Source: a virus (lineage: Duplodnaviria; Caudoviricetes). From it: a DNA stretch of 58,919 nucleotides. Under the pieces are notes generated by a model, which worked only from the letters and a program-made list of their open reading frames with translations, searched no databases and had not been told where the DNA came from. Shown here piece by piece: positions 1 to 58,919 of this stretch; position 1 is the first letter of the stretch, and the number at the start of each line of letters is the position of its first letter. The DNA lies in the IMG/VR virus record IMGVR_UViG_3300034283_003118, positions 1 through 58,919 of that record. One strand, given 5' to 3'. Position numbers and translations under genes: made by a program.

Positions 1-33
1 GTGTAAGTTCAGTTGGGCCTTTCATGGAGTTTT

Positions 34-270
34 TCATTTCCATCTCAATCGGCAAAACACAGCGTCTGCTTCGGATCGAAACAGAAAATAGCACTTTCGA
101 TGCAGATCCCAGTCACTGGTCCCTGCAATAACTGACTGCCAACGCTTGCGTTTGACGCCAAATGTTTGGTAGCACCAAGTATCAACCTCGTATCTCTGCC
201 TTAATTCCACTTGAACGTGGTGACAGTAGATTTCTCGCTGATGACGATTTAGATATTTGAGATAAGACAT
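34..270 (-). CDS. Small hypothetical protein (family ending in a D/Y-A-x-x-x-x-L-R-W-like motif)
   Basis: ATG at 270 follows the upstream stop at 272; ends FRSEADAVFCRLRWK. Confidence 0.7.
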   Translation of the reverse strand: MSYLKYLNRHQREIYCHHVQVELRQRYEVDTWCYQTFGVKRKRWQSVIAGTSDWDLHRKCYFLFRSEADAVFCRLRWK

Positions 271-271
271 G

Positions 272-469
272 TTATTTCCAATCAGAAAAGAATTTATGAA
301 AATCAGCTTCACTGACGCTATTCACGTCTTCGCCCGCTGGCATCTGCAAACTTTCATGCCCATACTTGGCCAGCTTGCGACCAGCAGCATCACCGTCCAT
401 CACTGCCACTCGATGATGGGGCAAGGTGTTTAACCAACTGCGAAGGTGTTTGGGGTCATTGGCAACCAC
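272..469 (-). pseudogene. Orphaned C-terminal copy of the Toprim/primase-like gene
   Basis: VVANDPKHLRSWLNTLPHHRVAVMDGDAAGRKLAKYG aligns with VISNDPKHLRNWISVLPHKLIAVCDGDSAGKKLAKYG of 1315..1827; no homologous N-terminus. Confidence 0.85.
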
Positions 470-512
470 TTTATTTAATTTTAGCATATTCATGTTTCTT
501 TCACAAGATGCA

Positions 513-571
513 TAAATAAAAATGTGGTTCGCGGTGCAGCAAACACCCAACCACTCTACCGGCACAGGAGG
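513..571 (+). promoter_or_regulatory. Late promoter, bulged hairpin and SD upstream of the HNH gene
   Basis: TAAATA 513-518; GTGGTT/AACCAC and GGTG/CACC stems 524-554; AGGAGG 566-571; ATG 582. Confidence 0.6.
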
Positions 572-581
572 CCCAGCAGCA

Positions 582-1341
582 ATGATATTTATTGATAACA
601 AGTATACCCGTTGGTATTATGCAATTGTGGAACGAGCTCAAAAAAGAGCATCAACCAGAAAACAAGCCAAAGAGTTATTAGAGTATATCGAACAGCATCA
701 CGTTATACCAAAATCGTTTTATTTAGGTAATAAACATAGTACACAAGGATGGTTAGACGGCGATCCGAATTCTTCTTCTAACTTAGTGTATTTGACTGCT
801 AAAGAACATTTTATTTGTCATTTATTATTAATTAGGATGACGAATGGAAAAGCAAAAATGATGATGAGTTTTGCTTTGCGGGCAATGCGTTCTTGGAGAA
901 ATAAAAATCATAAACGATATAAAATATCGTCCATATGGTACGAATTAAGCAAAGTTACTAAGATTTCTCATTCTGAAGAATCTCGAAAGAAGATTAGCGA
1001 GTCTGGATTAGGCAGAGTTCCGTGGAACAAAGGATCAAAAGGAAACATTCCCTGGAACAAAGGAAAAGTTGGTGTTTCAGAAGAGACTCGAGAAAAAAAT
1101 GAGTAAAGCAGCGTCGAGCCGAAAGCAATCTCAAGAAACTATCCAAAAACGAAGTAATGCTGTTCGAGCCAAAAAATTAGATCCTAGTTATCAGAGACCA
1201 AAAATTTCACAGGAACTAAGAGATCAAATTTCTGCTAAATTAAAAGGAAGAAAGTTATCTCCTGAAACATTAGCGAAGCGAAAGTCAACAGTTGAAAAGA
1301 AAAAATTAGAAAAATTATCTCAAAAATTTTCCGAAGATTAA
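582..1341 (+). mobile_element. Free-standing HNH homing endonuclease with NUMOD3-type repeats, frameshifted at an A7 run (1093-1099)
   Basis: EQHHVIPKS...NLVYLTAKEHFICHLLL; HSEESRKKIS and PWNKG repeats continue in ORF 1069..1341; AT-rich and antisense to neighbours. Confidence 0.85.
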
Positions 1342-1827
1342 GTTAAACTGCTCATCAGACAATGAACCAACATCTTCTTTTTCTGGAAGATATATTACTT
1401 CGTTACCGTATTTGGCTAATTTTTTACCAGCAGAATCTCCATCGCAAACTGCAATTAATTTGTGTGGTAACACACTAATCCAATTACGCAAATGTTTTGG
1501 GTCATTTGAAATGACTGCTATAGACTGCAAGCCGTGCCACGATAATCGGCAAGAATCAAATACGCCCTCTACTAGGAACAGATCACCGCCCCGCCAATCC
1601 ACACTCTCCAAACCCCACACACCCACCTTGTTCTCGCCAAACCAAGTGTGATAGCGGGTATGCTCGCCATTGTTGTGCAAACGTGGTGCACCGGGCTCGT
1701 ACTTTTGGTAGCCCACCATTTGCCCACTGAAATTCCACATGGCAAAGGTTGCGCTCACACCTTCCTCAATCCATACTCCGCTGTATCGATCAGGATCAAA
1801 CCAGCGGCTCAGTAGATGTTCGCGCAT
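1315..1827 (-). CDS. Short Toprim-domain DNA primase-like protein
   Basis: FLVEGVFD and CDGDSAG (E...DxD) Toprim motifs; no Zn-finger visible. Confidence 0.8.
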   Translation of the reverse strand: MREHLLSRWFDPDRYSGVWIEEGVSATFAMWNFSGQMVGYQKYEPGAPRLHNNGEHTRYHTWFGENKVGVWGLESVDWRGGDLFLVEGVFDSCRLSWHGLQSIAVISNDPKHLRNWISVLPHKLIAVCDGDSAGKKLAKYGNEVIYLPEKEDVGSLSDEQFNLIFGKFLR

Positions 1828-1833
1828 AATCTT

Positions 1834-1862
1834 ATATTAGCACATTAGGAATCAGATGTCAA
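1834..1862 (-). promoter_or_regulatory. Sigma70-type promoter, probably giving a leaderless transcript
   Basis: TTGACA-N17-TAATAT, 6 nt before ATG 1827; no SD. Confidence 0.7.
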
Positions 1863-2072
1863 TCAGATTAAAAATTTCATCAAAAACAGCAGATGCTTCT
1901 GATCGTCCACAATTTCATATGATTCATATGTTGGTTCGAGTAGTCTCACACCAAATTTATCTTCCAACCATTCATCAAAATGTTTTGTATTCTGAATGTA
2001 TTTTACATTGGAGTCCTTGTACATGTCATAAAAATATTCAGATGCTCTCACAATGCGACAAAATTGTGTCAT
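1863..2072 (-). CDS. Hypothetical protein
   Basis: ORF in a contiguous minus-strand operon. Confidence 0.65.
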   Translation of the reverse strand: MTQFCRIVRASEYFYDMYKDSNVKYIQNTKHFDEWLEDKFGVRLLEPTYESYEIVDDQKHLLFLMKFLI

Positions 2073-2078
2073 ATTTTG

Positions 2079-2255
2079 TTACACTTTATAATCTACAATT
2101 TCAATTTCAAACTCACCGGTCTGTTTATGGGAAGATTCCAGCTGTCGTGATCGTCTGTATTCTACTGCTTGATCATAGTCTGCAAAGGCTTGCTCAATTA
2201 CCTGAATCTGATTGGCTTGAGTGAAAACAACTAGATAGATTTTATTCATAAACAT
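2079..2255 (-). CDS. Hypothetical protein (58 aa, not in ORF track)
   Basis: MFMNKIYLVVFTQANQ...EIEIVDYKV*, GGAGAGGA SD; fills the gap. Confidence 0.65.
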   Translation of the reverse strand: MFMNKIYLVVFTQANQIQVIEQAFADYDQAVEYRRSRQLESSHKQTGEFEIEIVDYKV

Positions 2256-2271
2256 TTCCTCTCCAAATTTA

Positions 2272-2493
2272 TTAGATCATCAATTTCATCCAAGCAGCGT
2301 CTGATTCTCTTTCAAAGAGCACAGTGATGAACTTGCTGTGAGCTTGGTATCTGTAAGGACCAAAATTTTGCTTGGCAAATTCTTCAAATGCAGCTGACAA
2401 ATATGCTCGTCCAGCATAAACAACAAAATTACCAGACCGAGTAGTTACCCATTTAGAATCAATTGGGAGTCGAACTTTGTGTAGTCTGTGCAT
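2272..2493 (-). CDS. Small hypothetical protein
   Basis: Ends FERESDAAWMKLMI, similar to 34..270. Confidence 0.65.
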   Translation of the reverse strand: MHRLHKVRLPIDSKWVTTRSGNFVVYAGRAYLSAAFEEFAKQNFGPYRYQAHSKFITVLFERESDAAWMKLMI

Positions 2494-2494
2494 G

Positions 2495-2779
2495 TTAGTT
2501 AGATAAAATCTTCCACATTAATTCGGCGTCAGTCATCATGTTTTTCCTGCGATTCTTTGCCCACTCTGTTTCAACACCAGCCAACCGTTCCAGCTGCATG
2601 CGAGATCCACTGAGTGAACTGTAGCATTTATGGTACAATTTGCCTTTGAACACAATGCGTGGACTGTAATCGTCTGCTATGTAGCCCACTCGATCGCCGT
2701 TCACGTAGAGGGTCCAATAACTTCTGCCGCCTCTTTTAGTCCTCTTCCAAGTTGCGTTCATATTTTTAAATTGGACCAC
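2495..2779 (-). CDS. Hypothetical protein
   Basis: ORF directly downstream of a sigma70-type promoter. Confidence 0.65.
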   Translation of the reverse strand: MVQFKNMNATWKRTKRGGRSYWTLYVNGDRVGYIADDYSPRIVFKGKLYHKCYSSLSGSRMQLERLAGVETEWAKNRRKNMMTDAELMWKILSN

Positions 2780-2787
2780 TCAATTTA

Positions 2788-2816
2788 AGTATAATATTAT
2801 CAGTAGTCAGTGTCAA
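2788..2816 (-). promoter_or_regulatory. Sigma70-type promoter
   Basis: TTGACA-N17-TATACT. Confidence 0.75.
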
Positions 2817-3215
2817 TCACACACCAGCCAAAAATTGGGTCAGATTGTTGCCACACAGAGTTAACCAGAAACTGGCTTTTGAATCAAATATCCAGATACT
2901 TTGTAATGTCTGTTGTTTGAGACCGTTAGAGCTAGTGATTATAAACCAGGGAAAATTCATGCGATACAGGGACTGTGTTAGTTTGGGGGTCATTATGAGA
3001 TTTTGATCTGTCAGCGTACATTTGAATGATGGAATAAATTCTGGTTTACAAAGCATCTGCCTCAATCCTGGCATACTAAGTCTCCATTTGTGACTGTCAA
3101 TGGAGTTGTGCCACCATATTTGTTTGTATGACTTCAGTGTGGTGTTATCAGGCATCAGGCGATTTTTTTCCTGATAATGCTGATACATCTGCTCACTGAA
3201 TTCATCTCTGGTCAT
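2817..3215 (-). CDS. Hypothetical protein
   Basis: ATGA overlap with the upstream gene. Confidence 0.7.
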   Translation of the reverse strand: MTRDEFSEQMYQHYQEKNRLMPDNTTLKSYKQIWWHNSIDSHKWRLSMPGLRQMLCKPEFIPSFKCTLTDQNLIMTPKLTQSLYRMNFPWFIITSSNGLKQQTLQSIWIFDSKASFWLTLCGNNLTQFLAGV

Positions 3216-3496
3216 GGGAAAATCTGTTGTCCTTGGTTCAGCAATACCACAGTAAAATCCTGACTGTCAAATAGTGTATTCAATTTTCGAGCCAGGTTCA
3301 CGGCATGACCAGGATTAGCAAAACTGGTTTTTCGATACTTCGGTCCTGGATAGCTGATCAATGTATTCACTGTTTTGAGGTTTATGGGCTGGCCCTGGTA
3401 GAACACCGCCCAGATCCCCTGACTTGCTAAAATCTGTTCACTACGATAAAGTCCCTGTGATTTTTCTATAAGAATTTGAGGTTTAGGTCGGCTCAT
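3212..3496 (-). CDS. Hypothetical phage protein, late promoter
   Basis: MSRPKP...GPKYRKTSFANPGHA; TATAAATA at 3517-3524. Confidence 0.75.
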   Translation of the reverse strand: MSRPKPQILIEKSQGLYRSEQILASQGIWAVFYQGQPINLKTVNTLISYPGPKYRKTSFANPGHAVNLARKLNTLFDSQDFTVVLLNQGQQIFP

Positions 3497-3530
3497 TGAT
3501 AAAAATCTCTCTGAGGTATTTATAGAAAAA

Positions 3531-3734
3531 TTACCAAGTTCCGCCGTTTAAACCTCCAGAAGAATCAGGCTTTTGAGCCAGGAGTTGATTTTGCAGTGCA
3601 GATATTTTATCCAGCAATGCAAATACTTCATTATGCAGCAAACGAGCTTCAGTAGCAGTCAGAGTAATATTACTGGTTCGGTTTAGGTTCAGTAACTTTA
3701 CTCGATCATTGAGCAGTTTGATATAAGGGGTCAT
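3531..3734 (-). CDS. Hypothetical coiled-coil protein
   Basis: ORF in operon. Confidence 0.65.
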   Translation of the reverse strand: MTPYIKLLNDRVKLLNLNRTSNITLTATEARLLHNEVFALLDKISALQNQLLAQKPDSSGGLNGGTW

Positions 3735-4188
3735 TTTGGATAATTTGATGGCGTGCTAACAGATCCTGTTTGTTCATGTAGGGGCCGTAATAGCTGTACC
3801 GATCCAGCGTGATTAGTTTGGGGCAGAACATTCTTTTCCAACCCTGTTTGTTTACCAAATAATATCCGGCACACAATTTACTCTTGCTATCTGCGTCAGA
3901 TGTAAACAGCGGCAGACGACGATGAACATCGAATTCAGGATTGTGTGCTGGGTTGCGAGTTGGATAACCAAAAACATCACAGGATTTTTCTGGTTTGGTT
4001 ACTGTGATTTCCTGCCATTCGATGTCAAAATCATGCTCAATGTCTTTGAGTTTCTGAAACTGTTTGGTACCATTGGGAGTTTGTAGAACTACGCCTTGTG
4101 CATTGACGGTGATGTTACCTACCTTGCGGCCATTGTGTTGTACAATCCAGAATGTGTCGGAAACATTTTTGGCTGTTAGCTTAGACAT
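3706..4188 (-). CDS. Hypothetical phage protein
   Basis: CAGYY...FCPKLITL; in operon. Confidence 0.7.
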   Translation of the reverse strand: MSKLTAKNVSDTFWIVQHNGRKVGNITVNAQGVVLQTPNGTKQFQKLKDIEHDFDIEWQEITVTKPEKSCDVFGYPTRNPAHNPEFDVHRRLPLFTSDADSKSKLCAGYYLVNKQGWKRMFCPKLITLDRYSYYGPYMNKQDLLARHQIIQNDPLYQTAQ

Positions 4189-4372
4189 CTGAGTTTTCCT
4201 CCTTGTTGGATGAATTGTTTTCTATTAGGTTTGTGGCTCTGATAAATCCCTGATTCCAGCCACGCAAATACCCAGCATAACTGGAACAAAAAGCCAATGT
4301 GAGTAATGGTGCTAACTCTCTTAGCAATTGAGATGTTTGAAAATTGCCAGTGAACAAATCTTGTAAGGTCAT
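4181..4372 (-). CDS. Small hypothetical protein, possibly membrane
   Basis: Short hydrophobic stretch; in operon. Confidence 0.55.
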   Translation of the reverse strand: MTLQDLFTGNFQTSQLLRELAPLLTLAFCSSYAGYLRGWNQGFIRATNLIENNSSNKEENSDV

Positions 4373-4373
4373 A

Positions 4374-4751
4374 TTATTTTTCTGGTATTCCTGCGGACAA
4401 ACTGGCGATGACCACCAGTTGCTCTAGTGAGTCTGTAAATGTTTTGAGTGCGTCAGCAACTGCGGGCGAATCTTGTGCTTGTTGACGCCAGATATCCTGT
4501 TGTTTTCTTTGTTTGTGAATCCATTCCACGATTTCTCTTCCACGAATATTCCATGAAATACTATAGTGAGTATTGGGTATTTGATGCCACAGCCCGTTGG
4601 ACACGAATCCCAGTCCATACCCTTCTCTCCAGCGTACCTCTCTGAGAGAGTCTGAAATATAATCAGTACAGATACTACTAATGGTAGTATCTGTACTGGT
4701 TACTTCGATAAGACCAGTGTTATCCTGGATATAAATTGATCTAGTGCTCAT
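4374..4751 (-). CDS. Hypothetical protein
   Basis: ATG 4751 overlaps the rnh stop (ATGA). Confidence 0.65.
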   Translation of the reverse strand: MSTRSIYIQDNTGLIEVTSTDTTISSICTDYISDSLREVRWREGYGLGFVSNGLWHQIPNTHYSISWNIRGREIVEWIHKQRKQQDIWRQQAQDSPAVADALKTFTDSLEQLVVIASLSAGIPEK

Positions 4752-5734
4752 TCTGGTAATGCTGCTCCCAGTATTTGGCCCCAAGTGGAGGCCTGTTCGC
4801 TCAATCGGTTGAGATCAAAACGACCACAAAACTTCAAAAACTGAGCTCCCACCATGGGGCGGTTCAGCGATTGAACTGAGTTGATTGTTTGTTGTATTTT
4901 TTCACGAATATGATCAGGTTGAGCACTGAGATCCACCAGAACTCGGTTGCGATGATAATCATCCAGTACACGATGCTCGTTGCCCTCGTGATCCACCCAA
5001 CGCTGAAGCATCAGGTTGTTCCAGGCCCAGCCCTGAATTTTACGGTCAGCAAATGCTTCAGTCAGACCCACTTTGTTTTTTGAACCCTTGGTTCGCACGC
5101 CCGGATAGGCGCTGAACACGTTGTCAGTGGTGTCGCCGCGTATACACTTTTCAAACAGCAACCATTCAGGATCAGGTGTAGTTTTGGGCAAGCCAGTCTT
5201 GCGATCTTTCACTGGCTTGCCCAGACGATCAAAGATGCCTTCCAGAGTAATTAACTCTTCAGAAACACCATTGTACTGGCGAACATTGGGAGCCAACAGT
5301 TGAACATAATCGCTGTCACTGCTCACAATCACATGCTGATCATTGGGTCGGGATTGAATCCATCCAGCAATGAGATCATCAGCTTCCAATGCAGAGTTTT
5401 GTAGCACAGTGACATTGGTGCGATCTCGCAGGAATGCAGCCAATGAATCGTTTGCATCCCAGAACATCTGATCTTCAGCCTGCTGGGCAGGAGTGGCTGC
5501 GTTGCGAGCATCAACACGGTTGCGTTTGTAGGGTTGATAAAAATCTTTGCGCCAGGAGCGACCCTCTAGTGCAATTACCACATGATTGGCCCGATGTTGC
5601 CGCCAACAACTGGCAATGCTGCTCAGTGTTACGTGGATAGCCAATCCCACTTTTTCTTCTGGGGATTGAGCCTTGTGTGCTGAATGCCGAGCACGGTAGA
5701 ACGTATTTGCCAAATCTACAATCAGAAATGTCAT
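4748..5734 (-). CDS. rnh: T4 RNase H-like 5'-3' flap exo/endonuclease
   Basis: IVD, SWRKDFYQPYKRNR, EADDLIA, SSDSD, GDTTDNV. Confidence 0.9.
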   Translation of the reverse strand: MTFLIVDLANTFYRARHSAHKAQSPEEKVGLAIHVTLSSIASCWRQHRANHVVIALEGRSWRKDFYQPYKRNRVDARNAATPAQQAEDQMFWDANDSLAAFLRDRTNVTVLQNSALEADDLIAGWIQSRPNDQHVIVSSDSDYVQLLAPNVRQYNGVSEELITLEGIFDRLGKPVKDRKTGLPKTTPDPEWLLFEKCIRGDTTDNVFSAYPGVRTKGSKNKVGLTEAFADRKIQGWAWNNLMLQRWVDHEGNEHRVLDDYHRNRVLVDLSAQPDHIREKIQQTINSVQSLNRPMVGAQFLKFCGRFDLNRLSEQASTWGQILGAALPE

Positions 5735-5740
5735 AAAAGT

Positions 5741-5769
5741 ATTATAGCAATTATTGATATCAATGTCAA
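5741..5769 (-). promoter_or_regulatory. Consensus sigma70 promoter, leaderless rnh transcript likely
   Basis: TTGACA-N17-TATAAT, 6 nt before ATG 5734. Confidence 0.8.
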
Positions 5770-6206
5770 CCGATTTCGGTTCGGCCGTTACCTAAATCTC
5801 TACGAGTCACTCGGTTGGTGGGATCGGCTTGATCCTGCTCCCAGGTTTCATCTACAACATGCCGGCAGATACCTCTGAACCATTGATCCACTAATTGTTC
5901 TTCAGTTTCCCCCTGATAACCACTTACCAACAGTTGTTTGATAAAGTATTCATTCCAGTCCAATTCAAAACTCCCCAGTGTGGGATTTTTGGGATCAAAG
6001 TCCAGACCCAACACATTCACATAAGGACGTTTTTCAGCAGTGGCTTGTTCTTTGGCACTCAACACCGCAGGTTCAGGTTTGGGCTTGGGAATTCGCTTGG
6101 CCCTGGGTTTGGCTGGTTTCGGTGTTTCAGCTGGAGGTCCAGGCTCAGGCAATGGCTCAGAGTTCCAGGGCCAACGTATCTGTGCAAATTTACTGAGAAT
6201 GGGCAT
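5766..6206 (-). CDS. Hypothetical phage protein
   Basis: GGAG SD before ATG 6206; Pro-rich N-terminus, FELDWNEYFI core. Confidence 0.7.
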   Translation of the reverse strand: MPILSKFAQIRWPWNSEPLPEPGPPAETPKPAKPRAKRIPKPKPEPAVLSAKEQATAEKRPYVNVLGLDFDPKNPTLGSFELDWNEYFIKQLLVSGYQGETEEQLVDQWFRGICRHVVDETWEQDQADPTNRVTRRDLGNGRTEIG

Positions 6207-6238
6207 TACCGACTCCATTTCATTATTTTTAGCATATT

Positions 6239-6996
6239 TTATAGCCCCCACTTTGTTACTAAATTGTAACCTGCTTTTTTAATTTGATTTTCTATCAACA
6301 TAGTTTTTTCGTACAAATCTTTCATTTTAACTTTAAGAATAGGGTGAATTAGTTCTGGATCAAAAGTGTAAATGCATCCATGCCAAAATTTTCCATGATA
6401 TAAAAATACTGTATTTGTTTCAGGATCAAAACCATCAACGCTATACTTTATATCTTCTAACCATTTTTGCCTAACTGGTACCTCCAATGAGTCTAACCAT
6501 TTTGTTTCATTTTTTGAAACGAATCTTGCTCTTCCTGCATCAAATTGCTTTTTTCTTGCAATTTTTATCATCTTTAGTCCTGCATTACGTTTGTTTTCTT
6601 TACCACAATGAGGACATCCAACTCCGACATTTAACGAACTCATCCATTGACTAAAATATAAATTATGCTTCTTACAGAATATATTGTGTAGTTTTCTATC
6701 ATCTAATAAAAAAGAATCTTTAAAACACAATTCCTTTAAGATAGATTTATATTTTTGTTTTCTATCGTCAAGAGTAACTTTGACTTTTCCCTTTTTTTCT
6801 TCGTGATATCCTTTTTTACAACAATGTCTATTTGGTTTAAGTAAACGATATGCGTAAATCTCATTTGTTCCATGATGTTGACATTCAACAGTAACTTTAT
6901 TCTCCACTCCTTTGTACTCGGACAAAATTTTTATCTTAGGGTTAACTTCAGCAACTTTTTTATGAACTCGTCATGAGTATAAGAACCTTTTTTCAT
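6239..6996 (-). mobile_element. Free-standing Vsr/EDxHD-like homing endonuclease with Zn-finger repeats, frameshifted at A-AAA-AAG (6955-6961)
   Basis: SKNETKWLD, VDGF, FLYHGKFWHG, CxxH/CPHC; SD-led ATG at 6996 is out of frame with 6239..6925; AT-rich. Confidence 0.75.
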
Positions 6997-7038
6997 ATCC
7001 CCATCCTTTCACAAATATTTAGTAAAGGATGGGGATAT
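6995..7038 (-). promoter_or_regulatory. 15-bp SD-sequestering hairpin with a late promoter in the loop
   Basis: ATATCCCCATCCTTT 6995-7009 / AAAGGATGGGGATAT 7024-7038; TAAATA on the minus strand at 7016-7021. Confidence 0.8.
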
Positions 7039-7040
7039 TT

Positions 7041-7921
7041 TTACTTAGACCAACTATTTCCCCACAGATCCACATGCAGTCGAGGACTGTAGTAGTAACC
7101 ACGACGCATGGCTTCTTCAGCAATATTGAACTTGTTTCCGTTGTAGATAACATCCACACCACCCACTGGCATCACATAAACAGGTCCCACGAAACCAGCA
7201 GCACGATATTCTGCCACTGCTTGATCAGCTTCAGCAAAATGTTCAGGAGAATCCACTACGAACTTCAGATAAGCAAATCCGTAATTTTCATAGGAAGCCA
7301 CAACGTCAGGTTTGATAGCATCACTCCAACTCTCACCACTTGCGCTGAGTTTGGGACTTACGCTAAACGTGAAACACGAGTCGCCTTCAAACTGACCAGT
7401 GATAAACCTGCCCAAGTCCTGATGAATTTTTTGTGTACCGTTGGTTTCAAAAGTCACATTGCGTAATCCATGCGTGTTTTCATTGTCCAAAATCGCAGGG
7501 TACATACTCTGCCAGCCCAGCAAAGGTTCACCGCCTGTGATCACCAAATGTACATCGTTGCCATTGGGTTGAATCCATGTGTTATTGGGTAACAGTTCGT
7601 TGAACCGCTCTCGCAATTGTTCTATTGAGTAATCTGGGCTGAGGTGGCGGAATTCTGGGTAGATACTGGCATAAGTATCACAACCAGTACTAACCAGTGG
7701 CAAGTCATCAAACACTTTAAACTGATCAATATTTTTGATAACATCGGCTACTTCGGGATTATACTTGTCAGTTACTGGAGTACTGCACCCAAATGACTTG
7801 CAACGAAAATTGCATCCAAAAGTTCGCATGAAGATGCTGGGCACTCCAACGTATCGGCCTTCACCTTGTAGACTAAAAAAAAAAAAATTTCCGAGACCTT
7901 AATAGTTCGGTTATTACGCAT
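7041..7921 (-). CDS. queE: 7-carboxy-7-deazaguanine synthase (radical SAM), frameshifted by a T13 tract near the 5' end
   Basis: KVSEIF..SLQGEG, RTFGCNFRC...CDT, ITGGEPLL, ETNGT, VSPKL, SPRLH; AAAGGA SD before ATG 7921. Confidence 0.9.
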
Positions 7922-7964
7922 ATTAAATTTTTTCCTTTAGTTATGTTTCTGCTTACTATAATAA

Positions 7965-8372
7965 TTATAGCAAATTTTTAAGTTCTAAAAATTTTTTTTC
8001 ATCCAAAATTACATACAAATCTTGGACCAAATGCCATTCGTATATATTGATGTTTTTGATTTTACCAGTCTTAACATGTTGACATTTGAACAGATATTTT
8101 TTGTTACCTAGCGACAAATGCACATTTTTGTCAAACTGATCTTGTGGGACCTGTGATCGAATCCCTGTTTGTTTATTGATTATATTGATCTTACCAGCAC
8201 AAGGTCCAGCGTAACGTTCTTTGTTGTTTAGAACTTGATCTCTTGAAATTTGTACATATTGACCGGTTGACTTATCTAAAACTGTAGTGAGATTTTTAGT
8301 AACTCCCACATATCTTACCCCATCAAAAGGTGAAGGAGAATTTTTAATAAGAACGTCAAAAATGTTTAGTTG
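7965..8372 (-). pseudogene. Probable C-terminal remnant of a homing endonuclease
   Basis: AT-rich; RYVGVTKN/RYAGPCAG-type repeats; frame open to 8372 without a good start or catalytic domain. Confidence 0.45.
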
Positions 8373-8592
8373 TTAACAAAAGGCCTAGCAATAGTAGCAC
8401 AATGAAGAAAGCGTTTAGAAGATAAAGGCTGGGCTCGCGCATGCGCCACCCAGCCCAAATCCATCCTATACTACCCAGTATGCCCACTAGTTTGTTTAAC
8501 GGAGTAACATCAAACGCAGTAAGTGTGACACCCACCGCAGTGAGAATAGTACCTAACCATTTAACATAGTTGTCTAGTTGGCTTTGTTTCAT
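8356..8592 (-). CDS. Small three-TM membrane protein, possibly PnuC/half-transporter-like
   Basis: Three hydrophobic segments; lies between queD and queE. Confidence 0.6.
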   Translation of the reverse strand: MKQSQLDNYVKWLGTILTAVGVTLTAFDVTPLNKLVGILGSIGWIWAGWRMREPSLYLLNAFFIVLLLLGLLLTTKHF

Positions 8593-8593
8593 A

Positions 8594-9019
8594 TCACACC
8601 GTTACAGTGGCTTTGCACTTGCGTGTTTCTTCAATGTCCACAGCAATCAATCTCACACCAGTGTCCTTCAGTTGTTCCGGGCCCACTGTTTCAATCAGAT
8701 ACTGTCCCATGTTTTCAGCTGTAGGATTAAACGGCACAATCACGGTGCCCTGAGGGTCCAGTTTCTTGAGTTCCAGACTCCAGGGATCCTGTTGCCACAC
8801 AAGGAACTTGTGATCCCACTGTAGTTCTAGCCATTCACACAGATAATTTTTGATTGCAGAGAAATCCATTACCCGGCCCACTGTGTCCAATTTATCAGCT
8901 TCCACTGTGAAGTGGATACGATAGTTGTGGCCATGTAAGTGGGCGCATTTGGATTCATGGCCATATACTCGATGGCCGGTGGAAAAGTCGTGATAACGAC
9001 TTGCAGTAATTTTAGGCAT
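8594..9019 (-). CDS. queD: 6-carboxytetrahydropterin synthase
   Basis: GHR...CAHLHGHNY (CxxxHGH), MDF, WDH, PTAEN, EET. Confidence 0.92.
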   Translation of the reverse strand: MPKITASRYHDFSTGHRVYGHESKCAHLHGHNYRIHFTVEADKLDTVGRVMDFSAIKNYLCEWLELQWDHKFLVWQQDPWSLELKKLDPQGTVIVPFNPTAENMGQYLIETVGPEQLKDTGVRLIAVDIEETRKCKATVTV

Positions 9020-9051
9020 TAGTTGAATGTCTCCTATGTTAATTGTAACAC

Positions 9052-9095
9052 GAGCAGCGGAATTTTTTAAGAGGGACGATGCCCAAAGTCCTCTT
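9052..9095 (-). ncRNA. Candidate preQ1-I-like pseudoknot RNA in the queD leader
   Basis: AAGAGG/CCUCUU stem, 15-nt loop ending in C, A6 linker, possible GGGCA/UGCUC second stem. Confidence 0.45.
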
Positions 9096-9100
9096 GTCTT

Positions 9101-9868
9101 TTACTTATCTTTTTCAATAATACACACAGGAATTGGTTGCATCTTGTGCTGATTCGCAGTGTGAAAGCGATTGTAAATAGTTAGCACTTCCTGTTGCCGA
9201 GGCGTGGGATTCTGAGGATTGGGATTTTCCATGGCCCACTCCAGTTCATCATAACTGGCGCAAAGTTGATCGCCGTCAGTGCGGCCATCATCCCACAACC
9301 CATCGGTGGGAGCGGCATCAATGATTCCCTGGTTCAATCCCAGCTCACGTGCTAGGGCATATACTTCACTCTTGTAGAGATCTCCAATGGGGCTGATATC
9401 CACGCCACCGTCACCCCACTTGGTGTAGAACCCCACACCAAAGTCTTCTACTCGATTACCCGTGCCCACCACAATACCTTGTTTGCTCTGAGCAATCTGA
9501 TATAGAGTGATCATCCTGAAGCGGCTACGACTGTTGGCAAAGGCCAGATTGCTGGTAAATTCTGACCCCAAAGATTGCTCAACTTCTTTAGAAAAAGAAT
9601 CAAAGGCGTCAGTGAGGTTGATGTATAACCCAGTAACATTGGGATATCTGTCAGTTAACCAACTGATATGAGCTTGGGCTCTGAGATTTTCCACGACGTT
9701 TTGACGAATGGGCATACTCACGGCATAGACGGGCACTCCGGTCTGTGCGCACAAGGCGCTGACCACTGCACTGTCGATGCCTCCACTAACTCCCACGACC
9801 AGACTTTTTAGTTGATGTTTGTTGAGGTAGTCCTGAATCCAGGTCACAATCTGTGTTTGAATATTCAT
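9101..9868 (-). CDS. nadE: NH3-dependent NAD+ synthetase
   Basis: SGGIDS, GTGNRVE, GFYTKWGDG, PIGDLYKSEV, PTDGLW, HK. Confidence 0.92.
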   Translation of the reverse strand: MNIQTQIVTWIQDYLNKHQLKSLVVGVSGGIDSAVVSALCAQTGVPVYAVSMPIRQNVVENLRAQAHISWLTDRYPNVTGLYINLTDAFDSFSKEVEQSLGSEFTSNLAFANSRSRFRMITLYQIAQSKQGIVVGTGNRVEDFGVGFYTKWGDGGVDISPIGDLYKSEVYALARELGLNQGIIDAAPTDGLWDDGRTDGDQLCASYDELEWAMENPNPQNPTPRQQEVLTIYNRFHTANQHKMQPIPVCIIEKDK

Positions 9869-9869
9869 G

Positions 9870-10238
9870 TTATTGTCCTTTTCTATAGGGTCTTATCAAT
9901 GATACTACGTTACAACCGTAATGATGGGCTAGAATTTCTGCCATGCGTCTGGCGCCCACTGGGTTAAGACTATGTACTGTGGGAGGATTCACCGGCCAGC
10001 AATCGTTGGCCTCCATCCAGCGCACCACATCTAATCCAGTTTTTTCTGTATACTGTCTGGGGTTTACGTTAGAATCGTAATGTTCCCATGCGAGGTCGTG
10101 ATCAAGGCTACAATTGACCACGGTATAGTTTTCTAAAATTTCAATGGCTTCGCTGTAGTCTAGTGCCACACGCCATCCTCCCACAAACGGGCAAGGTCTT
10201 ACGTCATCTAACCACAGGTTAGTTTTTGGTTTGTTCAT
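9870..10238 (-). CDS. Cyclic-phosphate-processing receiver-like domain protein
   Basis: LWLDDVRP, SLDHDL, TGLDVVRW, VHSLNPVG. Confidence 0.7.
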   Translation of the reverse strand: MNKPKTNLWLDDVRPCPFVGGWRVALDYSEAIEILENYTVVNCSLDHDLAWEHYDSNVNPRQYTEKTGLDVVRWMEANDCWPVNPPTVHSLNPVGARRMAEILAHHYGCNVVSLIRPYRKGQ

Positions 10239-10621
10239 ACTTTATATCCGTTCTTTTCCACCCATGCTAGCAGTTCTTTGAAGTCAACAGACAAACAATT
10301 GCTCAGAGGACTTTCCTTGTAGCGTGATTGTTTACCGTAAGGGAATCCCAACTCCAATCGTTTAAAAGGGTTTAGCAAAGTTTTAAACTGATTACGTTCG
10401 GCAGACTCCATTGCACCACAAATCAAACACTGGCGATATTCGTCGTGCCCATCGTCATAATCCCAACTATAGCTGCCCTTGTACTCACTACAAATCACAA
10501 CCACTTGTTTGTGTTTGCACTGAATCATTTGCACTGCTAGTGCAGCTGATGCTTGCTGTTTGATTTCGTCAGTTTGTTTTTTCTGTTGCCTAATGGCTTT
10601 GGCTAATTGTCTATCTGTCAT
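10235..10621 (-). CDS. Hypothetical protein with possible Zn ligands
   Basis: CxH...CxxC. Confidence 0.65.
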   Translation of the reverse strand: MTDRQLAKAIRQQKKQTDEIKQQASAALAVQMIQCKHKQVVVICSEYKGSYSWDYDDGHDEYRQCLICGAMESAERNQFKTLLNPFKRLELGFPYGKQSRYKESPLSNCLSVDFKELLAWVEKNGYKV

Positions 10622-10682
10622 TTATTACTATAAGTTTAACAGTAACTCAGTATAAAGTAAAGTAATTTGAATAAATAAACAT

Positions 10683-11864
10683 ATGCGATTCACGGAATTT
10701 TTAGCTGAACTCAGACGAAAAGAAAAACAAAAGTCACCTGAGCCCAAATATCAGGAACTGGGTCACCCTGCTGCTATTGAATATCTCAAAGGCCGTGACC
10801 TCAGCAAATACGTGATAACTATGACTGATTTGCCCAAAGTGGGTGTTAACCCCGGATCCACATATAACACTCCCCTGGGCATCTATTTCTATCCAGCCGA
10901 TTATTATGTGGTCGTGCGAGGCAGAGTGCCTTTTCAAGCTGATGCCAACTACATCAATATTCTGCAATTGACAACCAATAAAATCTTATATCTGAATCAA
11001 ATGGATACAACCTCAATGACTGCTGCGCTCGATAAACTCAAACAGTTGCCCGCAGTTAAAAACCTTTCAGCTGATCAAAATATTGATCGGCTGATCAAAG
11101 ATGCAGATCATAAGGCCAGAAAAAAATCAGAGCCAGGAAAATTTTGGTATGTGTTGTGGAAACTGAGTAACCTGCTAGCTGCACACAACTACAAATATGC
11201 TGATGAACAAGCTCATAGTGTGTGGAATTCCTTGTTCAGGCAACTGGGGTACGACGTAGTCATTGATCAGGGCGAAAGCATCATTCACGAAAATGAACCC
11301 AATCAGGGTTTTATAGTCAATCCACGCGGCACATATCGTTTGGAAAAAACCATCAACAATGTTGGCAGACACACATTGACTAAGAAAAAACTAGGATACG
11401 AAGAAAATTCATTAATTAAATCAGCATACAACAATAGTCAGAGAGAAGAGGCCCATCTAAAACTGGTGAACCAAGATCCATATTTGATTAGCAAAATGAA
11501 AAACCCCAGCGAGCAAGTGCAAATTATGGCAGTATCCAAAGTTGGTGCATTGCTGAGAGATTTACTGCGAAAGAAAAAAATTGTTGTAAGTGAAAAAGTT
11601 GTACTGGCTGCATTGAACAATGATCCAGAAGCGATTCGATTTTTTTATGATCCGAAAATTAACGTACACAAAATTGTACCTACTAGAGAAATGATCCTGC
11701 GTTCTGTGAACGAAGCCGGCTATCTGATTAGGTTTATTCCCAACCCCGATACAGAATTACAGATGGCTGCGGTTAAAAACGATTTCCATTCCTACCTGTG
11801 GATCGAAGATCCTGACCCAGCAGTAACTGAACTGTATAACAAGCTGAAGTCTCAAAGCAAGTAA
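10683..11864 (+). CDS. Leader-bearing protein with a possible ART-like domain and C-terminal DUF4116-like repeats
   Basis: MRFTEFLAE; TPLGIYFYP, LGYDVVID..HENEPNQ; NPSEQVQIMAV repeats; TAAATA 5 nt upstream. Confidence 0.6.
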   Translation: MRFTEFLAELRRKEKQKSPEPKYQELGHPAAIEYLKGRDLSKYVITMTDLPKVGVNPGSTYNTPLGIYFYPADYYVVVRGRVPFQADANYINILQLTTNKILYLNQMDTTSMTAALDKLKQLPAVKNLSADQNIDRLIKDADHKARKKSEPGKFWYVLWKLSNLLAAHNYKYADEQAHSVWNSLFRQLGYDVVIDQGESIIHENEPNQGFIVNPRGTYRLEKTINNVGRHTLTKKKLGYEENSLIKSAYNNSQREEAHLKLVNQDPYLISKMKNPSEQVQIMAVSKVGALLRDLLRKKKIVVSEKVVLAALNNDPEAIRFFYDPKINVHKIVPTREMILRSVNEAGYLIRFIPNPDTELQMAAVKNDFHSYLWIEDPDPAVTELYNKLKSQSK

Positions 11865-11865
11865 T

Positions 11866-12270
11866 TTACTTTTCTGTGTCTTTTAGATAATTACCCAGCC
11901 CATTGGGTACACAGTGGCGCACACCGCCACGTGGATCTGCACAATCTCCTGTGCGACGGGGAATCAGATGCACATGTGGCCACATTACAGTTTGACCTGA
12001 TGCAGCGCCACAATTCAACCCAATGTTGAACCCATCACAATCACCACGTTCCATCATGGCTGAGCCATGATCATAAGCAGCGCCGAACAACATATTGATA
12101 AAGCTATAACTATTCCAGGTGGGAATAAACAATATGTGCCCAGTAGTTACTGGATAACGATCAGCCACGATGCAATACAAGTGACCAGCTTTAATCAAAC
12201 GTTCACGATCCCAGGGCACGATCCCTTGATCAATGGCATCCAGCAAACTGATTTTGCCACTGTTAGGCAT
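11866..12270 (-). CDS. HIT-family nucleotide hydrolase
   Basis: DRYPVTTGH, GQTVMWPHVHLIPR. Confidence 0.9.
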   Translation of the reverse strand: MPNSGKISLLDAIDQGIVPWDRERLIKAGHLYCIVADRYPVTTGHILFIPTWNSYSFINMLFGAAYDHGSAMMERGDCDGFNIGLNCGAASGQTVMWPHVHLIPRRTGDCADPRGGVRHCVPNGLGNYLKDTEK

Positions 12271-12580
12271 TAGGAACTACGCCTCGACTACGTTGTTCCA
12301 GTATCAGTGACAGCCGTTGACATTCTTCGGAATTTAGAATGATCTCTTCAAAAGCCCCAAATTGGCTGCGTTTGCCAAAAATATAAGCAATACCAATCTT
12401 GAGTCTTTTCCAAAAAGTATGTGGAGTTAGATGAACGTGTATGTAGGTGAATTCATCATCCAGGTCATCACCAAAGAAGTCATTGAAATAACTAATCACA
12501 AATTGATGAGTCAAATCTCCACAATCACATACAAACAGGTGATTGGGGTAATCATTAACGCCATTCTTCATTTTCATCAA
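12263..12580 (-). CDS. Hypothetical protein
   Basis: CDC...H motif; in operon. Confidence 0.65.
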   Translation of the reverse strand: MMKMKNGVNDYPNHLFVCDCGDLTHQFVISYFNDFFGDDLDDEFTYIHVHLTPHTFWKRLKIGIAYIFGKRSQFGAFEEIILNSEECQRLSLILEQRSRGVVPNA

Positions 12581-12977
12581 CGAGCCTCCATCCCAAATTC
12601 AAGAAATCTGCTAGAATTTCTTGAGTAACCGTGCCTTCCGGCACATGTTTACTTTTGTTAGTTGCATTGTCGTTCCACAATGCATCTTCAGTGGCAATAC
12701 CACTACAGTAAAAATTCATATAATCTTCATTTAGAGTTGGGTTTGTGGAATTTCTGATATCAGACACAATACGACCAGCAGATCTCCAACTACAATACCA
12801 GTGAGAATTTTTTAGAATTTCCCAAACTTCTATTGGTTGCCATGTTGTGTTACATAATGCTGCATAAAGATTTTGAGCATAGTCAAGTTCTAGGCATTTG
12901 TTTCGTATCAGATCACTGGACATTAGATCTATCTCTAGTGATCTAGTAGTGTTAAAGGGCATTTGTGTTTGCTCCAT
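12555..12977 (-). CDS. Hypothetical protein
   Basis: YAALCN...SWRSAG...YCSG. Confidence 0.7.
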   Translation of the reverse strand: MEQTQMPFNTTRSLEIDLMSSDLIRNKCLELDYAQNLYAALCNTTWQPIEVWEILKNSHWYCSWRSAGRIVSDIRNSTNPTLNEDYMNFYCSGIATEDALWNDNATNKSKHVPEGTVTQEILADFLNLGWRLVDENEEWR

Positions 12978-12980
12978 ATA

Positions 12981-13811
12981 TCAAGTCCACATGCTTTGGC
13001 GAACTTTGATCAGTCTGATCATCATGCCAGTGTCTTCTTGCTCGTATTGAGTTTCAATTTCAGTGGTGAGTTTCAGGGCGTGATCACTACGTTGTTTCAG
13101 TTCTGGATCAGTGATTTCTGCAAACAATTTTCCATATTTGTCCCGAATTTCATCACATACAGCAGACCAACCACTGGCATCATACGCATCAGGTCTTGCA
13201 GGTCTACGCACAGTCCACCATTCGTAGAGGTCCAAAATTTCTTTAGCAGCAATAGCTTGCGGAGTGGGTTTACCAATGTCGGGATGGTTGGGATCACTAA
13301 ACCATTCGCTGCCGTGCGTGAGGCTGATTTCCCACTTCAAATAATCAACACCAGCTTGAGGAGAACGCCATTCCTGCCAGCGAAACCAATATATCCTCTG
13401 CCACCAGGGCATCTGATAACGTGCAGCATCTTCCTTATCGCCCCAGATCACATGCAGGTGTGCTTTTTCAATTTCCACAAAGTCCACCAGTTCAGTGAAC
13501 ATGCCGTGCAGCAGACGTTCATCAAACTCATGCCACTGTCCAGGTTTCAAACCAGTTTTGAGGTAATGAGTTTTAGTGATAAAACGATTTCTCAGATAGT
13601 ATTTGAGATCACGTATGGGATCAATGGTCCACTCTGCAGGTTTTTCCAGCCAATCAGGCAGTATCTCCGTGATCCAATATGCTACAGGTTTTTCATTTTT
13701 AATTTTGATTTGCCATTCATCCCACTCGCCCATGGGGAGAGCATAGGGTTTTTGAACACCCAGATGTTTGCGCAGCCAATTAAAAAGAACAGAATCTGAA
13801 TAGTGTCTCAT
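12981..13811 (-). CDS. Trp-rich hypothetical phage protein
   Basis: 276-aa ORF in operon orientation. Confidence 0.75.
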   Translation of the reverse strand: MRHYSDSVLFNWLRKHLGVQKPYALPMGEWDEWQIKIKNEKPVAYWITEILPDWLEKPAEWTIDPIRDLKYYLRNRFITKTHYLKTGLKPGQWHEFDERLLHGMFTELVDFVEIEKAHLHVIWGDKEDAARYQMPWWQRIYWFRWQEWRSPQAGVDYLKWEISLTHGSEWFSDPNHPDIGKPTPQAIAAKEILDLYEWWTVRRPARPDAYDASGWSAVCDEIRDKYGKLFAEITDPELKQRSDHALKLTTEIETQYEQEDTGMMIRLIKVRQSMWT

Positions 13812-13850
13812 ATATTAATAATACGTTCTAAAAAGTCAATTAGCAAATTT

Positions 13851-14111
13851 TTATTGACTTTTTGGTGTTTTTTTCTCCAATTGGGCTATTCTCTGCTCCA
13901 GGTCTGCCAGGTGCTGATCGTGCTTTTGGATTTTAGCCATGACATTTTCAGCACGAGTGAAATCTTTGAGATGAAACCGTTGACTAGCCCAATTCATCGT
14001 GGAGTCGAGTTTTCTGTTGAACCAGCAGCCTATGCGAGTGGTTTCCCACCAGTTGTAGAAACTGCTGCCTATGACACTGCTTAAACAAGACATTATAAGA
14101 AAATACAGCAT
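13851..14111 (-). CDS. Small membrane-anchored coiled-coil protein, late promoter
   Basis: Hydrophobic N-terminus; TAAATA 14119-14124; start codon lies inside a 10-bp inverted repeat (14101-14123). Confidence 0.6.
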   Translation of the reverse strand: MLYFLIMSCLSSVIGSSFYNWWETTRIGCWFNRKLDSTMNWASQRFHLKDFTRAENVMAKIQKHDQHLADLEQRIAQLEKKTPKSQ

Positions 14112-14128
14112 AGTGCTGTATTTATGAG

Positions 14129-14635
14129 TTAATCACGTGAATTTTCCCAGGGAAATCTGACCCAGATATCCTGTTCCAGTTTGTTGATTTCACGAGCAGA
14201 AAAATCCACATCCGAAAAGTCACTGCTGGCATTATTGAACAGAGTCAAAAATTTCACATTCTGATGCCACACTGACTGCCAGCGTGGTTCTTCGGGCAAA
14301 CAGCTATCCGGCCAATCTTTCATGATCCACTGAAAGGTTGCGCCAGTATCGTTGATATCATCCACAATCAGAATGTTTTTGGCCCTTTCCTGACCATAAC
14401 CATACGCATCTTCAGCCATGCCACAATCAGTAACACAATTATCCAAGTCATCCAAACTCAATCGCAATGGAGCCATGGGAACTCCCAGGAGGTGACTCAA
14501 CATCACCGCGGGCACACAGCCGCCGCGACTGATACCCACGATGTAATCTGGCTTCCAACCACTTAGTGCCACTTTTAGAGCCAGGTAATTGATGTCTTTT
14601 TCCAGGTCGTTCCAATCATAGTGTATTTTGATCAT
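14129..14635 (-). CDS. Type I phosphoribosyltransferase (Gpt-like)
   Basis: VGISRGG, ILIVDDINDTGAT, WVRFPWE. Confidence 0.88.
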   Translation of the reverse strand: MIKIHYDWNDLEKDINYLALKVALSGWKPDYIVGISRGGCVPAVMLSHLLGVPMAPLRLSLDDLDNCVTDCGMAEDAYGYGQERAKNILIVDDINDTGATFQWIMKDWPDSCLPEEPRWQSVWHQNVKFLTLFNNASSDFSDVDFSAREINKLEQDIWVRFPWENSRD

Positions 14636-14637
14636 GG

Positions 14638-15312
14638 TTAGTGTCCCTTCATGGTTTTAAAAATATCATAAAATTCCTGTTTCAGACTGGCATCAGTTTG
14701 AAACAATCCGGTCATTACCGCAGTGGTCATATCGCTCTCATGTTCCCGCACCCCACGCTGAGTCATGCAGTGATGATTGGCTTTCACAACCACAGCCACA
14801 TTGGGAGTTTTTGCAAAATTGCGCAGGGCATCGGCAATTTCAGTGGTCATTTCTTCCTGAATCTGAGGACGACTGGCGATCCAGTGTACCAGACGATTGA
14901 ACTTACTCAACCCAATCACTTCCTGTTCGGGGAAGATTCCCACCCAACAACTGCCCACGATGTTCTGGAAATGATGAGCGCAGGTGCTGCGGATGCTGAT
15001 AGGTCCAGTAGTATACAAGCTCTGATATCCCATGTTGGGAAAACTGGTGATACTGGGCGGTGGTTCAAAGCGGCCACTGAAGATTTCTCGCACCATCATC
15101 TTTGCCACACGTCGAGCCGTGTCACGGGTGTTGTGATCATTGGCAGTGTCAATCACCAAACTTTCCAACACACCCTGCATCTGGCCAGTGACCTCGTCCA
15201 CCAGCAGATCCTGTTCTCCGGCTTCGATGTATTTGTGAATGTTGTGATTGGCAAAAAAACTACCACCATCCTGCTGAATTCTGTTCTTGATCTGTTCGCT
15301 GATTTTTTTCAT
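14638..15312 (-). CDS. folE: GTP cyclohydrolase I
   Basis: TARRVAK, STCAHHF, GLSKFNR, PQIQE, HHCMTQRGV. Confidence 0.95.
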   Translation of the reverse strand: MKKISEQIKNRIQQDGGSFFANHNIHKYIEAGEQDLLVDEVTGQMQGVLESLVIDTANDHNTRDTARRVAKMMVREIFSGRFEPPPSITSFPNMGYQSLYTTGPISIRSTCAHHFQNIVGSCWVGIFPEQEVIGLSKFNRLVHWIASRPQIQEEMTTEIADALRNFAKTPNVAVVVKANHHCMTQRGVREHESDMTTAVMTGLFQTDASLKQEFYDIFKTMKGH

Positions 15313-15333
15313 AGTTACTCTTTAAGTATAAGT

Positions 15334-15549
15334 TTATTTCCGTAATCTGTCAATTTTAATGTTATAGTTTCTGTGCAATAATACAACAAGTATAACCGAA
15401 GCTGACCAGGTTTGTAAGTTATAGGGTATCATCAACACAGGGAACAGAGTATTCAAACTCCACAAAACTAAAAATGGTACGATTGCGATTAAAAACATCA
15501 GCAATACAAAAAACAACAAAAACGAAGATAATTTCAGTAGTGTGTTCAT
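15334..15549 (-). CDS. Small membrane protein
   Basis: Two hydrophobic segments; ATGA overlap with the glycosyltransferase. Confidence 0.6.
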   Translation of the reverse strand: MNTLLKLSSFLLFFVLLMFLIAIVPFLVLWSLNTLFPVLMIPYNLQTWSASVILVVLLHRNYNIKIDRLRK

Positions 15550-16601
15550 TGAGTTAATACCTTTAACATGATTTTGCAATTTAAAAAATGTGTTTTGAGT
15601 ATATCAATCTGTTGGTCCAGCAAACTCTGATATTGGTCATAATTGTCAGTGAGCTGATTGATAAACTCTGCTAATTGCCCACGATGTTTTAGATAGGATT
15701 GCCAATCCTGAGTCCATGCAGATGGGTAACGAAACTCTGGAAGGTACATTTCACTATAGCTGGCTCGATCTGGCACACAGGGTAAACTACCAGTTAGACA
15801 TCCTTCCATCTGACTGATGCCCAAATTTTCATGCAAGCTGCAACTAAAAGTCACTTTGGTTTCAGAAATTGTCTGATAATACTGTTGTTTATCCAACTTC
15901 TGATCCTGTGTGATTATGAGGTCAGCATTGATGTATCCGGCGAGATCTCGCACAATTTCGGGTTGTTTGTCAGCGTTTAACCGATGTGGCCAGATCACAG
16001 TGTTTTGTTTGGCGTTTTTGCGCAAGTTTTCCAAAGGAGCCACAATCAGTTCATGAGGCTGACCGCTGCGAACAGCTCGGCCCTGATCTGCTACTGGAAT
16101 ATCCAGATTTCGCAAGAACATCTGGCGATGAAACTCAGTGGCAAAATAGTTATAATCACTGGCATAAAACCAGCTGCGTTCCTGATGCCAGGGCCAGGGT
16201 TTTTGCATCTGCATGCCCAGGATGTCTGTGGGATCGTAAGCGCCAGCATGAACAATACTATGTAGTTCCCACTGTGTTTTTAACAAATCACGCATATATG
16301 CTATTTGTGTGATTGTAGGATTCCAAAAATCAGTGAACAAAAAACGGTCTTTGGATGTGATTTGACCTTGATTGTAAAGATCCAAAAAAGAACACATTTG
16401 TGAACTTTTCCAGTAATTGGTGTCACTGAAATTTAAAAAAGCTCCCGGAGTTAAAGTTGTATCTTTTTGAACTCCAGAAATTTGAATCACGTTCCATTGA
16501 CCTTGAGCGTTTGCGTCTATCAATTTGGGAATATTTTCAAACCATTGTTTAGAATAACGACCATCATGTGGTTCTAAAGCAAAAATAATAATATTGGGCA
16601 T
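15546..16601 (-). CDS. GT-B fold (GT4-like) glycosyltransferase
   Basis: WPHRLNADKQP and ENLGISQME (E-x7-E) motifs. Confidence 0.75.
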   Translation of the reverse strand: MPNIIIFALEPHDGRYSKQWFENIPKLIDANAQGQWNVIQISGVQKDTTLTPGAFLNFSDTNYWKSSQMCSFLDLYNQGQITSKDRFLFTDFWNPTITQIAYMRDLLKTQWELHSIVHAGAYDPTDILGMQMQKPWPWHQERSWFYASDYNYFATEFHRQMFLRNLDIPVADQGRAVRSGQPHELIVAPLENLRKNAKQNTVIWPHRLNADKQPEIVRDLAGYINADLIITQDQKLDKQQYYQTISETKVTFSCSLHENLGISQMEGCLTGSLPCVPDRASYSEMYLPEFRYPSAWTQDWQSYLKHRGQLAEFINQLTDNYDQYQSLLDQQIDILKTHFLNCKIMLKVLTQ

Positions 16602-16645
16602 TGGGTGCCTCCTTCCAGCATACTAGATGTCATAAATGTTCATTG

Positions 16646-18280
16646 TTATTCCTGTTGACTTTCGGTTTCCAAACGATCCAGTGATTGTTCTGACAAACCA
16701 CTATCATCGCGAGTGATTTCCAATTGTTTGATCTGATCACCAAACGTCTTGGTAAATGCAGTACTGCTGTTGACTGCTTTGGGTCCCAGTAGTCCGTTGG
16801 CACTGCTTCCATACACTCGAGTAAACCAATTGTCGTATTCTACAAGTATTTTATTGGCTTGATCCCGAGTTTTCGCTGAGAACAAGCTGTCAACCAGATT
16901 CTCAAAATAACGATCATGATACGGAGTTTGAGTAAGTGAAATCAAACTACTAAACTGTTCAGGTTCTTTAACTTTGACTCTGTGTTTACCTGGATGATTT
17001 TTCTCTCGCAACATGTGTGGTATAATGCCCTGATCAAACAGGCGATTTCCTTCCTGAACTGCTTCTATGTGACAGTAAATGTTATGTGCCATTAGTATAG
17101 CATAACTGAAGCTATCCCAGCTGGTTTTTCCTTCTTTTCCGATCTTATTGAGGTCACCAGGAGCATAGTGACATACATCCTGAATCAGTGTTCTCTGCAT
17201 AATGGGACTGTCCATGAAGCTGGGCCACTGATCAGCTAGGTCCTGCAGAATGGCATCGCGGAACAAACGAGTATCACGAGCATACTTTTTATCATCCACA
17301 CATTTGGCCATTTTGTAGCTCCACTTGCCATCATCTATCATGCGATTTTCGTAATAGACTTGACCATTTGCAGTGGCCAAAAACGGACTGGCACAGTCAT
17401 AACTGATGGTAAAATTGGGATTGTGATAGCGGCGTATGGCTCGCTGAATCTGAGTAAAAGCCATGGCCCATTCCAGTTTGCTGGTGCCCAGATAATGTAC
17501 CCAATCCTGTTTTCCAGTTTCCAATAACCCATCATGTATCAGTGCCACCAGTCGGTGCAAAACCAGATGCATATCGCATTTGTTTTGTGATCCCATGGCC
17601 CAACCATTAAAGTGACGATCAGGATACTTTTGTGGATCACAAAATTCCTTCATGGTTTCGTACCATTCGTCAGCCTGAGTGTGGTTGTCCCCCTGTAACA
17701 CAGTGAGAAATTTGCAGTTGCCGTTGCGATTGTTCATCCAGTACTCATAATTGTAACGAGTGGCAGCCACAGCGCCTTCGTAACTAGAGATTCTGGTGGC
17801 TTCGCGACCACGTGGAGTACGGCTCACCCAGCCGGGAATATCCAGAGTCATTCCGTAATCCATGTAAGCGTCCATCCAGCGCAACACTTTCTCACGTTTT
17901 TCTTGTGCTTTGGCACATCCACTGCCGGGATTCCAGTCACCCTCCCAGACACCCTTGCCGATCTGAAAGCCACCGCTGTCTCCCAGCAGCCAGCTGGATT
18001 CGTCACGGTTGCGAATCATGTCTTCTTTGGGATCTGATCCCAGATCCAGATTGGCGTGCCCTGCTGAGTACAAACTCCAACGATACTGGAAATAACCAGC
18101 TTGTGGATTCAAATAGTTTAATCCTTCAATACCGTCTTCAAATCCTGCAGGAATGCGAGCAGTTTCCACATACTCGCCATGACGTTGTCTGCCAATGTAA
18201 TTGGAATAAAATGTGCTCAGTGCTGGAAGAAATATCGAATAGTCCTGCTGAGCTGCGGTCAAGTTGATTTTATCAGGCAT
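16646..18280 (-). CDS. dpdA: DpdA-like guanine transglycosylase (TGT fold)
   Basis: DSGGFQ, MTLDIP, VLQG, HYLG, SYDCASP, HN; clustered with folE/queD/queE. Confidence 0.8.
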   Translation of the reverse strand: MPDKINLTAAQQDYSIFLPALSTFYSNYIGRQRHGEYVETARIPAGFEDGIEGLNYLNPQAGYFQYRWSLYSAGHANLDLGSDPKEDMIRNRDESSWLLGDSGGFQIGKGVWEGDWNPGSGCAKAQEKREKVLRWMDAYMDYGMTLDIPGWVSRTPRGREATRISSYEGAVAATRYNYEYWMNNRNGNCKFLTVLQGDNHTQADEWYETMKEFCDPQKYPDRHFNGWAMGSQNKCDMHLVLHRLVALIHDGLLETGKQDWVHYLGTSKLEWAMAFTQIQRAIRRYHNPNFTISYDCASPFLATANGQVYYENRMIDDGKWSYKMAKCVDDKKYARDTRLFRDAILQDLADQWPSFMDSPIMQRTLIQDVCHYAPGDLNKIGKEGKTSWDSFSYAILMAHNIYCHIEAVQEGNRLFDQGIIPHMLREKNHPGKHRVKVKEPEQFSSLISLTQTPYHDRYFENLVDSLFSAKTRDQANKILVEYDNWFTRVYGSSANGLLGPKAVNSSTAFTKTFGDQIKQLEITRDDSGLSEQSLDRLETESQQE

Positions 18281-18692
18281 GTTCTTTTATAGCTGGATAT
18301 CTAACAAGACATCCACATTCGCCATCCTCACTTACTTCAATTTCCATGTTGCGATTGGTGCCATAACGTTCAGTCAGTTTCAGGTAGAGATCATCAGCCA
18401 GCATCTCCACGCTTTTAAAATCAATGTCGATAGTTCTGGAATCAAACAGACTTTCACAGTGATTTAGCACCTGATGAAATTCCAGTTCACGATCAGTGTG
18501 CCATACCTGAATACTCACTCGAAACTTAAACAGATGACGATGACGGTGGGCCAGATAGCTCACGTCATCCAGCCGGGGATCAACTCCAGCAGCAGGGTAT
18601 CTGTGATACCCTGCTTTCTGAAATGTAACCCAGATCTGTCTGTTTGCACCGATTAGGTTTTGTTCAACAGCTTCTCTCTGATGTTGTGTCAT
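18273..18692 (-). CDS. dpdL: QueD-like T-fold paralog (DpdL-like, predicted CDG decarboxylase)
   Basis: LAHRHRHLF (LxxxHRHxF) instead of CxxxHGH; DRELEF, SVEMLA, VSEDGE; overlaps the dpdA start. Confidence 0.65.
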   Translation of the reverse strand: MTQHQREAVEQNLIGANRQIWVTFQKAGYHRYPAAGVDPRLDDVSYLAHRHRHLFKFRVSIQVWHTDRELEFHQVLNHCESLFDSRTIDIDFKSVEMLADDLYLKLTERYGTNRNMEIEVSEDGECGCLVRYPAIKEHA

Positions 18693-18696
18693 GATG

Positions 18697-19419
18697 TTAT
18701 TTAGATTGTGCCATCAGGATGTAGGTATAAACCGCCTGACCGCTGTCAATACTAACCTGCATGGCTGCGGTATTATCGTCAATGCTGACGGTCTTATCAC
18801 CAACCTGATTCAGAACACTGATCAGAGGTTTTACAGCCCAGGTTTGTCTTTTGAGCTGAACCTGAACACCCGGATGAAACACAAAAGATCCGTGAATGCT
18901 AGAAACGTCGCCCATTTCGATCATTAGGTTGTTTCCGTCAGTATAAGTGACGCAGTTCACAACATCACTCATGGCCTGAGTTTGGTAATTGAACTTCTGA
19001 ATACTCAGTGCGTTGGGTGAAAATTCCAGCTTCCATTTGGGAGCATGAAAATTCAGACTTGCGATCTTGGAGTTGATTAATTCAGGACTCATCAACCGAT
19101 AAGTGTTCTTGAAGTCACCACTGGCATTGGCAAATCGAATAGTGTCCAGAATGTTTTTCTGATCCCTACCAGTGACGATCTGAGCGTCTTGCTGATATTC
19201 CTGGATGTTCAGGATCACATTCAAACGACCCAGGTTGGGTAATCCTGCCACTGCATCAACAAATTCTGATACTGGATTATGCAGCTTGGCTTGAAATACC
19301 ACAGTTTTGTCTGCGGAAACACCGTCTAGGCAGGTTTCTTTGTCTGTGCCTGAAACTTTGACTTCCTCCAGGTTAACTGCTTTGGTGTAGTTTACGATTT
19401 CTTTGAGTATATTATACAT
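18697..19419 (-). CDS. DNA polymerase sliding clamp (gp45-like)
   Basis: 240 aa, beta-rich, directly after polB, ends VYTYILMAQSK. Confidence 0.65.
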   Translation of the reverse strand: MYNILKEIVNYTKAVNLEEVKVSGTDKETCLDGVSADKTVVFQAKLHNPVSEFVDAVAGLPNLGRLNVILNIQEYQQDAQIVTGRDQKNILDTIRFANASGDFKNTYRLMSPELINSKIASLNFHAPKWKLEFSPNALSIQKFNYQTQAMSDVVNCVTYTDGNNLMIEMGDVSSIHGSFVFHPGVQVQLKRQTWAVKPLISVLNQVGDKTVSIDDNTAAMQVSIDSGQAVYTYILMAQSK

Positions 19420-19476
19420 AGTATTCCTTTAATAGTAACATTGTTTGTATTTAGATCGCAACAGTAATTGGCTCAA

Positions 19477-20466
19477 TTATCTGGCACTGAACAGTGAGCT
19501 AAATGCGTTGATCTGTGGGTTGGTCGCTGTTTGTAAGTCCCAGTCCAGAACACCCAATAGGTTATCTATCTTGGTGTCCACGATGGTTTCTTCCATGAGA
19601 CCCTGGTCAAACGGTAGCTCTTTGAACCACTCGGGTAATCTGAGTTCGTCAATGGGATACGCCACACTGGTATAGTTCATGGGGTTACTGCGCAGCTTAC
19701 ACACGACCACTTTCATGCCGTCCACAATGCCCATGCTGTAACGATCATTGTGGATCTGCTTGAGGGTGTTCCAGTTTAGAGCAGCTCTGACGTGTCCAGG
19801 CACTGTGACTTTGCCTTTCTTACTGATAAGATCTCGATAATGAGTGAGATTGTTTACTCGCTTGGGTGTGCCTTTTTCCCAAGCAGGTCTTGATTGAAAA
19901 TCAGTTTTAAATCTGCGTATGTCATCGATGATTTCTGCACGTTCTAATCCTTTGAGAACTTTCAGCAAAATGTCACTTAGAAACTGTTGCACGACTTTGG
20001 GAGTATCGGCTCGTTTGAGATCCAAGCCCATGGCCTTGAGTTTGCCATCACTTCCGTCAGTATCCAGCCTCTTGCCTTCTAGATCATAGATCAACACAGC
20101 GTAACGCTTCTTGGTGATATATAAACCCTTGCTAGCCACCAGTTCGCGACCACAACGAATAAGATCACCATTGGCACTGGGTGTGTGAAATGCACCTGCA
20201 CAAAAACCAGAGAAACTGTCGTTTACTTGATCTGCGATTGCGTCATACAGACCCACACAGATGTTTTTATCCCATTCCATGGAGCCAGCAGTCACCTCCT
20301 TTTTCACAACGGGCCAAGCACTGAAATAGCAACTGTTGTGCACCAAAATGTTATTGGCAAAAAAATAAGGATTTTCGTTTGAAACACCAATATCATAAAC
20401 ATATTCGTCGTCATACGGCTCAAGTTCTTCTATTGATTCAATCTCTGCTAATTGGTATTCCACCAT
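19477..20466 (-). CDS. Family B DNA polymerase, C-terminal part, preceded by the C-intein
   Basis: ILVHN|SCYF, KKRYA, KAMGLDLKRADTP; AGGAG SD before ATG 20466. Confidence 0.92.
   Translation of the reverse strand: MVEYQLAEIESIEELEPYDDEYVYDIGVSNENPYFFANNILVHNSCYFSAWPVVKKEVTAGSMEWDKNICVGLYDAIADQVNDSFSGFCAGAFHTPSANGDLIRCGRELVASKGLYITKKRYAVLIYDLEGKRLDTDGSDGKLKAMGLDLKRADTPKVVQQFLSDILLKVLKGLERAEIIDDIRRFKTDFQSRPAWEKGTPKRVNNLTHYRDLISKKGKVTVPGHVRAALNWNTLKQIHNDRYSMGIVDGMKVVVCKLRSNPMNYTSVAYPIDELRLPEWFKELPFDQGLMEETIVDTKIDNLLGVLDWDLQTATNPQINAFSSLFSAR
20335..20466 (-). mobile_element. Split intein, C-part (44 aa)
   Basis: VYDIGV...FFANNILVHN followed by Ser+1. Confidence 0.9.
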
Positions 20467-21404
20467 TGCACACACTCCTGTATAATTCCATCTGGTTTGT
20501 TTATGTAATCACTTTCCCATACTATTTTAACACTAAAGTCTCTGTTTAATGCAGTTTTTATTTTTTCAAAATCATAACTCCAAATTTCTTTAGCTGTTAA
20601 ATTTGAATGCTTGTGAATAAAATCGCCCGAATACATCAATGGATTACAATGCCAATAATCTCCGTTAAACTCAATGATTTTCTTTTTTGATGAACAAGTA
20701 ATATCGTAAAAATAGATTCTATGATTTGCTTTATCCCAAATTGAAAATTGTTTAGTAAATGAAGTATATTTTATCTCAGATCCTAACGCAGTTTGAAACG
20801 CATTAACAAAATGTTTCTCTGATTTACTACAAATTGATGGTGTTCTTCTTTGAGACAATATTTCAATAGCCGCATCATCATCAACTGAAAACTTCTCTTT
20901 AATCCAATCAACATTTGATGACTTTGATTTTTCTTCGTTGTAATTGAGCCATTTTTCTTTTCCTTCGGATCCATACTTTTCAATGAAATATTCTAAAGTA
21001 TTAGTATACCGTTGCTGCTCAACATACGAGTTCCAAATCTCTACCCCTTGTACGCCATGTCGTTTTACGCAGTTTTCCAACGTAACTGACCGACTTTTGT
21101 TATAATCGTCAAACTGTTCTTTACTCCATCCATATTTTTTATTTTTGTATTCAAAACTATTGGTTTCAGCTTGCTTGCTTCTGTAATGTTCCCATTTTTG
21201 AGTACCTAACTCTTGTCCGTACTTTTGGATCATTGTTTGTTTGGTTATTTTACATTTAGCAGCTAACTCTTCGTCAATTAAGATTGAATTGGGGTATTTG
21301 TTTTTGTATTCATCTATGCTTGAAATACCCCCAGTGCATTTGTATTTGAAGTGGGTCCATTGTAGCCTGGGCATAATGCACCCACATTCTAAGCATTTTG
21401 GCAT
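20448..21404 (-). mobile_element. Free-standing Vsr/EDxHD-like homing endonuclease between the intein halves
   Basis: CLEC..H, KYG repeats, SKSE, YD, IIEFNGDYWH, IVWESD; own TAAATA (21431-21436) and an SD hairpin. Confidence 0.85.
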
Positions 21405-21429
21405 ATTGCGATACTCCTATCCGCATAAG

Positions 21430-23613
21430 TTATTTATGCTTGATAGTGAGAATCTTTTCGCCTTTTTTAAGTTCCATAGGACTTTTTTCAACTAATTTAC
21501 CGTCTTCCAAAACAATCATTGCATGATCTTCAGTTACAATGAGTTCGTTACCCAGAGAATCGATCACTTTAAATCGACGCTTTTTTGTTTTGTGACGATA
21601 AACATAGTTATAATTTCCCATCTTAGCTGGGCCAGAAACTTTATTATCGTAAACCACGACTTGAATATCAGGATTTACGGAATACTCTTTATCTCCATCT
21701 TTCCAAAATGTCGTACCATTATGGAAAAGTTCTTCAATGGTTTTGTTACCTACTGAAGTGTTAATACAGCTACTCCCATCAACCGAGTCAGTATCGGCGT
21801 AAATGATAGCTTCACCTGTGTGATCGTAGTCACCAGTAACACACTGATTCACATAAGCATTCATGTGTCGTGCAATTACTCTGCCACTCAGTGTGGTACT
21901 TTGACCTATGCGTTTGTCATTGAATCGACAATAGGGATTCAAAATAGCACCGTATAAGCTGTTGAGGTTAATCTTCTTAACCAGTTGGCGTTTGTCCCAA
22001 AACGCCTGATCTTCTTTGTCTGTGGCTTCTTTCTTTTTCTTTTGCAGTTCTTTACGTTCAGTATACCAACGTCTCAGCAGTCCCGGAACAATACCCTCTC
22101 TTTCAGCAGTGAGAATAGTGCCATTGGCAGTGAGAATCCAGGGGCGATTTTCTGCCCAGATCAGATGATGCAACTGTGCAGCACTCATCTCAGTACTGGT
22201 GCCATTTTCCCATTCCACAGTGATTGTGTAAGCAGGATCCTTATTGATTACTGCCGTGTATTCCAGAGTACCAAACAGGCCTTCCCAGGCTGCTGCGAAA
22301 CTCAAATCTTCTGCACGTTTTTTCGCAATGTAGTTGTCGGTACCAGTCAAACGTATCTGCCCCACGATGGTTTCTGGACCCATGTTTAGAGCGCGAATAG
22401 TATTGGGATACAGCGAGTTCAAGTCAATTGCACCAATATAATCATGCAGTCCTTTCTTGGGGTAGGCCACATAAGCACCAGCAGCACCCTCATCCTCATC
22501 TTCGCCGTCATCTTCTCGGTCACGAGGTTGCGCCTTGCGATCCGGAACAACTAACCCACGATCGTGACTTTCGTTGATAATGGCTTGTTCAGTAACAGCC
22601 ACAGCACCCATTGTGGTGGGAATCAACACTGTGTTATCATGTGCCAGTTCGTTAGCCAGATCGATAAAACGCAATTTCTGATCCAGACGAGCAATCAGCA
22701 TCACATCCTGGCGATTGTATTCGATAAACCGTTCAAAGTTCAGATTGTATAACTGATCCAGTGTGCCTTCATAGTGAGTTTTGTGTTCGCCCTGTTCATG
22801 TTCGCTGATGGCATCCAGGCTATAGCTGTGGCGTTCCTCATAAGTGTATTTGCGATACAACTGCATGTAATCCAGATGTAATCGTCCGATCAGATCATAA
22901 GTGGATTGCTGAGCACCATACCGTTCAAACTTGCGCTGCTTGGGATGCTGATCCCACAAACACAGGCGGCGTGTGTCATCTTTGCTCATTATAGTGATGA
23001 TGCGATTCACAGTGTAGGGAATATCATACCCTTCGCTGTTCCAGCCACTGAGCACATCTGCATCCTGGATAATATCCAGGAACGTACTCAGCATCTCTGT
23101 TTCGTCATTGAACAAAAACGTATTGTCGAAATTCTTCACCAGAGCCTGCGCCTGATCCATAGTGAGTGTGGACGGAGGCATAGCCAGTGTGATCAGCTGA
23201 TCACACCAATCCAGGTACACAGTGATTGCTGTGATTGCTGAGAACGGATCTTCAGGACTACTAAATCCGCGTTCAGCGTCAAATGCAGTCTCGATATCGA
23301 AAAAGGCCGTGTGTAACTTGGGAGCCAATTTGTGTCGATAGTGTTCTTCCAGACAGCGAAACACTGGGTTAATATCACTTTCCCAGGTTCTGAGATGACT
23401 ATGAGCTCTGAGTTCACGATTGAACTCCTTGTACTGTCTGGTTACAAATCTACTCACTGGTGTTTCATAAATTGTGCGATGTTTTCCTTTGCTGTCGTCA
23501 TAATAAAACACATACTTGGCAGGCCAATCAGTAAAAATTCGCTTGCCGTCGATGCGTTCTACTACATGAATTGTGTCAGAATTTTTATTCCAGATTGCGT
23601 CAACGTAACTCAT
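21430..23613 (-). CDS. Family B DNA polymerase, N-terminal part, fused to the N-intein
   Basis: DIET, WNSEGYD, YNRQD, DLNSLYP, KINLNSLYG, YADTD|S. Confidence 0.95.
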   Translation of the reverse strand: MSYVDAIWNKNSDTIHVVERIDGKRIFTDWPAKYVFYYDDSKGKHRTIYETPVSRFVTRQYKEFNRELRAHSHLRTWESDINPVFRCLEEHYRHKLAPKLHTAFFDIETAFDAERGFSSPEDPFSAITAITVYLDWCDQLITLAMPPSTLTMDQAQALVKNFDNTFLFNDETEMLSTFLDIIQDADVLSGWNSEGYDIPYTVNRIITIMSKDDTRRLCLWDQHPKQRKFERYGAQQSTYDLIGRLHLDYMQLYRKYTYEERHSYSLDAISEHEQGEHKTHYEGTLDQLYNLNFERFIEYNRQDVMLIARLDQKLRFIDLANELAHDNTVLIPTTMGAVAVTEQAIINESHDRGLVVPDRKAQPRDREDDGEDEDEGAAGAYVAYPKKGLHDYIGAIDLNSLYPNTIRALNMGPETIVGQIRLTGTDNYIAKKRAEDLSFAAAWEGLFGTLEYTAVINKDPAYTITVEWENGTSTEMSAAQLHHLIWAENRPWILTANGTILTAEREGIVPGLLRRWYTERKELQKKKKEATDKEDQAFWDKRQLVKKINLNSLYGAILNPYCRFNDKRIGQSTTLSGRVIARHMNAYVNQCVTGDYDHTGEAIIYADTDSVDGSSCINTSVGNKTIEELFHNGTTFWKDGDKEYSVNPDIQVVVYDNKVSGPAKMGNYNYVYRHKTKKRRFKVIDSLGNELIVTEDHAMIVLEDGKLVEKSPMELKKGEKILTIKHK
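21433..21786 (-). mobile_element. Split intein, N-part (118 aa, Ser1)
   Basis: Starts SVDGSS after YADTD; block B VTEDH; basic C-terminus then stop. Confidence 0.9.
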
Positions 23614-23627
23614 AATTGATAATAAGA

Positions 23628-23650
23628 TGGGGACGGGTGAACCGTCCCCA
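23628..23650 (-). terminator. GC-rich hairpin upstream of polB (terminator or operator)
   Basis: TGGGGACGG-gtgaa-CCGTCCCCA. Confidence 0.55.
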
Positions 23651-23657
23651 GTGTTAT

Positions 23658-23936
23658 TTACTTTCCGCCCACTGCGTCCAAAATATGTTCCATCTGCAAA
23701 TAATCTGCTTCGGTTTTATCCCAATCAGCCTTGTAGGCGGTCTTAATACACTTGCGAAGTACCCCCGGCTTGACTTCAAATTCCTTAGCCAGGTTTTTCA
23801 CAGTGTCGCTAAGACCTTCTTTGAGGGATTCCATCTCTCTCAGCACCTGGATACCTTCTCGTATCAGTTGCTTGAGCTTTTCTTTTTCATCACCGTTAAA
23901 CAGCTTGGTGTGATTGGTGTTAGTGGATTCAGTCAT
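23658..23936 (-). CDS. Small dsDNA-binding protein (T4 DsbA/GapR-like)
   Basis: 92-aa helical protein, LKQLIREG...EFEVKPGVLRKCIKTAYK. Confidence 0.55.
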   Translation of the reverse strand: MTESTNTNHTKLFNGDEKEKLKQLIREGIQVLREMESLKEGLSDTVKNLAKEFEVKPGVLRKCIKTAYKADWDKTEADYLQMEHILDAVGGK

Positions 23937-24023
23937 ATTGTAAGTTCACCTCCTCAGGTATATTAATTATAATAACAGAGCCGAACCCACTATGCAAGTA
24001 GTTATGTTACCATTCTGATCAAG

Positions 24024-25448
24024 TTACTTTTTTGTGTTGTGAGACTGAATCATGTTACGAGCCACCTGAACAGCTTCAGCACGAGTAAATGCAGGATTTT
24101 CCAGAACCTTGGTTAGGATCCTGTCCTTGATCTGGGCAATCAAGGGGCCTTTTGCTCCCAGTTCCATGATCTCGGTTCCATTCAGTATGCTCTGAGTTTT
24201 CAGAATATCGTTAACATCCATCTGCTGAATCTTCTCTCTGATGCGAGCAATTTGATCGGGCATGCTGGCTGCTTCTGAATGCGAAACATTGTCGGCATGC
24301 ATCACGTCCAGGAGATCTTCCAGGTTATGACCCACACGGAAAATAAACTTTCTCAGTGTGCTGTCTTTGAGCTGACTAGCATCTGCCCCTGCACTCTTGA
24401 GATCCATGTGATACTTAACAATGTCACTTACTTTGTTAATTAGATCATTGGGATACTTCAATCTGCGCATCACAGTTTTGGCAATTTCAGAACCCACCTG
24501 AGCATGTCCAATAAATTGGATCTTGCCATTCTTTTCTGTGCGAGTAGCAGCCTTGCCGATGTCGTGAAACAGTGCGCCCAATCGCTTGATCAAATCAGGA
24601 CTGCTGGCATCCAGCACATCCAGTGTGTGTCCCCAGGCGTCTTTAGAATGATAGGCGTTTTGCTTGAGCCGAACCAGCTGGCTGAGTTCGGGCATGACTA
24701 CATCCAATATACCAGTAATCTTAAACAGTTTGAAAGCTCTGCTGGGACGGTTTAACAACAAGATTTTGCTGAGCTCATCGTTGATGCGTTCATTACTGAT
24801 GTTCTTTAGATCACCAGCAAACTTTTTGATGTTTCGGATCATGTGCATGGGCAGCTTGAAGTTGTACTTGATTGCAAAACGCACAGCCCTCAAGATGCGC
24901 AGCGGATCTTCACCAAATATCACAGCAGGATCACCAGTTGTATCTAGCATCTTTTGCTCTAAGTCTTTGCGACCTCTGCCGCTCATGTCCAGTATTTCGC
25001 CAGTGTGCAGATTTTGCAGCAGACTGTTCACAGTGAAATCACGCCGCATCACATCATCTTTAAGTTCACCTGCGGCAACTTCAGGCTTGCGACTGCCTGG
25101 TGTGTATTTTTCTTTGCGCGGTGCCACAAACTCTACGTCAATTTTTCCGCTGGGAGTGGGCACAGTGAGTTTGGCAGTGAAGTAAGTGGGAAAGATCACT
25201 GGATTGCTGTCTGGTTTGTAAACACCCAGCTTTTTGGCGATGAACTCAGCAGCAGCCAATCCGCTGCGGGCATCGCCATCGACGACGAAGTCAACATCTT
25301 TAGAATCACGTCCCAGCAGGGTGTCTCGCACATAACCACCGGCCATGTACAGCTTGCCTTCGTAAGGTGATCCAGTGGTGGCATTGCGGATGATGTCTAG
25401 CACTTCTTCAGCTTGTTTGCTTTCTGTGATCAGTTGTTTTATTGTCAT
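24024..25448 (-). CDS. cca: Class II CCA-adding tRNA nucleotidyltransferase with HD domain
   Basis: GGYVRD, KDVD, RRDFTVN, EDPLRILRAVRF, ERI, HDIGK; MTIKQLITE leader. Confidence 0.9.
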   Translation of the reverse strand: MTIKQLITESKQAEEVLDIIRNATTGSPYEGKLYMAGGYVRDTLLGRDSKDVDFVVDGDARSGLAAAEFIAKKLGVYKPDSNPVIFPTYFTAKLTVPTPSGKIDVEFVAPRKEKYTPGSRKPEVAAGELKDDVMRRDFTVNSLLQNLHTGEILDMSGRGRKDLEQKMLDTTGDPAVIFGEDPLRILRAVRFAIKYNFKLPMHMIRNIKKFAGDLKNISNERINDELSKILLLNRPSRAFKLFKITGILDVVMPELSQLVRLKQNAYHSKDAWGHTLDVLDASSPDLIKRLGALFHDIGKAATRTEKNGKIQFIGHAQVGSEIAKTVMRRLKYPNDLINKVSDIVKYHMDLKSAGADASQLKDSTLRKFIFRVGHNLEDLLDVMHADNVSHSEAASMPDQIARIREKIQQMDVNDILKTQSILNGTEIMELGAKGPLIAQIKDRILTKVLENPAFTRAEAVQVARNMIQSHNTKK

Positions 25449-25457
25449 TTCGTAATA

Positions 25458-26360
25458 TTACCTTTTTGTCAGTTTCCAAATTGTTCCAACACCACTTAAA
25501 TCTACTTCATCAAATTGAAAACCCAGATGCTTAACTGCTAATAGAGCCAGTCTTCTATATAATAGCACACGACCCCTGCTTTGATTAAATGCAACAAACG
25601 TAATACTGTCTGGTTTTTTAGTTGCAACAAATTCCCTAAAGAGTTCAATAACAGTTCCGATAACTTGGTTTTGGTGACCTGTGCCAGTTATTTTAGTTTT
25701 AGAACGGTACATTTTGTTGTAGATTTCGCTCCAAGCAGCAGGACCGTAGGGATCAGTTTGCATGATCTTTTCGTCTGGTTGACTGTCTATCATCTTAAAG
25801 TTGACGATATAATTATTACCATAATCACGCTGCGCCACAAACACATACGTCATATCATCCACGTAAAACCAGGAAACTTCGTTGTCATCCCATTGTATAA
25901 ACGGTGCGTGTTTAAGTGGTCTTTCAAATAGTTCTGTTAACTGCACATGTTCATTTGCAACTTTTTTAGCAAACGGTGGAGCTTGTGCTGTTGATTTAGG
26001 TACAGATTGTGTACTAACCACTTGAATATTTTCTGCAGGCACAGGTTCGTATCCTATCCAAGCATTGTAAATATCCATTTCAGGATGAGTATCTGGTGTA
26101 ACTGCGTAATCGCTAGGTAACTGAATCTTCCAAATATCCATTGCGGCTGCACTATCAAACGCACTCCAAAACGCCCAATCCTTTGCTTGATCCAGCGTTT
26201 GCATAAAATACACACCAGGTTTTCTTTTGATATTCTCAAACTCTTGCACACGCGGTAACAAGCCCTGTTGCTGAATACTTTTGCGATTGGCCTTGCGGCT
26301 CACATGATATAATACTTGTGGCTGTTTTTGTAAAGGTTGCGAAAACTCTGTTAGTCTCAT
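25458..26360 (-). CDS. Two-module protein: ART/Tpt1-like domain plus a TGxG-family domain
   Basis: MRLTEF; LYHVS..SIQQQGL..GVYF; internal VQLTELFE; TGTGHQNQVIGTV..RVLLYRRL. Confidence 0.65.
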   Translation of the reverse strand: MRLTEFSQPLQKQPQVLYHVSRKANRKSIQQQGLLPRVQEFENIKRKPGVYFMQTLDQAKDWAFWSAFDSAAAMDIWKIQLPSDYAVTPDTHPEMDIYNAWIGYEPVPAENIQVVSTQSVPKSTAQAPPFAKKVANEHVQLTELFERPLKHAPFIQWDDNEVSWFYVDDMTYVFVAQRDYGNNYIVNFKMIDSQPDEKIMQTDPYGPAAWSEIYNKMYRSKTKITGTGHQNQVIGTVIELFREFVATKKPDSITFVAFNQSRGRVLLYRRLALLAVKHLGFQFDEVDLSGVGTIWKLTKR

Positions 26361-26361
26361 G

Positions 26362-26985
26362 TTAGTATACCAAACGATCAATTCTTTTGTAACCAATATT
26401 AAATGCGTTCATCAGCAGTTCCACTTCGCGTAGACATTCATTTCGTCCACCGCCCATTATGTAAGCACCCTGAAAACGTTTTAATTGCGCGACACTGGTC
26501 CACTCCACAATAATGGGATCATCAGCCATCCAGTCCTCCCATTCTGCACCCACTAACTGTTTCAACTGCTCTAACTCTAATTCTCTGCTGTCATTGACTT
26601 TAGCTTGGTACAAGGCACGGATCACTTTGATTATGATAGATTCACTAACACCCTGATCCATCCAAGCTCTGAAATATCCGTATCCCTTATCAACAATCGT
26701 TACTCGATTCCAGTTGTCAGAATCAAACCCGTTGTCTTCCCAAAAATCAATCACTCTTGCTTTGGTATCGTTTGATACACCAGTTTCCTCAGCATTGATA
26801 AACATCAGTACAGGTCCTGTTTGGTTGTTAACAAAATTGATAACTTTCTGACTGATTTTATATGCTTTTGGCATTGAACCCTCAGGTTCACCTCTCTGCT
26901 GGTAATATGCATAAGCCGGTTGCACATCCACCACAATACAAGGTCTGCTCTTTGTTTCAGTCAGTGTGAATTCAGTTAATCTCAT
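26362..26985 (-). CDS. Isochorismatase/cysteine hydrolase-like protein
   Basis: MRLTEF; IVVDVQP, VDKGYG, GGGRNECL (D-K-C triad). Confidence 0.65.
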   Translation of the reverse strand: MRLTEFTLTETKSRPCIVVDVQPAYAYYQQRGEPEGSMPKAYKISQKVINFVNNQTGPVLMFINAEETGVSNDTKARVIDFWEDNGFDSDNWNRVTIVDKGYGYFRAWMDQGVSESIIIKVIRALYQAKVNDSRELELEQLKQLVGAEWEDWMADDPIIVEWTSVAQLKRFQGAYIMGGGRNECLREVELLMNAFNIGYKRIDRLVY

Positions 26986-27542
26986 ACGCCCTCTGGTTCC
27001 TTTATCATGTCTTTTTCGTCTTTAAATTCGTTATAAAAATCAATACACTGTTTGAGTTTTGCTTTGCCTTGAGGAGTATTTTGATACACTAAGAAAATTG
27101 TTTGTCCCCAATCTGCAATTTTGAAAACTTTAGAGTTAGTCTGGCCAGCAATGCCATGCGCCAATCTTTCATACATTCGTGTCCTGCTAGCACCAGTGGA
27201 ACTAAAAAACCAAACAGGAACCCCCCAGTCTTGCGCTTGATCATACGCAAGAGTGGCTTTGATCACAGTGTTGAAAATTTTCACAACCTCTTGTGGACCT
27301 GATGTATATGCTTTCCCAAAATTTATTGTGCCGCCCATTTCAACAACACCAAACATTACTTCAGTAGCAGGCGGTTGAGTCATGGGGTTAAAAAATATTT
27401 CGTATTTTGTGCCACGTTCAGTTTCAAAATATTGTGTATTTGCTGCAGGATCTTCTTTTCCTTGTGGTGTGAGTAATGTGTAGGCGTTACTCTCGTCGGG
27501 ATTAGATAATTTGTCAAGCTCAAATAATTCCATTAGTCGCAT
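26982..27542 (-). CDS. Leader-bearing hypothetical protein (paralog of the 25458 C-module)
   Basis: MRLMELFE; KIFNTV..FFSS..RTRMYERL. Confidence 0.7.
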   Translation of the reverse strand: MRLMELFELDKLSNPDESNAYTLLTPQGKEDPAANTQYFETERGTKYEIFFNPMTQPPATEVMFGVVEMGGTINFGKAYTSGPQEVVKIFNTVIKATLAYDQAQDWGVPVWFFSSTGASRTRMYERLAHGIAGQTNSKVFKIADWGQTIFLVYQNTPQGKAKLKQCIDFYNEFKDEKDMIKEPEGV

Positions 27543-27543
27543 G

Positions 27544-27930
27544 TTAGCTTCTCTTCTTCACCGCAGGTTGTGGTTTTATTGGGCTTACGCGATTGACACT
27601 GGGGTTTTCTTCACTTTTGGCGGTGCTGATTCTGCGTTTGGCATTATGATGACCCATGAGTTTCAGAGCCGACTTCAGTGTCTGTTCTTCTTCCGGAGTG
27701 GGTGTACTAACCAGCATGTTTTCACCAAACGCACTGGGATCAACGTTGCCGTCAATCAATCCCTGGTCCACAGCACGAGCCTTGGCCAGAGCCAAACCCA
27801 TGCGGTATTGTAGGTATGGGTCCTGATTGGTGAGACCAGGTAATGCCCACATGCCTGGCAGTGCATGTGATACACCAATCTGTAAACTGCCTTCACCAAC
27901 ACCTTCGGAAAGTAATTCTTTTATCAGCAT
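27544..27930 (-). CDS. Leader-bearing hypothetical protein
   Basis: MLIKELLSE; TAAATA 5 nt upstream. Confidence 0.7.
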   Translation of the reverse strand: MLIKELLSEGVGEGSLQIGVSHALPGMWALPGLTNQDPYLQYRMGLALAKARAVDQGLIDGNVDPSAFGENMLVSTPTPEEEQTLKSALKLMGHHNAKRRISTAKSEENPSVNRVSPIKPQPAVKKRS

Positions 27931-27989
27931 ATGATTATTTAGTAAATTTTTCAGTATCTGCTGCACTAACTAAATATGCGTAGTTAATT

Positions 27990-28781
27990 ATGAGAGTTAG
28001 CGTACTTTTACCCACACGTGGCAGAACACATACTCTATTGAGCAGTGTTCAGAATCTTTTAAGCAAGGCCAGTGAACCAGAATTAGTAGAAATTTTGCTG
28101 GCCATGGATAACGACGACATCCAAAGTGTAGCCTTTGCTCGCGACGAAATCCAAGCTCTTTATCCAGATAACATTCACATCTATCAGATGCAACCTCTGG
28201 GTTATCAAAAACTCAATGTCTATTACAACACATTGGCTGGTTTGGCCTGGGGTCAGTGGCTCATGGTGTGGAACGATGATGCTTTGATAGACACAGCGGG
28301 TTGGGATTTGGTCTTGGACCGCTATCTGGATCATCCCATGCCCTTGCTCAGAATGCCCTGTAGTAACTTTGAACACCCTTTTGCTCTGTTTCCCATCATA
28401 CGCAAAGAGTGGTTCAATGTTTGCGGATTTTTCAGCTATTACACTCACATAGATCGTTTTCTATACAATGTTGCTCAAAATATTGCAGGAAACATCATAG
28501 TGGATATTCCAGTCACAGTTACTCATGATCGTGCAGATCTAACTGGCAATAACCGAGATCAGACTTTTGAAAACAGTTATAAAAGTCACGATCATGGAAA
28601 TCCGCAAGATCCCAACAGTGACGAATATGTAGTTGCATTGCAGGTGGTAATGCATATGGTAAATCGGTTAAGCGTGCATATTAATACAAAATATGGTTAT
28701 CAGATCCCCTTGATTGATCAGACCAAGCCCATGGAGATTCGCAAAACCATGGCAAACAGTCACAACCACAAAAACATCTAG
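27990..28781 (+). CDS. GT-A/GT2 glycosyltransferase
   Basis: SVLLPTRGR, DNDD, WNDD. Confidence 0.8.
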   Translation: MRVSVLLPTRGRTHTLLSSVQNLLSKASEPELVEILLAMDNDDIQSVAFARDEIQALYPDNIHIYQMQPLGYQKLNVYYNTLAGLAWGQWLMVWNDDALIDTAGWDLVLDRYLDHPMPLLRMPCSNFEHPFALFPIIRKEWFNVCGFFSYYTHIDRFLYNVAQNIAGNIIVDIPVTVTHDRADLTGNNRDQTFENSYKSHDHGNPQDPNSDEYVVALQVVMHMVNRLSVHINTKYGYQIPLIDQTKPMEIRKTMANSHNHKNI

Positions 28782-28808
28782 TTTCAATTTTTACTCAAAG
28801 GATATATT

Positions 28809-29759
28809 ATGAAAATTTTTATCACAGGACACGACGGTTTTATTGGGCAACATCTGGTGGCGAGGCTGCAAGACAAACATGAATTGTGTTTTTTAGAACA
28901 TGATCTCAGAGATCACGCAAGCACCAGTGCGCAGATTCGTCAGTTTAATCCAGAAGTTATTGTTCACCTGGCTGCTCGAACTGAAGTTGAAAAAAGCTTC
29001 TATGAACAAATTGCATTCAGTGAGATCAATTATGTAGGCACAGTAAACCTGATTGAAACAGCCAGAGACCTGCCCAATTTCAAGAACTTTGTTTTTGCCA
29101 GCACCATGGAAGTATATGGGTGGCAACCCATTAGTGATTTGATTGAGCATGGCCAGGAAGAAGGCATCATTGCTTTTGATGAAACCACTCCGCCCAATCC
29201 CAATGCACCATATGCTGTGGCCAAGTATGCTTGTGAAAAATATCTGGAATATGCTCATCGCAGTTATCAGTTACCATTTACTGCTATTCGTCAGACCAAT
29301 GCATATGGCAGAAAAGACAACAATTTCTTTGTTACCGAACAAATCATTTACCAAATGCTAACCAATGATAAAGAAATCAATTTGGGTTATGGTGAACCCT
29401 ATCGTAACTTTATCTATATTGATGATTTGTTGGATGCTTGGGAATCAGTGATTGAAAATCCAGAAAAATGTGCTGGTGAGATTTTTTGTATTGGCCCAAA
29501 TAATGCTATCAAAATTAAAGACTATGTGCAGATGATCGCTGACAAACTTGGCTGGAATGGCGCAGTAAACTGGAACACCAAGCCCAAGCGTGCTGGTGAA
29601 ATTTATCTACTCAACAGCGTCAATGACAAAATCACCGCCAAATTGGGTTGGTATCCCAAAGTGGATTTGAATGAAGGACTGGACCGAACCATTGGCTTTT
29701 GGAAAGCTATTGTTCACAACAATACAGAATTCAACAAGAGAAAAAAGTTTACACTATAA
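28809..29759 (+). CDS. NAD-dependent NDP-sugar epimerase/dehydratase
   Basis: ITGHDGFIG, HLAA, YAVAK, RNFIYIDD. Confidence 0.92.
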   Translation: MKIFITGHDGFIGQHLVARLQDKHELCFLEHDLRDHASTSAQIRQFNPEVIVHLAARTEVEKSFYEQIAFSEINYVGTVNLIETARDLPNFKNFVFASTMEVYGWQPISDLIEHGQEEGIIAFDETTPPNPNAPYAVAKYACEKYLEYAHRSYQLPFTAIRQTNAYGRKDNNFFVTEQIIYQMLTNDKEINLGYGEPYRNFIYIDDLLDAWESVIENPEKCAGEIFCIGPNNAIKIKDYVQMIADKLGWNGAVNWNTKPKRAGEIYLLNSVNDKITAKLGWYPKVDLNEGLDRTIGFWKAIVHNNTEFNKRKKFTL

Positions 29760-29761
29760 AC

Positions 29762-29793
29762 AAATTTGGCCCAGCAATTGCTGGGCCAAATTT
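29762..29793. terminator. Bidirectional terminator between convergent genes
   Basis: Perfect 32-bp palindrome AAATTTGGCCCAGCAATTGCTGGGCCAAATTT. Confidence 0.8.
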
Positions 29794-29951
29794 TATATCT
29801 TGCCTTGACCGCGATACTTTTTGTAACAGCGTCGCTTGTGCTTGTTCATTTTAGCAGTAGCCATCTTACCGCCACCGATTGTTGTTCTCTTTTTACCCAA
29901 TCTCTTAAAGATTGTCTTTAATGGTTTTTCACCTGCTTTAGCTTTGGCCAT
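29793..29951 (-). CDS. Small, very basic protein (52 aa, not in ORF track)
   Basis: MAKAKAG...KRRCYKKYRGQGKI*, AAGGAG SD. Confidence 0.75.
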   Translation of the reverse strand: MAKAKAGEKPLKTIFKRLGKKRTTIGGGKMATAKMNKHKRRCYKKYRGQGKI

Positions 29952-29962
29952 AGTTGATCTCC

Positions 29963-30527
29963 TTAGTCAATTTGTCCTAAATCTCTAAAGTTATTCATTA
30001 ACATGGATAACATTTCTTTGTCTTTGGCAAAAAAATAAAATATCTGTGGCATCACGAACGACCCTGATGCTGATGCATACTCCCAGCCAGTTTGTCTTTT
30101 GATTACCGCAGCAAAGGTTGAGTAAAGTTTTTCTCTACCTGGCACTGAATTGAATACCACACCCTTTGCTTGTGTTTGCTTGATAAAATCATTAAGCAGA
30201 CTACCCACAGTGCTAAACACAGTGACGCTTTCTCTGCCCATGTTACCTACATCACTCATTTTACTCAAAGTTTCGTTGTCTATTTTCAGTGGTGTACTGC
30301 ATTTAGCCTGGATCATGTTTATGAACCAGAAATTTTTGAATTCATCCGACATGTAATAAGCCTGTCTCAGATCACCAGCTCTCAAGCAAAATGGCGTAGG
30401 TTCTCCCTGGGCATTGGGGAACTTCAAATTGCCAAGCCCATGAGCTTCCTTTGCTTATTACTTCAACATTTAGATTAGGATCCAAGTCGCTTAGAGATTT
30501 TGGTTCAAAAAGTTCTGTAATTAACAT
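29963..30527 (-). CDS. Leader-bearing hypothetical protein with a frameshift near 30390
   Basis: MLITELFE at 30527 with TAAATA 5 nt upstream; frame joins 29963..30427 if one base is removed; VFSTV..VVFNS..REKLY. Confidence 0.65.
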
Positions 30528-30535
30528 ACAAGTAT

Positions 30536-32302
30536 TTAGTTCCGCTGTGCTATTTGTCTGACTCGTGGTGTTGGATTTGCGATGTAGTTAATTAAATTCC
30601 TATCTTGTTTCACCGCAGCTAACTGTACTGCTTCGCTTGGCTTGTCAATGTATTGGATTGCGTATCCATTCTCTTGCACTGCATACATCTGAACCGGCTC
30701 GCTGGGATCTTCAATCATTTCAATTGCGTACCCATTTTTTTGAACCGCAACCAGCTGCGCTTGTTCGCTGGGTTTTTTGATGTATTGGATTGCTCTTGGA
30801 CTTTTCTGAACTGCGATCAGTTGTAATTGTTCGCTGGGATTTTTGAACCATTGTATTGCACGCGGTTGGTTTTGTACTGCAATCAGTTGTATTTGTTCGC
30901 TGGGGTTTTCAATGTACCGAATCATATCCCCATTTTCTTGAACCGCAATCAGCTGCGCTTGTTCGCTGGGTTTTTTGATCCATTGTATTGCACGCGGTTG
31001 GTTTTGTACTGCAATCAGTTGCATCTTTTCGCTTGGATTGTTTATGTGTGCAATTGATAGCCCATCTCTTTGTACCGCAGCCAGTTTTACTGCCTCGCTG
31101 GGATTTCTAATTTCTTGAAATGCGTAAATGTCTTGTCGCACAGCAGCCACTTGCACAGCTTCGCTGGGATTTTTGATATAACGAATCGCGAGCCCATACT
31201 TCTTTACAGCAAACAGTTGCATCTTTTCGCTTGGATTGTTTATGTGTGCAATTGATAGCCCATCTCTTTGTACCGCAGCCAGTTTTACTGCCTCGCTGGG
31301 ATTTTCGATGTACTGGATTGCATGCCCAGTTTCTTGAACCGCAGCCAGTTTTACTGCCTCGCTGGGATTTTCGATCGATTGAATCGCATACCCAGTGTGT
31401 TTCACTGCGATCAGCTGAACTTCTTCACTGGGATTTTTGATATACTTGAATGCATGGGGGGCGTTTTTTAATGCAGCTATCTGAATCTCTTCGCTGGGAT
31501 TTTTGATAAATTCAAGTAAGTCCCCATTTTGTTTCACTGCGGCCAGTTGATCCGATGGATCAGTGTTCCACATAATATGTGGACTTATTTTATGCATGAT
31601 TGGTTGCAGTTTGTCATAAAAAGGCAATGTTAATGGATCCACAGTGCCATCTTTCACATCCATAAACTGAAACAAATATGGATCAGATCGTCTAAACCAA
31701 TACTGATATTTAACTTGAGATTTGACTGACTCACCATCATCATTACGATAAGTAACAAACTGTGGAGGCAAAGGAATAATCACATACAAGGGCCCACTGC
31801 TAAAGTAATGCATGAACTGATTGTTTCTTTCAGATATCGTGCACCACCGAGTGCCCTGACCCCAGAATTTTGCTGCGGTCTCATCTAGTAATTCAATTAC
31901 TCTCAACTCAGCATCACGGTATATCTCTCGGTACTTGCCTCTGTCTTCTGATTCGTCATCCGTCAATTGATACTGGTCTACTGCTGACAAGAAGTCATCA
32001 GCTGTTTTGAACTTATTGATATCTGCGTGTTGGGACTTGATCTGCTTCTTGATTTTCAACTGATGATACTTGGCCAATGCATCAGCAGTGGTGCTGATCA
32101 GATCTTCAACAGGCTTGCCAGCCAGCCACCATTGCGCCAGACGAGGTACATAGCTCTTTTGTGGAGTAGGATCTGCAGATTCTAGCTGTTCAAGGCTGAA
32201 GTCAGGATCTTGTTTGATTCTCTGCTGATAAGTGGGCAGTGATTCAATTCGTTGTTTCTCTCTTTTTCTGTCGTATTCCAGTAAGATCTCATATGCTCGC
32301 AT
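30536..32302 (-). CDS. PcfJ-like domain protein with long 22-aa DUF4116-like repeats
   Basis: MRAYEILLE; GTRWCT..GPLYVII..KYQ; NPSExxQLxAV repeats. Confidence 0.7.
   Translation of the reverse strand: MRAYEILLEYDRKREKQRIESLPTYQQRIKQDPDFSLEQLESADPTPQKSYVPRLAQWWLAGKPVEDLISTTADALAKYHQLKIKKQIKSQHADINKFKTADDFLSAVDQYQLTDDESEDRGKYREIYRDAELRVIELLDETAAKFWGQGTRWCTISERNNQFMHYFSSGPLYVIIPLPPQFVTYRNDDGESVKSQVKYQYWFRRSDPYLFQFMDVKDGTVDPLTLPFYDKLQPIMHKISPHIMWNTDPSDQLAAVKQNGDLLEFIKNPSEEIQIAALKNAPHAFKYIKNPSEEVQLIAVKHTGYAIQSIENPSEAVKLAAVQETGHAIQYIENPSEAVKLAAVQRDGLSIAHINNPSEKMQLFAVKKYGLAIRYIKNPSEAVQVAAVRQDIYAFQEIRNPSEAVKLAAVQRDGLSIAHINNPSEKMQLIAVQNQPRAIQWIKKPSEQAQLIAVQENGDMIRYIENPSEQIQLIAVQNQPRAIQWFKNPSEQLQLIAVQKSPRAIQYIKKPSEQAQLVAVQKNGYAIEMIEDPSEPVQMYAVQENGYAIQYIDKPSEAVQLAAVKQDRNLINYIANPTPRVRQIAQRN
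30560..31550 (-). repeat. 66-bp coding tandem repeat array
   Basis: About 15 units; exact 91-bp duplicate at 31016-31106 and 31214-31304 (offset 198 = 3 x 66). Confidence 0.85.
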
Positions 32303-32319
32303 GTTTTTATTTATGCAAA

Positions 32320-32688
32320 TTATTTAGGATCGCGAATCATAAGCTGCCGAGTTGTAAAATCTTTGTGTCTACCCTGATTCAGTTTAAATCCAAACTGCTT
32401 GTAAAACTTAATCAATCTATCTCTACTAGTTGTACCAGTGCTAGTGTTGCGCTCGCTGGGAGTGAGTAATATCCTTTTGTGCCAGTGATCAGCGTAAGCA
32501 GTCAACCGGCGCATGGCCTCTGCACCACGCCCCTGTCCTTGGAATTGTTTAGCAACCTGTAGATATTCCAGTTCAATATCGCCATCAAAAGTCATCGCCA
32601 ATTCAAAACGAATCAGTCCCAATTCCTGAGCTTGTTTTGCTGCCCACTCTTTGACTGCTTTGTGATCAATAAAATCCAGTATTCTCAT
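32320..32688 (-). CDS. GNAT acetyltransferase
   Basis: QGQGRG, LIKFYKQFGF. Confidence 0.85.
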   Translation of the reverse strand: MRILDFIDHKAVKEWAAKQAQELGLIRFELAMTFDGDIELEYLQVAKQFQGQGRGAEAMRRLTAYADHWHKRILLTPSERNTSTGTTSRDRLIKFYKQFGFKLNQGRHKDFTTRQLMIRDPK

Positions 32689-33479
32689 TTGTGTTTTTGA
32701 CCCGTTTTTGGTTTCTCTCCACGAAATTTTTCTATACGACGTTTAAGATGTTTTTCTGCTGCTGATCCACTGACCTGACGAGTAACTTTGGTAACAGCTT
32801 GTGGTGATTTAAAATTTACCTTGGGAGCCACTCTCCATTTCCAATAAGCTATGGCGGTGGCGGCAGCTACTCCGGGATTACGAGAAACCAGATCAGGGTT
32901 GTTTACCAGATCCAGACCCAACATCTGACCAATACGATGGTAGTTGTATTTGCCAGTTAGATGCATAAATCCACGACCACGAAATCTCATGCCGTCACCG
33001 GGCCTGGTGTTACCCAAAATTGAACCTTTGCGTGAACGAACTCCGTATTTCCTCTCCATGCGATCAGCGTCGCCTATTTCTTCCAGCGCACGAAAGTCCA
33101 TGGTTTCGTGTGCAGACTGGCTTAAAAAGTGCTGTAGTTCCTCGCCTTTGATTCCAGCAGCCTGAGCCATCTTCTTCAACAGTGATTTACGCTCTTCTGG
33201 AGTTTCAGCTTGTATCTTCTTGAGTGTCTGAACTGGATCAGTCACTGTATCTGGTGTGGGTTTGGCAGTGGGCTTGGTCGTAACTGTTGACTGTTGACTC
33301 ATAGCACTGGGCTTATTGGTAGATAGTTCCGTAGATTGACTGGTATCAGTAACTTTGGAATCACGATCTAGTAAGTGACTGCCGCCAGCAGCTAATACAC
33401 CAGCCAGAGCGGCATTTCTAAGCCAGCTGAGTACACCTTCGTCCAGATACTGCGGGTCACTAACTTCTTCAAAACGCAT
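32685..33479 (-). CDS. GH19 chitinase-like lysozyme with leader and hydrophobic segment
   Basis: FLSQSAHET, GDGMRFRGRGFMHLTGKYNY, NPDLV. Confidence 0.88.
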   Translation of the reverse strand: MRFEEVSDPQYLDEGVLSWLRNAALAGVLAAGGSHLLDRDSKVTDTSQSTELSTNKPSAMSQQSTVTTKPTAKPTPDTVTDPVQTLKKIQAETPEERKSLLKKMAQAAGIKGEELQHFLSQSAHETMDFRALEEIGDADRMERKYGVRSRKGSILGNTRPGDGMRFRGRGFMHLTGKYNYHRIGQMLGLDLVNNPDLVSRNPGVAAATAIAYWKWRVAPKVNFKSPQAVTKVTRQVSGSAAEKHLKRRIEKFRGEKPKTGQKHK

Positions 33480-33491
33480 GTGTTTGTCCTT

Positions 33492-33674
33492 TTAGTCAGC
33501 GTCTGCTTCACATTCACGACAACGGCCTTCGGTGCCACGCCCTGCGGTACTTAGGGGCTGTCCACAGTCTACACATCTGCCCTGTTTCTTTCTGAGTTCA
33601 GGGGTGTCTGCTTCGGGCTTTTTGTTTTTTGCTTCCAATATGTCGATATAACGACGGAAAAATCTGGGGTCCAT
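33492..33674 (-). CDS. Small Zn-ribbon protein
   Basis: CVDC...CREC. Confidence 0.6.
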   Translation of the reverse strand: MDPRFFRRYIDILEAKNKKPEADTPELRKKQGRCVDCGQPLSTAGRGTEGRCRECEADAD

Positions 33675-33677
33675 AAC

Positions 33678-34415
33678 TTACTCCTTGTCTGTCTTTACCC
33701 TAATAGGTTTCTTACCAGTTCCACCACTTGCACGTCCAGGTCTGTCTGCTGCTCGCTGTGCTGATCTCTTGCGATTTACTGCACTCTGCTTTTCTTTTTT
33801 GCTCATGCTGGCTGCTTTTTTAGCTGGTACACATTTGGCATAGCCGCGTGTTTCTCCGCTGGTGCCACAAGGCGGATGTTTGCCACCTTTTTTCTTAGCA
33901 ATATTGACCCACTTTTCCTTAAACCATTTGGTCAATCCTCCAGTGGGTTTGTCTTCGGTAATTTCCTGATTGTGATTTATTCCAAAGAAATTACTTAGTT
34001 CATCAATAAATTTCTGCTTTGTTAATGCCTGGATCCAATTGGATCCACCTTCATAAAGAAAATTATAAAATTTAGCATCAGCGTTATCATTGATAATTCT
34101 TAGGATGCTGTTGTATATTTTGGGAGTTTTTTTGAATTTGACTGTGTTAAAGAACAATACAAAGTTCTTTGTTTTGCTATCATACTCCACTAACCAACGA
34201 ATCCATCCATGTTTTGTTGCATGATACTCACTCGCATCCTCTGGTAGATTATATTGATCTGCTAGTCTTCGCAAAATACTGGTATGTGTTTTATCCGACT
34301 CCGTTGGACAAATTATTTCACCTGCAGGATCGATCCACCCCCAGCTAAAATACTGAGGGAACATGTGCGGTTGTTTTGCACAGATGCTTTCATTGACTAG
34401 TTCTTTAATGGTCAT
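33678..34415 (-). CDS. Two-module protein: WGWI-GWIRW domain plus a basic Cys-containing domain
   Basis: MTIKELVNE; junction EITE|DKP; KWFKEKWV..CG..KCVP. Confidence 0.7.
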   Translation of the reverse strand: MTIKELVNESICAKQPHMFPQYFSWGWIDPAGEIICPTESDKTHTSILRRLADQYNLPEDASEYHATKHGWIRWLVEYDSKTKNFVLFFNTVKFKKTPKIYNSILRIINDNADAKFYNFLYEGGSNWIQALTKQKFIDELSNFFGINHNQEITEDKPTGGLTKWFKEKWVNIAKKKGGKHPPCGTSGETRGYAKCVPAKKAASMSKKEKQSAVNRKRSAQRAADRPGRASGGTGKKPIRVKTDKE

Positions 34416-34579
34416 TTCTTTTTCTTCTTACCCTTACGCCCATAGTAGCATTGCACTACCTGCGCACTAGCATAGGCTGATGGCCACACGCTCACACGGT
34501 TTTTAACCCGTTGCTGACAGGCTTTGTGCTTGGCTTTGTTTTTGGGTTTCCAACCTTCTGTGAGTTCATTAATGGTCAT
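34412..34579 (-). CDS. Small basic WPSAYAS protein (55 aa, not in ORF track)
   Basis: MTINELTEGWKP...VWPSAYASAQVVQCY...; GAGG SD; ATGA overlap. Confidence 0.75.
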   Translation of the reverse strand: MTINELTEGWKPKNKAKHKACQQRVKNRVSVWPSAYASAQVVQCYYGRKGKKKKK

Positions 34580-34626
34580 TTTGTATTACCTCAAGCTCAT
34601 CCAGAGAAACCATTAGTTCCTCACCA

Positions 34627-35589
34627 TCAAAATCTACCCAAGCGAAATGATTCTGCTGTGGGCTGTGTCTGTTTGTTTTTTGCGGTTGCTCTGCGGGTAC
34701 GTGATCTTACTGCTTCGGGATTTTGACTGTACACTCTTCCTGACGCCGTTGGTGCTGGCGTTGGTGCTGGCGTTGGTGCTGGCGTTGGTGCTGGCGTTGG
34801 TGCTGCTGAAATTTTCTTAAGTTGGGCAGCAACTTTTCCAGTAACCGCGGGGTTAGCATTGGCTAAACTTCTGAATGCATCAGCTAATATTTTATTACCC
34901 TGAGCTGAAGGTTTATTGAATGCGGTGACAAGTGCTCCTGGTTTAATTGGTAATCCCAGAGTCTTTACAATGTTAGCAGCAACCACAGAAATATCTGCTT
35001 GTTCTGCTGGAGCCGGTGCTGCTTGTTGTGTGCGTGGCTGTGCTGATGTTTGTGCAGTTTGTGCTTGGGGTTGACCAGTTACCGTACTGGCGCTAGCAGC
35101 TTTACCCTGCTGGTATGCTTGTCTGACATCCGATACTGCACCAGTACCCGCGGCGGTACCAGCGGCTTTGCCTTGCTGATATGCTTGTTTGACTCCTGAT
35201 ACTGCGCCCGCAACTGCACCAATGCCTTTTGCTACTTTGCCAGCACCTTGTGCAATTTTAGATCCCAAATCAGCAAGTCCAGCTTCTTCCACAGGCTCTT
35301 GATGTAAAAATTCAGCAAACTCCCTGGCCAGCTGAGTTACATAGTCTTCATCAATGGCAGTCTTATTATTTTCCAAGTCTTCACCACACCCACCAACCAA
35401 CTTTCCCTTAAATGGATGTTCGGTATCGGTGCTGGATGCTAGCACAGAGATTGAGCGAGCCTTTTCATCACCACTGACTTGATCAGGAAATCTAAAAGAA
35501 GAATAGGGCTTATTTAATACTGCACCATCTTCATCTATTGAACTGTTTTCCAGTTCATCCAATTTAGCTTTCAAGCGTTCAAAATCCAT
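34627..35589 (-). CDS. Low-complexity Ala/Gln/Pro-rich protein, possibly an internal head protein
   Basis: TATAAATA and SD; IDE/VEE sites; QAYQQGKAA twice. Confidence 0.7.
   Translation of the reverse strand: MDFERLKAKLDELENSSIDEDGAVLNKPYSSFRFPDQVSGDEKARSISVLASSTDTEHPFKGKLVGGCGEDLENNKTAIDEDYVTQLAREFAEFLHQEPVEEAGLADLGSKIAQGAGKVAKGIGAVAGAVSGVKQAYQQGKAAGTAAGTGAVSDVRQAYQQGKAASASTVTGQPQAQTAQTSAQPRTQQAAPAPAEQADISVVAANIVKTLGLPIKPGALVTAFNKPSAQGNKILADAFRSLANANPAVTGKVAAQLKKISAAPTPAPTPAPTPAPTPAPTASGRVYSQNPEAVRSRTRRATAKNKQTQPTAESFRLGRF
34747..34805 (-). repeat. 12-bp tandem repeat x5 encoding (APTP)n
   Basis: CGTTGGTGCTGG units. Confidence 0.9.
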
Positions 35590-35620
35590 AACAGTCTCCT
35601 ATTCAATTATTTATACACAG

Positions 35621-36784
35621 TTACGAGATCTTGTAACGAGAGGCATATTGTTTTTGTAATTGGTTGATATTGGTGTTGCGACGCATGCCCCAGGTCTTCA
35701 ACAACAAGTCAATGGCAGCGTTTTTCTCAGACATGTCTCTCTGATAATCATTGCGATATAGACCGTGCGCACGTTCTGACAGAGTTTTTTCCAGGAATTT
35801 ATTCAGTACTCTCTGTTTCTCTTCGGGTGTTAGACTGGAACTCAAAAGTTTTAATAAGCCAATATATGACCAAAAATATTGATGTGCTTTGTCAGGATTT
35901 TCCAAACGCTGCCCTAGCATGTTCTGGAAAATTTTGTTGATGTTTTTTTCATAACCAGTTGCTGCACGTTCACGCATCACCATTAACCCGTCTTTTGTTA
36001 GAGGCTTGCCATTTTGATCCAGCACGGGCTCGTATTTGGCTCTCAAACCGCCGCCTTCTTTACTGGTGATGGAGAAGGTATACAGTTTGTCTTCGGTGGG
36101 GACGTCTTGCTCAGCACGAGCTTTACCACGTCCACGCATTTTTCTCAACAGAAATTTAGTCTGAGTCAGCATGGTTAACGATTGAATCAGAAATTTATGA
36201 AACACACCCTTGATACCCAATTGTATGTCATCCCAACTGCTGCTGTGACTGAATTGACTCCAGGGCGTGGGTTTGTCCTGATAGTAATCAGTCATCTCGA
36301 TATCTATTTGTATGTTGATCTTGGGATCGCCGAAACTCCACAAACTACAAACCTGAGAACTTCCAGGTTTGTAACCAATTAGAGTAGCGTTACCCAAAGT
36401 TTTGCCTGTTATCTGATCCAGCAGTCTCTTGATATTTTGTTCTTTGGTTTTGTCAATCATGAGATCAATATCACCCAGGCTCTTTTTCTTCTGAGCAAAC
36501 TCCTGATCAGGTATGCCCTCCAGATTAAAAAAGTGTTTGCTACTGCCACTGACAAACCCACGCTCCTGTAATAACTGGTCACTCCACAAGGGTTCTTTGT
36601 ACATTTTCTGATATGCTGCGTTCAGTGTTCCCAGTAGGCTCATTAACATTTTCACCACAGTTTTGCGAAATTCTGGATTATTTTCCAGATTTATTCGTTG
36701 AGCTGCTACCCCATTTAGTTGAAGATTTCCGCCTTCGACTAATAGAGTTTTGTTAACGGGTTGAGTAAATTCACAAAGTCTCAT
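35621..36784 (-). CDS. Putative Pol-beta-family nucleotidyltransferase
   Basis: MRLCEF..LLVE|GGN; GSS..GDIDL..QIDIE, KGVFHK. Confidence 0.6.
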   Translation of the reverse strand: MRLCEFTQPVNKTLLVEGGNLQLNGVAAQRINLENNPEFRKTVVKMLMSLLGTLNAAYQKMYKEPLWSDQLLQERGFVSGSSKHFFNLEGIPDQEFAQKKKSLGDIDLMIDKTKEQNIKRLLDQITGKTLGNATLIGYKPGSSQVCSLWSFGDPKINIQIDIEMTDYYQDKPTPWSQFSHSSSWDDIQLGIKGVFHKFLIQSLTMLTQTKFLLRKMRGRGKARAEQDVPTEDKLYTFSITSKEGGGLRAKYEPVLDQNGKPLTKDGLMVMRERAATGYEKNINKIFQNMLGQRLENPDKAHQYFWSYIGLLKLLSSSLTPEEKQRVLNKFLEKTLSERAHGLYRNDYQRDMSEKNAAIDLLLKTWGMRRNTNINQLQKQYASRYKIS

Positions 36785-36798
36785 TGTGTGGTTCCGGA

Positions 36799-37686
36799 TT
36801 AAAATTTATGATCAGTATCGGTGTACTTTTCCACTTGTTCTTCACGCATGTACTGAATCACACTCTCCACATAGTCATTGGCCAGTGTAATATAAGAACT
36901 AATCCAACCAGGCAACCCTTCGCGTTCTCCCACATTTCTCAGCATATCATATAATTCTGCAGAATTTTGTGCTAGGTTCAACAGTTCACCGTGAGCCATG
37001 CGAACTTCGTGATCTAGATGTCCGGGTATGTGAGTTTCACCCACCCGTTTGCGTTTTTGATTGACCCCAGTAACTGAGACTCCCTTGCCTCTTCTGAGAG
37101 GTTTGTCACCAATTCCACCACTTGCAAATCCAGTTCCTATAACCGCAACACTGCCGCTAGTGGTTTCTTTAAGATTCTGCTCAATGCCCTGCTGATCCAT
37201 ATATTGTTTTAATTCATTGATTGCTTTGGAAAAACTGGCCCCTCTAATATATGTGTATCCGGGTCTATCTATTTGTATATTATATTCATCAATCAATAGC
37301 ATTCCGCCAGGATCTGTTGCAGCACGTCTGGCATCTTTTCCGTTAAAATAACCGAACTTTTTGGGATTTTTTGCCAGAGCTTCAATCTGCCTCACTGCTT
37401 TTGTAAGAGCAACTACAGTGTTGGGCATTGCATTACAATTGAAAACCAATGATCCGCTAGAAAGATACCATCGAATCCAACCTTTTGAAAATGCATCATA
37501 GTAACCAGACTCAAACCCCCATCGTGTTATCATGACGCTGTGATGTACATCCGTTTTTGATTCGGCATCCTTTTTGGTGGGCAAGTGTACTTTTCCTTTG
37601 GGCTCAATCCAGCCCCACATGTCGTACCCCAAATCCAAAAATTCTTCGTCTAACTGATTTTCTTCTATAAATTCAGTAAGTTTCAT
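36799..37686 (-). CDS. Three-module leader-bearing protein
   Basis: MKLTEF; WGWI domain; LKE|TTSG; VGE| helical LPGWISSYITLANDY domain; TATAAATA upstream. Confidence 0.7.
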   Translation of the reverse strand: MKLTEFIEENQLDEEFLDLGYDMWGWIEPKGKVHLPTKKDAESKTDVHHSVMITRWGFESGYYDAFSKGWIRWYLSSGSLVFNCNAMPNTVVALTKAVRQIEALAKNPKKFGYFNGKDARRAATDPGGMLLIDEYNIQIDRPGYTYIRGASFSKAINELKQYMDQQGIEQNLKETTSGSVAVIGTGFASGGIGDKPLRRGKGVSVTGVNQKRKRVGETHIPGHLDHEVRMAHGELLNLAQNSAELYDMLRNVGEREGLPGWISSYITLANDYVESVIQYMREEQVEKYTDTDHKF

Positions 37687-37754
37687 ATGATTTCTCTCTA
37701 ACTATATTTATATTTTTCTCCAAAACATCTCAGTGTAACTCTTATCTAATTGTT

Positions 37755-38240
37755 TCACGGTTGCATAGCTGTCTTGGACATTAATTCTCTCTGCATGAGA
37801 TTGATCAGTGTCTGTGGGGATTCTATTCCTTCTTTGTAGAAAGTACCACCAGCGTCCAGAGTGTATGTCCAGATATACACAGGCAGAGTATCTTCGTCAT
37901 CATCAAAAAAATGACGAATTTTATTAGGGTCGCTTGCTAATTTAGTGATATTTTTAATTCCCTGTGTCACTGTGGTTATGAGTTCTGGAGAAATTTTTTC
38001 ACTGGTTTCCATTTTTAGTTCACCGTACAGCACAAACCAACGTACCCATCCAGCTTGCCATGCTTTCACATAACCTGGAAACCCTAATTTTTTTATCATG
38101 TCGCTGTGAATATAAGATTTCTGACTTCTTGCCATGTCAGCGGTGGCCAGGTGAACTTTACCACCAGGTGCTATCCAACCCCACATCTCATAGGGCATCG
38201 AGAAGTATTCATTTAGATTGAATATTTCTGTTATTCTCAT
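37755..38240 (-). CDS. WGWI-GWVRW domain protein
   Basis: MRITEIFNLNE start with AAGGA SD. Confidence 0.7.
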   Translation of the reverse strand: MRITEIFNLNEYFSMPYEMWGWIAPGGKVHLATADMARSQKSYIHSDMIKKLGFPGYVKAWQAGWVRWFVLYGELKMETSEKISPELITTVTQGIKNITKLASDPNKIRHFFDDDEDTLPVYIWTYTLDAGGTFYKEGIESPQTLINLMQRELMSKTAMQP

Positions 38241-38251
38241 CAGAATATCCT

Positions 38252-38689
38252 TTATGCTCTGCCGGTTTTGCCAATTGCACGCAACATCCATCCATGCTTT
38301 TCATGAATATCAATGCGATCCTGTAAGAAATTCTGCAAACCCAAATGATCACCGGCCAAGTTATATGCTGCTTCCAGGCTGTCAATTACTCGTTGGTTAT
38401 CAGATAACAGCTCGTCAAACATCAGTTCAGCACGTGGTACCATCAGCTGATCATTAATGGTGGTCAATTCACTGAATCTCTGTAAACTGCCAGGTGCATA
38501 CATGTCCAGTGTGCGAATATGTTCAGCAATAGCATCCACTGCGGCCCAAACTTCAGCATATAGGTTGCCCAAAAAATCATGATACTGAACAAAACTGGGA
38601 CCTTCTACATTCCAGTGAAAATTTAACGCCTTTAGTGTAAAAGCAAAGCTGTTGGCCAATGCTACTTTAAGTGCTTGTTCTAAATTCAT
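38252..38689 (-). CDS. dps: Dps-family ferritin-like protein
   Basis: FHWNVEG..H..DAIAEHIR..HEKHGWML. Confidence 0.92.
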   Translation of the reverse strand: MNLEQALKVALANSFAFTLKALNFHWNVEGPSFVQYHDFLGNLYAEVWAAVDAIAEHIRTLDMYAPGSLQRFSELTTINDQLMVPRAELMFDELLSDNQRVIDSLEAAYNLAGDHLGLQNFLQDRIDIHEKHGWMLRAIGKTGRA

Positions 38690-38690
38690 C

Positions 38691-39395
38691 TTATTCCTCT
38701 TTCAAACTCAATTCTTTATCCAGTTGGGTTATTTTGAAATCGCTGAGCTTATCCAGATAACCATGATTTCTGAGTATTTTGAACACCAGATTTGCAGTAC
38801 CAAATTCTCCAGTGCTACTCAGGCCTTCTTTGCGGTATTTGCGTAACTTACTCATCAACTGATTGGCTGACTCTAGATCTTGGTTCTGAACAGACCGATT
38901 TATGGCTCTGATATATTCACGCAATTTACTTTTTACATCCAGATGATTGATGCTGGCTTTGATTCTCTTGGGTTCTTCAACCCACTCATCACGCTGGATG
39001 CTATAAACTCCTGCACTGGTGTGTGGATCATCAACGAACTGAACATAAAGTTCCACAGGCTGACCTTTCACTGTAATGTTATGCTGTTCATTGAACAGAT
39101 TTTTCTTGGCATCTACATACTTTCTTAATATAACTTTTTCTTTTTCAGACGCATTGACTATGATGTGCAAATCCAAATCACTATATTTGGTGTAAGTGTA
39201 TGCAGCATTACTTCCGCTCAATGTGATATCTTCAATATTGAGATCTGGTAGATCCAGGTATTCCACAAATGCTTCTGCAATATTGGATAGTGCAGACAAC
39301 ACTTCTTTTTTCAGTGTTTTATCTGATTCCCACAAATTGGGATTTAACTGATTGTGAAATTGTATGTCTTTGCTAAAGCTCACAGGGTCATTCAT
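38691..39395 (-). CDS. Pol-beta-superfamily nucleotidyltransferase
   Basis: LSGSNA..YSDLDLH, VELYV; TAAATA 5 nt upstream. Confidence 0.75.
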   Translation of the reverse strand: MNDPVSFSKDIQFHNQLNPNLWESDKTLKKEVLSALSNIAEAFVEYLDLPDLNIEDITLSGSNAAYTYTKYSDLDLHIIVNASEKEKVILRKYVDAKKNLFNEQHNITVKGQPVELYVQFVDDPHTSAGVYSIQRDEWVEEPKRIKASINHLDVKSKLREYIRAINRSVQNQDLESANQLMSKLRKYRKEGLSSTGEFGTANLVFKILRNHGYLDKLSDFKITQLDKELSLKEE

Positions 39396-39400
39396 AATGA

Positions 39401-39424
39401 TATTTATGCATTTTTAAATAAATA
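39401..39424. promoter_or_regulatory. Divergent late promoters
   Basis: TAAATA on minus at 39401-39406 and on plus at 39415-39424. Confidence 0.65.
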
Positions 39425-39439
39425 CTTGAGGAGTTTGTT

Positions 39440-40252
39440 ATGACCAGAATATGGATTTTTTATCTTTTATCAGTTGCTTCAATCTGGGGCCAATCCAGAA
39501 ATCAAGCGCCACCATTGCCACCAGATGCATGCGTAAATCAAGCACCCTGGGGCATACCCAATTCCAAATCAGCAGTGCAAGTAATTTGTCGCAAGGGATA
39601 TATAACAGCTAATGACCTTAACGCACGTCTACCCAAATGGGTTAGTTACACACTTACCCCTCCCAACGCCCTAGGGTGTATTCCAAGGACCAATGCGTTT
39701 GCTGTGGATCAGAGCCTACCCCCGTATCAGAGAGCAACTCCTCAGGACTACGCTGGAACTGGTTATGACATGGGTCATAATGCGCCTGATGGGGACATGA
39801 GTTGGGATATGCAAGTGGAACTGGAAAGTTTCCTGATGAGCAACATGATGCCACAGTTGCCTGGATTGAATCGTGGTATCTGGAAATTACTGGAAACCGC
39901 AACTCGAGGGTGGGCCGTACAAAGAAATCACACAATACAAGTAGTAAGTGGTCCGGTATATTTCTACACCAATCCCACTATTGGCGCCAATCGAGTAATA
40001 GTGCCTCATGCGTTCTACAAAGTGATACTGGATACTCAAACCAGAGAAGCCATGGGCTTTATGTTTATGCACCAGGGCGGTCAGGGCAATGATTTGGTCA
40101 AAGTCAGAAAAAGTATTCTGGAGATACAACTGGCCACTGGATTGGAATTTAAGTTTCCTCCCAACAGTGTTGAAGTTCCTCTGAATCAGATTTGGCCCGT
40201 GGACTATGGTGCTTTAACTAATTCCAAAAGAGCTGTTTGTAGAACCAATTGA
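39440..40252 (+). CDS. NucA/EndoG-type non-specific endonuclease with signal peptide
   Basis: DYAGTGYDMGHNAP, SNMMPQ..LNRGIWKLLE, VPHAFYKV. Confidence 0.9.
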   Translation: MTRIWIFYLLSVASIWGQSRNQAPPLPPDACVNQAPWGIPNSKSAVQVICRKGYITANDLNARLPKWVSYTLTPPNALGCIPRTNAFAVDQSLPPYQRATPQDYAGTGYDMGHNAPDGDMSWDMQVELESFLMSNMMPQLPGLNRGIWKLLETATRGWAVQRNHTIQVVSGPVYFYTNPTIGANRVIVPHAFYKVILDTQTREAMGFMFMHQGGQGNDLVKVRKSILEIQLATGLEFKFPPNSVEVPLNQIWPVDYGALTNSKRAVCRTN

Positions 40253-40256
40253 TTTC

Positions 40257-40296
40257 AGAAAAATGCCCAAGGTTTTTGAATCCTTGGGCATTTTCT
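40257..40296. terminator. Bidirectional terminator
   Basis: AAAATGCCCAAGG / CCTTGGGCATTTT between convergent genes. Confidence 0.75.
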
Positions 40297-41133
40297 TTAC
40301 TTGATTTCCAGTACGTCAGTGGGCTTCTTATAAGCCGATAGGTCTGGTTTGCGGAAACTTTCGGTATCTCCGCGGCTCTGACTAATGCCCGCCTGCTGTG
40401 GAGTACCCAACATAGCGCCCAAACGATCCGGGTCGCCCGGATAACGGAAGTGACCAGTGTGGTCCAGCTTGATACTGATGTCGCCCCAAATTTCGCCACC
40501 AATTGCACGCCAACGATCGCAGAATGTCCAGTCTTCACTGTTGTATTCCAGATCCTTGGTGATCATGGTGTCGAATAGTGCGTACATGAATGGATCGTAC
40601 TTCTTGTCCAGACCAATGTTGCCAATGTACTTGGTCTCAGGATAGGCTGTGAACATCTTCTGCAAAACATCACGCTTGACCATCATAAATCCAGTGCCCA
40701 AACGAGTAAGTGGAATCAGATTATCAACTACCTTGATCTCACCATTTTCTCCCACATGGCTGGGATCAATGTTAACCACATAGTCAATGGGCAAGCTCTT
40801 CTTGGGATACAATCCACCCACGACGTCGCGATTGTGTAGTAGCAGCTGAAAAATATGTTCAGGCTGGAATCCAATGTCTGAATCAATAAACATCAGATGA
40901 GTGGCTTCTTTGTTTTCCATCATCTTGGCCACCAGGTTGTTACGACCTCGAGTAATCAGTGATTCGTTCACCATGGTGTCGATGCTGAAATTCATGCCAA
41001 TTTTATTGGCATAGATCACAAACTTCAACATACTAACAAAAACGCTCTCAAAGAGCTGCCCTCCGTAGCAGGGGATACAAATTTGTGGATGGCATTTGCG
41101 CAAAAAATCCACTTGTTCAACTGTGATATTCAT
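40297..41133 (-). CDS. GT-A fold glycosyltransferase
   Basis: ESLITRGRN, FIDSDI, GTGFMM, SEDWTFC, LDHTG. Confidence 0.8.
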   Translation of the reverse strand: MNITVEQVDFLRKCHPQICIPCYGGQLFESVFVSMLKFVIYANKIGMNFSIDTMVNESLITRGRNNLVAKMMENKEATHLMFIDSDIGFQPEHIFQLLLHNRDVVGGLYPKKSLPIDYVVNIDPSHVGENGEIKVVDNLIPLTRLGTGFMMVKRDVLQKMFTAYPETKYIGNIGLDKKYDPFMYALFDTMITKDLEYNSEDWTFCDRWRAIGGEIWGDISIKLDHTGHFRYPGDPDRLGAMLGTPQQAGISQSRGDTESFRKPDLSAYKKPTDVLEIK

Positions 41134-41141
41134 TTTTTCCT

Positions 41142-41306
41142 CTAGTTTCGAATAGTTTCAACCATAACAGTATTGCCTAACATCTCCTGTGCTACTGCTT
41201 CCAGGGTGGTTAGGAACTCGTTCGTAGCCAACTCAGGATCTTCTGAATTTTCTTTAACCAGTTTGCTGATTTTCAGCACAACACTTTCTTCATAAACTCG
41301 TGCCAT
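41142..41306 (-). CDS. Small hypothetical protein
   Basis: MARVYEES; TAAATA 8 nt upstream. Confidence 0.65.
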   Translation of the reverse strand: MARVYEESVVLKISKLVKENSEDPELATNEFLTTLEAVAQEMLGNTVMVETIRN

Positions 41307-41313
41307 AGTGCTA

Positions 41314-42012
41314 TTATTTAACGGTGTCAGTGACACGGTAGATTTTTTTAATCAGGCCTGATGAAGACAAACTCAAAAAGGTAATCAGTTCTTCGTTGTT
41401 GGAGTAGAGATAATTGTTGAAAATATAATTAGTACCCCAATTCAAATCCTGATCTTTTTTGTTGATTACATTGGCCAAGCGGCCAGTCAGTTTGAGATGA
41501 TGCTTGTTGGTTTCCAACATCTGCAGAAAAGGCTGATGATTTCTGGCTTCAAAATCCTTTAACAGTACTTTGAATTTATATGCACTAAGATTGGTGCCCA
41601 CCGCAACTTCGCCAATATTCAGATGATCAGGCACTGCTGAGATTTTTTCAATTAGATCTGGCATGACTGACTCAAAGCTCAAAATCATATCAATCATCTC
41701 ACTGGCGGCGTCCAGATCATCAAAATACATTATTATCGTCTGATGTTCATGTCGAAACGCAATCTTATTATTAAGTATCTTGCGTCCCAACATCAGCATC
41801 CAGGATGTTGATGGTTGCCAGTTTGCCTGATCTGTTGATGTTGAACTGTAGAACCACAGACTGTCTAGATCGTCGGGACGCCTCAGCGCAGAAACCAGCC
41901 TGGGGGCAAAACTAAATTTTATCTTTATTGATATGGAATATCTTTCGTGAACATGTTTTTTCTGAATTGAGATTTTGAGATCAGGGAATCTGTTCTTGAG
42001 TTTTGAAATCAT
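41314..42012 (-). CDS. Hypothetical protein (distant paralog of 41981..42715)
   Basis: Similar N- and C-termini. Confidence 0.65.
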   Translation of the reverse strand: MISKLKNRFPDLKISIQKKHVHERYSISIKIKFSFAPRLVSALRRPDDLDSLWFYSSTSTDQANWQPSTSWMLMLGRKILNNKIAFRHEHQTIIMYFDDLDAASEMIDMILSFESVMPDLIEKISAVPDHLNIGEVAVGTNLSAYKFKVLLKDFEARNHQPFLQMLETNKHHLKLTGRLANVINKKDQDLNWGTNYIFNNYLYSNNEELITFLSLSSSGLIKKIYRVTDTVK

Positions 42013-42715
42013 TTTTGGATACTACCTTGAAGAGTTTATGAAAATATCCAGGCCATTTTAGATGTATAAAGGTTAGAGTTTGTTCGTCTCGAACCAAAAC
42101 ATGGTTACTGGAGCTTACTGAAATGTGAGTATTTGCGAGATGGGGGTCGCTTTTTGCATAATTGATTTGTTGTTTTAGCGTTCTGCACAATTTTGTTGAA
42201 TCTTTCATTTGATTTTCAAAATCCATCAGATCGCCAAGACGGATCATTGTGCTTTTAAAATACAGCTGATGCTGATATTCTGTATTTTTTGTAAGCATTT
42301 TTTCGCCAACCTGTAAACTATCATCCACTGCTCGGACTTTTACGTCCATCAAAGTCATGATCTTCTTCAGTTCGTCCAACATGGTTAAACATCCCACGGC
42401 CTGGTCTGGGGTCAAAAACAAAGTCAGCTCGTCTATTTGTTTGATCCGGCAGATTGCTTTGTTTTCTTTAATCCAGTGGAAAAGTTGCCTAAGCACCTCG
42501 GCATTGACCATTTGGCCACGATATTTCATCACAGCATCAACTGGATGCTGTGATGAAACCCACTTCGAAGATCTATAGTTATATTTTAACGTATTATACA
42601 GAATAATAATACAAGGAGTTTTGATATCAATGGCCACTGGCAAATTGTTATAAAAATGCTTATTGGTCACTGATATCTGAAAGTTAGGAAACTGCTTGGT
42701 CAGTGTGGACCACAT
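41981..42715 (-). CDS. Hypothetical protein
   Basis: Long ORF in operon. Confidence 0.7.
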   Translation of the reverse strand: MWSTLTKQFPNFQISVTNKHFYNNLPVAIDIKTPCIIILYNTLKYNYRSSKWVSSQHPVDAVMKYRGQMVNAEVLRQLFHWIKENKAICRIKQIDELTLFLTPDQAVGCLTMLDELKKIMTLMDVKVRAVDDSLQVGEKMLTKNTEYQHQLYFKSTMIRLGDLMDFENQMKDSTKLCRTLKQQINYAKSDPHLANTHISVSSSNHVLVRDEQTLTFIHLKWPGYFHKLFKVVSKNDFKTQEQIP

Positions 42716-44951
42716 TGGGGTTATTCTCCAGTATCAGAAGCTGATTGTTTTGCCAATCCAACCAAAGTTTAGTACCAGTTGGGATTTCATCAAACAACAG
42801 CTTCTTGCTGAGTGGCAGCTTGATCAAATCATTGATCTTGCGGTATAGTGGACGGGCACCCATCTTGGGATCAACACCAACTTGGATAATGTGATCAATC
42901 AATGATTCTGTGGGCACAACTTCAACTCCGCGATCACTGAGTAACTCATTGATTTCCTTAACGAACTTGATCACAATCTTGCGGTAGCTCATTGAGTCCA
43001 AACTGTTGAACTTGCAGATTCCGTCCAGTCTGTTGCGGAACTCGGGCTTGAAGAAGTCCTTGATTGCAGCGCCGTCATCCTGTTTGGCCAAGTCCTGCCC
43101 AAACCCAATGTTGTTGCGTTCCATGTCAGCAGCACCCAAGTTGCTGGTCATCAGAATCAAACAGTTACGACAATCAGCCTTCTTGCCATTGCTGCCACTC
43201 ACAAGACCATCGTCCATCATCTGTAACAGAACCTGCAACACGTCAGGGTGGGCTTTTTCAACTTCGTCAAACAGCAAAATACTATTGGGTTCTTTTTCAA
43301 TATCACCCACCAGCAAGCCACCGCCCATCTTGCCGTCATCGTGCCCAACATATCCAGGAGGTGCACCAATCAGCTTGCTGATGCTGTGCTTTTCCTGATA
43401 CTCGGTCATGTCGTAACGGTGAAGCTTCATCTGCAAGTTTTCTGCTAGCAGCTTGGCCAACTCAGTCTTGCCCACACCAGTGGGACCCACAAACAGGAAG
43501 CTGCCAATGGGCTTGGTGGGACTTTTGAGGCCTGCGCGGCTGATCAGAATCTTTTCAGTAACCGTGTCCACAGCACTGTCCTGACCATACAGTTTCTGCT
43601 TGATATCAACATCCATGTCACGCAACTGAGTACGCTTGGTCTGCGTCAGCTGGTCCATCGGAATACGAGTGGCGCGGCTGATTTCCTGCATGATTTCTGT
43701 ACGGTTCACACACCAGCCACCAGCATCCTGCACCTTCTGTTTGGCACAGGCTGTATCAATCATGTCAATGGCCTTATCTGGCAGCTTCTTGTCAGTCTGA
43801 TACCGTACGGTCAAATCCACAGCAGCGTCAATCGCCTCATCTGTAATTTTGCCGCCGTGGAAGTCTTCAAACTTGCTCTTGATCCCTCGCAGAATCAGCT
43901 TGGCTTCAGCTGGCGTGGGTTCATCCACTCCCAGTCGATAGAACCGACGCATCAAAGCACGATCCTTTTCAAAGCTCTGGCTGAATTCCTCCCAGGTGGT
44001 GCTGGCGATCACTTTGATTTTGCCTTTGCTAATGGCCGGCTTGATCATGTTAGCAAAGTCCGGGCCGCGATCAGCACCACCGCCTGCACCTCTCATCTGA
44101 TGCGCTTCATCCACAAACAGAATGCACTTGCCCAGTGAGCTCAGACTATCTATTACTTCCACCAGTTTTTCTTCAAACTCGCCGCGATATTTGCTGCCTG
44201 CCACCAGAGTGCCGATATCCAGATTCCACACGGTCCAATCTCGGAGGTAGTTGGGAACTTCTCCATTCACAATGTTCAGTGCCAGACCTTCAGCCAATGC
44301 AGTTTTACCCACACCCGGATCGCCCACCAACAGCACATTGCTCTTGTTGCGTTTTGCTAGTACCTGGGTGATTTCAGAAATTTCAGTTTCTCGCCCAATC
44401 ACTGGGTCAATACGCCCGTCCCGAGCTTGGTCGTTGAGATTTACACAGTATTTTTCCAGACATTCCAGTGCTTGTTTCTGATCAATTTCTCCGTGACCAC
44501 TTTTATTTTGTTTGTGTTGCTGATATCTCTCAGCACAGAAGGGTTCAAATTTTTCTCGTTCTACGCCATACTTGAGTAGAATATAAGAGGAAAAACTGCT
44601 GGTTTCGTGCATAATGGCTGTGTATAGATTCAGCAACTGTAGCTGATCCTGGTTCTGAAACATAGCCTGACTAGCAGCCCGATTAAAAATTCGCTCCAAA
44701 GACGCAGTGCGAGTAGGAGTAGTATCAGGCGTTTTGGATTTTAGAGTACGATGATTCTCCAAATAAGTCTTGAGCTCTGACCCCAGGTCATCAACATCGA
44801 CACCAAAATCTTTTAGTACCGTTTTGAAATTTCGGTAACAGATCATGCTATAAAGCAAATGTTCTGTAGTCACATATTGATGGTTCAGAGCGTTAGCATA
44901 TTCCACGGCTTTACTGAGTACAAGTGTAATTTCTGGATTATCTTTTAGCAA
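42684..44951 (-). CDS. clpA: ClpA-type AAA+ unfoldase
   Basis: GDPGVGKT, GPTGVGKT, IGF loop, no M domain; TTG start after AAAGGA. Confidence 0.92.
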   Translation of the reverse strand: MLKDNPEITLVLSKAVEYANALNHQYVTTEHLLYSMICYRNFKTVLKDFGVDVDDLGSELKTYLENHRTLKSKTPDTTPTRTASLERIFNRAASQAMFQNQDQLQLLNLYTAIMHETSSFSSYILLKYGVEREKFEPFCAERYQQHKQNKSGHGEIDQKQALECLEKYCVNLNDQARDGRIDPVIGRETEISEITQVLAKRNKSNVLLVGDPGVGKTALAEGLALNIVNGEVPNYLRDWTVWNLDIGTLVAGSKYRGEFEEKLVEVIDSLSSLGKCILFVDEAHQMRGAGGGADRGPDFANMIKPAISKGKIKVIASTTWEEFSQSFEKDRALMRRFYRLGVDEPTPAEAKLILRGIKSKFEDFHGGKITDEAIDAAVDLTVRYQTDKKLPDKAIDMIDTACAKQKVQDAGGWCVNRTEIMQEISRATRIPMDQLTQTKRTQLRDMDVDIKQKLYGQDSAVDTVTEKILISRAGLKSPTKPIGSFLFVGPTGVGKTELAKLLAENLQMKLHRYDMTEYQEKHSISKLIGAPPGYVGHDDGKMGGGLLVGDIEKEPNSILLFDEVEKAHPDVLQVLLQMMDDGLVSGSNGKKADCRNCLILMTSNLGAADMERNNIGFGQDLAKQDDGAAIKDFFKPEFRNRLDGICKFNSLDSMSYRKIVIKFVKEINELLSDRGVEVVPTESLIDHIIQVGVDPKMGARPLYRKINDLIKLPLSKKLLFDEIPTGTKLWLDWQNNQLLILENNPNVVHTDQAVS

Positions 44952-45007
44952 AGTATTTTCCTTTAGTATTAATGATAGCAATTGTCGGTGCCATTAGTCA
45001 AAACAAA

Positions 45008-45793
45008 TTAGCTCAAAATACTCTTTAGTTGCTCTTTTTGGTCATCTGTCAGTTTAGGTAACTCAATGTGAATTTTTATCATCATGTCTCCTCGCTGTCG
45101 ACTAACACGAGTAAAACCACCCTGACCTTTGACTCTCAATATTGTGCCTGGTTGGCAAGCATCAGGTACACGGATTTCCAGATTTGATCCAAAAGGATCA
45201 CGCACTGCGACAGAACACCCGATCCAGGCATCAACCACAGACAGTGTTTTTTCTGCATAAAGATCCCCGTTACGAAGTTCAAAATTATCATAGGGCTGAA
45301 CACGGATTCGTACATAAAGATCGCCGGGTGGCAGTTTGGGGTTAATTGTACTACCCTGGCCACTGTATTTCACAGCATCTCCAGTTTGAGAACCAGGCGG
45401 AATAGTGATATTAACGGTGCGAGTTTTTCCGTTGTCATCGATCTCAATAGTTTTAGTGCATCCCTGAATATGCTCTGCAACTGTGATCATAATGGCGGCT
45501 TCAAAATTGGGATTCGCAGGTCTATACCCAAACCCCTGTGTGCTGAATTTTTCAAAGATTTCTTTAAAGAAATCTTGTTCATTGAAATTTGAGAAAGGAT
45601 GTGAGTTCTGACTATGTGTTTGATTTTTTTGGGGATTGGTCAGCTGCTGATAAGCGTTTTGTATTTCCATAAAACGATCAGGATCACCACCTTTGTCGGG
45701 ATGATGATCCTTTGCCAATCGTCTGTATGCCGCTTTGATTTCATCTGCTGAAGCAGTCTGGTCTATCCCCAGTACTGTCCATGGATTGGGCAT
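45008..45793 (-). CDS. Class II DnaJ/CbpA co-chaperone
   Basis: HHPDKGG, PGDLYV; no Zn-finger. Confidence 0.9.
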   Translation of the reverse strand: MPNPWTVLGIDQTASADEIKAAYRRLAKDHHPDKGGDPDRFMEIQNAYQQLTNPQKNQTHSQNSHPFSNFNEQDFFKEIFEKFSTQGFGYRPANPNFEAAIMITVAEHIQGCTKTIEIDDNGKTRTVNITIPPGSQTGDAVKYSGQGSTINPKLPPGDLYVRIRVQPYDNFELRNGDLYAEKTLSVVDAWIGCSVAVRDPFGSNLEIRVPDACQPGTILRVKGQGGFTRVSRQRGDMMIKIHIELPKLTDDQKEQLKSILS

Positions 45794-45795
45794 GT

Positions 45796-45981
45796 TTACT
45801 TGTTGTCTGCTGCGTTCTTGGCTTCCTGAATTTCAGCTCTGCGAGCCTTGGCCAGTTTGCCCATGTCACCCAGTGCTTTGCGAGCACGAGCGGCAGCAGC
45901 CTTTACTCCCTTGCTTTCAAACTTCTCAGTTTCAGCAACATAAGTCTCATAAGCAGAAACAATTTGTTCATGTAGTGTCAT
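45796..45981 (-). CDS. Hc1/histone H1-like small protein
   Basis: KGVKAAAARARKAL..LAKARRAE. Confidence 0.65.
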   Translation of the reverse strand: MTLHEQIVSAYETYVAETEKFESKGVKAAAARARKALGDMGKLAKARRAEIQEAKNAADNK

Positions 45982-46043
45982 TGATGTTTATACGCTCCTC
46001 TGAATAGTTATTTTGTTGAATACTCTGTGCTGAAAAATTCTCG

Positions 46044-46658
46044 CTAAAACCGTTTGGCTTTGGGAAATCCAGATTTGCTTTTTACTGGTGTGTCTGGAGT
46101 GGTATCCACACTGATGTTAATTTGTGGTTGTACATAGGGCTGCGGCGCTGGCTGTGCAACCGGTTGCGGCGTTGGTGTATATACTGGTTCACTGTAACCG
46201 GGATTTACGCCAGGGTTAGCAGGCATCTGGTTAAACTGTGGTGGTGTGTTTTGTATGGGCTGAGGGAACTGACCAGTGTTAAACTGATTGTTCTGCGGCG
46301 GCACATACTGTGGAATCAGTGGACCAGTTTTTGCGTTTGTATCCCAACTACCAGGCATTTCGGGCATTCCGCCAGTGTCGGTACCAGAAATTTTTTCCTG
46401 ACCTCGGCTCCAAGCACTAACACCAATCACAGCACCCATGGCAATATGAAACATGCCGCCACCCTGGATGGTTAGTGGTTGCCACTGTATGTAAGGTTGG
46501 TGAGTTGCTACACTATAGATTCCTAACAGAATAGGCCCTAGCATGAAATCAAATAGAACAATAATAGCATAGTTCCAGGCCATAAGTGGGCGCCAGAGTT
46601 CTTTAAGATAGCCGTCCACGCTCTTGTATTTTTCGGCTCGTCGAGCAATTAAACCCAT
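46044..46658 (-). CDS. Holin (3TM/GTA-type) with a Pro/Gln-rich tail
   Basis: WRPLMAW..WQPLT..GVSAWSRGQEK. Confidence 0.7.
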   Translation of the reverse strand: MGLIARRAEKYKSVDGYLKELWRPLMAWNYAIIVLFDFMLGPILLGIYSVATHQPYIQWQPLTIQGGGMFHIAMGAVIGVSAWSRGQEKISGTDTGGMPEMPGSWDTNAKTGPLIPQYVPPQNNQFNTGQFPQPIQNTPPQFNQMPANPGVNPGYSEPVYTPTPQPVAQPAPQPYVQPQINISVDTTPDTPVKSKSGFPKAKRF

Positions 46659-46680
46659 TGTAATTCTCCTTGTTTGAATT

Positions 46681-47469
46681 TTACCCTTGAGGCATTACTA
46701 TGCCATTCTTAAATCGTTCCAGTGCAGCCACATACTGTACCATACTGTGACTGTCCACATATCCCAGTGTATCGTCAGTGGCTGCTCTTTTCCAAGCAGT
46801 GAGACGATCCCATTCTCGGTTGAATACATTATGGTTAGGTACCACGTTACCCCAACTGTTGATGTAATGCATTTCACCAAAATGCCCGTATCCCATAAGC
46901 ACTCCAGGGCTACGAGGAACTATGTCCATATTATTGACCCAGCGATGATGTTCAATACCAGCACAAGTCAAACGACTGCCCAGCATACTAAATGCACGTG
47001 GCGCCCCATAGGTATAAAGTTTTTGTGGTTTAATCATTTCAGGATCGTGTAACATGCGCACAGCCATGATGCTGGCCATTGCTCCGCCCAGACTATGTCC
47101 AGCAAAAAACACAGGCTTATAACCATCTTCCAGGATGTGATGTTTTACTTCATCCCAAAGATTGTCCACGCTCTGGCGAAATCCTGCATGTACCATACCC
47201 AAACGAGGTTCTTTAGCGTACCAGACTTTGAGGTCAGCTATTGCATCACGTGGGTCAGATACTTCTGTTCCACGACATACCACAATGTTCTCGGTGCGAT
47301 TTTCCAAAATGTATCCCTGAGAACCATTACGATCCAGGAAAGTTACATTGGTGTACCCTAGTTTTTTAAATTGTGGACGAGCTTCTTTGGGGGCTTGATA
47401 ACACAGTCCACTTAACACTGCAAAAAACCAACTCTGTTCAGCAAAGGAAAGGTCTTTAACTCCAGGCAT
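46681..47469 (-). CDS. Class 3 lipase (alpha/beta hydrolase)
   Basis: RGT, VHAGF, GHSLGG, TYGAPR, DIVPR, H. Confidence 0.9.
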   Translation of the reverse strand: MPGVKDLSFAEQSWFFAVLSGLCYQAPKEARPQFKKLGYTNVTFLDRNGSQGYILENRTENIVVCRGTEVSDPRDAIADLKVWYAKEPRLGMVHAGFRQSVDNLWDEVKHHILEDGYKPVFFAGHSLGGAMASIMAVRMLHDPEMIKPQKLYTYGAPRAFSMLGSRLTCAGIEHHRWVNNMDIVPRSPGVLMGYGHFGEMHYINSWGNVVPNHNVFNREWDRLTAWKRAATDDTLGYVDSHSMVQYVAALERFKNGIVMPQG

Positions 47470-47527
47470 TTTTGATCTCCTTTTGGTATATTATATTTAC
47501 ACCATTTGAGACCAAAATAGTATAGTG

Positions 47528-48118
47528 TTATTTCTTCACATACTGTGGTATCAGTTTAGCCAGCCGTTTTTTAGCACCAGCGGCTGGTTGAGTGTTATTG
47601 CTAATAGGATTGGCTGGTGGTGCAGCAGTGGGCGCGGATGCGGGTGTTTCGGCAGGTTTGGCCACAGGCGTTTCGGCAGGTTTTGTGACTGGTGTATTGG
47701 TTTGTGCAGCCTGCATCTGAGCTATTATACTGGCAGGAGGAGTTAGGCTTTCTGGATTATCCGGAACCCCATAGTAGCTCTTCAATGCGAAAATCACTGA
47801 TTTTTGTTGAGAAACATAACCGCGTATCTTGGTCATGTTAATGCTTAGAGCTTCGTAACCTTTTTCATCCAGTGCAAAAAATACTGGTTGTAATCCACTG
47901 TCTTTGATTTTTTTCATTTGTTCCTGAAAGTTGGATTCCGTAACGATTTGCCACCGCATACCGTCCAGTTGTAGTGGTGGGATAGCAGGCAGATCAATGG
48001 GTTTTCTGTCAACCGGAGCAACTTGAACTTGAACTTTGCGACTAAAACAACTACTTAGCAGCAACAGGTTTAGGCTGAGCAAGCAGGTCAGGACAAAGTG
48101 AATTGGTGATTTTGCCAT
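47528..48118 (-). CDS. Putative o-spanin (lipoprotein)
   Basis: Lipobox LLSSC, Pro-rich, overlaps the upstream i-spanin. Confidence 0.7.
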   Translation of the reverse strand: MAKSPIHFVLTCLLSLNLLLLSSCFSRKVQVQVAPVDRKPIDLPAIPPLQLDGMRWQIVTESNFQEQMKKIKDSGLQPVFFALDEKGYEALSINMTKIRGYVSQQKSVIFALKSYYGVPDNPESLTPPASIIAQMQAAQTNTPVTKPAETPVAKPAETPASAPTAAPPANPISNNTQPAAGAKKRLAKLIPQYVKK

Positions 48119-48545
48119 TGCGTTCTCCTTCGGATAGTGGACTGCCAGTTAATAGTTCAAAGCACCTCAATTGTTCCAACGTACCACGGTTTACTGCTCG
48201 TTCTATGGTGTCGGTTTTTTCTACCGCAGCTTTTCCTAATGTGGTTACTGCACCAGTGGCAGGGTCAGTTCTGGGTCCCAGTTTTGTTCTCATATCATCA
48301 ATACTCTGCTGGGTTCGTTGCATTGCACGATTTACTTCGCCTCTGAGCTCAGTGGCTTTTTTGATGTCTTTTTCTATCTGTTCACGTATGGCTTTTTGCT
48401 GCTCTACTTCTATTTCTTTACGAGCAATTTCAGCAGCCTGTTCTTGTAATTTTTTCTGACTGCTGCGATAATAAAGCCAAAATCCCAGCATCATGACTGC
48501 TAGTCCAACACCCACAATAGCCATTAATTTTGCTCGCATGAACAT
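48051..48545 (-). CDS. Putative i-spanin
   Basis: N-terminal TM, coiled coil, two Cys. Confidence 0.7.
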   Translation of the reverse strand: MFMRAKLMAIVGVGLAVMMLGFWLYYRSSQKKLQEQAAEIARKEIEVEQQKAIREQIEKDIKKATELRGEVNRAMQRTQQSIDDMRTKLGPRTDPATGAVTTLGKAAVEKTDTIERAVNRGTLEQLRCFELLTGSPLSEGERNGKITNSLCPDLLAQPKPVAAK

Positions 48546-48556
48546 AAGAGATCCTT

Positions 48557-49096
48557 TTAGATACCAGCTAGATTTTGTAATTGCTTGAGATCCTGGTCTT
48601 CCACAGGTGCAGTGGATACTGGTAACCCTGCTGCTGTTTTAAGATCATCAATGGGTTTTTGATAGCGTTTACGATATTCTTTAGGGCTCAGCGGGACAAT
48701 GTTATCAAAATTTTCTTTGGTGAAAGGCTGGTACTCTTTGTCTTTCATAAATTTGAATTTCCACTGGTTGGGATTAATACCACTGGCTGCTTTGAGATCG
48801 CTGAGTATCTTGTGTATTTTTTCATACATTGTGGTTCTTCTAGCCAGTTCCATAAACACCAGATAACGGTTGATACTGATCTCACTATTACTGATATCAG
48901 CATCCAGAACAAAATCATAACCACGTTCCAGAAAATCCACCAGGTCACTTGCAGCAACTTTGTCATCCACTGTGAAGCTGATTACACAATTTTTGTCATC
49001 ACGACTCATTTTGCTTTTGTATTCATCCACATGAATCCAATTTTGCAAAACATTTTCCAGATCGCCCACTTCAAAACTTTCAGTTAGATGTTTCAT
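48557..49096 (-). CDS. Hypothetical phage protein
   Basis: ATGA overlap; HVDEYKSKM..FLERGYDFVLDAD. Confidence 0.75.
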   Translation of the reverse strand: MKHLTESFEVGDLENVLQNWIHVDEYKSKMSRDDKNCVISFTVDDKVAASDLVDFLERGYDFVLDADISNSEISINRYLVFMELARRTTMYEKIHKILSDLKAASGINPNQWKFKFMKDKEYQPFTKENFDNIVPLSPKEYRKRYQKPIDDLKTAAGLPVSTAPVEDQDLKQLQNLAGI

Positions 49097-49668
49097 AATC
49101 CCAAACCTCCAGTTTGCTCTTCTCCAGCGGCTCCTTGCATTTCGTCTGATACCTGCTGATCCACTTGATCGCTGTTGACACCCTGTTTGTCCAGATCTTT
49201 CTCGTATGCAGCATCAATGTCATCCAGATCCACTGTGCTGTTTAGTACATCTGCCACACCGCGTTCAATGTCTTTGATCAAACTCTTGGGTAAATCAATG
49301 GTTACTAACCATATCTGCTTTTGTGCAATACGGGGTTTTTTAATACCAGGACGATAGTCATCAGCTGATTTAACCTCAATGGGGTACAATAACCAATCTT
49401 TGGACCACTGCACACGGGCTCCAAAGTTCAGTAATCGTTCAGCACCAGCTGGGTCTGGCATCATACCATAGGGCCACATAAACGTGCATTTTACACGATA
49501 CTTGCCAACTTCAGGCCCCTGAACCAGCTCACCAGTCTTCCAGTTCATAAAAGCATACAGATTCATTTCGTCCAGCACTCTTTCAAAATCCAATAGAGTA
49601 TTCAGAGAAGAGCTGGACATGCTCACTTGTTTTATGTTTTCAATAATTTCTTTCAGCTGAGTTGCCAT
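49093..49668 (-). CDS. Hypothetical phage protein, late promoter
   Basis: DFERVLD..NW..GP..MPDP; TATAAATA 49687-49694. Confidence 0.75.
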   Translation of the reverse strand: MATQLKEIIENIKQVSMSSSSLNTLLDFERVLDEMNLYAFMNWKTGELVQGPEVGKYRVKCTFMWPYGMMPDPAGAERLLNFGARVQWSKDWLLYPIEVKSADDYRPGIKKPRIAQKQIWLVTIDLPKSLIKDIERGVADVLNSTVDLDDIDAAYEKDLDKQGVNSDQVDQQVSDEMQGAAGEEQTGGLGL

Positions 49669-49816
49669 CTTTTATTGCCTTCCATTTATTTATACTATCT
49701 GAACGAAAAGGCATACTGTTTACTTAGTCAAAATTTTCAGCAAAAACACATTGTGGTGAATATTTTTTCATATCGCTTAAATATCATAGACATCCACTAA
49801 ATCCAGGGAGGACTTG

Positions 49817-50542
49817 ATGTCGAAGAAAAGACAGCAACAAAAAGCGGCAACTAATGCCAACAACACGATCCAATTTGATCGAGTACAGAAAAATTCCCTT
49901 AATATTGTACCTCGAAACACTGTCCAAGAGGAATATTTGGACTTGCTCATGGACCCCACTAAGTATATTGTTTTTGCAGTGGGTCCTGCAGGTACCGGCA
50001 AAACTCTCTTGGCCATGATGGCTGGCATACAAGCCTTGCGTGATGGCACAGTAAAACGATTGATATTAACCAGACCAGCCGTGGGAGTAGAGGGTGAAAG
50101 CCATGGTTATTTGCCTGGTGACCTCAATAGCAAAATGGCACCATGGACTCAACCACTGTTTGATATCATCAGAGAATGTTATGATATGAACCAAATTGAA
50201 CAAATGATCCAGAATCAAACCATTGAGCTAGCACCTCTGGCATACATGAGAGGTAGAACTTTCAAGAATGCTTGGGTAATAGCTGACGAGATGCAAAATG
50301 CCACACCTGCCCAAATGAAAATGTTGCTTACCCGCATTGGTGAAGGTAGCAAAATCATACTCACTGGTGATCTTGCACAAACTGATCGCAAAGCATCCCA
50401 AAACGGGTTGCTGGATTTTAAAACTCTAGTGTCTCAGATAGGAAAATGCCGCTTTGTGAGCGGAATTGAATTCAATTACAATCACATCGAGCGGCATCCT
50501 GCTGTTGCTGAAATTTTAAAAATTTACGGCGAAACTGTTTGA
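49817..50542 (+). CDS. phoH: PhoH-family ATPase
   Basis: GPAGTGKT, YLPG, YMRGRTF, DEMQN, GDLAQTD. Confidence 0.95.
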   Translation: MSKKRQQQKAATNANNTIQFDRVQKNSLNIVPRNTVQEEYLDLLMDPTKYIVFAVGPAGTGKTLLAMMAGIQALRDGTVKRLILTRPAVGVEGESHGYLPGDLNSKMAPWTQPLFDIIRECYDMNQIEQMIQNQTIELAPLAYMRGRTFKNAWVIADEMQNATPAQMKMLLTRIGEGSKIILTGDLAQTDRKASQNGLLDFKTLVSQIGKCRFVSGIEFNYNHIERHPAVAEILKIYGETV

Positions 50543-50943
50543 TCTGAAATAGTCTCGGTATTTGGTTCCGCTGCTGGTTGTTGTGGATGTTCAACTGGCA
50601 GCGGACCAGACGTTTCGGGTACAATTTCATTACCTTGTTCGTCAACGGCCTTGATGCCCACGGCTGCAAAGATACGATCAAAGTAAGTTTGATAGTTCTT
50701 ATAGAAATAGGCAAACACCATGTCAAAATCAGTGCCAATGCGATCAGCGACACTGCATTTCAGCATCTGCTGGCCAAAAATATCCAGCACCACGTTGTTT
50801 TCCCTGAGGTCTTTATCAGTGGGTTTGATCACGAAATTTACCGATTCGTCCCAGCGAAAATTTTCTTGGTCTAGAATATAGCCCTTTTCGCTGGTTCTTT
50901 TTGGGTCCCGAGGAACCTTGTAGTATTTTGCTAGTAGATACAT
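50524..50943 (-). CDS. Hypothetical protein
   Basis: SD-led ORF after the clamp loader. Confidence 0.7.
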   Translation of the reverse strand: MYLLAKYYKVPRDPKRTSEKGYILDQENFRWDESVNFVIKPTDKDLRENNVVLDIFGQQMLKCSVADRIGTDFDMVFAYFYKNYQTYFDRIFAAVGIKAVDEQGNEIVPETSGPLPVEHPQQPAAEPNTETISDQTVSP

Positions 50944-50951
50944 AGTCTTCC

Positions 50952-51881
50952 TTAATTGATTTGTCCTAATTCTGTGAACATGGCTGCTACGTTGATTTCG
51001 TGATCAGCAACCATGCTGGCGTTCACTGCTGCTTTGCGTATAATCAAAATAGCCTGATCCTGTCCCTCTGGTGTTTTGCTCCATAATTCCAGGTTCTGAT
51101 AAGCCCAGGTGATCAGTTCCTCAACATCATCTGCAGATATATTGTTGCATATCAGATTACGAGCTTCACGAATTTTACCACTCTTGAACAAGTCAGTAGC
51201 AGTGATACGATAATCCGCAGTGCCAGTATGAGCTTCTTTGCTCAACGTCAACTGGCCGTTTATGGTATTCATTTGACAAATGTTGATGCATTTTCTAAGA
51301 TCAGGAAACGTGGCTTTTACATAAGTGTCTAGAATATCTAAAGTTTGTTCAGTAAACTCCACGTTTTCATTGATAAGAATTTCTGCTATGCGTTGAGTGA
51401 ACCCAGTGATGTTGAGTTTTTCAATATGAAACCCCTGACACCGACTTTTGATAGCTGGCAAAATTTTGTGCGGAAGATTGCAGGTCAAAATAAATCTAGC
51501 CGTGTCAGCATGAGTTTCCATGATGTTTCTCAAGCCAGCCTGTGCTGGCTGACTCAAGTGATCGGCTTCTTCCAGCAAAACCACTTTGCTGGGACCAAAG
51601 GGCATAGTGCTCACGAAGTTCAAGATATTGGTTCTGATATTTTCAATACCAGTTATTGCACTGGCATTGATTTCCAACATATCATAGGGATGTATGTTTA
51701 TAGCACCAATCAATATTCTGGCCAGTGTGGTCTTGCCAGTACCTGGTCCTCCGCTAAACAACAAATGGGGGATCTGTTGATCCTGTATCCAATTTTCAAT
51801 CTGAAGTTTCTGCTGCTCACCAGCAAACACATACCCCTCAAGTGTCTTGGGGCGGTATTTTTCTACCCATAGATCTTTCAT
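50952..51881 (-). CDS. Clamp loader ATPase subunit (gp44/RFC-like)
   Basis: WVEKYRP, GGPGTGKTT, EINAS, SRC. Confidence 0.93.
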   Translation of the reverse strand: MKDLWVEKYRPKTLEGYVFAGEQQKLQIENWIQDQQIPHLLFSGGPGTGKTTLARILIGAINIHPYDMLEINASAITGIENIRTNILNFVSTMPFGPSKVVLLEEADHLSQPAQAGLRNIMETHADTARFILTCNLPHKILPAIKSRCQGFHIEKLNITGFTQRIAEILINENVEFTEQTLDILDTYVKATFPDLRKCINICQMNTINGQLTLSKEAHTGTADYRITATDLFKSGKIREARNLICNNISADDVEELITWAYQNLELWSKTPEGQDQAILIIRKAAVNASMVADHEINVAAMFTELGQIN

Positions 51882-51907
51882 GTTCTTATTTTATATATTC
51901 CTTCTGA

Positions 51908-52135
51908 TTATCGATGTTTAAGAGTCCAGTACGCAACTGCTTGACTTATTATTTCTTTCAGTGAGGGATCTCGCTCACTATCCACCAACATATCCAACAA
52001 TTCTACCAATTGGAATTCTGTGTACTGGTTTTTATTCCAAAACGAAGAACGCCTTATTCTTATGGTTTTGCCACCATCGGGACTTTCGTATATAAGTTCT
52101 TTGAGGTGAGTGCTGCGATCGTGATGGCTATTCAT
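51908..52135 (-). CDS. Hypothetical protein
   Basis: IYESPDGGKT motif. Confidence 0.65.
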   Translation of the reverse strand: MNSHHDRSTHLKELIYESPDGGKTIRIRRSSFWNKNQYTEFQLVELLDMLVDSERDPSLKEIISQAVAYWTLKHR

Positions 52136-52190
52136 GTTCTATCTTATATATTATACAAGTGGCGTTGCTGAGATTTTTTGTATTAGATTT

Positions 52191-52367
52191 TCAACCCCAT
52201 CTCAATACAAACATAGTAGCATACCGCTCATTACTGGTTATCAGTGTTGGACAACCGTTTACAATATCAATTAGCCATTGTTCATGCTGATCAAAAGTTA
52301 ACACACACCAATCAACTATTTCGATTACTGAGTTGGATTTATTGGATGAGATTATATATTTTTGCAT
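52191..52367 (-). CDS. Small hypothetical protein (58 aa, not in ORF track)
   Basis: MQKYII..DWC..NERYATMFVLRWG*. Confidence 0.65.
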   Translation of the reverse strand: MQKYIISSNKSNSVIEIVDWCVLTFDQHEQWLIDIVNGCPTLITSNERYATMFVLRWG

Positions 52368-52373
52368 CTACTG

Positions 52374-52598
52374 CTAGCTCCATCTCAATGCAAACATGGT
52401 AGCGTATTGTTCATTATCAGTGCTTATGAACCATTCTTTGCGGCTACTTATTCCTTACCAGTCTATCCACCATGATTGTTTATCAGCAAAATTTTCACAA
52501 CACCATTCAGAAACTTCACCCAGCTTGCCTTCCCAACTGTATGCATCAAATTTTACAATTTGGTGTTTGTGCCTTATATTAGGCACTTTACTCGGCAT
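52374..52598 (-). pseudogene. Paralog of 52191..52367 with an in-frame TAA (52455-52457)
   Basis: ..EWC..WIDW*GISSRKEW..NEQYATMFALRWS. Confidence 0.65.
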
Positions 52599-53175
52599 CG
52601 TCTGATTCATCGTCTTCGTACTCCTCAATCTCCCAAATCTCATCATCTTCGGTCTCATCATACAAACGATAGTATTGTTCGTAAGGGTTCAAAATTCGCA
52701 TGGCATAAGATGGTAAAGTTAGTGTCAGCAGCGTTATATCCGTATCCTTGTAGAATTCACTGATATAAAAGTTGTTGCCGCAAATGCCTTTAACCAGCAG
52801 GATCTTGCCCTGTTTGAGCTGATGATTTTCAACGGCTCGATTCACACTGTCTGCATACAAGGCGCCATACAAAACTCTGATGGGCGGTTTTTTATACTTG
52901 AGACGAGCAATGTCATTAGAGGTAGGTTTGGTAATTGTTGCACAATTATCTTGATCAATACGCAACACACATTTGCGAATTTTGATGCTGCCCTTGGTGT
53001 GATTGGAGTCAGGTGTTTCTTTTGTGCTCCAGGGCATTTCGCAAGAGACGTGGTTAACATAATAAGAACGCCCACGTGCCTTGATGGTCCACATTGGGAT
53101 AGTTGGGTCTTCTAAATGTTTCTTGTTGAAATGAAAAATCAGGTCATTTGCAAGTAGTTCGGTAATCTACGTCAT
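52588..53175 (-). CDS. Hypothetical protein with an in-frame TAG at codon 3
   Basis: AGGAG-N6-ATG ACG TAG ATT...; frame stays open into ORF 52588..53094. Confidence 0.65.
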
Positions 53176-53176
53176 A

Positions 53177-53374
53177 TTATTCTCCTAGTATATCAAAAAT
53201 GTTAGCGTATTGATATTTATCAATTTTTAACCCTTCCCAAGACCATTCAAATACTGTTCGTTTATAACACCATTCTAACCACACACGCTTTTTAGAAATA
53301 GTAGTGACAGGGTACCATGCGAACCATTTATTCCATTCAGTTACACAGCCATGATAGCTTGATAAATCATACAT
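53177..53374 (-). CDS. Small Trp-rich hypothetical protein
   Basis: KWFAWYPV..VWLE. Confidence 0.65.
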   Translation of the reverse strand: MYDLSSYHGCVTEWNKWFAWYPVTTISKKRVWLEWCYKRTVFEWSWEGLKIDKYQYANIFDILGE

Positions 53375-53383
53375 AAAAATAGT

Positions 53384-53457
53384 TGGTGCGCCCGGTGGGA
53401 CTCGAACCCACGTCCCGGGGTTTTAGAGGCCCTGCTACACCCTACAGCTTCGGGCGC
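53384..53457 (-). tRNA. Atypical tRNA, best read with anticodon CUA (amber suppressor)
   Basis: GCGCCCG/CGGGCGC acceptor stem, GUGGG-UUCGAGU-CCCAC T arm, encoded CCA, loop CUCUAAA. Confidence 0.75.
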
Positions 53458-53467
53458 ACTTTAAATT

Positions 53468-53842
53468 TTATTGCCAATCCAGTGGCAAAATCAAGTTGGG
53501 AGGCGGAGCATGAAACAAAGCTCGGATATAAGCCTCAGGATAATCAGCTAGCCCGCAACCCACTTTGGTCAGCAAAAACGTCAATTGAGGATTTTGGTAA
53601 CAAAACTCGTACAGCTTGATTACGGATGCTGCAAGTTCCTCCCAAGTGAGTTGATCCAACCTTCCGTTAAGTGTGGGGAAAGCATAACACTGTCCGGTTA
53701 ACCCCTTGCCTACTCCCAACTCAGCACCCCATTGGCGATGTGCCTGCAGGGCGGCGCCTGCACCATGCCGCCCTGCCGTATTGGAACCGAACACAAAGAT
53801 TTCGTTCGGTTCCAGCTGAGTGATTACTTCAGCTTGAGGCAT
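53468..53842 (-). CDS. Macro-domain-like phage protein (A1S_2505-type)
   Basis: IFVFGSNTAGRHGAGAA, YAFPT, TKVGCGLA. Confidence 0.75.
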   Translation of the reverse strand: MPQAEVITQLEPNEIFVFGSNTAGRHGAGAALQAHRQWGAELGVGKGLTGQCYAFPTLNGRLDQLTWEELAASVIKLYEFCYQNPQLTFLLTKVGCGLADYPEAYIRALFHAPPPNLILPLDWQ

Positions 53843-53844
53843 TG

Positions 53845-54606
53845 TTAGTTGCCCTGACCTTCCGCTTCGGTGTTGGCATTTTCCTGCACTGCCGCAGTGA
53901 ACGCTTCAGCCGGATCCACGCCCAGCTCGCCAATCACTTCGTACCGGCAGCAGCGGCCCTTGGTGTCGCCGTAGTCAGCGGGAATCGAAACCACATCGCG
54001 AGGATTGATCTTGAGGATCATCACCCGTTCGCCACTAAAGTGATTCAGATAATCCTGACTGCAGAAGTGCAAGCCAGTGCTGCAGGTGTGATCCTTGTCG
54101 TCATCCACCTGGTTGCGTTCCATCTCCACCGTCTTGCCCACGCTGTTGTCGAAAGTACCGCTGTACACATCCTTGTAGTCTTCGCGAACTTTCTTGTAAG
54201 CCAAGAAGTGTCCGTCGGAAGTAATAGGCAGCTGGCCCTTTTCCAGGAAACCGTACAGCTCAGTCACAGCTCGCTTGCTGGGGTTCTGCATAAGGTTCTC
54301 CATGAAGTTAATCATGGGCTCAATGGGGAAGCCTTCCTGGAACATCTTGATCAGGCGCAGAGCCAAAACATTGTGGAACTCCTGATCCTTCCAGAACATC
54401 TTGTCGCCCTGGATGCTGATATTGCCAGCACCGTAGTTGAGCACGATCTTCTTGGGTTCAACCAGGTCCTGAACCTGCTGCCAGTCGTTGGCCTTGATGG
54501 CCTCTACAATCTTATCGTAGGCAATATGCGCCCGATTGATCGTGTGTGAATTAGTCCCAATCACAATCACAATGTTGGAACCCTGAATCAAATATGGAAA
54601 AGACAT
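53845..54606 (-). CDS. rIIB: rIIB-like protein
   Basis: FLAYKKV, CSTGLH, INPRDVVSIP.DY..KGRCCRYEV. Confidence 0.92.
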   Translation of the reverse strand: MSFPYLIQGSNIVIVIGTNSHTINRAHIAYDKIVEAIKANDWQQVQDLVEPKKIVLNYGAGNISIQGDKMFWKDQEFHNVLALRLIKMFQEGFPIEPMINFMENLMQNPSKRAVTELYGFLEKGQLPITSDGHFLAYKKVREDYKDVYSGTFDNSVGKTVEMERNQVDDDKDHTCSTGLHFCSQDYLNHFSGERVMILKINPRDVVSIPADYGDTKGRCCRYEVIGELGVDPAEAFTAAVQENANTEAEGQGN

Positions 54607-54627
54607 AAAATCTCCTGTTGTGTGTAT

Positions 54628-56775
54628 TTACTTCTGGTCGATGAGGTTAATATATTCCACCACTGCTTCGAAGTCCATACGGAAATCGCAATGAACGTAA
54701 CGCAATAGAGGATAACGTTTGAGCACTTGTGCAGCTTCTTTCTTTATCAACTTTATCTGCTCTGTCACGGGCGACTTAATTCCAAAAATTTGGAACAAAT
54801 CGTTTAAGCTGTTGCCATCAACCACGCCTTGATCTTTAAAGTTCAGCTTCTCACTTAATTGACGATAAGCACTGTTGGGGCTCAACTGATCTGCTACACG
54901 TTTATTGTAGCAAAGTTTTTCGTAGCAGTCAATGGATTGTCTAAACAAATTCCCAACCTTCTTGGTGTCGAACGTTGTGAGAGACTCAACCATAAACTGT
55001 TCAAGATTGATCCAATTGGGCATAGCCTGAACCTTGCTGAGATCAGCCTTCCGAACACCGTAGATATTCAGTGTGTTAAACAACCCAGATTTCTGTATTT
55101 TGTCGTAGAGCATCTTGATGTCAGAGATTTTGAAATCGCTGATCACTTCATAGTTGCTCAAGGGCATATAATAAAACTTGGCGTCGGTGTCAAAACTTGC
55201 CAAGTCACTAGTTGCCTGCCAAACCAGTTCCCTTCGAGCAGAATAGCTGCCGTGGTTGCGTGGTTGCAGCATCAAAATAGTCACATTGGATGCTCTGGCT
55301 TTGCGCTCTTCTTGATCCAACGAACTGACTTTCTGGATCTGTTTGGCCTGTGGATTGTAGATTGCATCATAGAACGCTTGAACGTTCATGGGTTTCTTAC
55401 GATCCAACGGATCCAGGACGAAGAACGTATTGCGGATATTGTTTTTTCGAGCATGATACTGAGTGCGCTGTAAGGCTCCAACTTTGGTATCATTTTCCAC
55501 AAACATATGTCCAGGGTCGATCTCGATGTTCCAACGTTTTATGTTTTGATTTGTATTATAATCATACTCATTGCTGGCTTTCAGCCTGTTTAGAGTGCTA
55601 TAGTATCCAGCTGACCGAAACGACGACAAATTGATGTTCCATTCAACCAACTGGGTTTCACTGAGCTTTATGATCTTGGAAACGAGTCCACGTGTCCAAG
55701 AATAAGCAGGATGAGGATTTCTTGTCAGATATTCTACTATCACTGAACGCCATAGTTTGTGTCGACTCTTTTCCTGTAGTAGTTCGAATCGTTCCCAAAC
55801 ATTATCCACACACCCAACACTCTGAACCAGTCGATCAAACAGTGCTGAGTTTAGCTGTTCCAGTCGTTGGCGAATATTTTTGATAGTATTCGCGTCGTAA
55901 CTGAGGCCCTCACGGCTGGCTTGAAAATCCAGTTCCCCGATGTTAAATTCAAGTACCAGATTGCAGTTCAATAACTCGGACAGATGCTTCAAATTTTCTT
56001 GTGCATTGGGGATCTGAATCGGATAGGCAATGTTTCCCATGACCGCATAACAAGCGCCTTGACCGACGCCGTGATACACTGAAGCTTCAAAAAGGTGAAC
56101 ACCTGGAATCAAATTTTGTTCAACGTATTTTACTTTGTAATCCGTCACATACTGGGCAAAATGATCGTTGCCGTAAACCTTTGGTATCAGCTGAAACCAA
56201 CTGTATACATCTACTGCTTCGTCGCGGAACTTGGAAAAGTCTTGACCATTTACGCTGAACTTGATTTCCACGCCATTGGGTTCATCAGTCTGCATGCTGC
56301 TCATCAGCGCGATGCTGGGTACTCCCTGCTCGTTAATAAAAGCAGTGTATACACCACAAACACCATCCTTTACCGCAGTCACTGTGAAGTTGTCAGTGTA
56401 GCTAAACGGACTCTTGCTGCCCAACCCCAGTGCGCCGATAAATTCGTTGCTGGTGGTCTTGGTACTTTCGAAGTAGGTGGTGTAGATATTGGTCACTTGA
56501 TCGTGATTCAAACCCACGCCATAATCCCGGATACTAAACCAGGGCTCAAACCCGTTGGGCAGGTGAACATCAAAAGGAAGGTCGGGGCAACCAGCAGCCA
56601 CGTGACTGTCAACTGCATTGCAGCTGAGTTCGCGGATGATAGCTCGAATCTTGTTCGCATACAGGCCACTGCTTAAAATTTGGAAACTTTTTGCCGTCGC
56701 TTTGATAGCAAAATTGTTCACTTGAGCGACGTTGCTGAGTACTGCATTATTTTCAGGTGTGTTGTTGATAATCAT
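54628..56775 (-). CDS. rIIA: rIIA-like GHKL ATPase
   Basis: IRELSCNAVD, RDYGVG, STK, GLGSKSPF. Confidence 0.92.
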   Translation of the reverse strand: MIINNTPENNAVLSNVAQVNNFAIKATAKSFQILSSGLYANKIRAIIRELSCNAVDSHVAAGCPDLPFDVHLPNGFEPWFSIRDYGVGLNHDQVTNIYTTYFESTKTTSNEFIGALGLGSKSPFSYTDNFTVTAVKDGVCGVYTAFINEQGVPSIALMSSMQTDEPNGVEIKFSVNGQDFSKFRDEAVDVYSWFQLIPKVYGNDHFAQYVTDYKVKYVEQNLIPGVHLFEASVYHGVGQGACYAVMGNIAYPIQIPNAQENLKHLSELLNCNLVLEFNIGELDFQASREGLSYDANTIKNIRQRLEQLNSALFDRLVQSVGCVDNVWERFELLQEKSRHKLWRSVIVEYLTRNPHPAYSWTRGLVSKIIKLSETQLVEWNINLSSFRSAGYYSTLNRLKASNEYDYNTNQNIKRWNIEIDPGHMFVENDTKVGALQRTQYHARKNNIRNTFFVLDPLDRKKPMNVQAFYDAIYNPQAKQIQKVSSLDQEERKARASNVTILMLQPRNHGSYSARRELVWQATSDLASFDTDAKFYYMPLSNYEVISDFKISDIKMLYDKIQKSGLFNTLNIYGVRKADLSKVQAMPNWINLEQFMVESLTTFDTKKVGNLFRQSIDCYEKLCYNKRVADQLSPNSAYRQLSEKLNFKDQGVVDGNSLNDLFQIFGIKSPVTEQIKLIKKEAAQVLKRYPLLRYVHCDFRMDFEAVVEYINLIDQK

Positions 56776-56781
56776 GTGTTT

Positions 56782-57009
56782 TTAACCAACCAAGGACAAT
56801 TTCTTTTCAATCATCTTCTTTTCCAGTGCAGCAAAAATTGCTGGGAGAAACTTATCAGGAATTGAAATTCGATTACAAATTTTTCCATCGCTGTCGACGC
56901 AGCGAATATCTGTCATACCCAAAGCGTCTGCATCATCGCAAACTTCAAAACGGTCACCGGAATCGTCGTCCCAAATTTTATAACAAACTTCCGTCGTAAT
57001 TCGCGCCAT
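56782..57009 (-). CDS. Early hypothetical protein
   Basis: SD and sigma70-type promoter upstream. Confidence 0.65.
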   Translation of the reverse strand: MARITTEVCYKIWDDDSGDRFEVCDDADALGMTDIRCVDSDGKICNRISIPDKFLPAIFAALEKKMIEKKLSLVG

Positions 57010-57090
57010 TTGTTTTCCTTGTGTAGTGTGTGTTTTCTGCTACTCTTTTAGTATAGCAAATTGGGCAAGCAAATGCAACCAAATTGTTTA

Positions 57091-57306
57091 CTATTTGGAG
57101 ATGACGTACCAGGTCAACTGTTCAGGCAGAATCTTCACCAGCTGAACAGGGTATTGCATTTTAGATCCAGGATAGCTGTTAATTTTAACTCGAATTTGCT
57201 TGGGAGTAAATTTTTCAATTACCCCAACATCGTACGAACGATATCCGTCCTGAATTAAGATAACATGATCGCCAATGGCCAGCTCTTGATTTAAGAAATC
57301 TTTCAT
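57091..57306 (-). CDS. Small SH3-like early protein
   Basis: DFLNQELAIGDHV..KFTPKQ. Confidence 0.65.
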   Translation of the reverse strand: MKDFLNQELAIGDHVILIQDGYRSYDVGVIEKFTPKQIRVKINSYPGSKMQYPVQLVKILPEQLTWYVISK

Positions 57307-57412
57307 CGAAACTGTCTCCTGTGTGCTGTGTTACTGCTACTCTTTTAGTATAACAGTTTGGGCAATCTGGGTCAACCAAATGCAAATTTAATTGCCTTTG
57401 GTTTTCAACAGT

Positions 57413-57610
57413 TTATACAGAAACGTCGAATACAGTTTCTTGTATTTCGTAACTGTACCCATTGAGGCCGTCCAGTTTACGACGTTCCTGTTCGCACTGA
57501 ACGTAGAATTCAGCTTTTTCGCGATAAGCAAACACTTTGTCAAGGTTTTTGTACTCTTTATTTTCATAAAGAGGAGAGTAGATTTCAAATACAACCCAAA
57601 CTGGTGTCAT
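57413..57610 (-). CDS. Early hypothetical protein
   Basis: AAGGA SD. Confidence 0.6.
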   Translation of the reverse strand: MTPVWVVFEIYSPLYENKEYKNLDKVFAYREKAEFYVQCEQERRKLDGLNGYSYEIQETVFDVSV

Positions 57611-57633
57611 ATTGATCCTTTGTTTTCAACAAC

Positions 57634-58152
57634 TTACACAGGGCGGCTGATCTGGTCCAAAATGGCCCACAGATTGCCCAGTGCAGGGTACTGGTTGATA
57701 TGATTTGCGTTGTAAAGAGCATTTCGGAACTTGGGGTACTCAGCACAGTACTTAGAGTACATGCTGCTACCCTGTTTCTGGCTGTAGCGAGTGTTGGCAA
57801 TGCGGTCCGCAACCTTAACAATCACAGCCAACGGATTGGCTGCAATTTTGGGGTAGGTGCGTTCAGCACGTTCCCGGCGGTTCTTGCCCAGTTCGTTGGT
57901 AACGTCGTACACCACATCAGCTGTGGCTTCGCCCACTTGGTTCTTCAGGTCGTTGTAGGTGATAGAGGTGTCTTCCAGCAAATCGTGGCAAAGAGCAGCC
58001 TTCATAATCACGTCGTTGTCGCCAAACAGCGGCAGCAACACGTTGTACACATCCATCAAGTGTACTGAGTAGGGCTGGTTGTCGTAAAACAAATTGCGTT
58101 GAGCGTGCAAATTGCTGGCGTAGTCTGCGGTGTTTTGATGTTGTTGTTTCAT
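57634..58152 (-). CDS. Stand-alone HD hydrolase of the SpoT/Mesh1 (small alarmone hydrolase) type
   Basis: H..Q..PYSVH, HDLLEDT, VKVADRIAN. Confidence 0.85.
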   Translation of the reverse strand: MKQQHQNTADYASNLHAQRNLFYDNQPYSVHLMDVYNVLLPLFGDNDVIMKAALCHDLLEDTSITYNDLKNQVGEATADVVYDVTNELGKNRRERAERTYPKIAANPLAVIVKVADRIANTRYSQKQGSSMYSKYCAEYPKFRNALYNANHINQYPALGNLWAILDQISRPV

Positions 58153-58205
58153 TGTTCTTTTAGTATAGCAAGTTGAGCGGGGTTAGTCAACCAAACTGCA
58201 AAGTT

Positions 58206-58428
58206 TTAGGGCAGATATTTTTTGAAGACCTTGTAAGCAAGTTCCTCTACACGATCACGACGCCGCCAGTAAGCAGTCACAAAATCAGGAGAAGGCACTG
58301 CACGAAGTCTACGTTTCCACATAGCAACACTATAACAGCTATATTGTTCGGCCGCTGCTTTGGCGGTATGGTACCACCGGCCATTGATCTTAACCGACGG
58401 GCGATTTTGAATGGTGATTTTGTTTTTC
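58206..58428 (-). CDS. Basic early hypothetical protein
   Basis: MKNKITIQ.. follows the stop at 58435. Confidence 0.55.
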
Positions 58429-58434
58429 ATTTTC

Positions 58435-58647
58435 TTACCATTCTTTGCGATCAGTACACTCGGTGTAGCCAGCCATGTACTCAGCCACTCCTTCTGCCGA
58501 AGTGACCAGCACTTCTTCTCCGCAGTGGGTGCCCTCAGGCCACCAATGTGGTTTGGGTTCACGCCCATAGTAAGCGTCAGCGGCACCGCGGTCATAAAAG
58601 CCACCGTGCCTGTTACGGTCAAATTGAGGAAGCGTTGTGTTTTCCAT
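58435..58647 (-). CDS. Small phage protein
   Basis: HGGFYDRGAADAYYGR..PH..YMAGY. Confidence 0.7.
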   Translation of the reverse strand: MENTTLPQFDRNRHGGFYDRGAADAYYGREPKPHWWPEGTHCGEEVLVTSAEGVAEYMAGYTECTDRKEW

Positions 58648-58701
58648 TACTCTTTTATGATAGCAAACAGGCTAAAAATTGTCAACCAAATTTAAAAATC
58701 A

Positions 58702-58728
58702 CAAAGGCCGACTTTTAGTCGGCCTTTG
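58702..58728 (-). terminator. Intrinsic terminator hairpin
   Basis: CAAAGGCCGAC-N5-GTCGGCCTTTG. Confidence 0.75.
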
Positions 58729-58812
58729 GGTGGTTATTCAGTTGTATCCAGTATGGTTTGGTTATAGGAAACCAGTCCGCAAACCAAACCATCCTGGGGT
58801 TAAGGTTGGAGG

Positions 58813-58919
58813 TTAGCCCAGCTCGGCGCTGAGCACACGCTCCCAGCGAACGCTGCGCCATTCGGACTTCTGGGTGTCCCAAACAGCCTGCATCTGATCA
58901 TTGCTGCGAGCAGCCTTGG
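58813..58919 (-). CDS. Partial (3' end) WYL_2/DUF2693-like SH3 protein
   Basis: ...AVWDTQKSEWRSVRWERV..*; runs off the window. Confidence 0.55.
   Translation of the reverse strand, partial: KAARSNDQMQAVWDTQKSEWRSVRWERVLSAELG

Follow-up and report, generated by a model that had tools for sequence, protein, structure and literature searches.

Organization of the locus

On the minus strand of the window (the whole 58,919-nt stretch of phage DNA analysed here), a tRNA gene with the anticodon CUA lies about 208 nt upstream of a gene whose frame carries an in-frame TAG at its third codon (Table 1). The arrangement described in an earlier note on this DNA, AGGAG-N6-ATG-ACG-TAG (henceforth the gate) followed by 192 open codons downstream of the tRNA, is found in the sequence exactly as given. 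A single Shine-Dalgarno box is present, in front of the ATG that lies two codons ahead of the TAG, and past the TAG no ATG, GTG or TTG occurs until the Met codon at 53094 (residue 25 after the TAG). Between the tRNA and the gated gene there is a 65-codon ORF whose TAA lies one base ahead of the gate's ATG; no terminator-like site was found in this interval. From the spacers of 9–10 nt along the run carrying the tRNA and the gated gene, and from their common strand, we infer that the two may be co-transcribed. The hexamer pair in front of the tRNA is a weak promoter candidate (7 such sites found in the region, 3.7 expected).

Table 1. Features of the tRNA(CUA) and gated-gene locus (positions in the window).
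Feature	Position	Strand	Basis and remarks
A1S_2505-family phage non-structural protein (phrog_2072), upstream neighbour	53468..53842	minus	PHROGs/family search; ends 10 nt before the tRNA
Promoter-like hexamer pair TTGATT-18-TAAAAT	53465..53494	minus	consensus match only; just upstream of tRNA(CUA)
Amber suppressor tRNA gene, anticodon CUA at 53424–53426	53384..53457	minus	ARAGORN, Rfam RF00005, sequence
65-codon ORF between tRNA and gated gene	53177..53374	minus	weak phrog_14828 match, E 1.7e-4
Shine-Dalgarno AGGAG	53182..53186	minus	sequence; six-base spacer to ATG
Gate: ATG (53175–53173), ACG, TAG (53169–53167)	53167..53175	minus	sequence
Full gated gene: M-T-UAG, 192 codons, TAA (52590–52588)	52588..53175	minus	sequence, ORFs
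N-terminal FHFNKKH domain, residues 1–83 after TAG, all-beta	52918..53166	minus	alignments; model pLDDT 94.6
C-terminal domain, residues 91–177, ferredoxin/ACT-like beta-alpha-beta-beta-alpha-beta	52636..52896	minus	model pLDDT 87.4
Acidic C-terminal tail	52591..52635	minus	low-confidence model, pLDDT <50 for residues 183–191

The tRNA is the only one that ARAGORN reports in the window (anticodon CTA), and its match to RF00005 (53387–53457, 40.1 bits, with the gathering score at 29, model positions 1–71, full length) is also the window's only Rfam hit. Both, together with the sequence itself, confirm the reading of a tRNA that ends in CCA and has the loop C-U-CUA-A-A. The CCA is encoded at 53384–53386 next to a discriminator A, the acceptor stem is GCGCCCG/CGGGCGC (sequence and RF00005 alignment), and the anticodon loop has seven bases with U33 and a purine at position 37; CUCUAAA is the loop of 41 of 51 related tRNAs. 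The swapped A8/U14 and the weak anticodon stem noticed earlier are present as well, the former as a minority variant (3 of the 51 related tRNAs), the latter with three G-C pairs between an A.C and a C.A mismatch, a weakness typical of the family's CUA tRNAs. With only these three stem pairs and A8/U14, the efficiency of the window tRNA may be in question. The acceptor stem had been called Arg-like, a resemblance that could not be converted into an identity: no isoacceptor stands out, and none is closer than about 70% (type averages of at best 0.71 for Thr and 0.70 for Val and Met). The minimum-energy fold of the tRNA alone is a non-cloverleaf (z = -2.0) and is uninformative.

Pyrrolysine tRNAs are characterized by a 6-bp anticodon stem, a 3-base variable loop, a small D loop without GG and the lack of a T-psi-C consensus. 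The window tRNA does not have this shape (its D loop contains GGG and its T loop GTTCGAG, the variable region has about 5 bases and the anticodon stem 3 pairs), and the label 'tRNA-Pyl' that ARAGORN assigns to it reflects the anticodon alone. As a separate observation, neither pylS nor pylBCD came up as a name among the 64 window ORFs compared to PHROGs.

TAG is, as had been stated, a rare but normal stop here: 6 of the 88 ORFs of at least 60 codons obtained by greedy selection end in it, against 59 in TAA and 23 in TGA. A scan of the window for an ATG with a Shine-Dalgarno match, followed within five codons by TAG and then by an open frame of at least 60 codons, returned the gate as its only case, so that the genome-wide search for in-frame TAGs suggested before leaves, at the scale of the window, a single strong gate; the same scan with TGA or TAA in place of TAG gave 0 cases with a Shine-Dalgarno match. 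The gate is more than a chance occurrence. The TAGs at 16623 and 57040 were discarded as gates because the genes downstream of them have their own Shine-Dalgarno box and ATG.

Public gene calls start the gated gene at 53094 and give a protein of 168 aa (P0002, on 15 contigs), and the ESM Atlas copy begins only at residue 25, as might be expected if the gene were broken or misassembled and the adjoining tRNA a coincidence. We give practically no credence to this explanation. Contigs from all four lake-water runs (2020, 2023, 2024 and 2024; these may include the source sample) cover 52500–53500 fully with 0 differences, including the TAG and the anticodon for which a read check had been proposed, and the IMG/VR contig L001 is identical across the gated gene. 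The TAG also keeps its position across relatives of 43–100% identity, and the residues upstream of Met 53094 include an invariant set.

A conserved N-terminus directly behind the TAG

The gene belongs to a large protein family without a name (1438 database relatives), recognizable by the motif FHFNKKH, and nowhere is this family more conserved than in the 24 codons from the TAG to Met 53094. In an alignment of 76 members F11, H12, F13, N14, K15, H17, D20 and P24 are invariant, all of them upstream of Met 53094, which is itself the nearly invariant internal M25 of an IPMW motif. These upstream residues build strand 1 and the first helix of the confidently modelled N-terminal domain (Table 1), which is the part common to the whole family and has 24 residues upstream of this Met. 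Judging from this conservation, the highest in the family, the stretch behind the TAG must be translated. The extension that the earlier note wished to see compared is therefore a conserved one, homologs reaching about 24 residues further up, and the opposite outcome it had considered, i.e. homologs that start at Met 53094, does not hold, since that Met is internal to IPMW.

The gate and the tRNA among relatives

We compared 123 distinct IMG/VR and phage loci and 59 loci from an unranked motif scan; these samples overlap and derive from listings of at most 80 loci each out of 358, 383 and more than 117 matches. Among the matches listed, 97 of the 123 distinct loci have a gate (ATG, one to four codons, TAG) right before the conserved N-terminus, which places the TAG at codons 3–6 of the gene, and 48 of the 59 loci from the unranked scan are TAG-gated. 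Neither set contains, among the matches listed, a gate that uses TAA or TGA, and pairs of such a gate with a matching tRNA were accordingly not seen.

A CUA tRNA is found within 4 kb of the gate in 82 of the 97 gated loci listed. In the first sample, 44 of 47 nearby CUA tRNAs were upstream on the same strand, at 97–3150 nt. The flanks of the other 15 gated loci listed showed none, and three of these 15 were later resolved. Two records without a nearby copy have a CUA tRNA 8.5 and 52 kb from the gate. In a 93%-complete relative of 330 kb (G007) no CUA tRNA was detected by ARAGORN, pattern search or cloverleaf scan; its contig ends 4 kb past the gate, within a tRNA array. ARAGORN missed 12 of the 101 CUA tRNAs that either method found at the listed loci. 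The association is also seen in a complete genome of 360,683 bp (G003), in which the CUA tRNA is 1 kb from the gate and the other 42 tRNAs are arrayed 14–39 kb away. The cultured Rhizobium phage RHph_I1_18, which infects a plant symbiont, has an 82-codon copy of the gene with TAG at codon 6, which ends 12 nt ahead of an annotated tRNA(cta).

The gate persists in relatives down to about 43% identity and occurs on both halves of the family tree (a quick tree only, with 60 of 115 inner branches unresolved). On this distribution the pairing of gate and tRNA(CUA) is an old and stable arrangement, which argues against the suggestion that the locus represents an early stage of recoding.

The gates have further features in common. 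The leader is M-X in 60 of the 64 gates of the first sample, and a purine-rich box precedes the ATG in most of these 64 loci (by eye, uncounted) and in the logo of 89 distinct gates. The base after the gate TAG is A in 81 of the 89, against 13 of the 37 terminal TAGs in G003; an A following UAG favours amber suppression, and the codon context of the gates can thus be said to favour it. In 71 of the 89 the TAG is followed by ATT, and in most by an ATH codon.

This last bias could also be taken to mean that ATG-NNN-TAG is a mini-ORF that loads ribosomes for termination and reinitiation at the next codon, AUU being a weak bacterial start, with the tRNA unrelated; a strong Shine-Dalgarno box in front of a mini-ORF does resemble known devices for translational coupling, as well as lambda's bar minigenes. 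We regard such a restart as highly improbable. Every listed gate uses TAG, the rarest stop (37 of 448 ORFs in G003, as in the window), which coupling would have no reason to prefer, and in the first sample 13 of 64 gates precede GTA, GTT, ACT, AAC, AAA or AAG, which are unusable as starts, whereas 0 of 64 precede ATG, GTG or TTG. Furthermore, ungated homologs begin with M-I-E-L..., and it is their second residue to which the Ile behind the TAG aligns; the protein itself thus accounts for the ATT. The tight linkage of the CUA tRNA, on the other hand, would be left without explanation.

Extent of TAG reassignment

Phages that use code 15 (crAss-like, Lak and others) carry their own tRNA(CUA), which overrides the UAG stop; in the study describing them, expression of TAG-containing genes is proposed to await the tRNA, and suppressor tRNAs are reported in standard-code relatives too (Borges et al., bioRxiv 10.1101/2021.08.26.457843). 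The gate could accordingly be the visible tip of a wider recoding, TAG being sense in many late genes outside the 59-kb contig. The window is a partial genome with replication and nucleotide-metabolism genes and without capsid, tail or terminase genes, and TAG-recoded phages, according to the same study, keep their replication genes standard and recode the late ones (bioRxiv 10.1101/2021.08.26.457843). Even so, a hidden recoding of this kind seems very unlikely to us. Under code 11, ORFs cover 0.940 of the window; with TAG as sense the value rises to 0.969, but TGA as sense gives the same 0.969, and in the flanks of related loci TAG likewise brings no surplus gain over TGA. G003, which has the same gate and tRNA, changes from 0.930 under code 11 to 0.931 with TAG as sense; 37 of its ORFs terminate in TAG, and it shows a single strong gate. 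The terminase genes of four out of four near-complete relatives are open, without internal stops, as are the endolysin and putative virion protein genes of the window. Backup stops are not enriched after the terminal TAGs of G003, where the next stop follows at a median distance of 14 codons, compared to 7–8 for TAA and TGA.

With one gate in the window and no TAG-specific gain in coverage either there or in G003, the phage does not, on the 59 kb covered, fall among those with code 15. On the 59-kb window and its relatives, UAG suppression is local and the code otherwise standard. Of the two possibilities raised in the earlier note, a local tRNA-dependent switch is the one supported by the frequencies of gate and tRNA given above and by the lack of wider recoding in the window and in G003.

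A putative one-gene amber lock

We consider it likely, on comparative sequence evidence, that the locus is a conserved amber lock on one gene, opened by the phage suppressor tRNA, and neither a case of genome-wide recoding nor an early stage of it. Translation would start at the ATG behind AGGAG, and the ribosome would make Met-Thr and then meet the UAG at codon 3. There RF1 would terminate after two residues unless the phage tRNA(CUA) inserts an amino acid, and the 195-residue protein with the FHFNKKH domain would be made only upon readthrough. This presupposes that the tRNA is expressed, processed and charged by a host enzyme and that readthrough does occur; among the sequencing runs listed as containing this stretch, none was an RNA run. 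The UAG would act purely as a lock outside the conserved fold: the start Met of ungated relatives sits where the UAG stands, so the identity of the inserted residue should not matter. Such a lock would couple the amount of protein to suppressor tRNA activity and so behave like an AND gate or a coherent feed-forward circuit. The tRNA and its gene would form a dedicated pair, the gate being the only client seen in the 59-kb window and in G003; the part of this phage's genome outside the window may hold further TAG clients.

Protein domains and gene neighbourhood

The gated protein had no match in Pfam, PHROGs, NCBIfam or PADLOC at the thresholds used, and comparison to the ESM Atlas led nowhere (feature scores up to 0.76, TM up to 0.32). 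The whole-protein model found nothing with E <1e-3 when compared to PDB by Foldseek. The N-terminal domain alone has no fold match there (best Z 3.6 to 2cqa, rmsd 3.7, 65 aligned; best Foldseek E 0.48), and ADP-ribosyltransferases that match it at Z 2.4–3.4 were treated as noise. The C-terminal domain is closest to 2cve_A (Z 7.8, rmsd 2.2, 62 aligned), one among many generic ACT/RRM-like hits. A longer fused form was seen in a single protein (P0122, 338 aa, PF05265).

Short, one-domain forms of the family are located directly behind a gene for the peptidyl-tRNA hydrolase PTH2 in 35 of 42 loci among the matches listed, whereas only 3 of 81 two-domain loci listed have PTH2 as a neighbour, i.e. 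the distribution is complementary. In one case (L146) the stop of PTH2 and the start of the short form overlap, and in two cultured jumbo phages PTH2 is found two genes upstream of the family gene. The profile of the two-domain family, like that of the C-terminal domain, aligns to PTH2 (PF01981-type) with an hhalign probability of 0.4%, and PTH2 structures are absent from the 50 PDB matches listed for the C-terminal domain; the sole hint that this domain might be related to PTH2 is the complementary distribution. In addition, 19 of the 26 ungated loci among the matches listed retain a CUA tRNA as well. Opening the lock can therefore not be the tRNA's only role, and its link may be with the FHFNKKH protein instead of the codon. 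Since the family gene is linked to PTH2, and to the tRNA also in its ungated form, we infer that the FHFNKKH protein works in translation. It probably handles consequences of UAG suppression, which is the weakest step of our argument.

These same linkages lend themselves to another reading, in which the FHFNKKH protein itself alters UAG decoding (e.g. through a block of RF1, a limit on the suppressor, or removal of the ribosomes and peptidyl-tRNAs that suppression leaves behind) and the UAG at codon 3 reports the level of suppression as part of a feedback. The mechanism would be the same readthrough as in the amber lock; the purpose alone would differ. Apart from the adjoining tRNA at ungated loci and the PTH2 neighbours, it would fit the finding of no client other than the gate, which gives the pair a self-referential look, and it has precedents in natural recoding sites of translation-factor genes (prfB, infC), which are autoregulatory. 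No fold or family match, however, connects either domain to RF1, the ribosome or tRNA, the PTH2 profile comparison gives the low probability stated above, and gene linkage by itself demonstrates no activity. A sensor of this kind is thus a tentative possibility that we hold to be rather unlikely, and the simple amber lock is preferred.

Extending the lock, one may speculate, with similarly doubtful prospects, that tRNA(CUA) and the FHFNKKH protein (plus PTH2 in the case of the short forms) could constitute a self-adjusting module of stop-codon suppression. The phage tRNA(CUA) would carry ribosomes past UAG stops, possibly as a weapon aimed at UAG-terminated proteins of the host or of rival phages. 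The FHFNKKH protein would then cope with what follows or adjust the level, e.g. by releasing stalled ribosomes and peptidyl-tRNAs or by acting on RF1, its dose following suppressor activity by virtue of the UAG at codon 3. If true, the module would be a natural feedback or dose-coupling circuit on a private codon, with a new fold acting in translation termination.

Comparison with known systems

Among cellular genes a close parallel is prfB, which encodes RF2 and has an early in-frame UGA passed by a +1 frameshift that senses its own product. Both have an early in-frame stop in a translation-linked gene (putatively so in our case, where it is conserved in the 97 of 123 loci listed), and this stop would sense how it is itself being decoded; the difference is that here a tRNA is predicted to read the stop in frame. 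The bar minigenes of lambda consist of a strong Shine-Dalgarno box and AUG-AUA-stop and stand alone. They share with the gate the sequence of box, start, one sense codon and stop, and the products of a failed gate would be dipeptidyl-tRNAs for peptidyl-tRNA hydrolase, the PTH2 gene being a frequent neighbour of the family. The gate is not a minigene of this type: its frame continues into a conserved 192-codon ORF without a start of its own, and the stop is TAG only.

The code 15 phages are alike in directing a phage-encoded tRNA(CUA) against the host's UAG stop. In those phages tens to hundreds of in-frame TAGs are spread across late genes, and under code 11 their coding density breaks down, whereas here there is one TAG per genome, at codons 3–6 of one family and outside the fold, and TAG is otherwise a stop. 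Another related case is the Xanthomonas jumbo phage XacN1, a standard-code phage with few TAG stops and an orphan amber suppressor tRNA, whose authors considered readthrough at 18 amber stops and arrived at no target genes (PMC5852040). Among named DNA sequences its tRNA-Sup matches the window tRNA best (88.5% over 51 nt), and the common trait is a suppressor in a standard-code genome; a target is identified here. No FHFNKKH gene was found in XacN1 at E values up to 1e-5, and whatever client it may have is therefore a different one. A suppressor tRNA in a standard-code phage was called unexplained in the study of phiKp24, too.

The layout also has a synthetic counterpart in the 'leak dampener', a feed-forward loop in which a suppressor tRNA and a gene with an amber right after its start are switched on together, which restricts the protein to the simultaneous presence of both RNA species (Ho et al., Nucleic Acids Res 2021, PMC7969014). 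The order of tRNA and gated gene is alike, and so is the amber directly behind the start (codon 3 here). The loop is engineered, with supP (Leu) and separate controlled promoters, whereas the present pair is natural and conserved. In a full-text search of the literature collection covered, no report came up in which one TAG-gated gene and a phage suppressor tRNA form a pair.

Implications

The pair would supply a concrete client for the suppressor tRNAs of standard-code phages, the question left by the XacN1 and phiKp24 studies, and a natural counterpart to amber-gated synthetic circuits of the kind described in PMC7969014. It would mean that a stop codon can be the private regulatory channel of a single gene, kept over long evolutionary distances without being a step to a new code. 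The conserved leader (Shine-Dalgarno box, ATG, a Ser/Ala codon, TAG and then A) may be a ready-made efficient gate. The FHFNKKH domain, which is large, unnamed, confidently modelled and without a fold match, is by its links to a tRNA and a peptidyl-tRNA hydrolase a candidate player in translation control during infection. The family is also subject to a systematic annotation error: gene callers truncate it, as in the window (168 instead of 195 aa), or miss it, as in RHph_I1_18, where no annotated feature lies under the family gene.

A suppressor tRNA beside an amber-gated gene

The only tRNA in the window carries the anticodon CTA, as called by ARAGORN, and is covered end to end by the Rfam tRNA model (40.1 bits; gathering score 29). 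Its details are as the earlier note had described them, judged by the sequence and the Rfam alignment: CCA is encoded, the loop reads C-U-CUA-A-A, A stands at position 8 and U at 14, and A.C and C.A mismatches in the anticodon stem flank three G-C pairs. Downstream by 208 nt, on the same strand, lie AGGAG, six bases, ATG ACG TAG (henceforth the gate: ATG, 1–4 codons and an in-frame TAG) and 192 sense codons, confirming the noted pairing of a suppressor tRNA with a TAG-gated gene. An ORF of 65 codons sits between the two, its TAA ending one base before the gate ATG. Because the spacers flanking the tRNA are so short (9–10 nt), the tRNA, the small ORF and the gated gene look like a single transcription unit; on this strand of the block the promoter-like matches seen were all weak, and no site resembling a terminator was seen.

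Coordinates of features in the window and in related loci (Lnnn, read from IMG/VR or phage records)
Feature	Record	Position	Strand	Remark
CUA tRNA	window	53384-53457	-	sole tRNA
Gate ATG-ACG-TAG	window	53175-53167	-	
Gated gene (FHFNKKH-domain family)	window	52588-53175	-	
Family-B DNA polymerase, first ORF	window	21433-23613	-	727 aa
ORF between polymerase parts	window	20451-21404	-	318 aa, stop TAG; phrog_22677, no assigned function
Family-B DNA polymerase, C-terminal part	window	19480-20475	-	332 aa
CCA-adding tRNA nucleotidyltransferase	window	24027-25448	-	
QueE-like and QueD-like genes	window	7044-9019	-	NAD synthetase-like gene nearby
Glycosyltransferase-like ORF, stop TAG	window	28779-28781	+	27990-29759 region
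Nucleotide-sugar epimerase	window	28809-29756	+	
Unannotated gated copy	L015 (RHph_I1_18)	10989-11249 (region)		82 codons
tRNA with eight-base loop	L165	3717-3793		GCCCUAAC
Short PTH2-type gene (PF01981)	L146	3679-3996		
Short PTH2-type gene (PF01981)	L124	264-572		
Short PTH2-type gene (PF01981)	L016, L017	about 2043-2378		
CUA tRNAs missed by ARAGORN	L028, L032, L035, L044, L056, L068, L072, L087, L096, L134, L170			found by Rfam or cloverleaf scan

Coding sequence beyond the TAG

Translation from the codon that follows the TAG gives a protein with 1438 relatives (E up to 0.01) in a large protein collection, most of them 175–200 residues long. None of these has a Pfam domain on record, and searches of PHROGs, NCBIfam and PADLOC placed the gated protein in no family. 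Public gene calls begin at Met 53094 (P0002, 168 aa, 15 contigs), as does the ESM Atlas entry, and homologs starting at this Met were what the earlier note had named as speaking against its claim. Two alignments, of 25 and 76 members, show the protein to be best conserved in precisely the stretch from the TAG to the first ordinary start codon: F11, H12, F13, N14, K15, H17, D20 and P24 are invariant upstream of Met 53094, which itself belongs to a nearly invariant motif, IPMW. AlphaFold predicts an all-beta domain whose first long strand and first helix contain the conserved residues (pLDDT 87.4 for the whole protein; pLDDT 94.6 and pTM 0.82 for the N-domain alone), and a start at 53094 would cut this predicted domain open. 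The conserved upstream residues, together with a domain severed by the later start, argue for the gated gene.

The gate is a family trait

Related loci were gathered in three overlapping samples: the best 14 and the best 80 of 358 matches to the window's protein in IMG/VR DNA (sample 1), the best 80 of 383 matches to a short one-domain member (sample 2), and an unranked scan for the FHFNKKH motif with at most 80 of more than 117 matches listed (sample 3). Samples 1 and 2 with three cultured-phage loci give 123 distinct loci among the matches listed, 97 of which show ATG, 1–4 codons, TAG and at once the conserved N-terminus; the remaining 26 start in the ordinary way. In sample 1, 60 of the 64 gates have a leader of Met and a single further residue (Ser 30, Ala 20, Thr 4, Lys 4, Gln 2), and a purine-rich Shine-Dalgarno box, judged by eye and uncounted, precedes the ATG in most of the 64. 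Among the matches listed in sample 3 there were 72 distinct loci, of which 13 carried the seven-residue motif by chance, in frames unrelated to the family (manual reading of rows). The other 59 comprise 48 TAG-gated loci (45 by script rule plus L239, L250 and L293, in which an internal Met made the rule miss the gate), one ambiguous (L307) and 10 open, that is, ungated; no TAA or TGA gate occurs among these 59. TAG is the rarest stop: in the window it ends 6 of 88 ORFs, and in G003, a complete relative of 360,683 bp, 37 of 448.

Ungated relatives begin M-I-E-L..., with Met in the position of the TAG; the gate is therefore two residues and a stop set ahead of an otherwise complete protein. In a quick tree of the N-domain, with many unresolved forks, gated genes fall on both halves (18/38 and 79/85). 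Open two-domain forms, i.e. with N- and C-domain as in the window, are scattered as single rows within gated groups, a pattern that suggests repeated loss of the gate. An unannotated copy, with its TAG at codon 6, is present in the cultured Rhizobium phage RHph_I1_18 and ends 12 nt ahead of a tRNA annotated tRNA-Pyl(cta); the phage's GenBank record carries no feature between the methyltransferase gene and this tRNA, where the gated gene lies.

Linkage to the CUA tRNA

By ARAGORN alone, a CUA tRNA was found in the flanks of 47 of the 64 gated loci listed in sample 1, in 44 of these 47 on the same strand and upstream, 97–3150 nt from the TAG. As shown by Rfam and a simple cloverleaf scan, ARAGORN misses CUA tRNAs of this family with weak anticodon stems (of 101 loci with one by either method, it missed 12, most with just 3–4 anticodon-stem pairs). 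With either method, and 2.5–4 kb searched on each side, a CUA tRNA accompanies 82/97 gated loci and is kept even without a gate beside 19/26 open ones, among the matches listed. Four of the 15 gated loci without a nearby CUA tRNA were examined further. Two records carry one 8.5 and 52 kb off; in L165 a tRNA 200 nt upstream of the gated gene has CUA inside an eight-base loop and a two-base anticodon per ARAGORN; and in a 330-kb record (93% complete), whose contig breaks off within a tRNA array 4 kb beyond the gate, no CUA tRNA was found. In G003 the CUA tRNA lies 1 kb from the gate, and the other 42 tRNAs form an array 14–39 kb away.

The CUA tRNAs of related loci make up one loose family. Most acceptor stems begin GCGC or GCGT; 38 tRNAs have A and 10 have G as discriminator; 48/51 encode CCA, and 41/51 have the loop CUCUAAA. 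As the anticodon stem is fully paired in just 24/99, the weak stem in the window is typical; A8/U14 is a minority form (3/51). No related CUA tRNA exceeded about 70–80% likeness to any particular isoacceptor type, and given the position of the gate the inserted amino acid is probably irrelevant.

A probable local switch

Most likely, and as the simplest reading, ribosomes would start at ATG 53175, and at the UAG of codon 3 the phage tRNA would compete with RF1 and read the codon, failed readthrough wasting no more than a dipeptide. An A next after TAG is a favourable neighbour for amber suppression. The base context fits, since A follows in 81 of 89 distinct gates, versus 13 of 37 terminal TAGs in G003. 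For this one gene, ribosomes may alternatively reinitiate at the AUU after the TAG, which would leave unexplained the exclusive use of TAG, the non-start codon next in a fifth of gates, and the retention of a nearby CUA tRNA.

The earlier note had left the choice between a local tRNA-dependent switch and an early stage of recoding. Coverage by ORFs of at least 70 codons is 0.940 of the window under code 11 and 0.969 with either TAG or TGA as sense; for G003 it is 0.930 under code 11 versus 0.931 with TAG as sense. A scan for gates (Shine-Dalgarno box, ATG, at most 5 codons, TAG, open frame of at least 60 codons) gave the focal gate as the sole site in the window; in G003 it gave, besides the focal gene, one further site, a weak 60-codon frame within the tRNA array. 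Two more upstream TAGs in the window were ruled out as gates, their genes having their own start signals. Terminase genes are open in four near-complete relatives (342–382 kb). Early recoding is disfavoured, and strong comparative evidence (gate conservation, tRNA linkage, the single strong gate each in the window and G003) supports what would be a local tRNA-dependent switch.

Suppressor tRNAs of phages and the recoding of TAG to Gln are well documented, and such tRNAs in standard-code relatives are supposed to be a first step to recoding (Borges et al., bioRxiv 10.1101/2021.08.26.457843). For XacN1, two CUA tRNAs were described, and reading through 18 amber stops led its authors to no target (PMC5852040); what the suppressor of phiKp24 is for was left open by its authors. 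The layout of the window's tRNA and gated gene matches an engineered leak dampener, as outlined in PMC7969014, where a suppressor tRNA is induced jointly with a gene whose start is directly followed by an amber codon. Full-text searches of one literature collection gave no account of a single conserved TAG-gated gene paired with a suppressor tRNA.

Possible function of the protein

A fold search with the N-domain gave no match (best Z 3.6), and the C-domain is predicted to adopt a generic ferredoxin/ACT-like fold. One-domain forms (~80–100 residues) have a PTH2 peptidyl-tRNA hydrolase gene directly upstream in 35 of 42 loci among the matches listed, the PTH2 stop overlapping the start of the one-domain gene in L146. 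Two-domain forms lie beside PTH2 in just 3 of 81 loci among the matches listed. Agrobacterium phage Atu_ph07 and Sinorhizobium phage Phosso also carry PTH2, two genes upstream of the family gene. No sequence similarity was found between the C-domain and PTH2. The tRNA linkage without a gate and the PTH2 linkage point to translation. As a working idea, which we infer from these linkages, the protein might handle the consequences of UAG suppression or set its level, the gate tying its dose to suppressor activity.

Genomic setting

The window, one contig of 58,919 bp that makes up the entire genome record, covers part of the genome of a large phage from lake water. It encodes a clamp loader, rIIA, rIIB, QueD, QueE, PhoH, a Lon-like protease, an endolysin, a CCA-adding enzyme and a family-B DNA polymerase; no capsid or terminase genes were found in it. 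The polymerase is split over two minus-strand ORFs (19480-23613), which could be a split gene or reflect an inserted mobile element. The CCA-adding enzyme is encoded although the sole tRNA of the contig already has CCA in its gene. The QueE-like, QueD-like and NAD synthetase-like genes suggest 7-deazaguanine DNA modification. The nucleotide-sugar epimerase gene is in frame with the glycosyltransferase-like ORF upstream, and as the nine codons between them are stop-free, the suppressor tRNA would yield some glycosyltransferase-epimerase fusion; the arrangement may be chance.

The 1001-base stretch with the tRNA and the gate occurs in 20 lake-water runs, possibly including the source sample, and is identical in contigs of four runs from 2020–2024. 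In two of these four (X7 and X20), a second contig of lower depth matches the conserved motif region (53089-53139, 51 bases) with 2 differences. Its continuation beyond the match bears its own gate, and a related phage with a one-domain gated gene therefore shares the same lakes.
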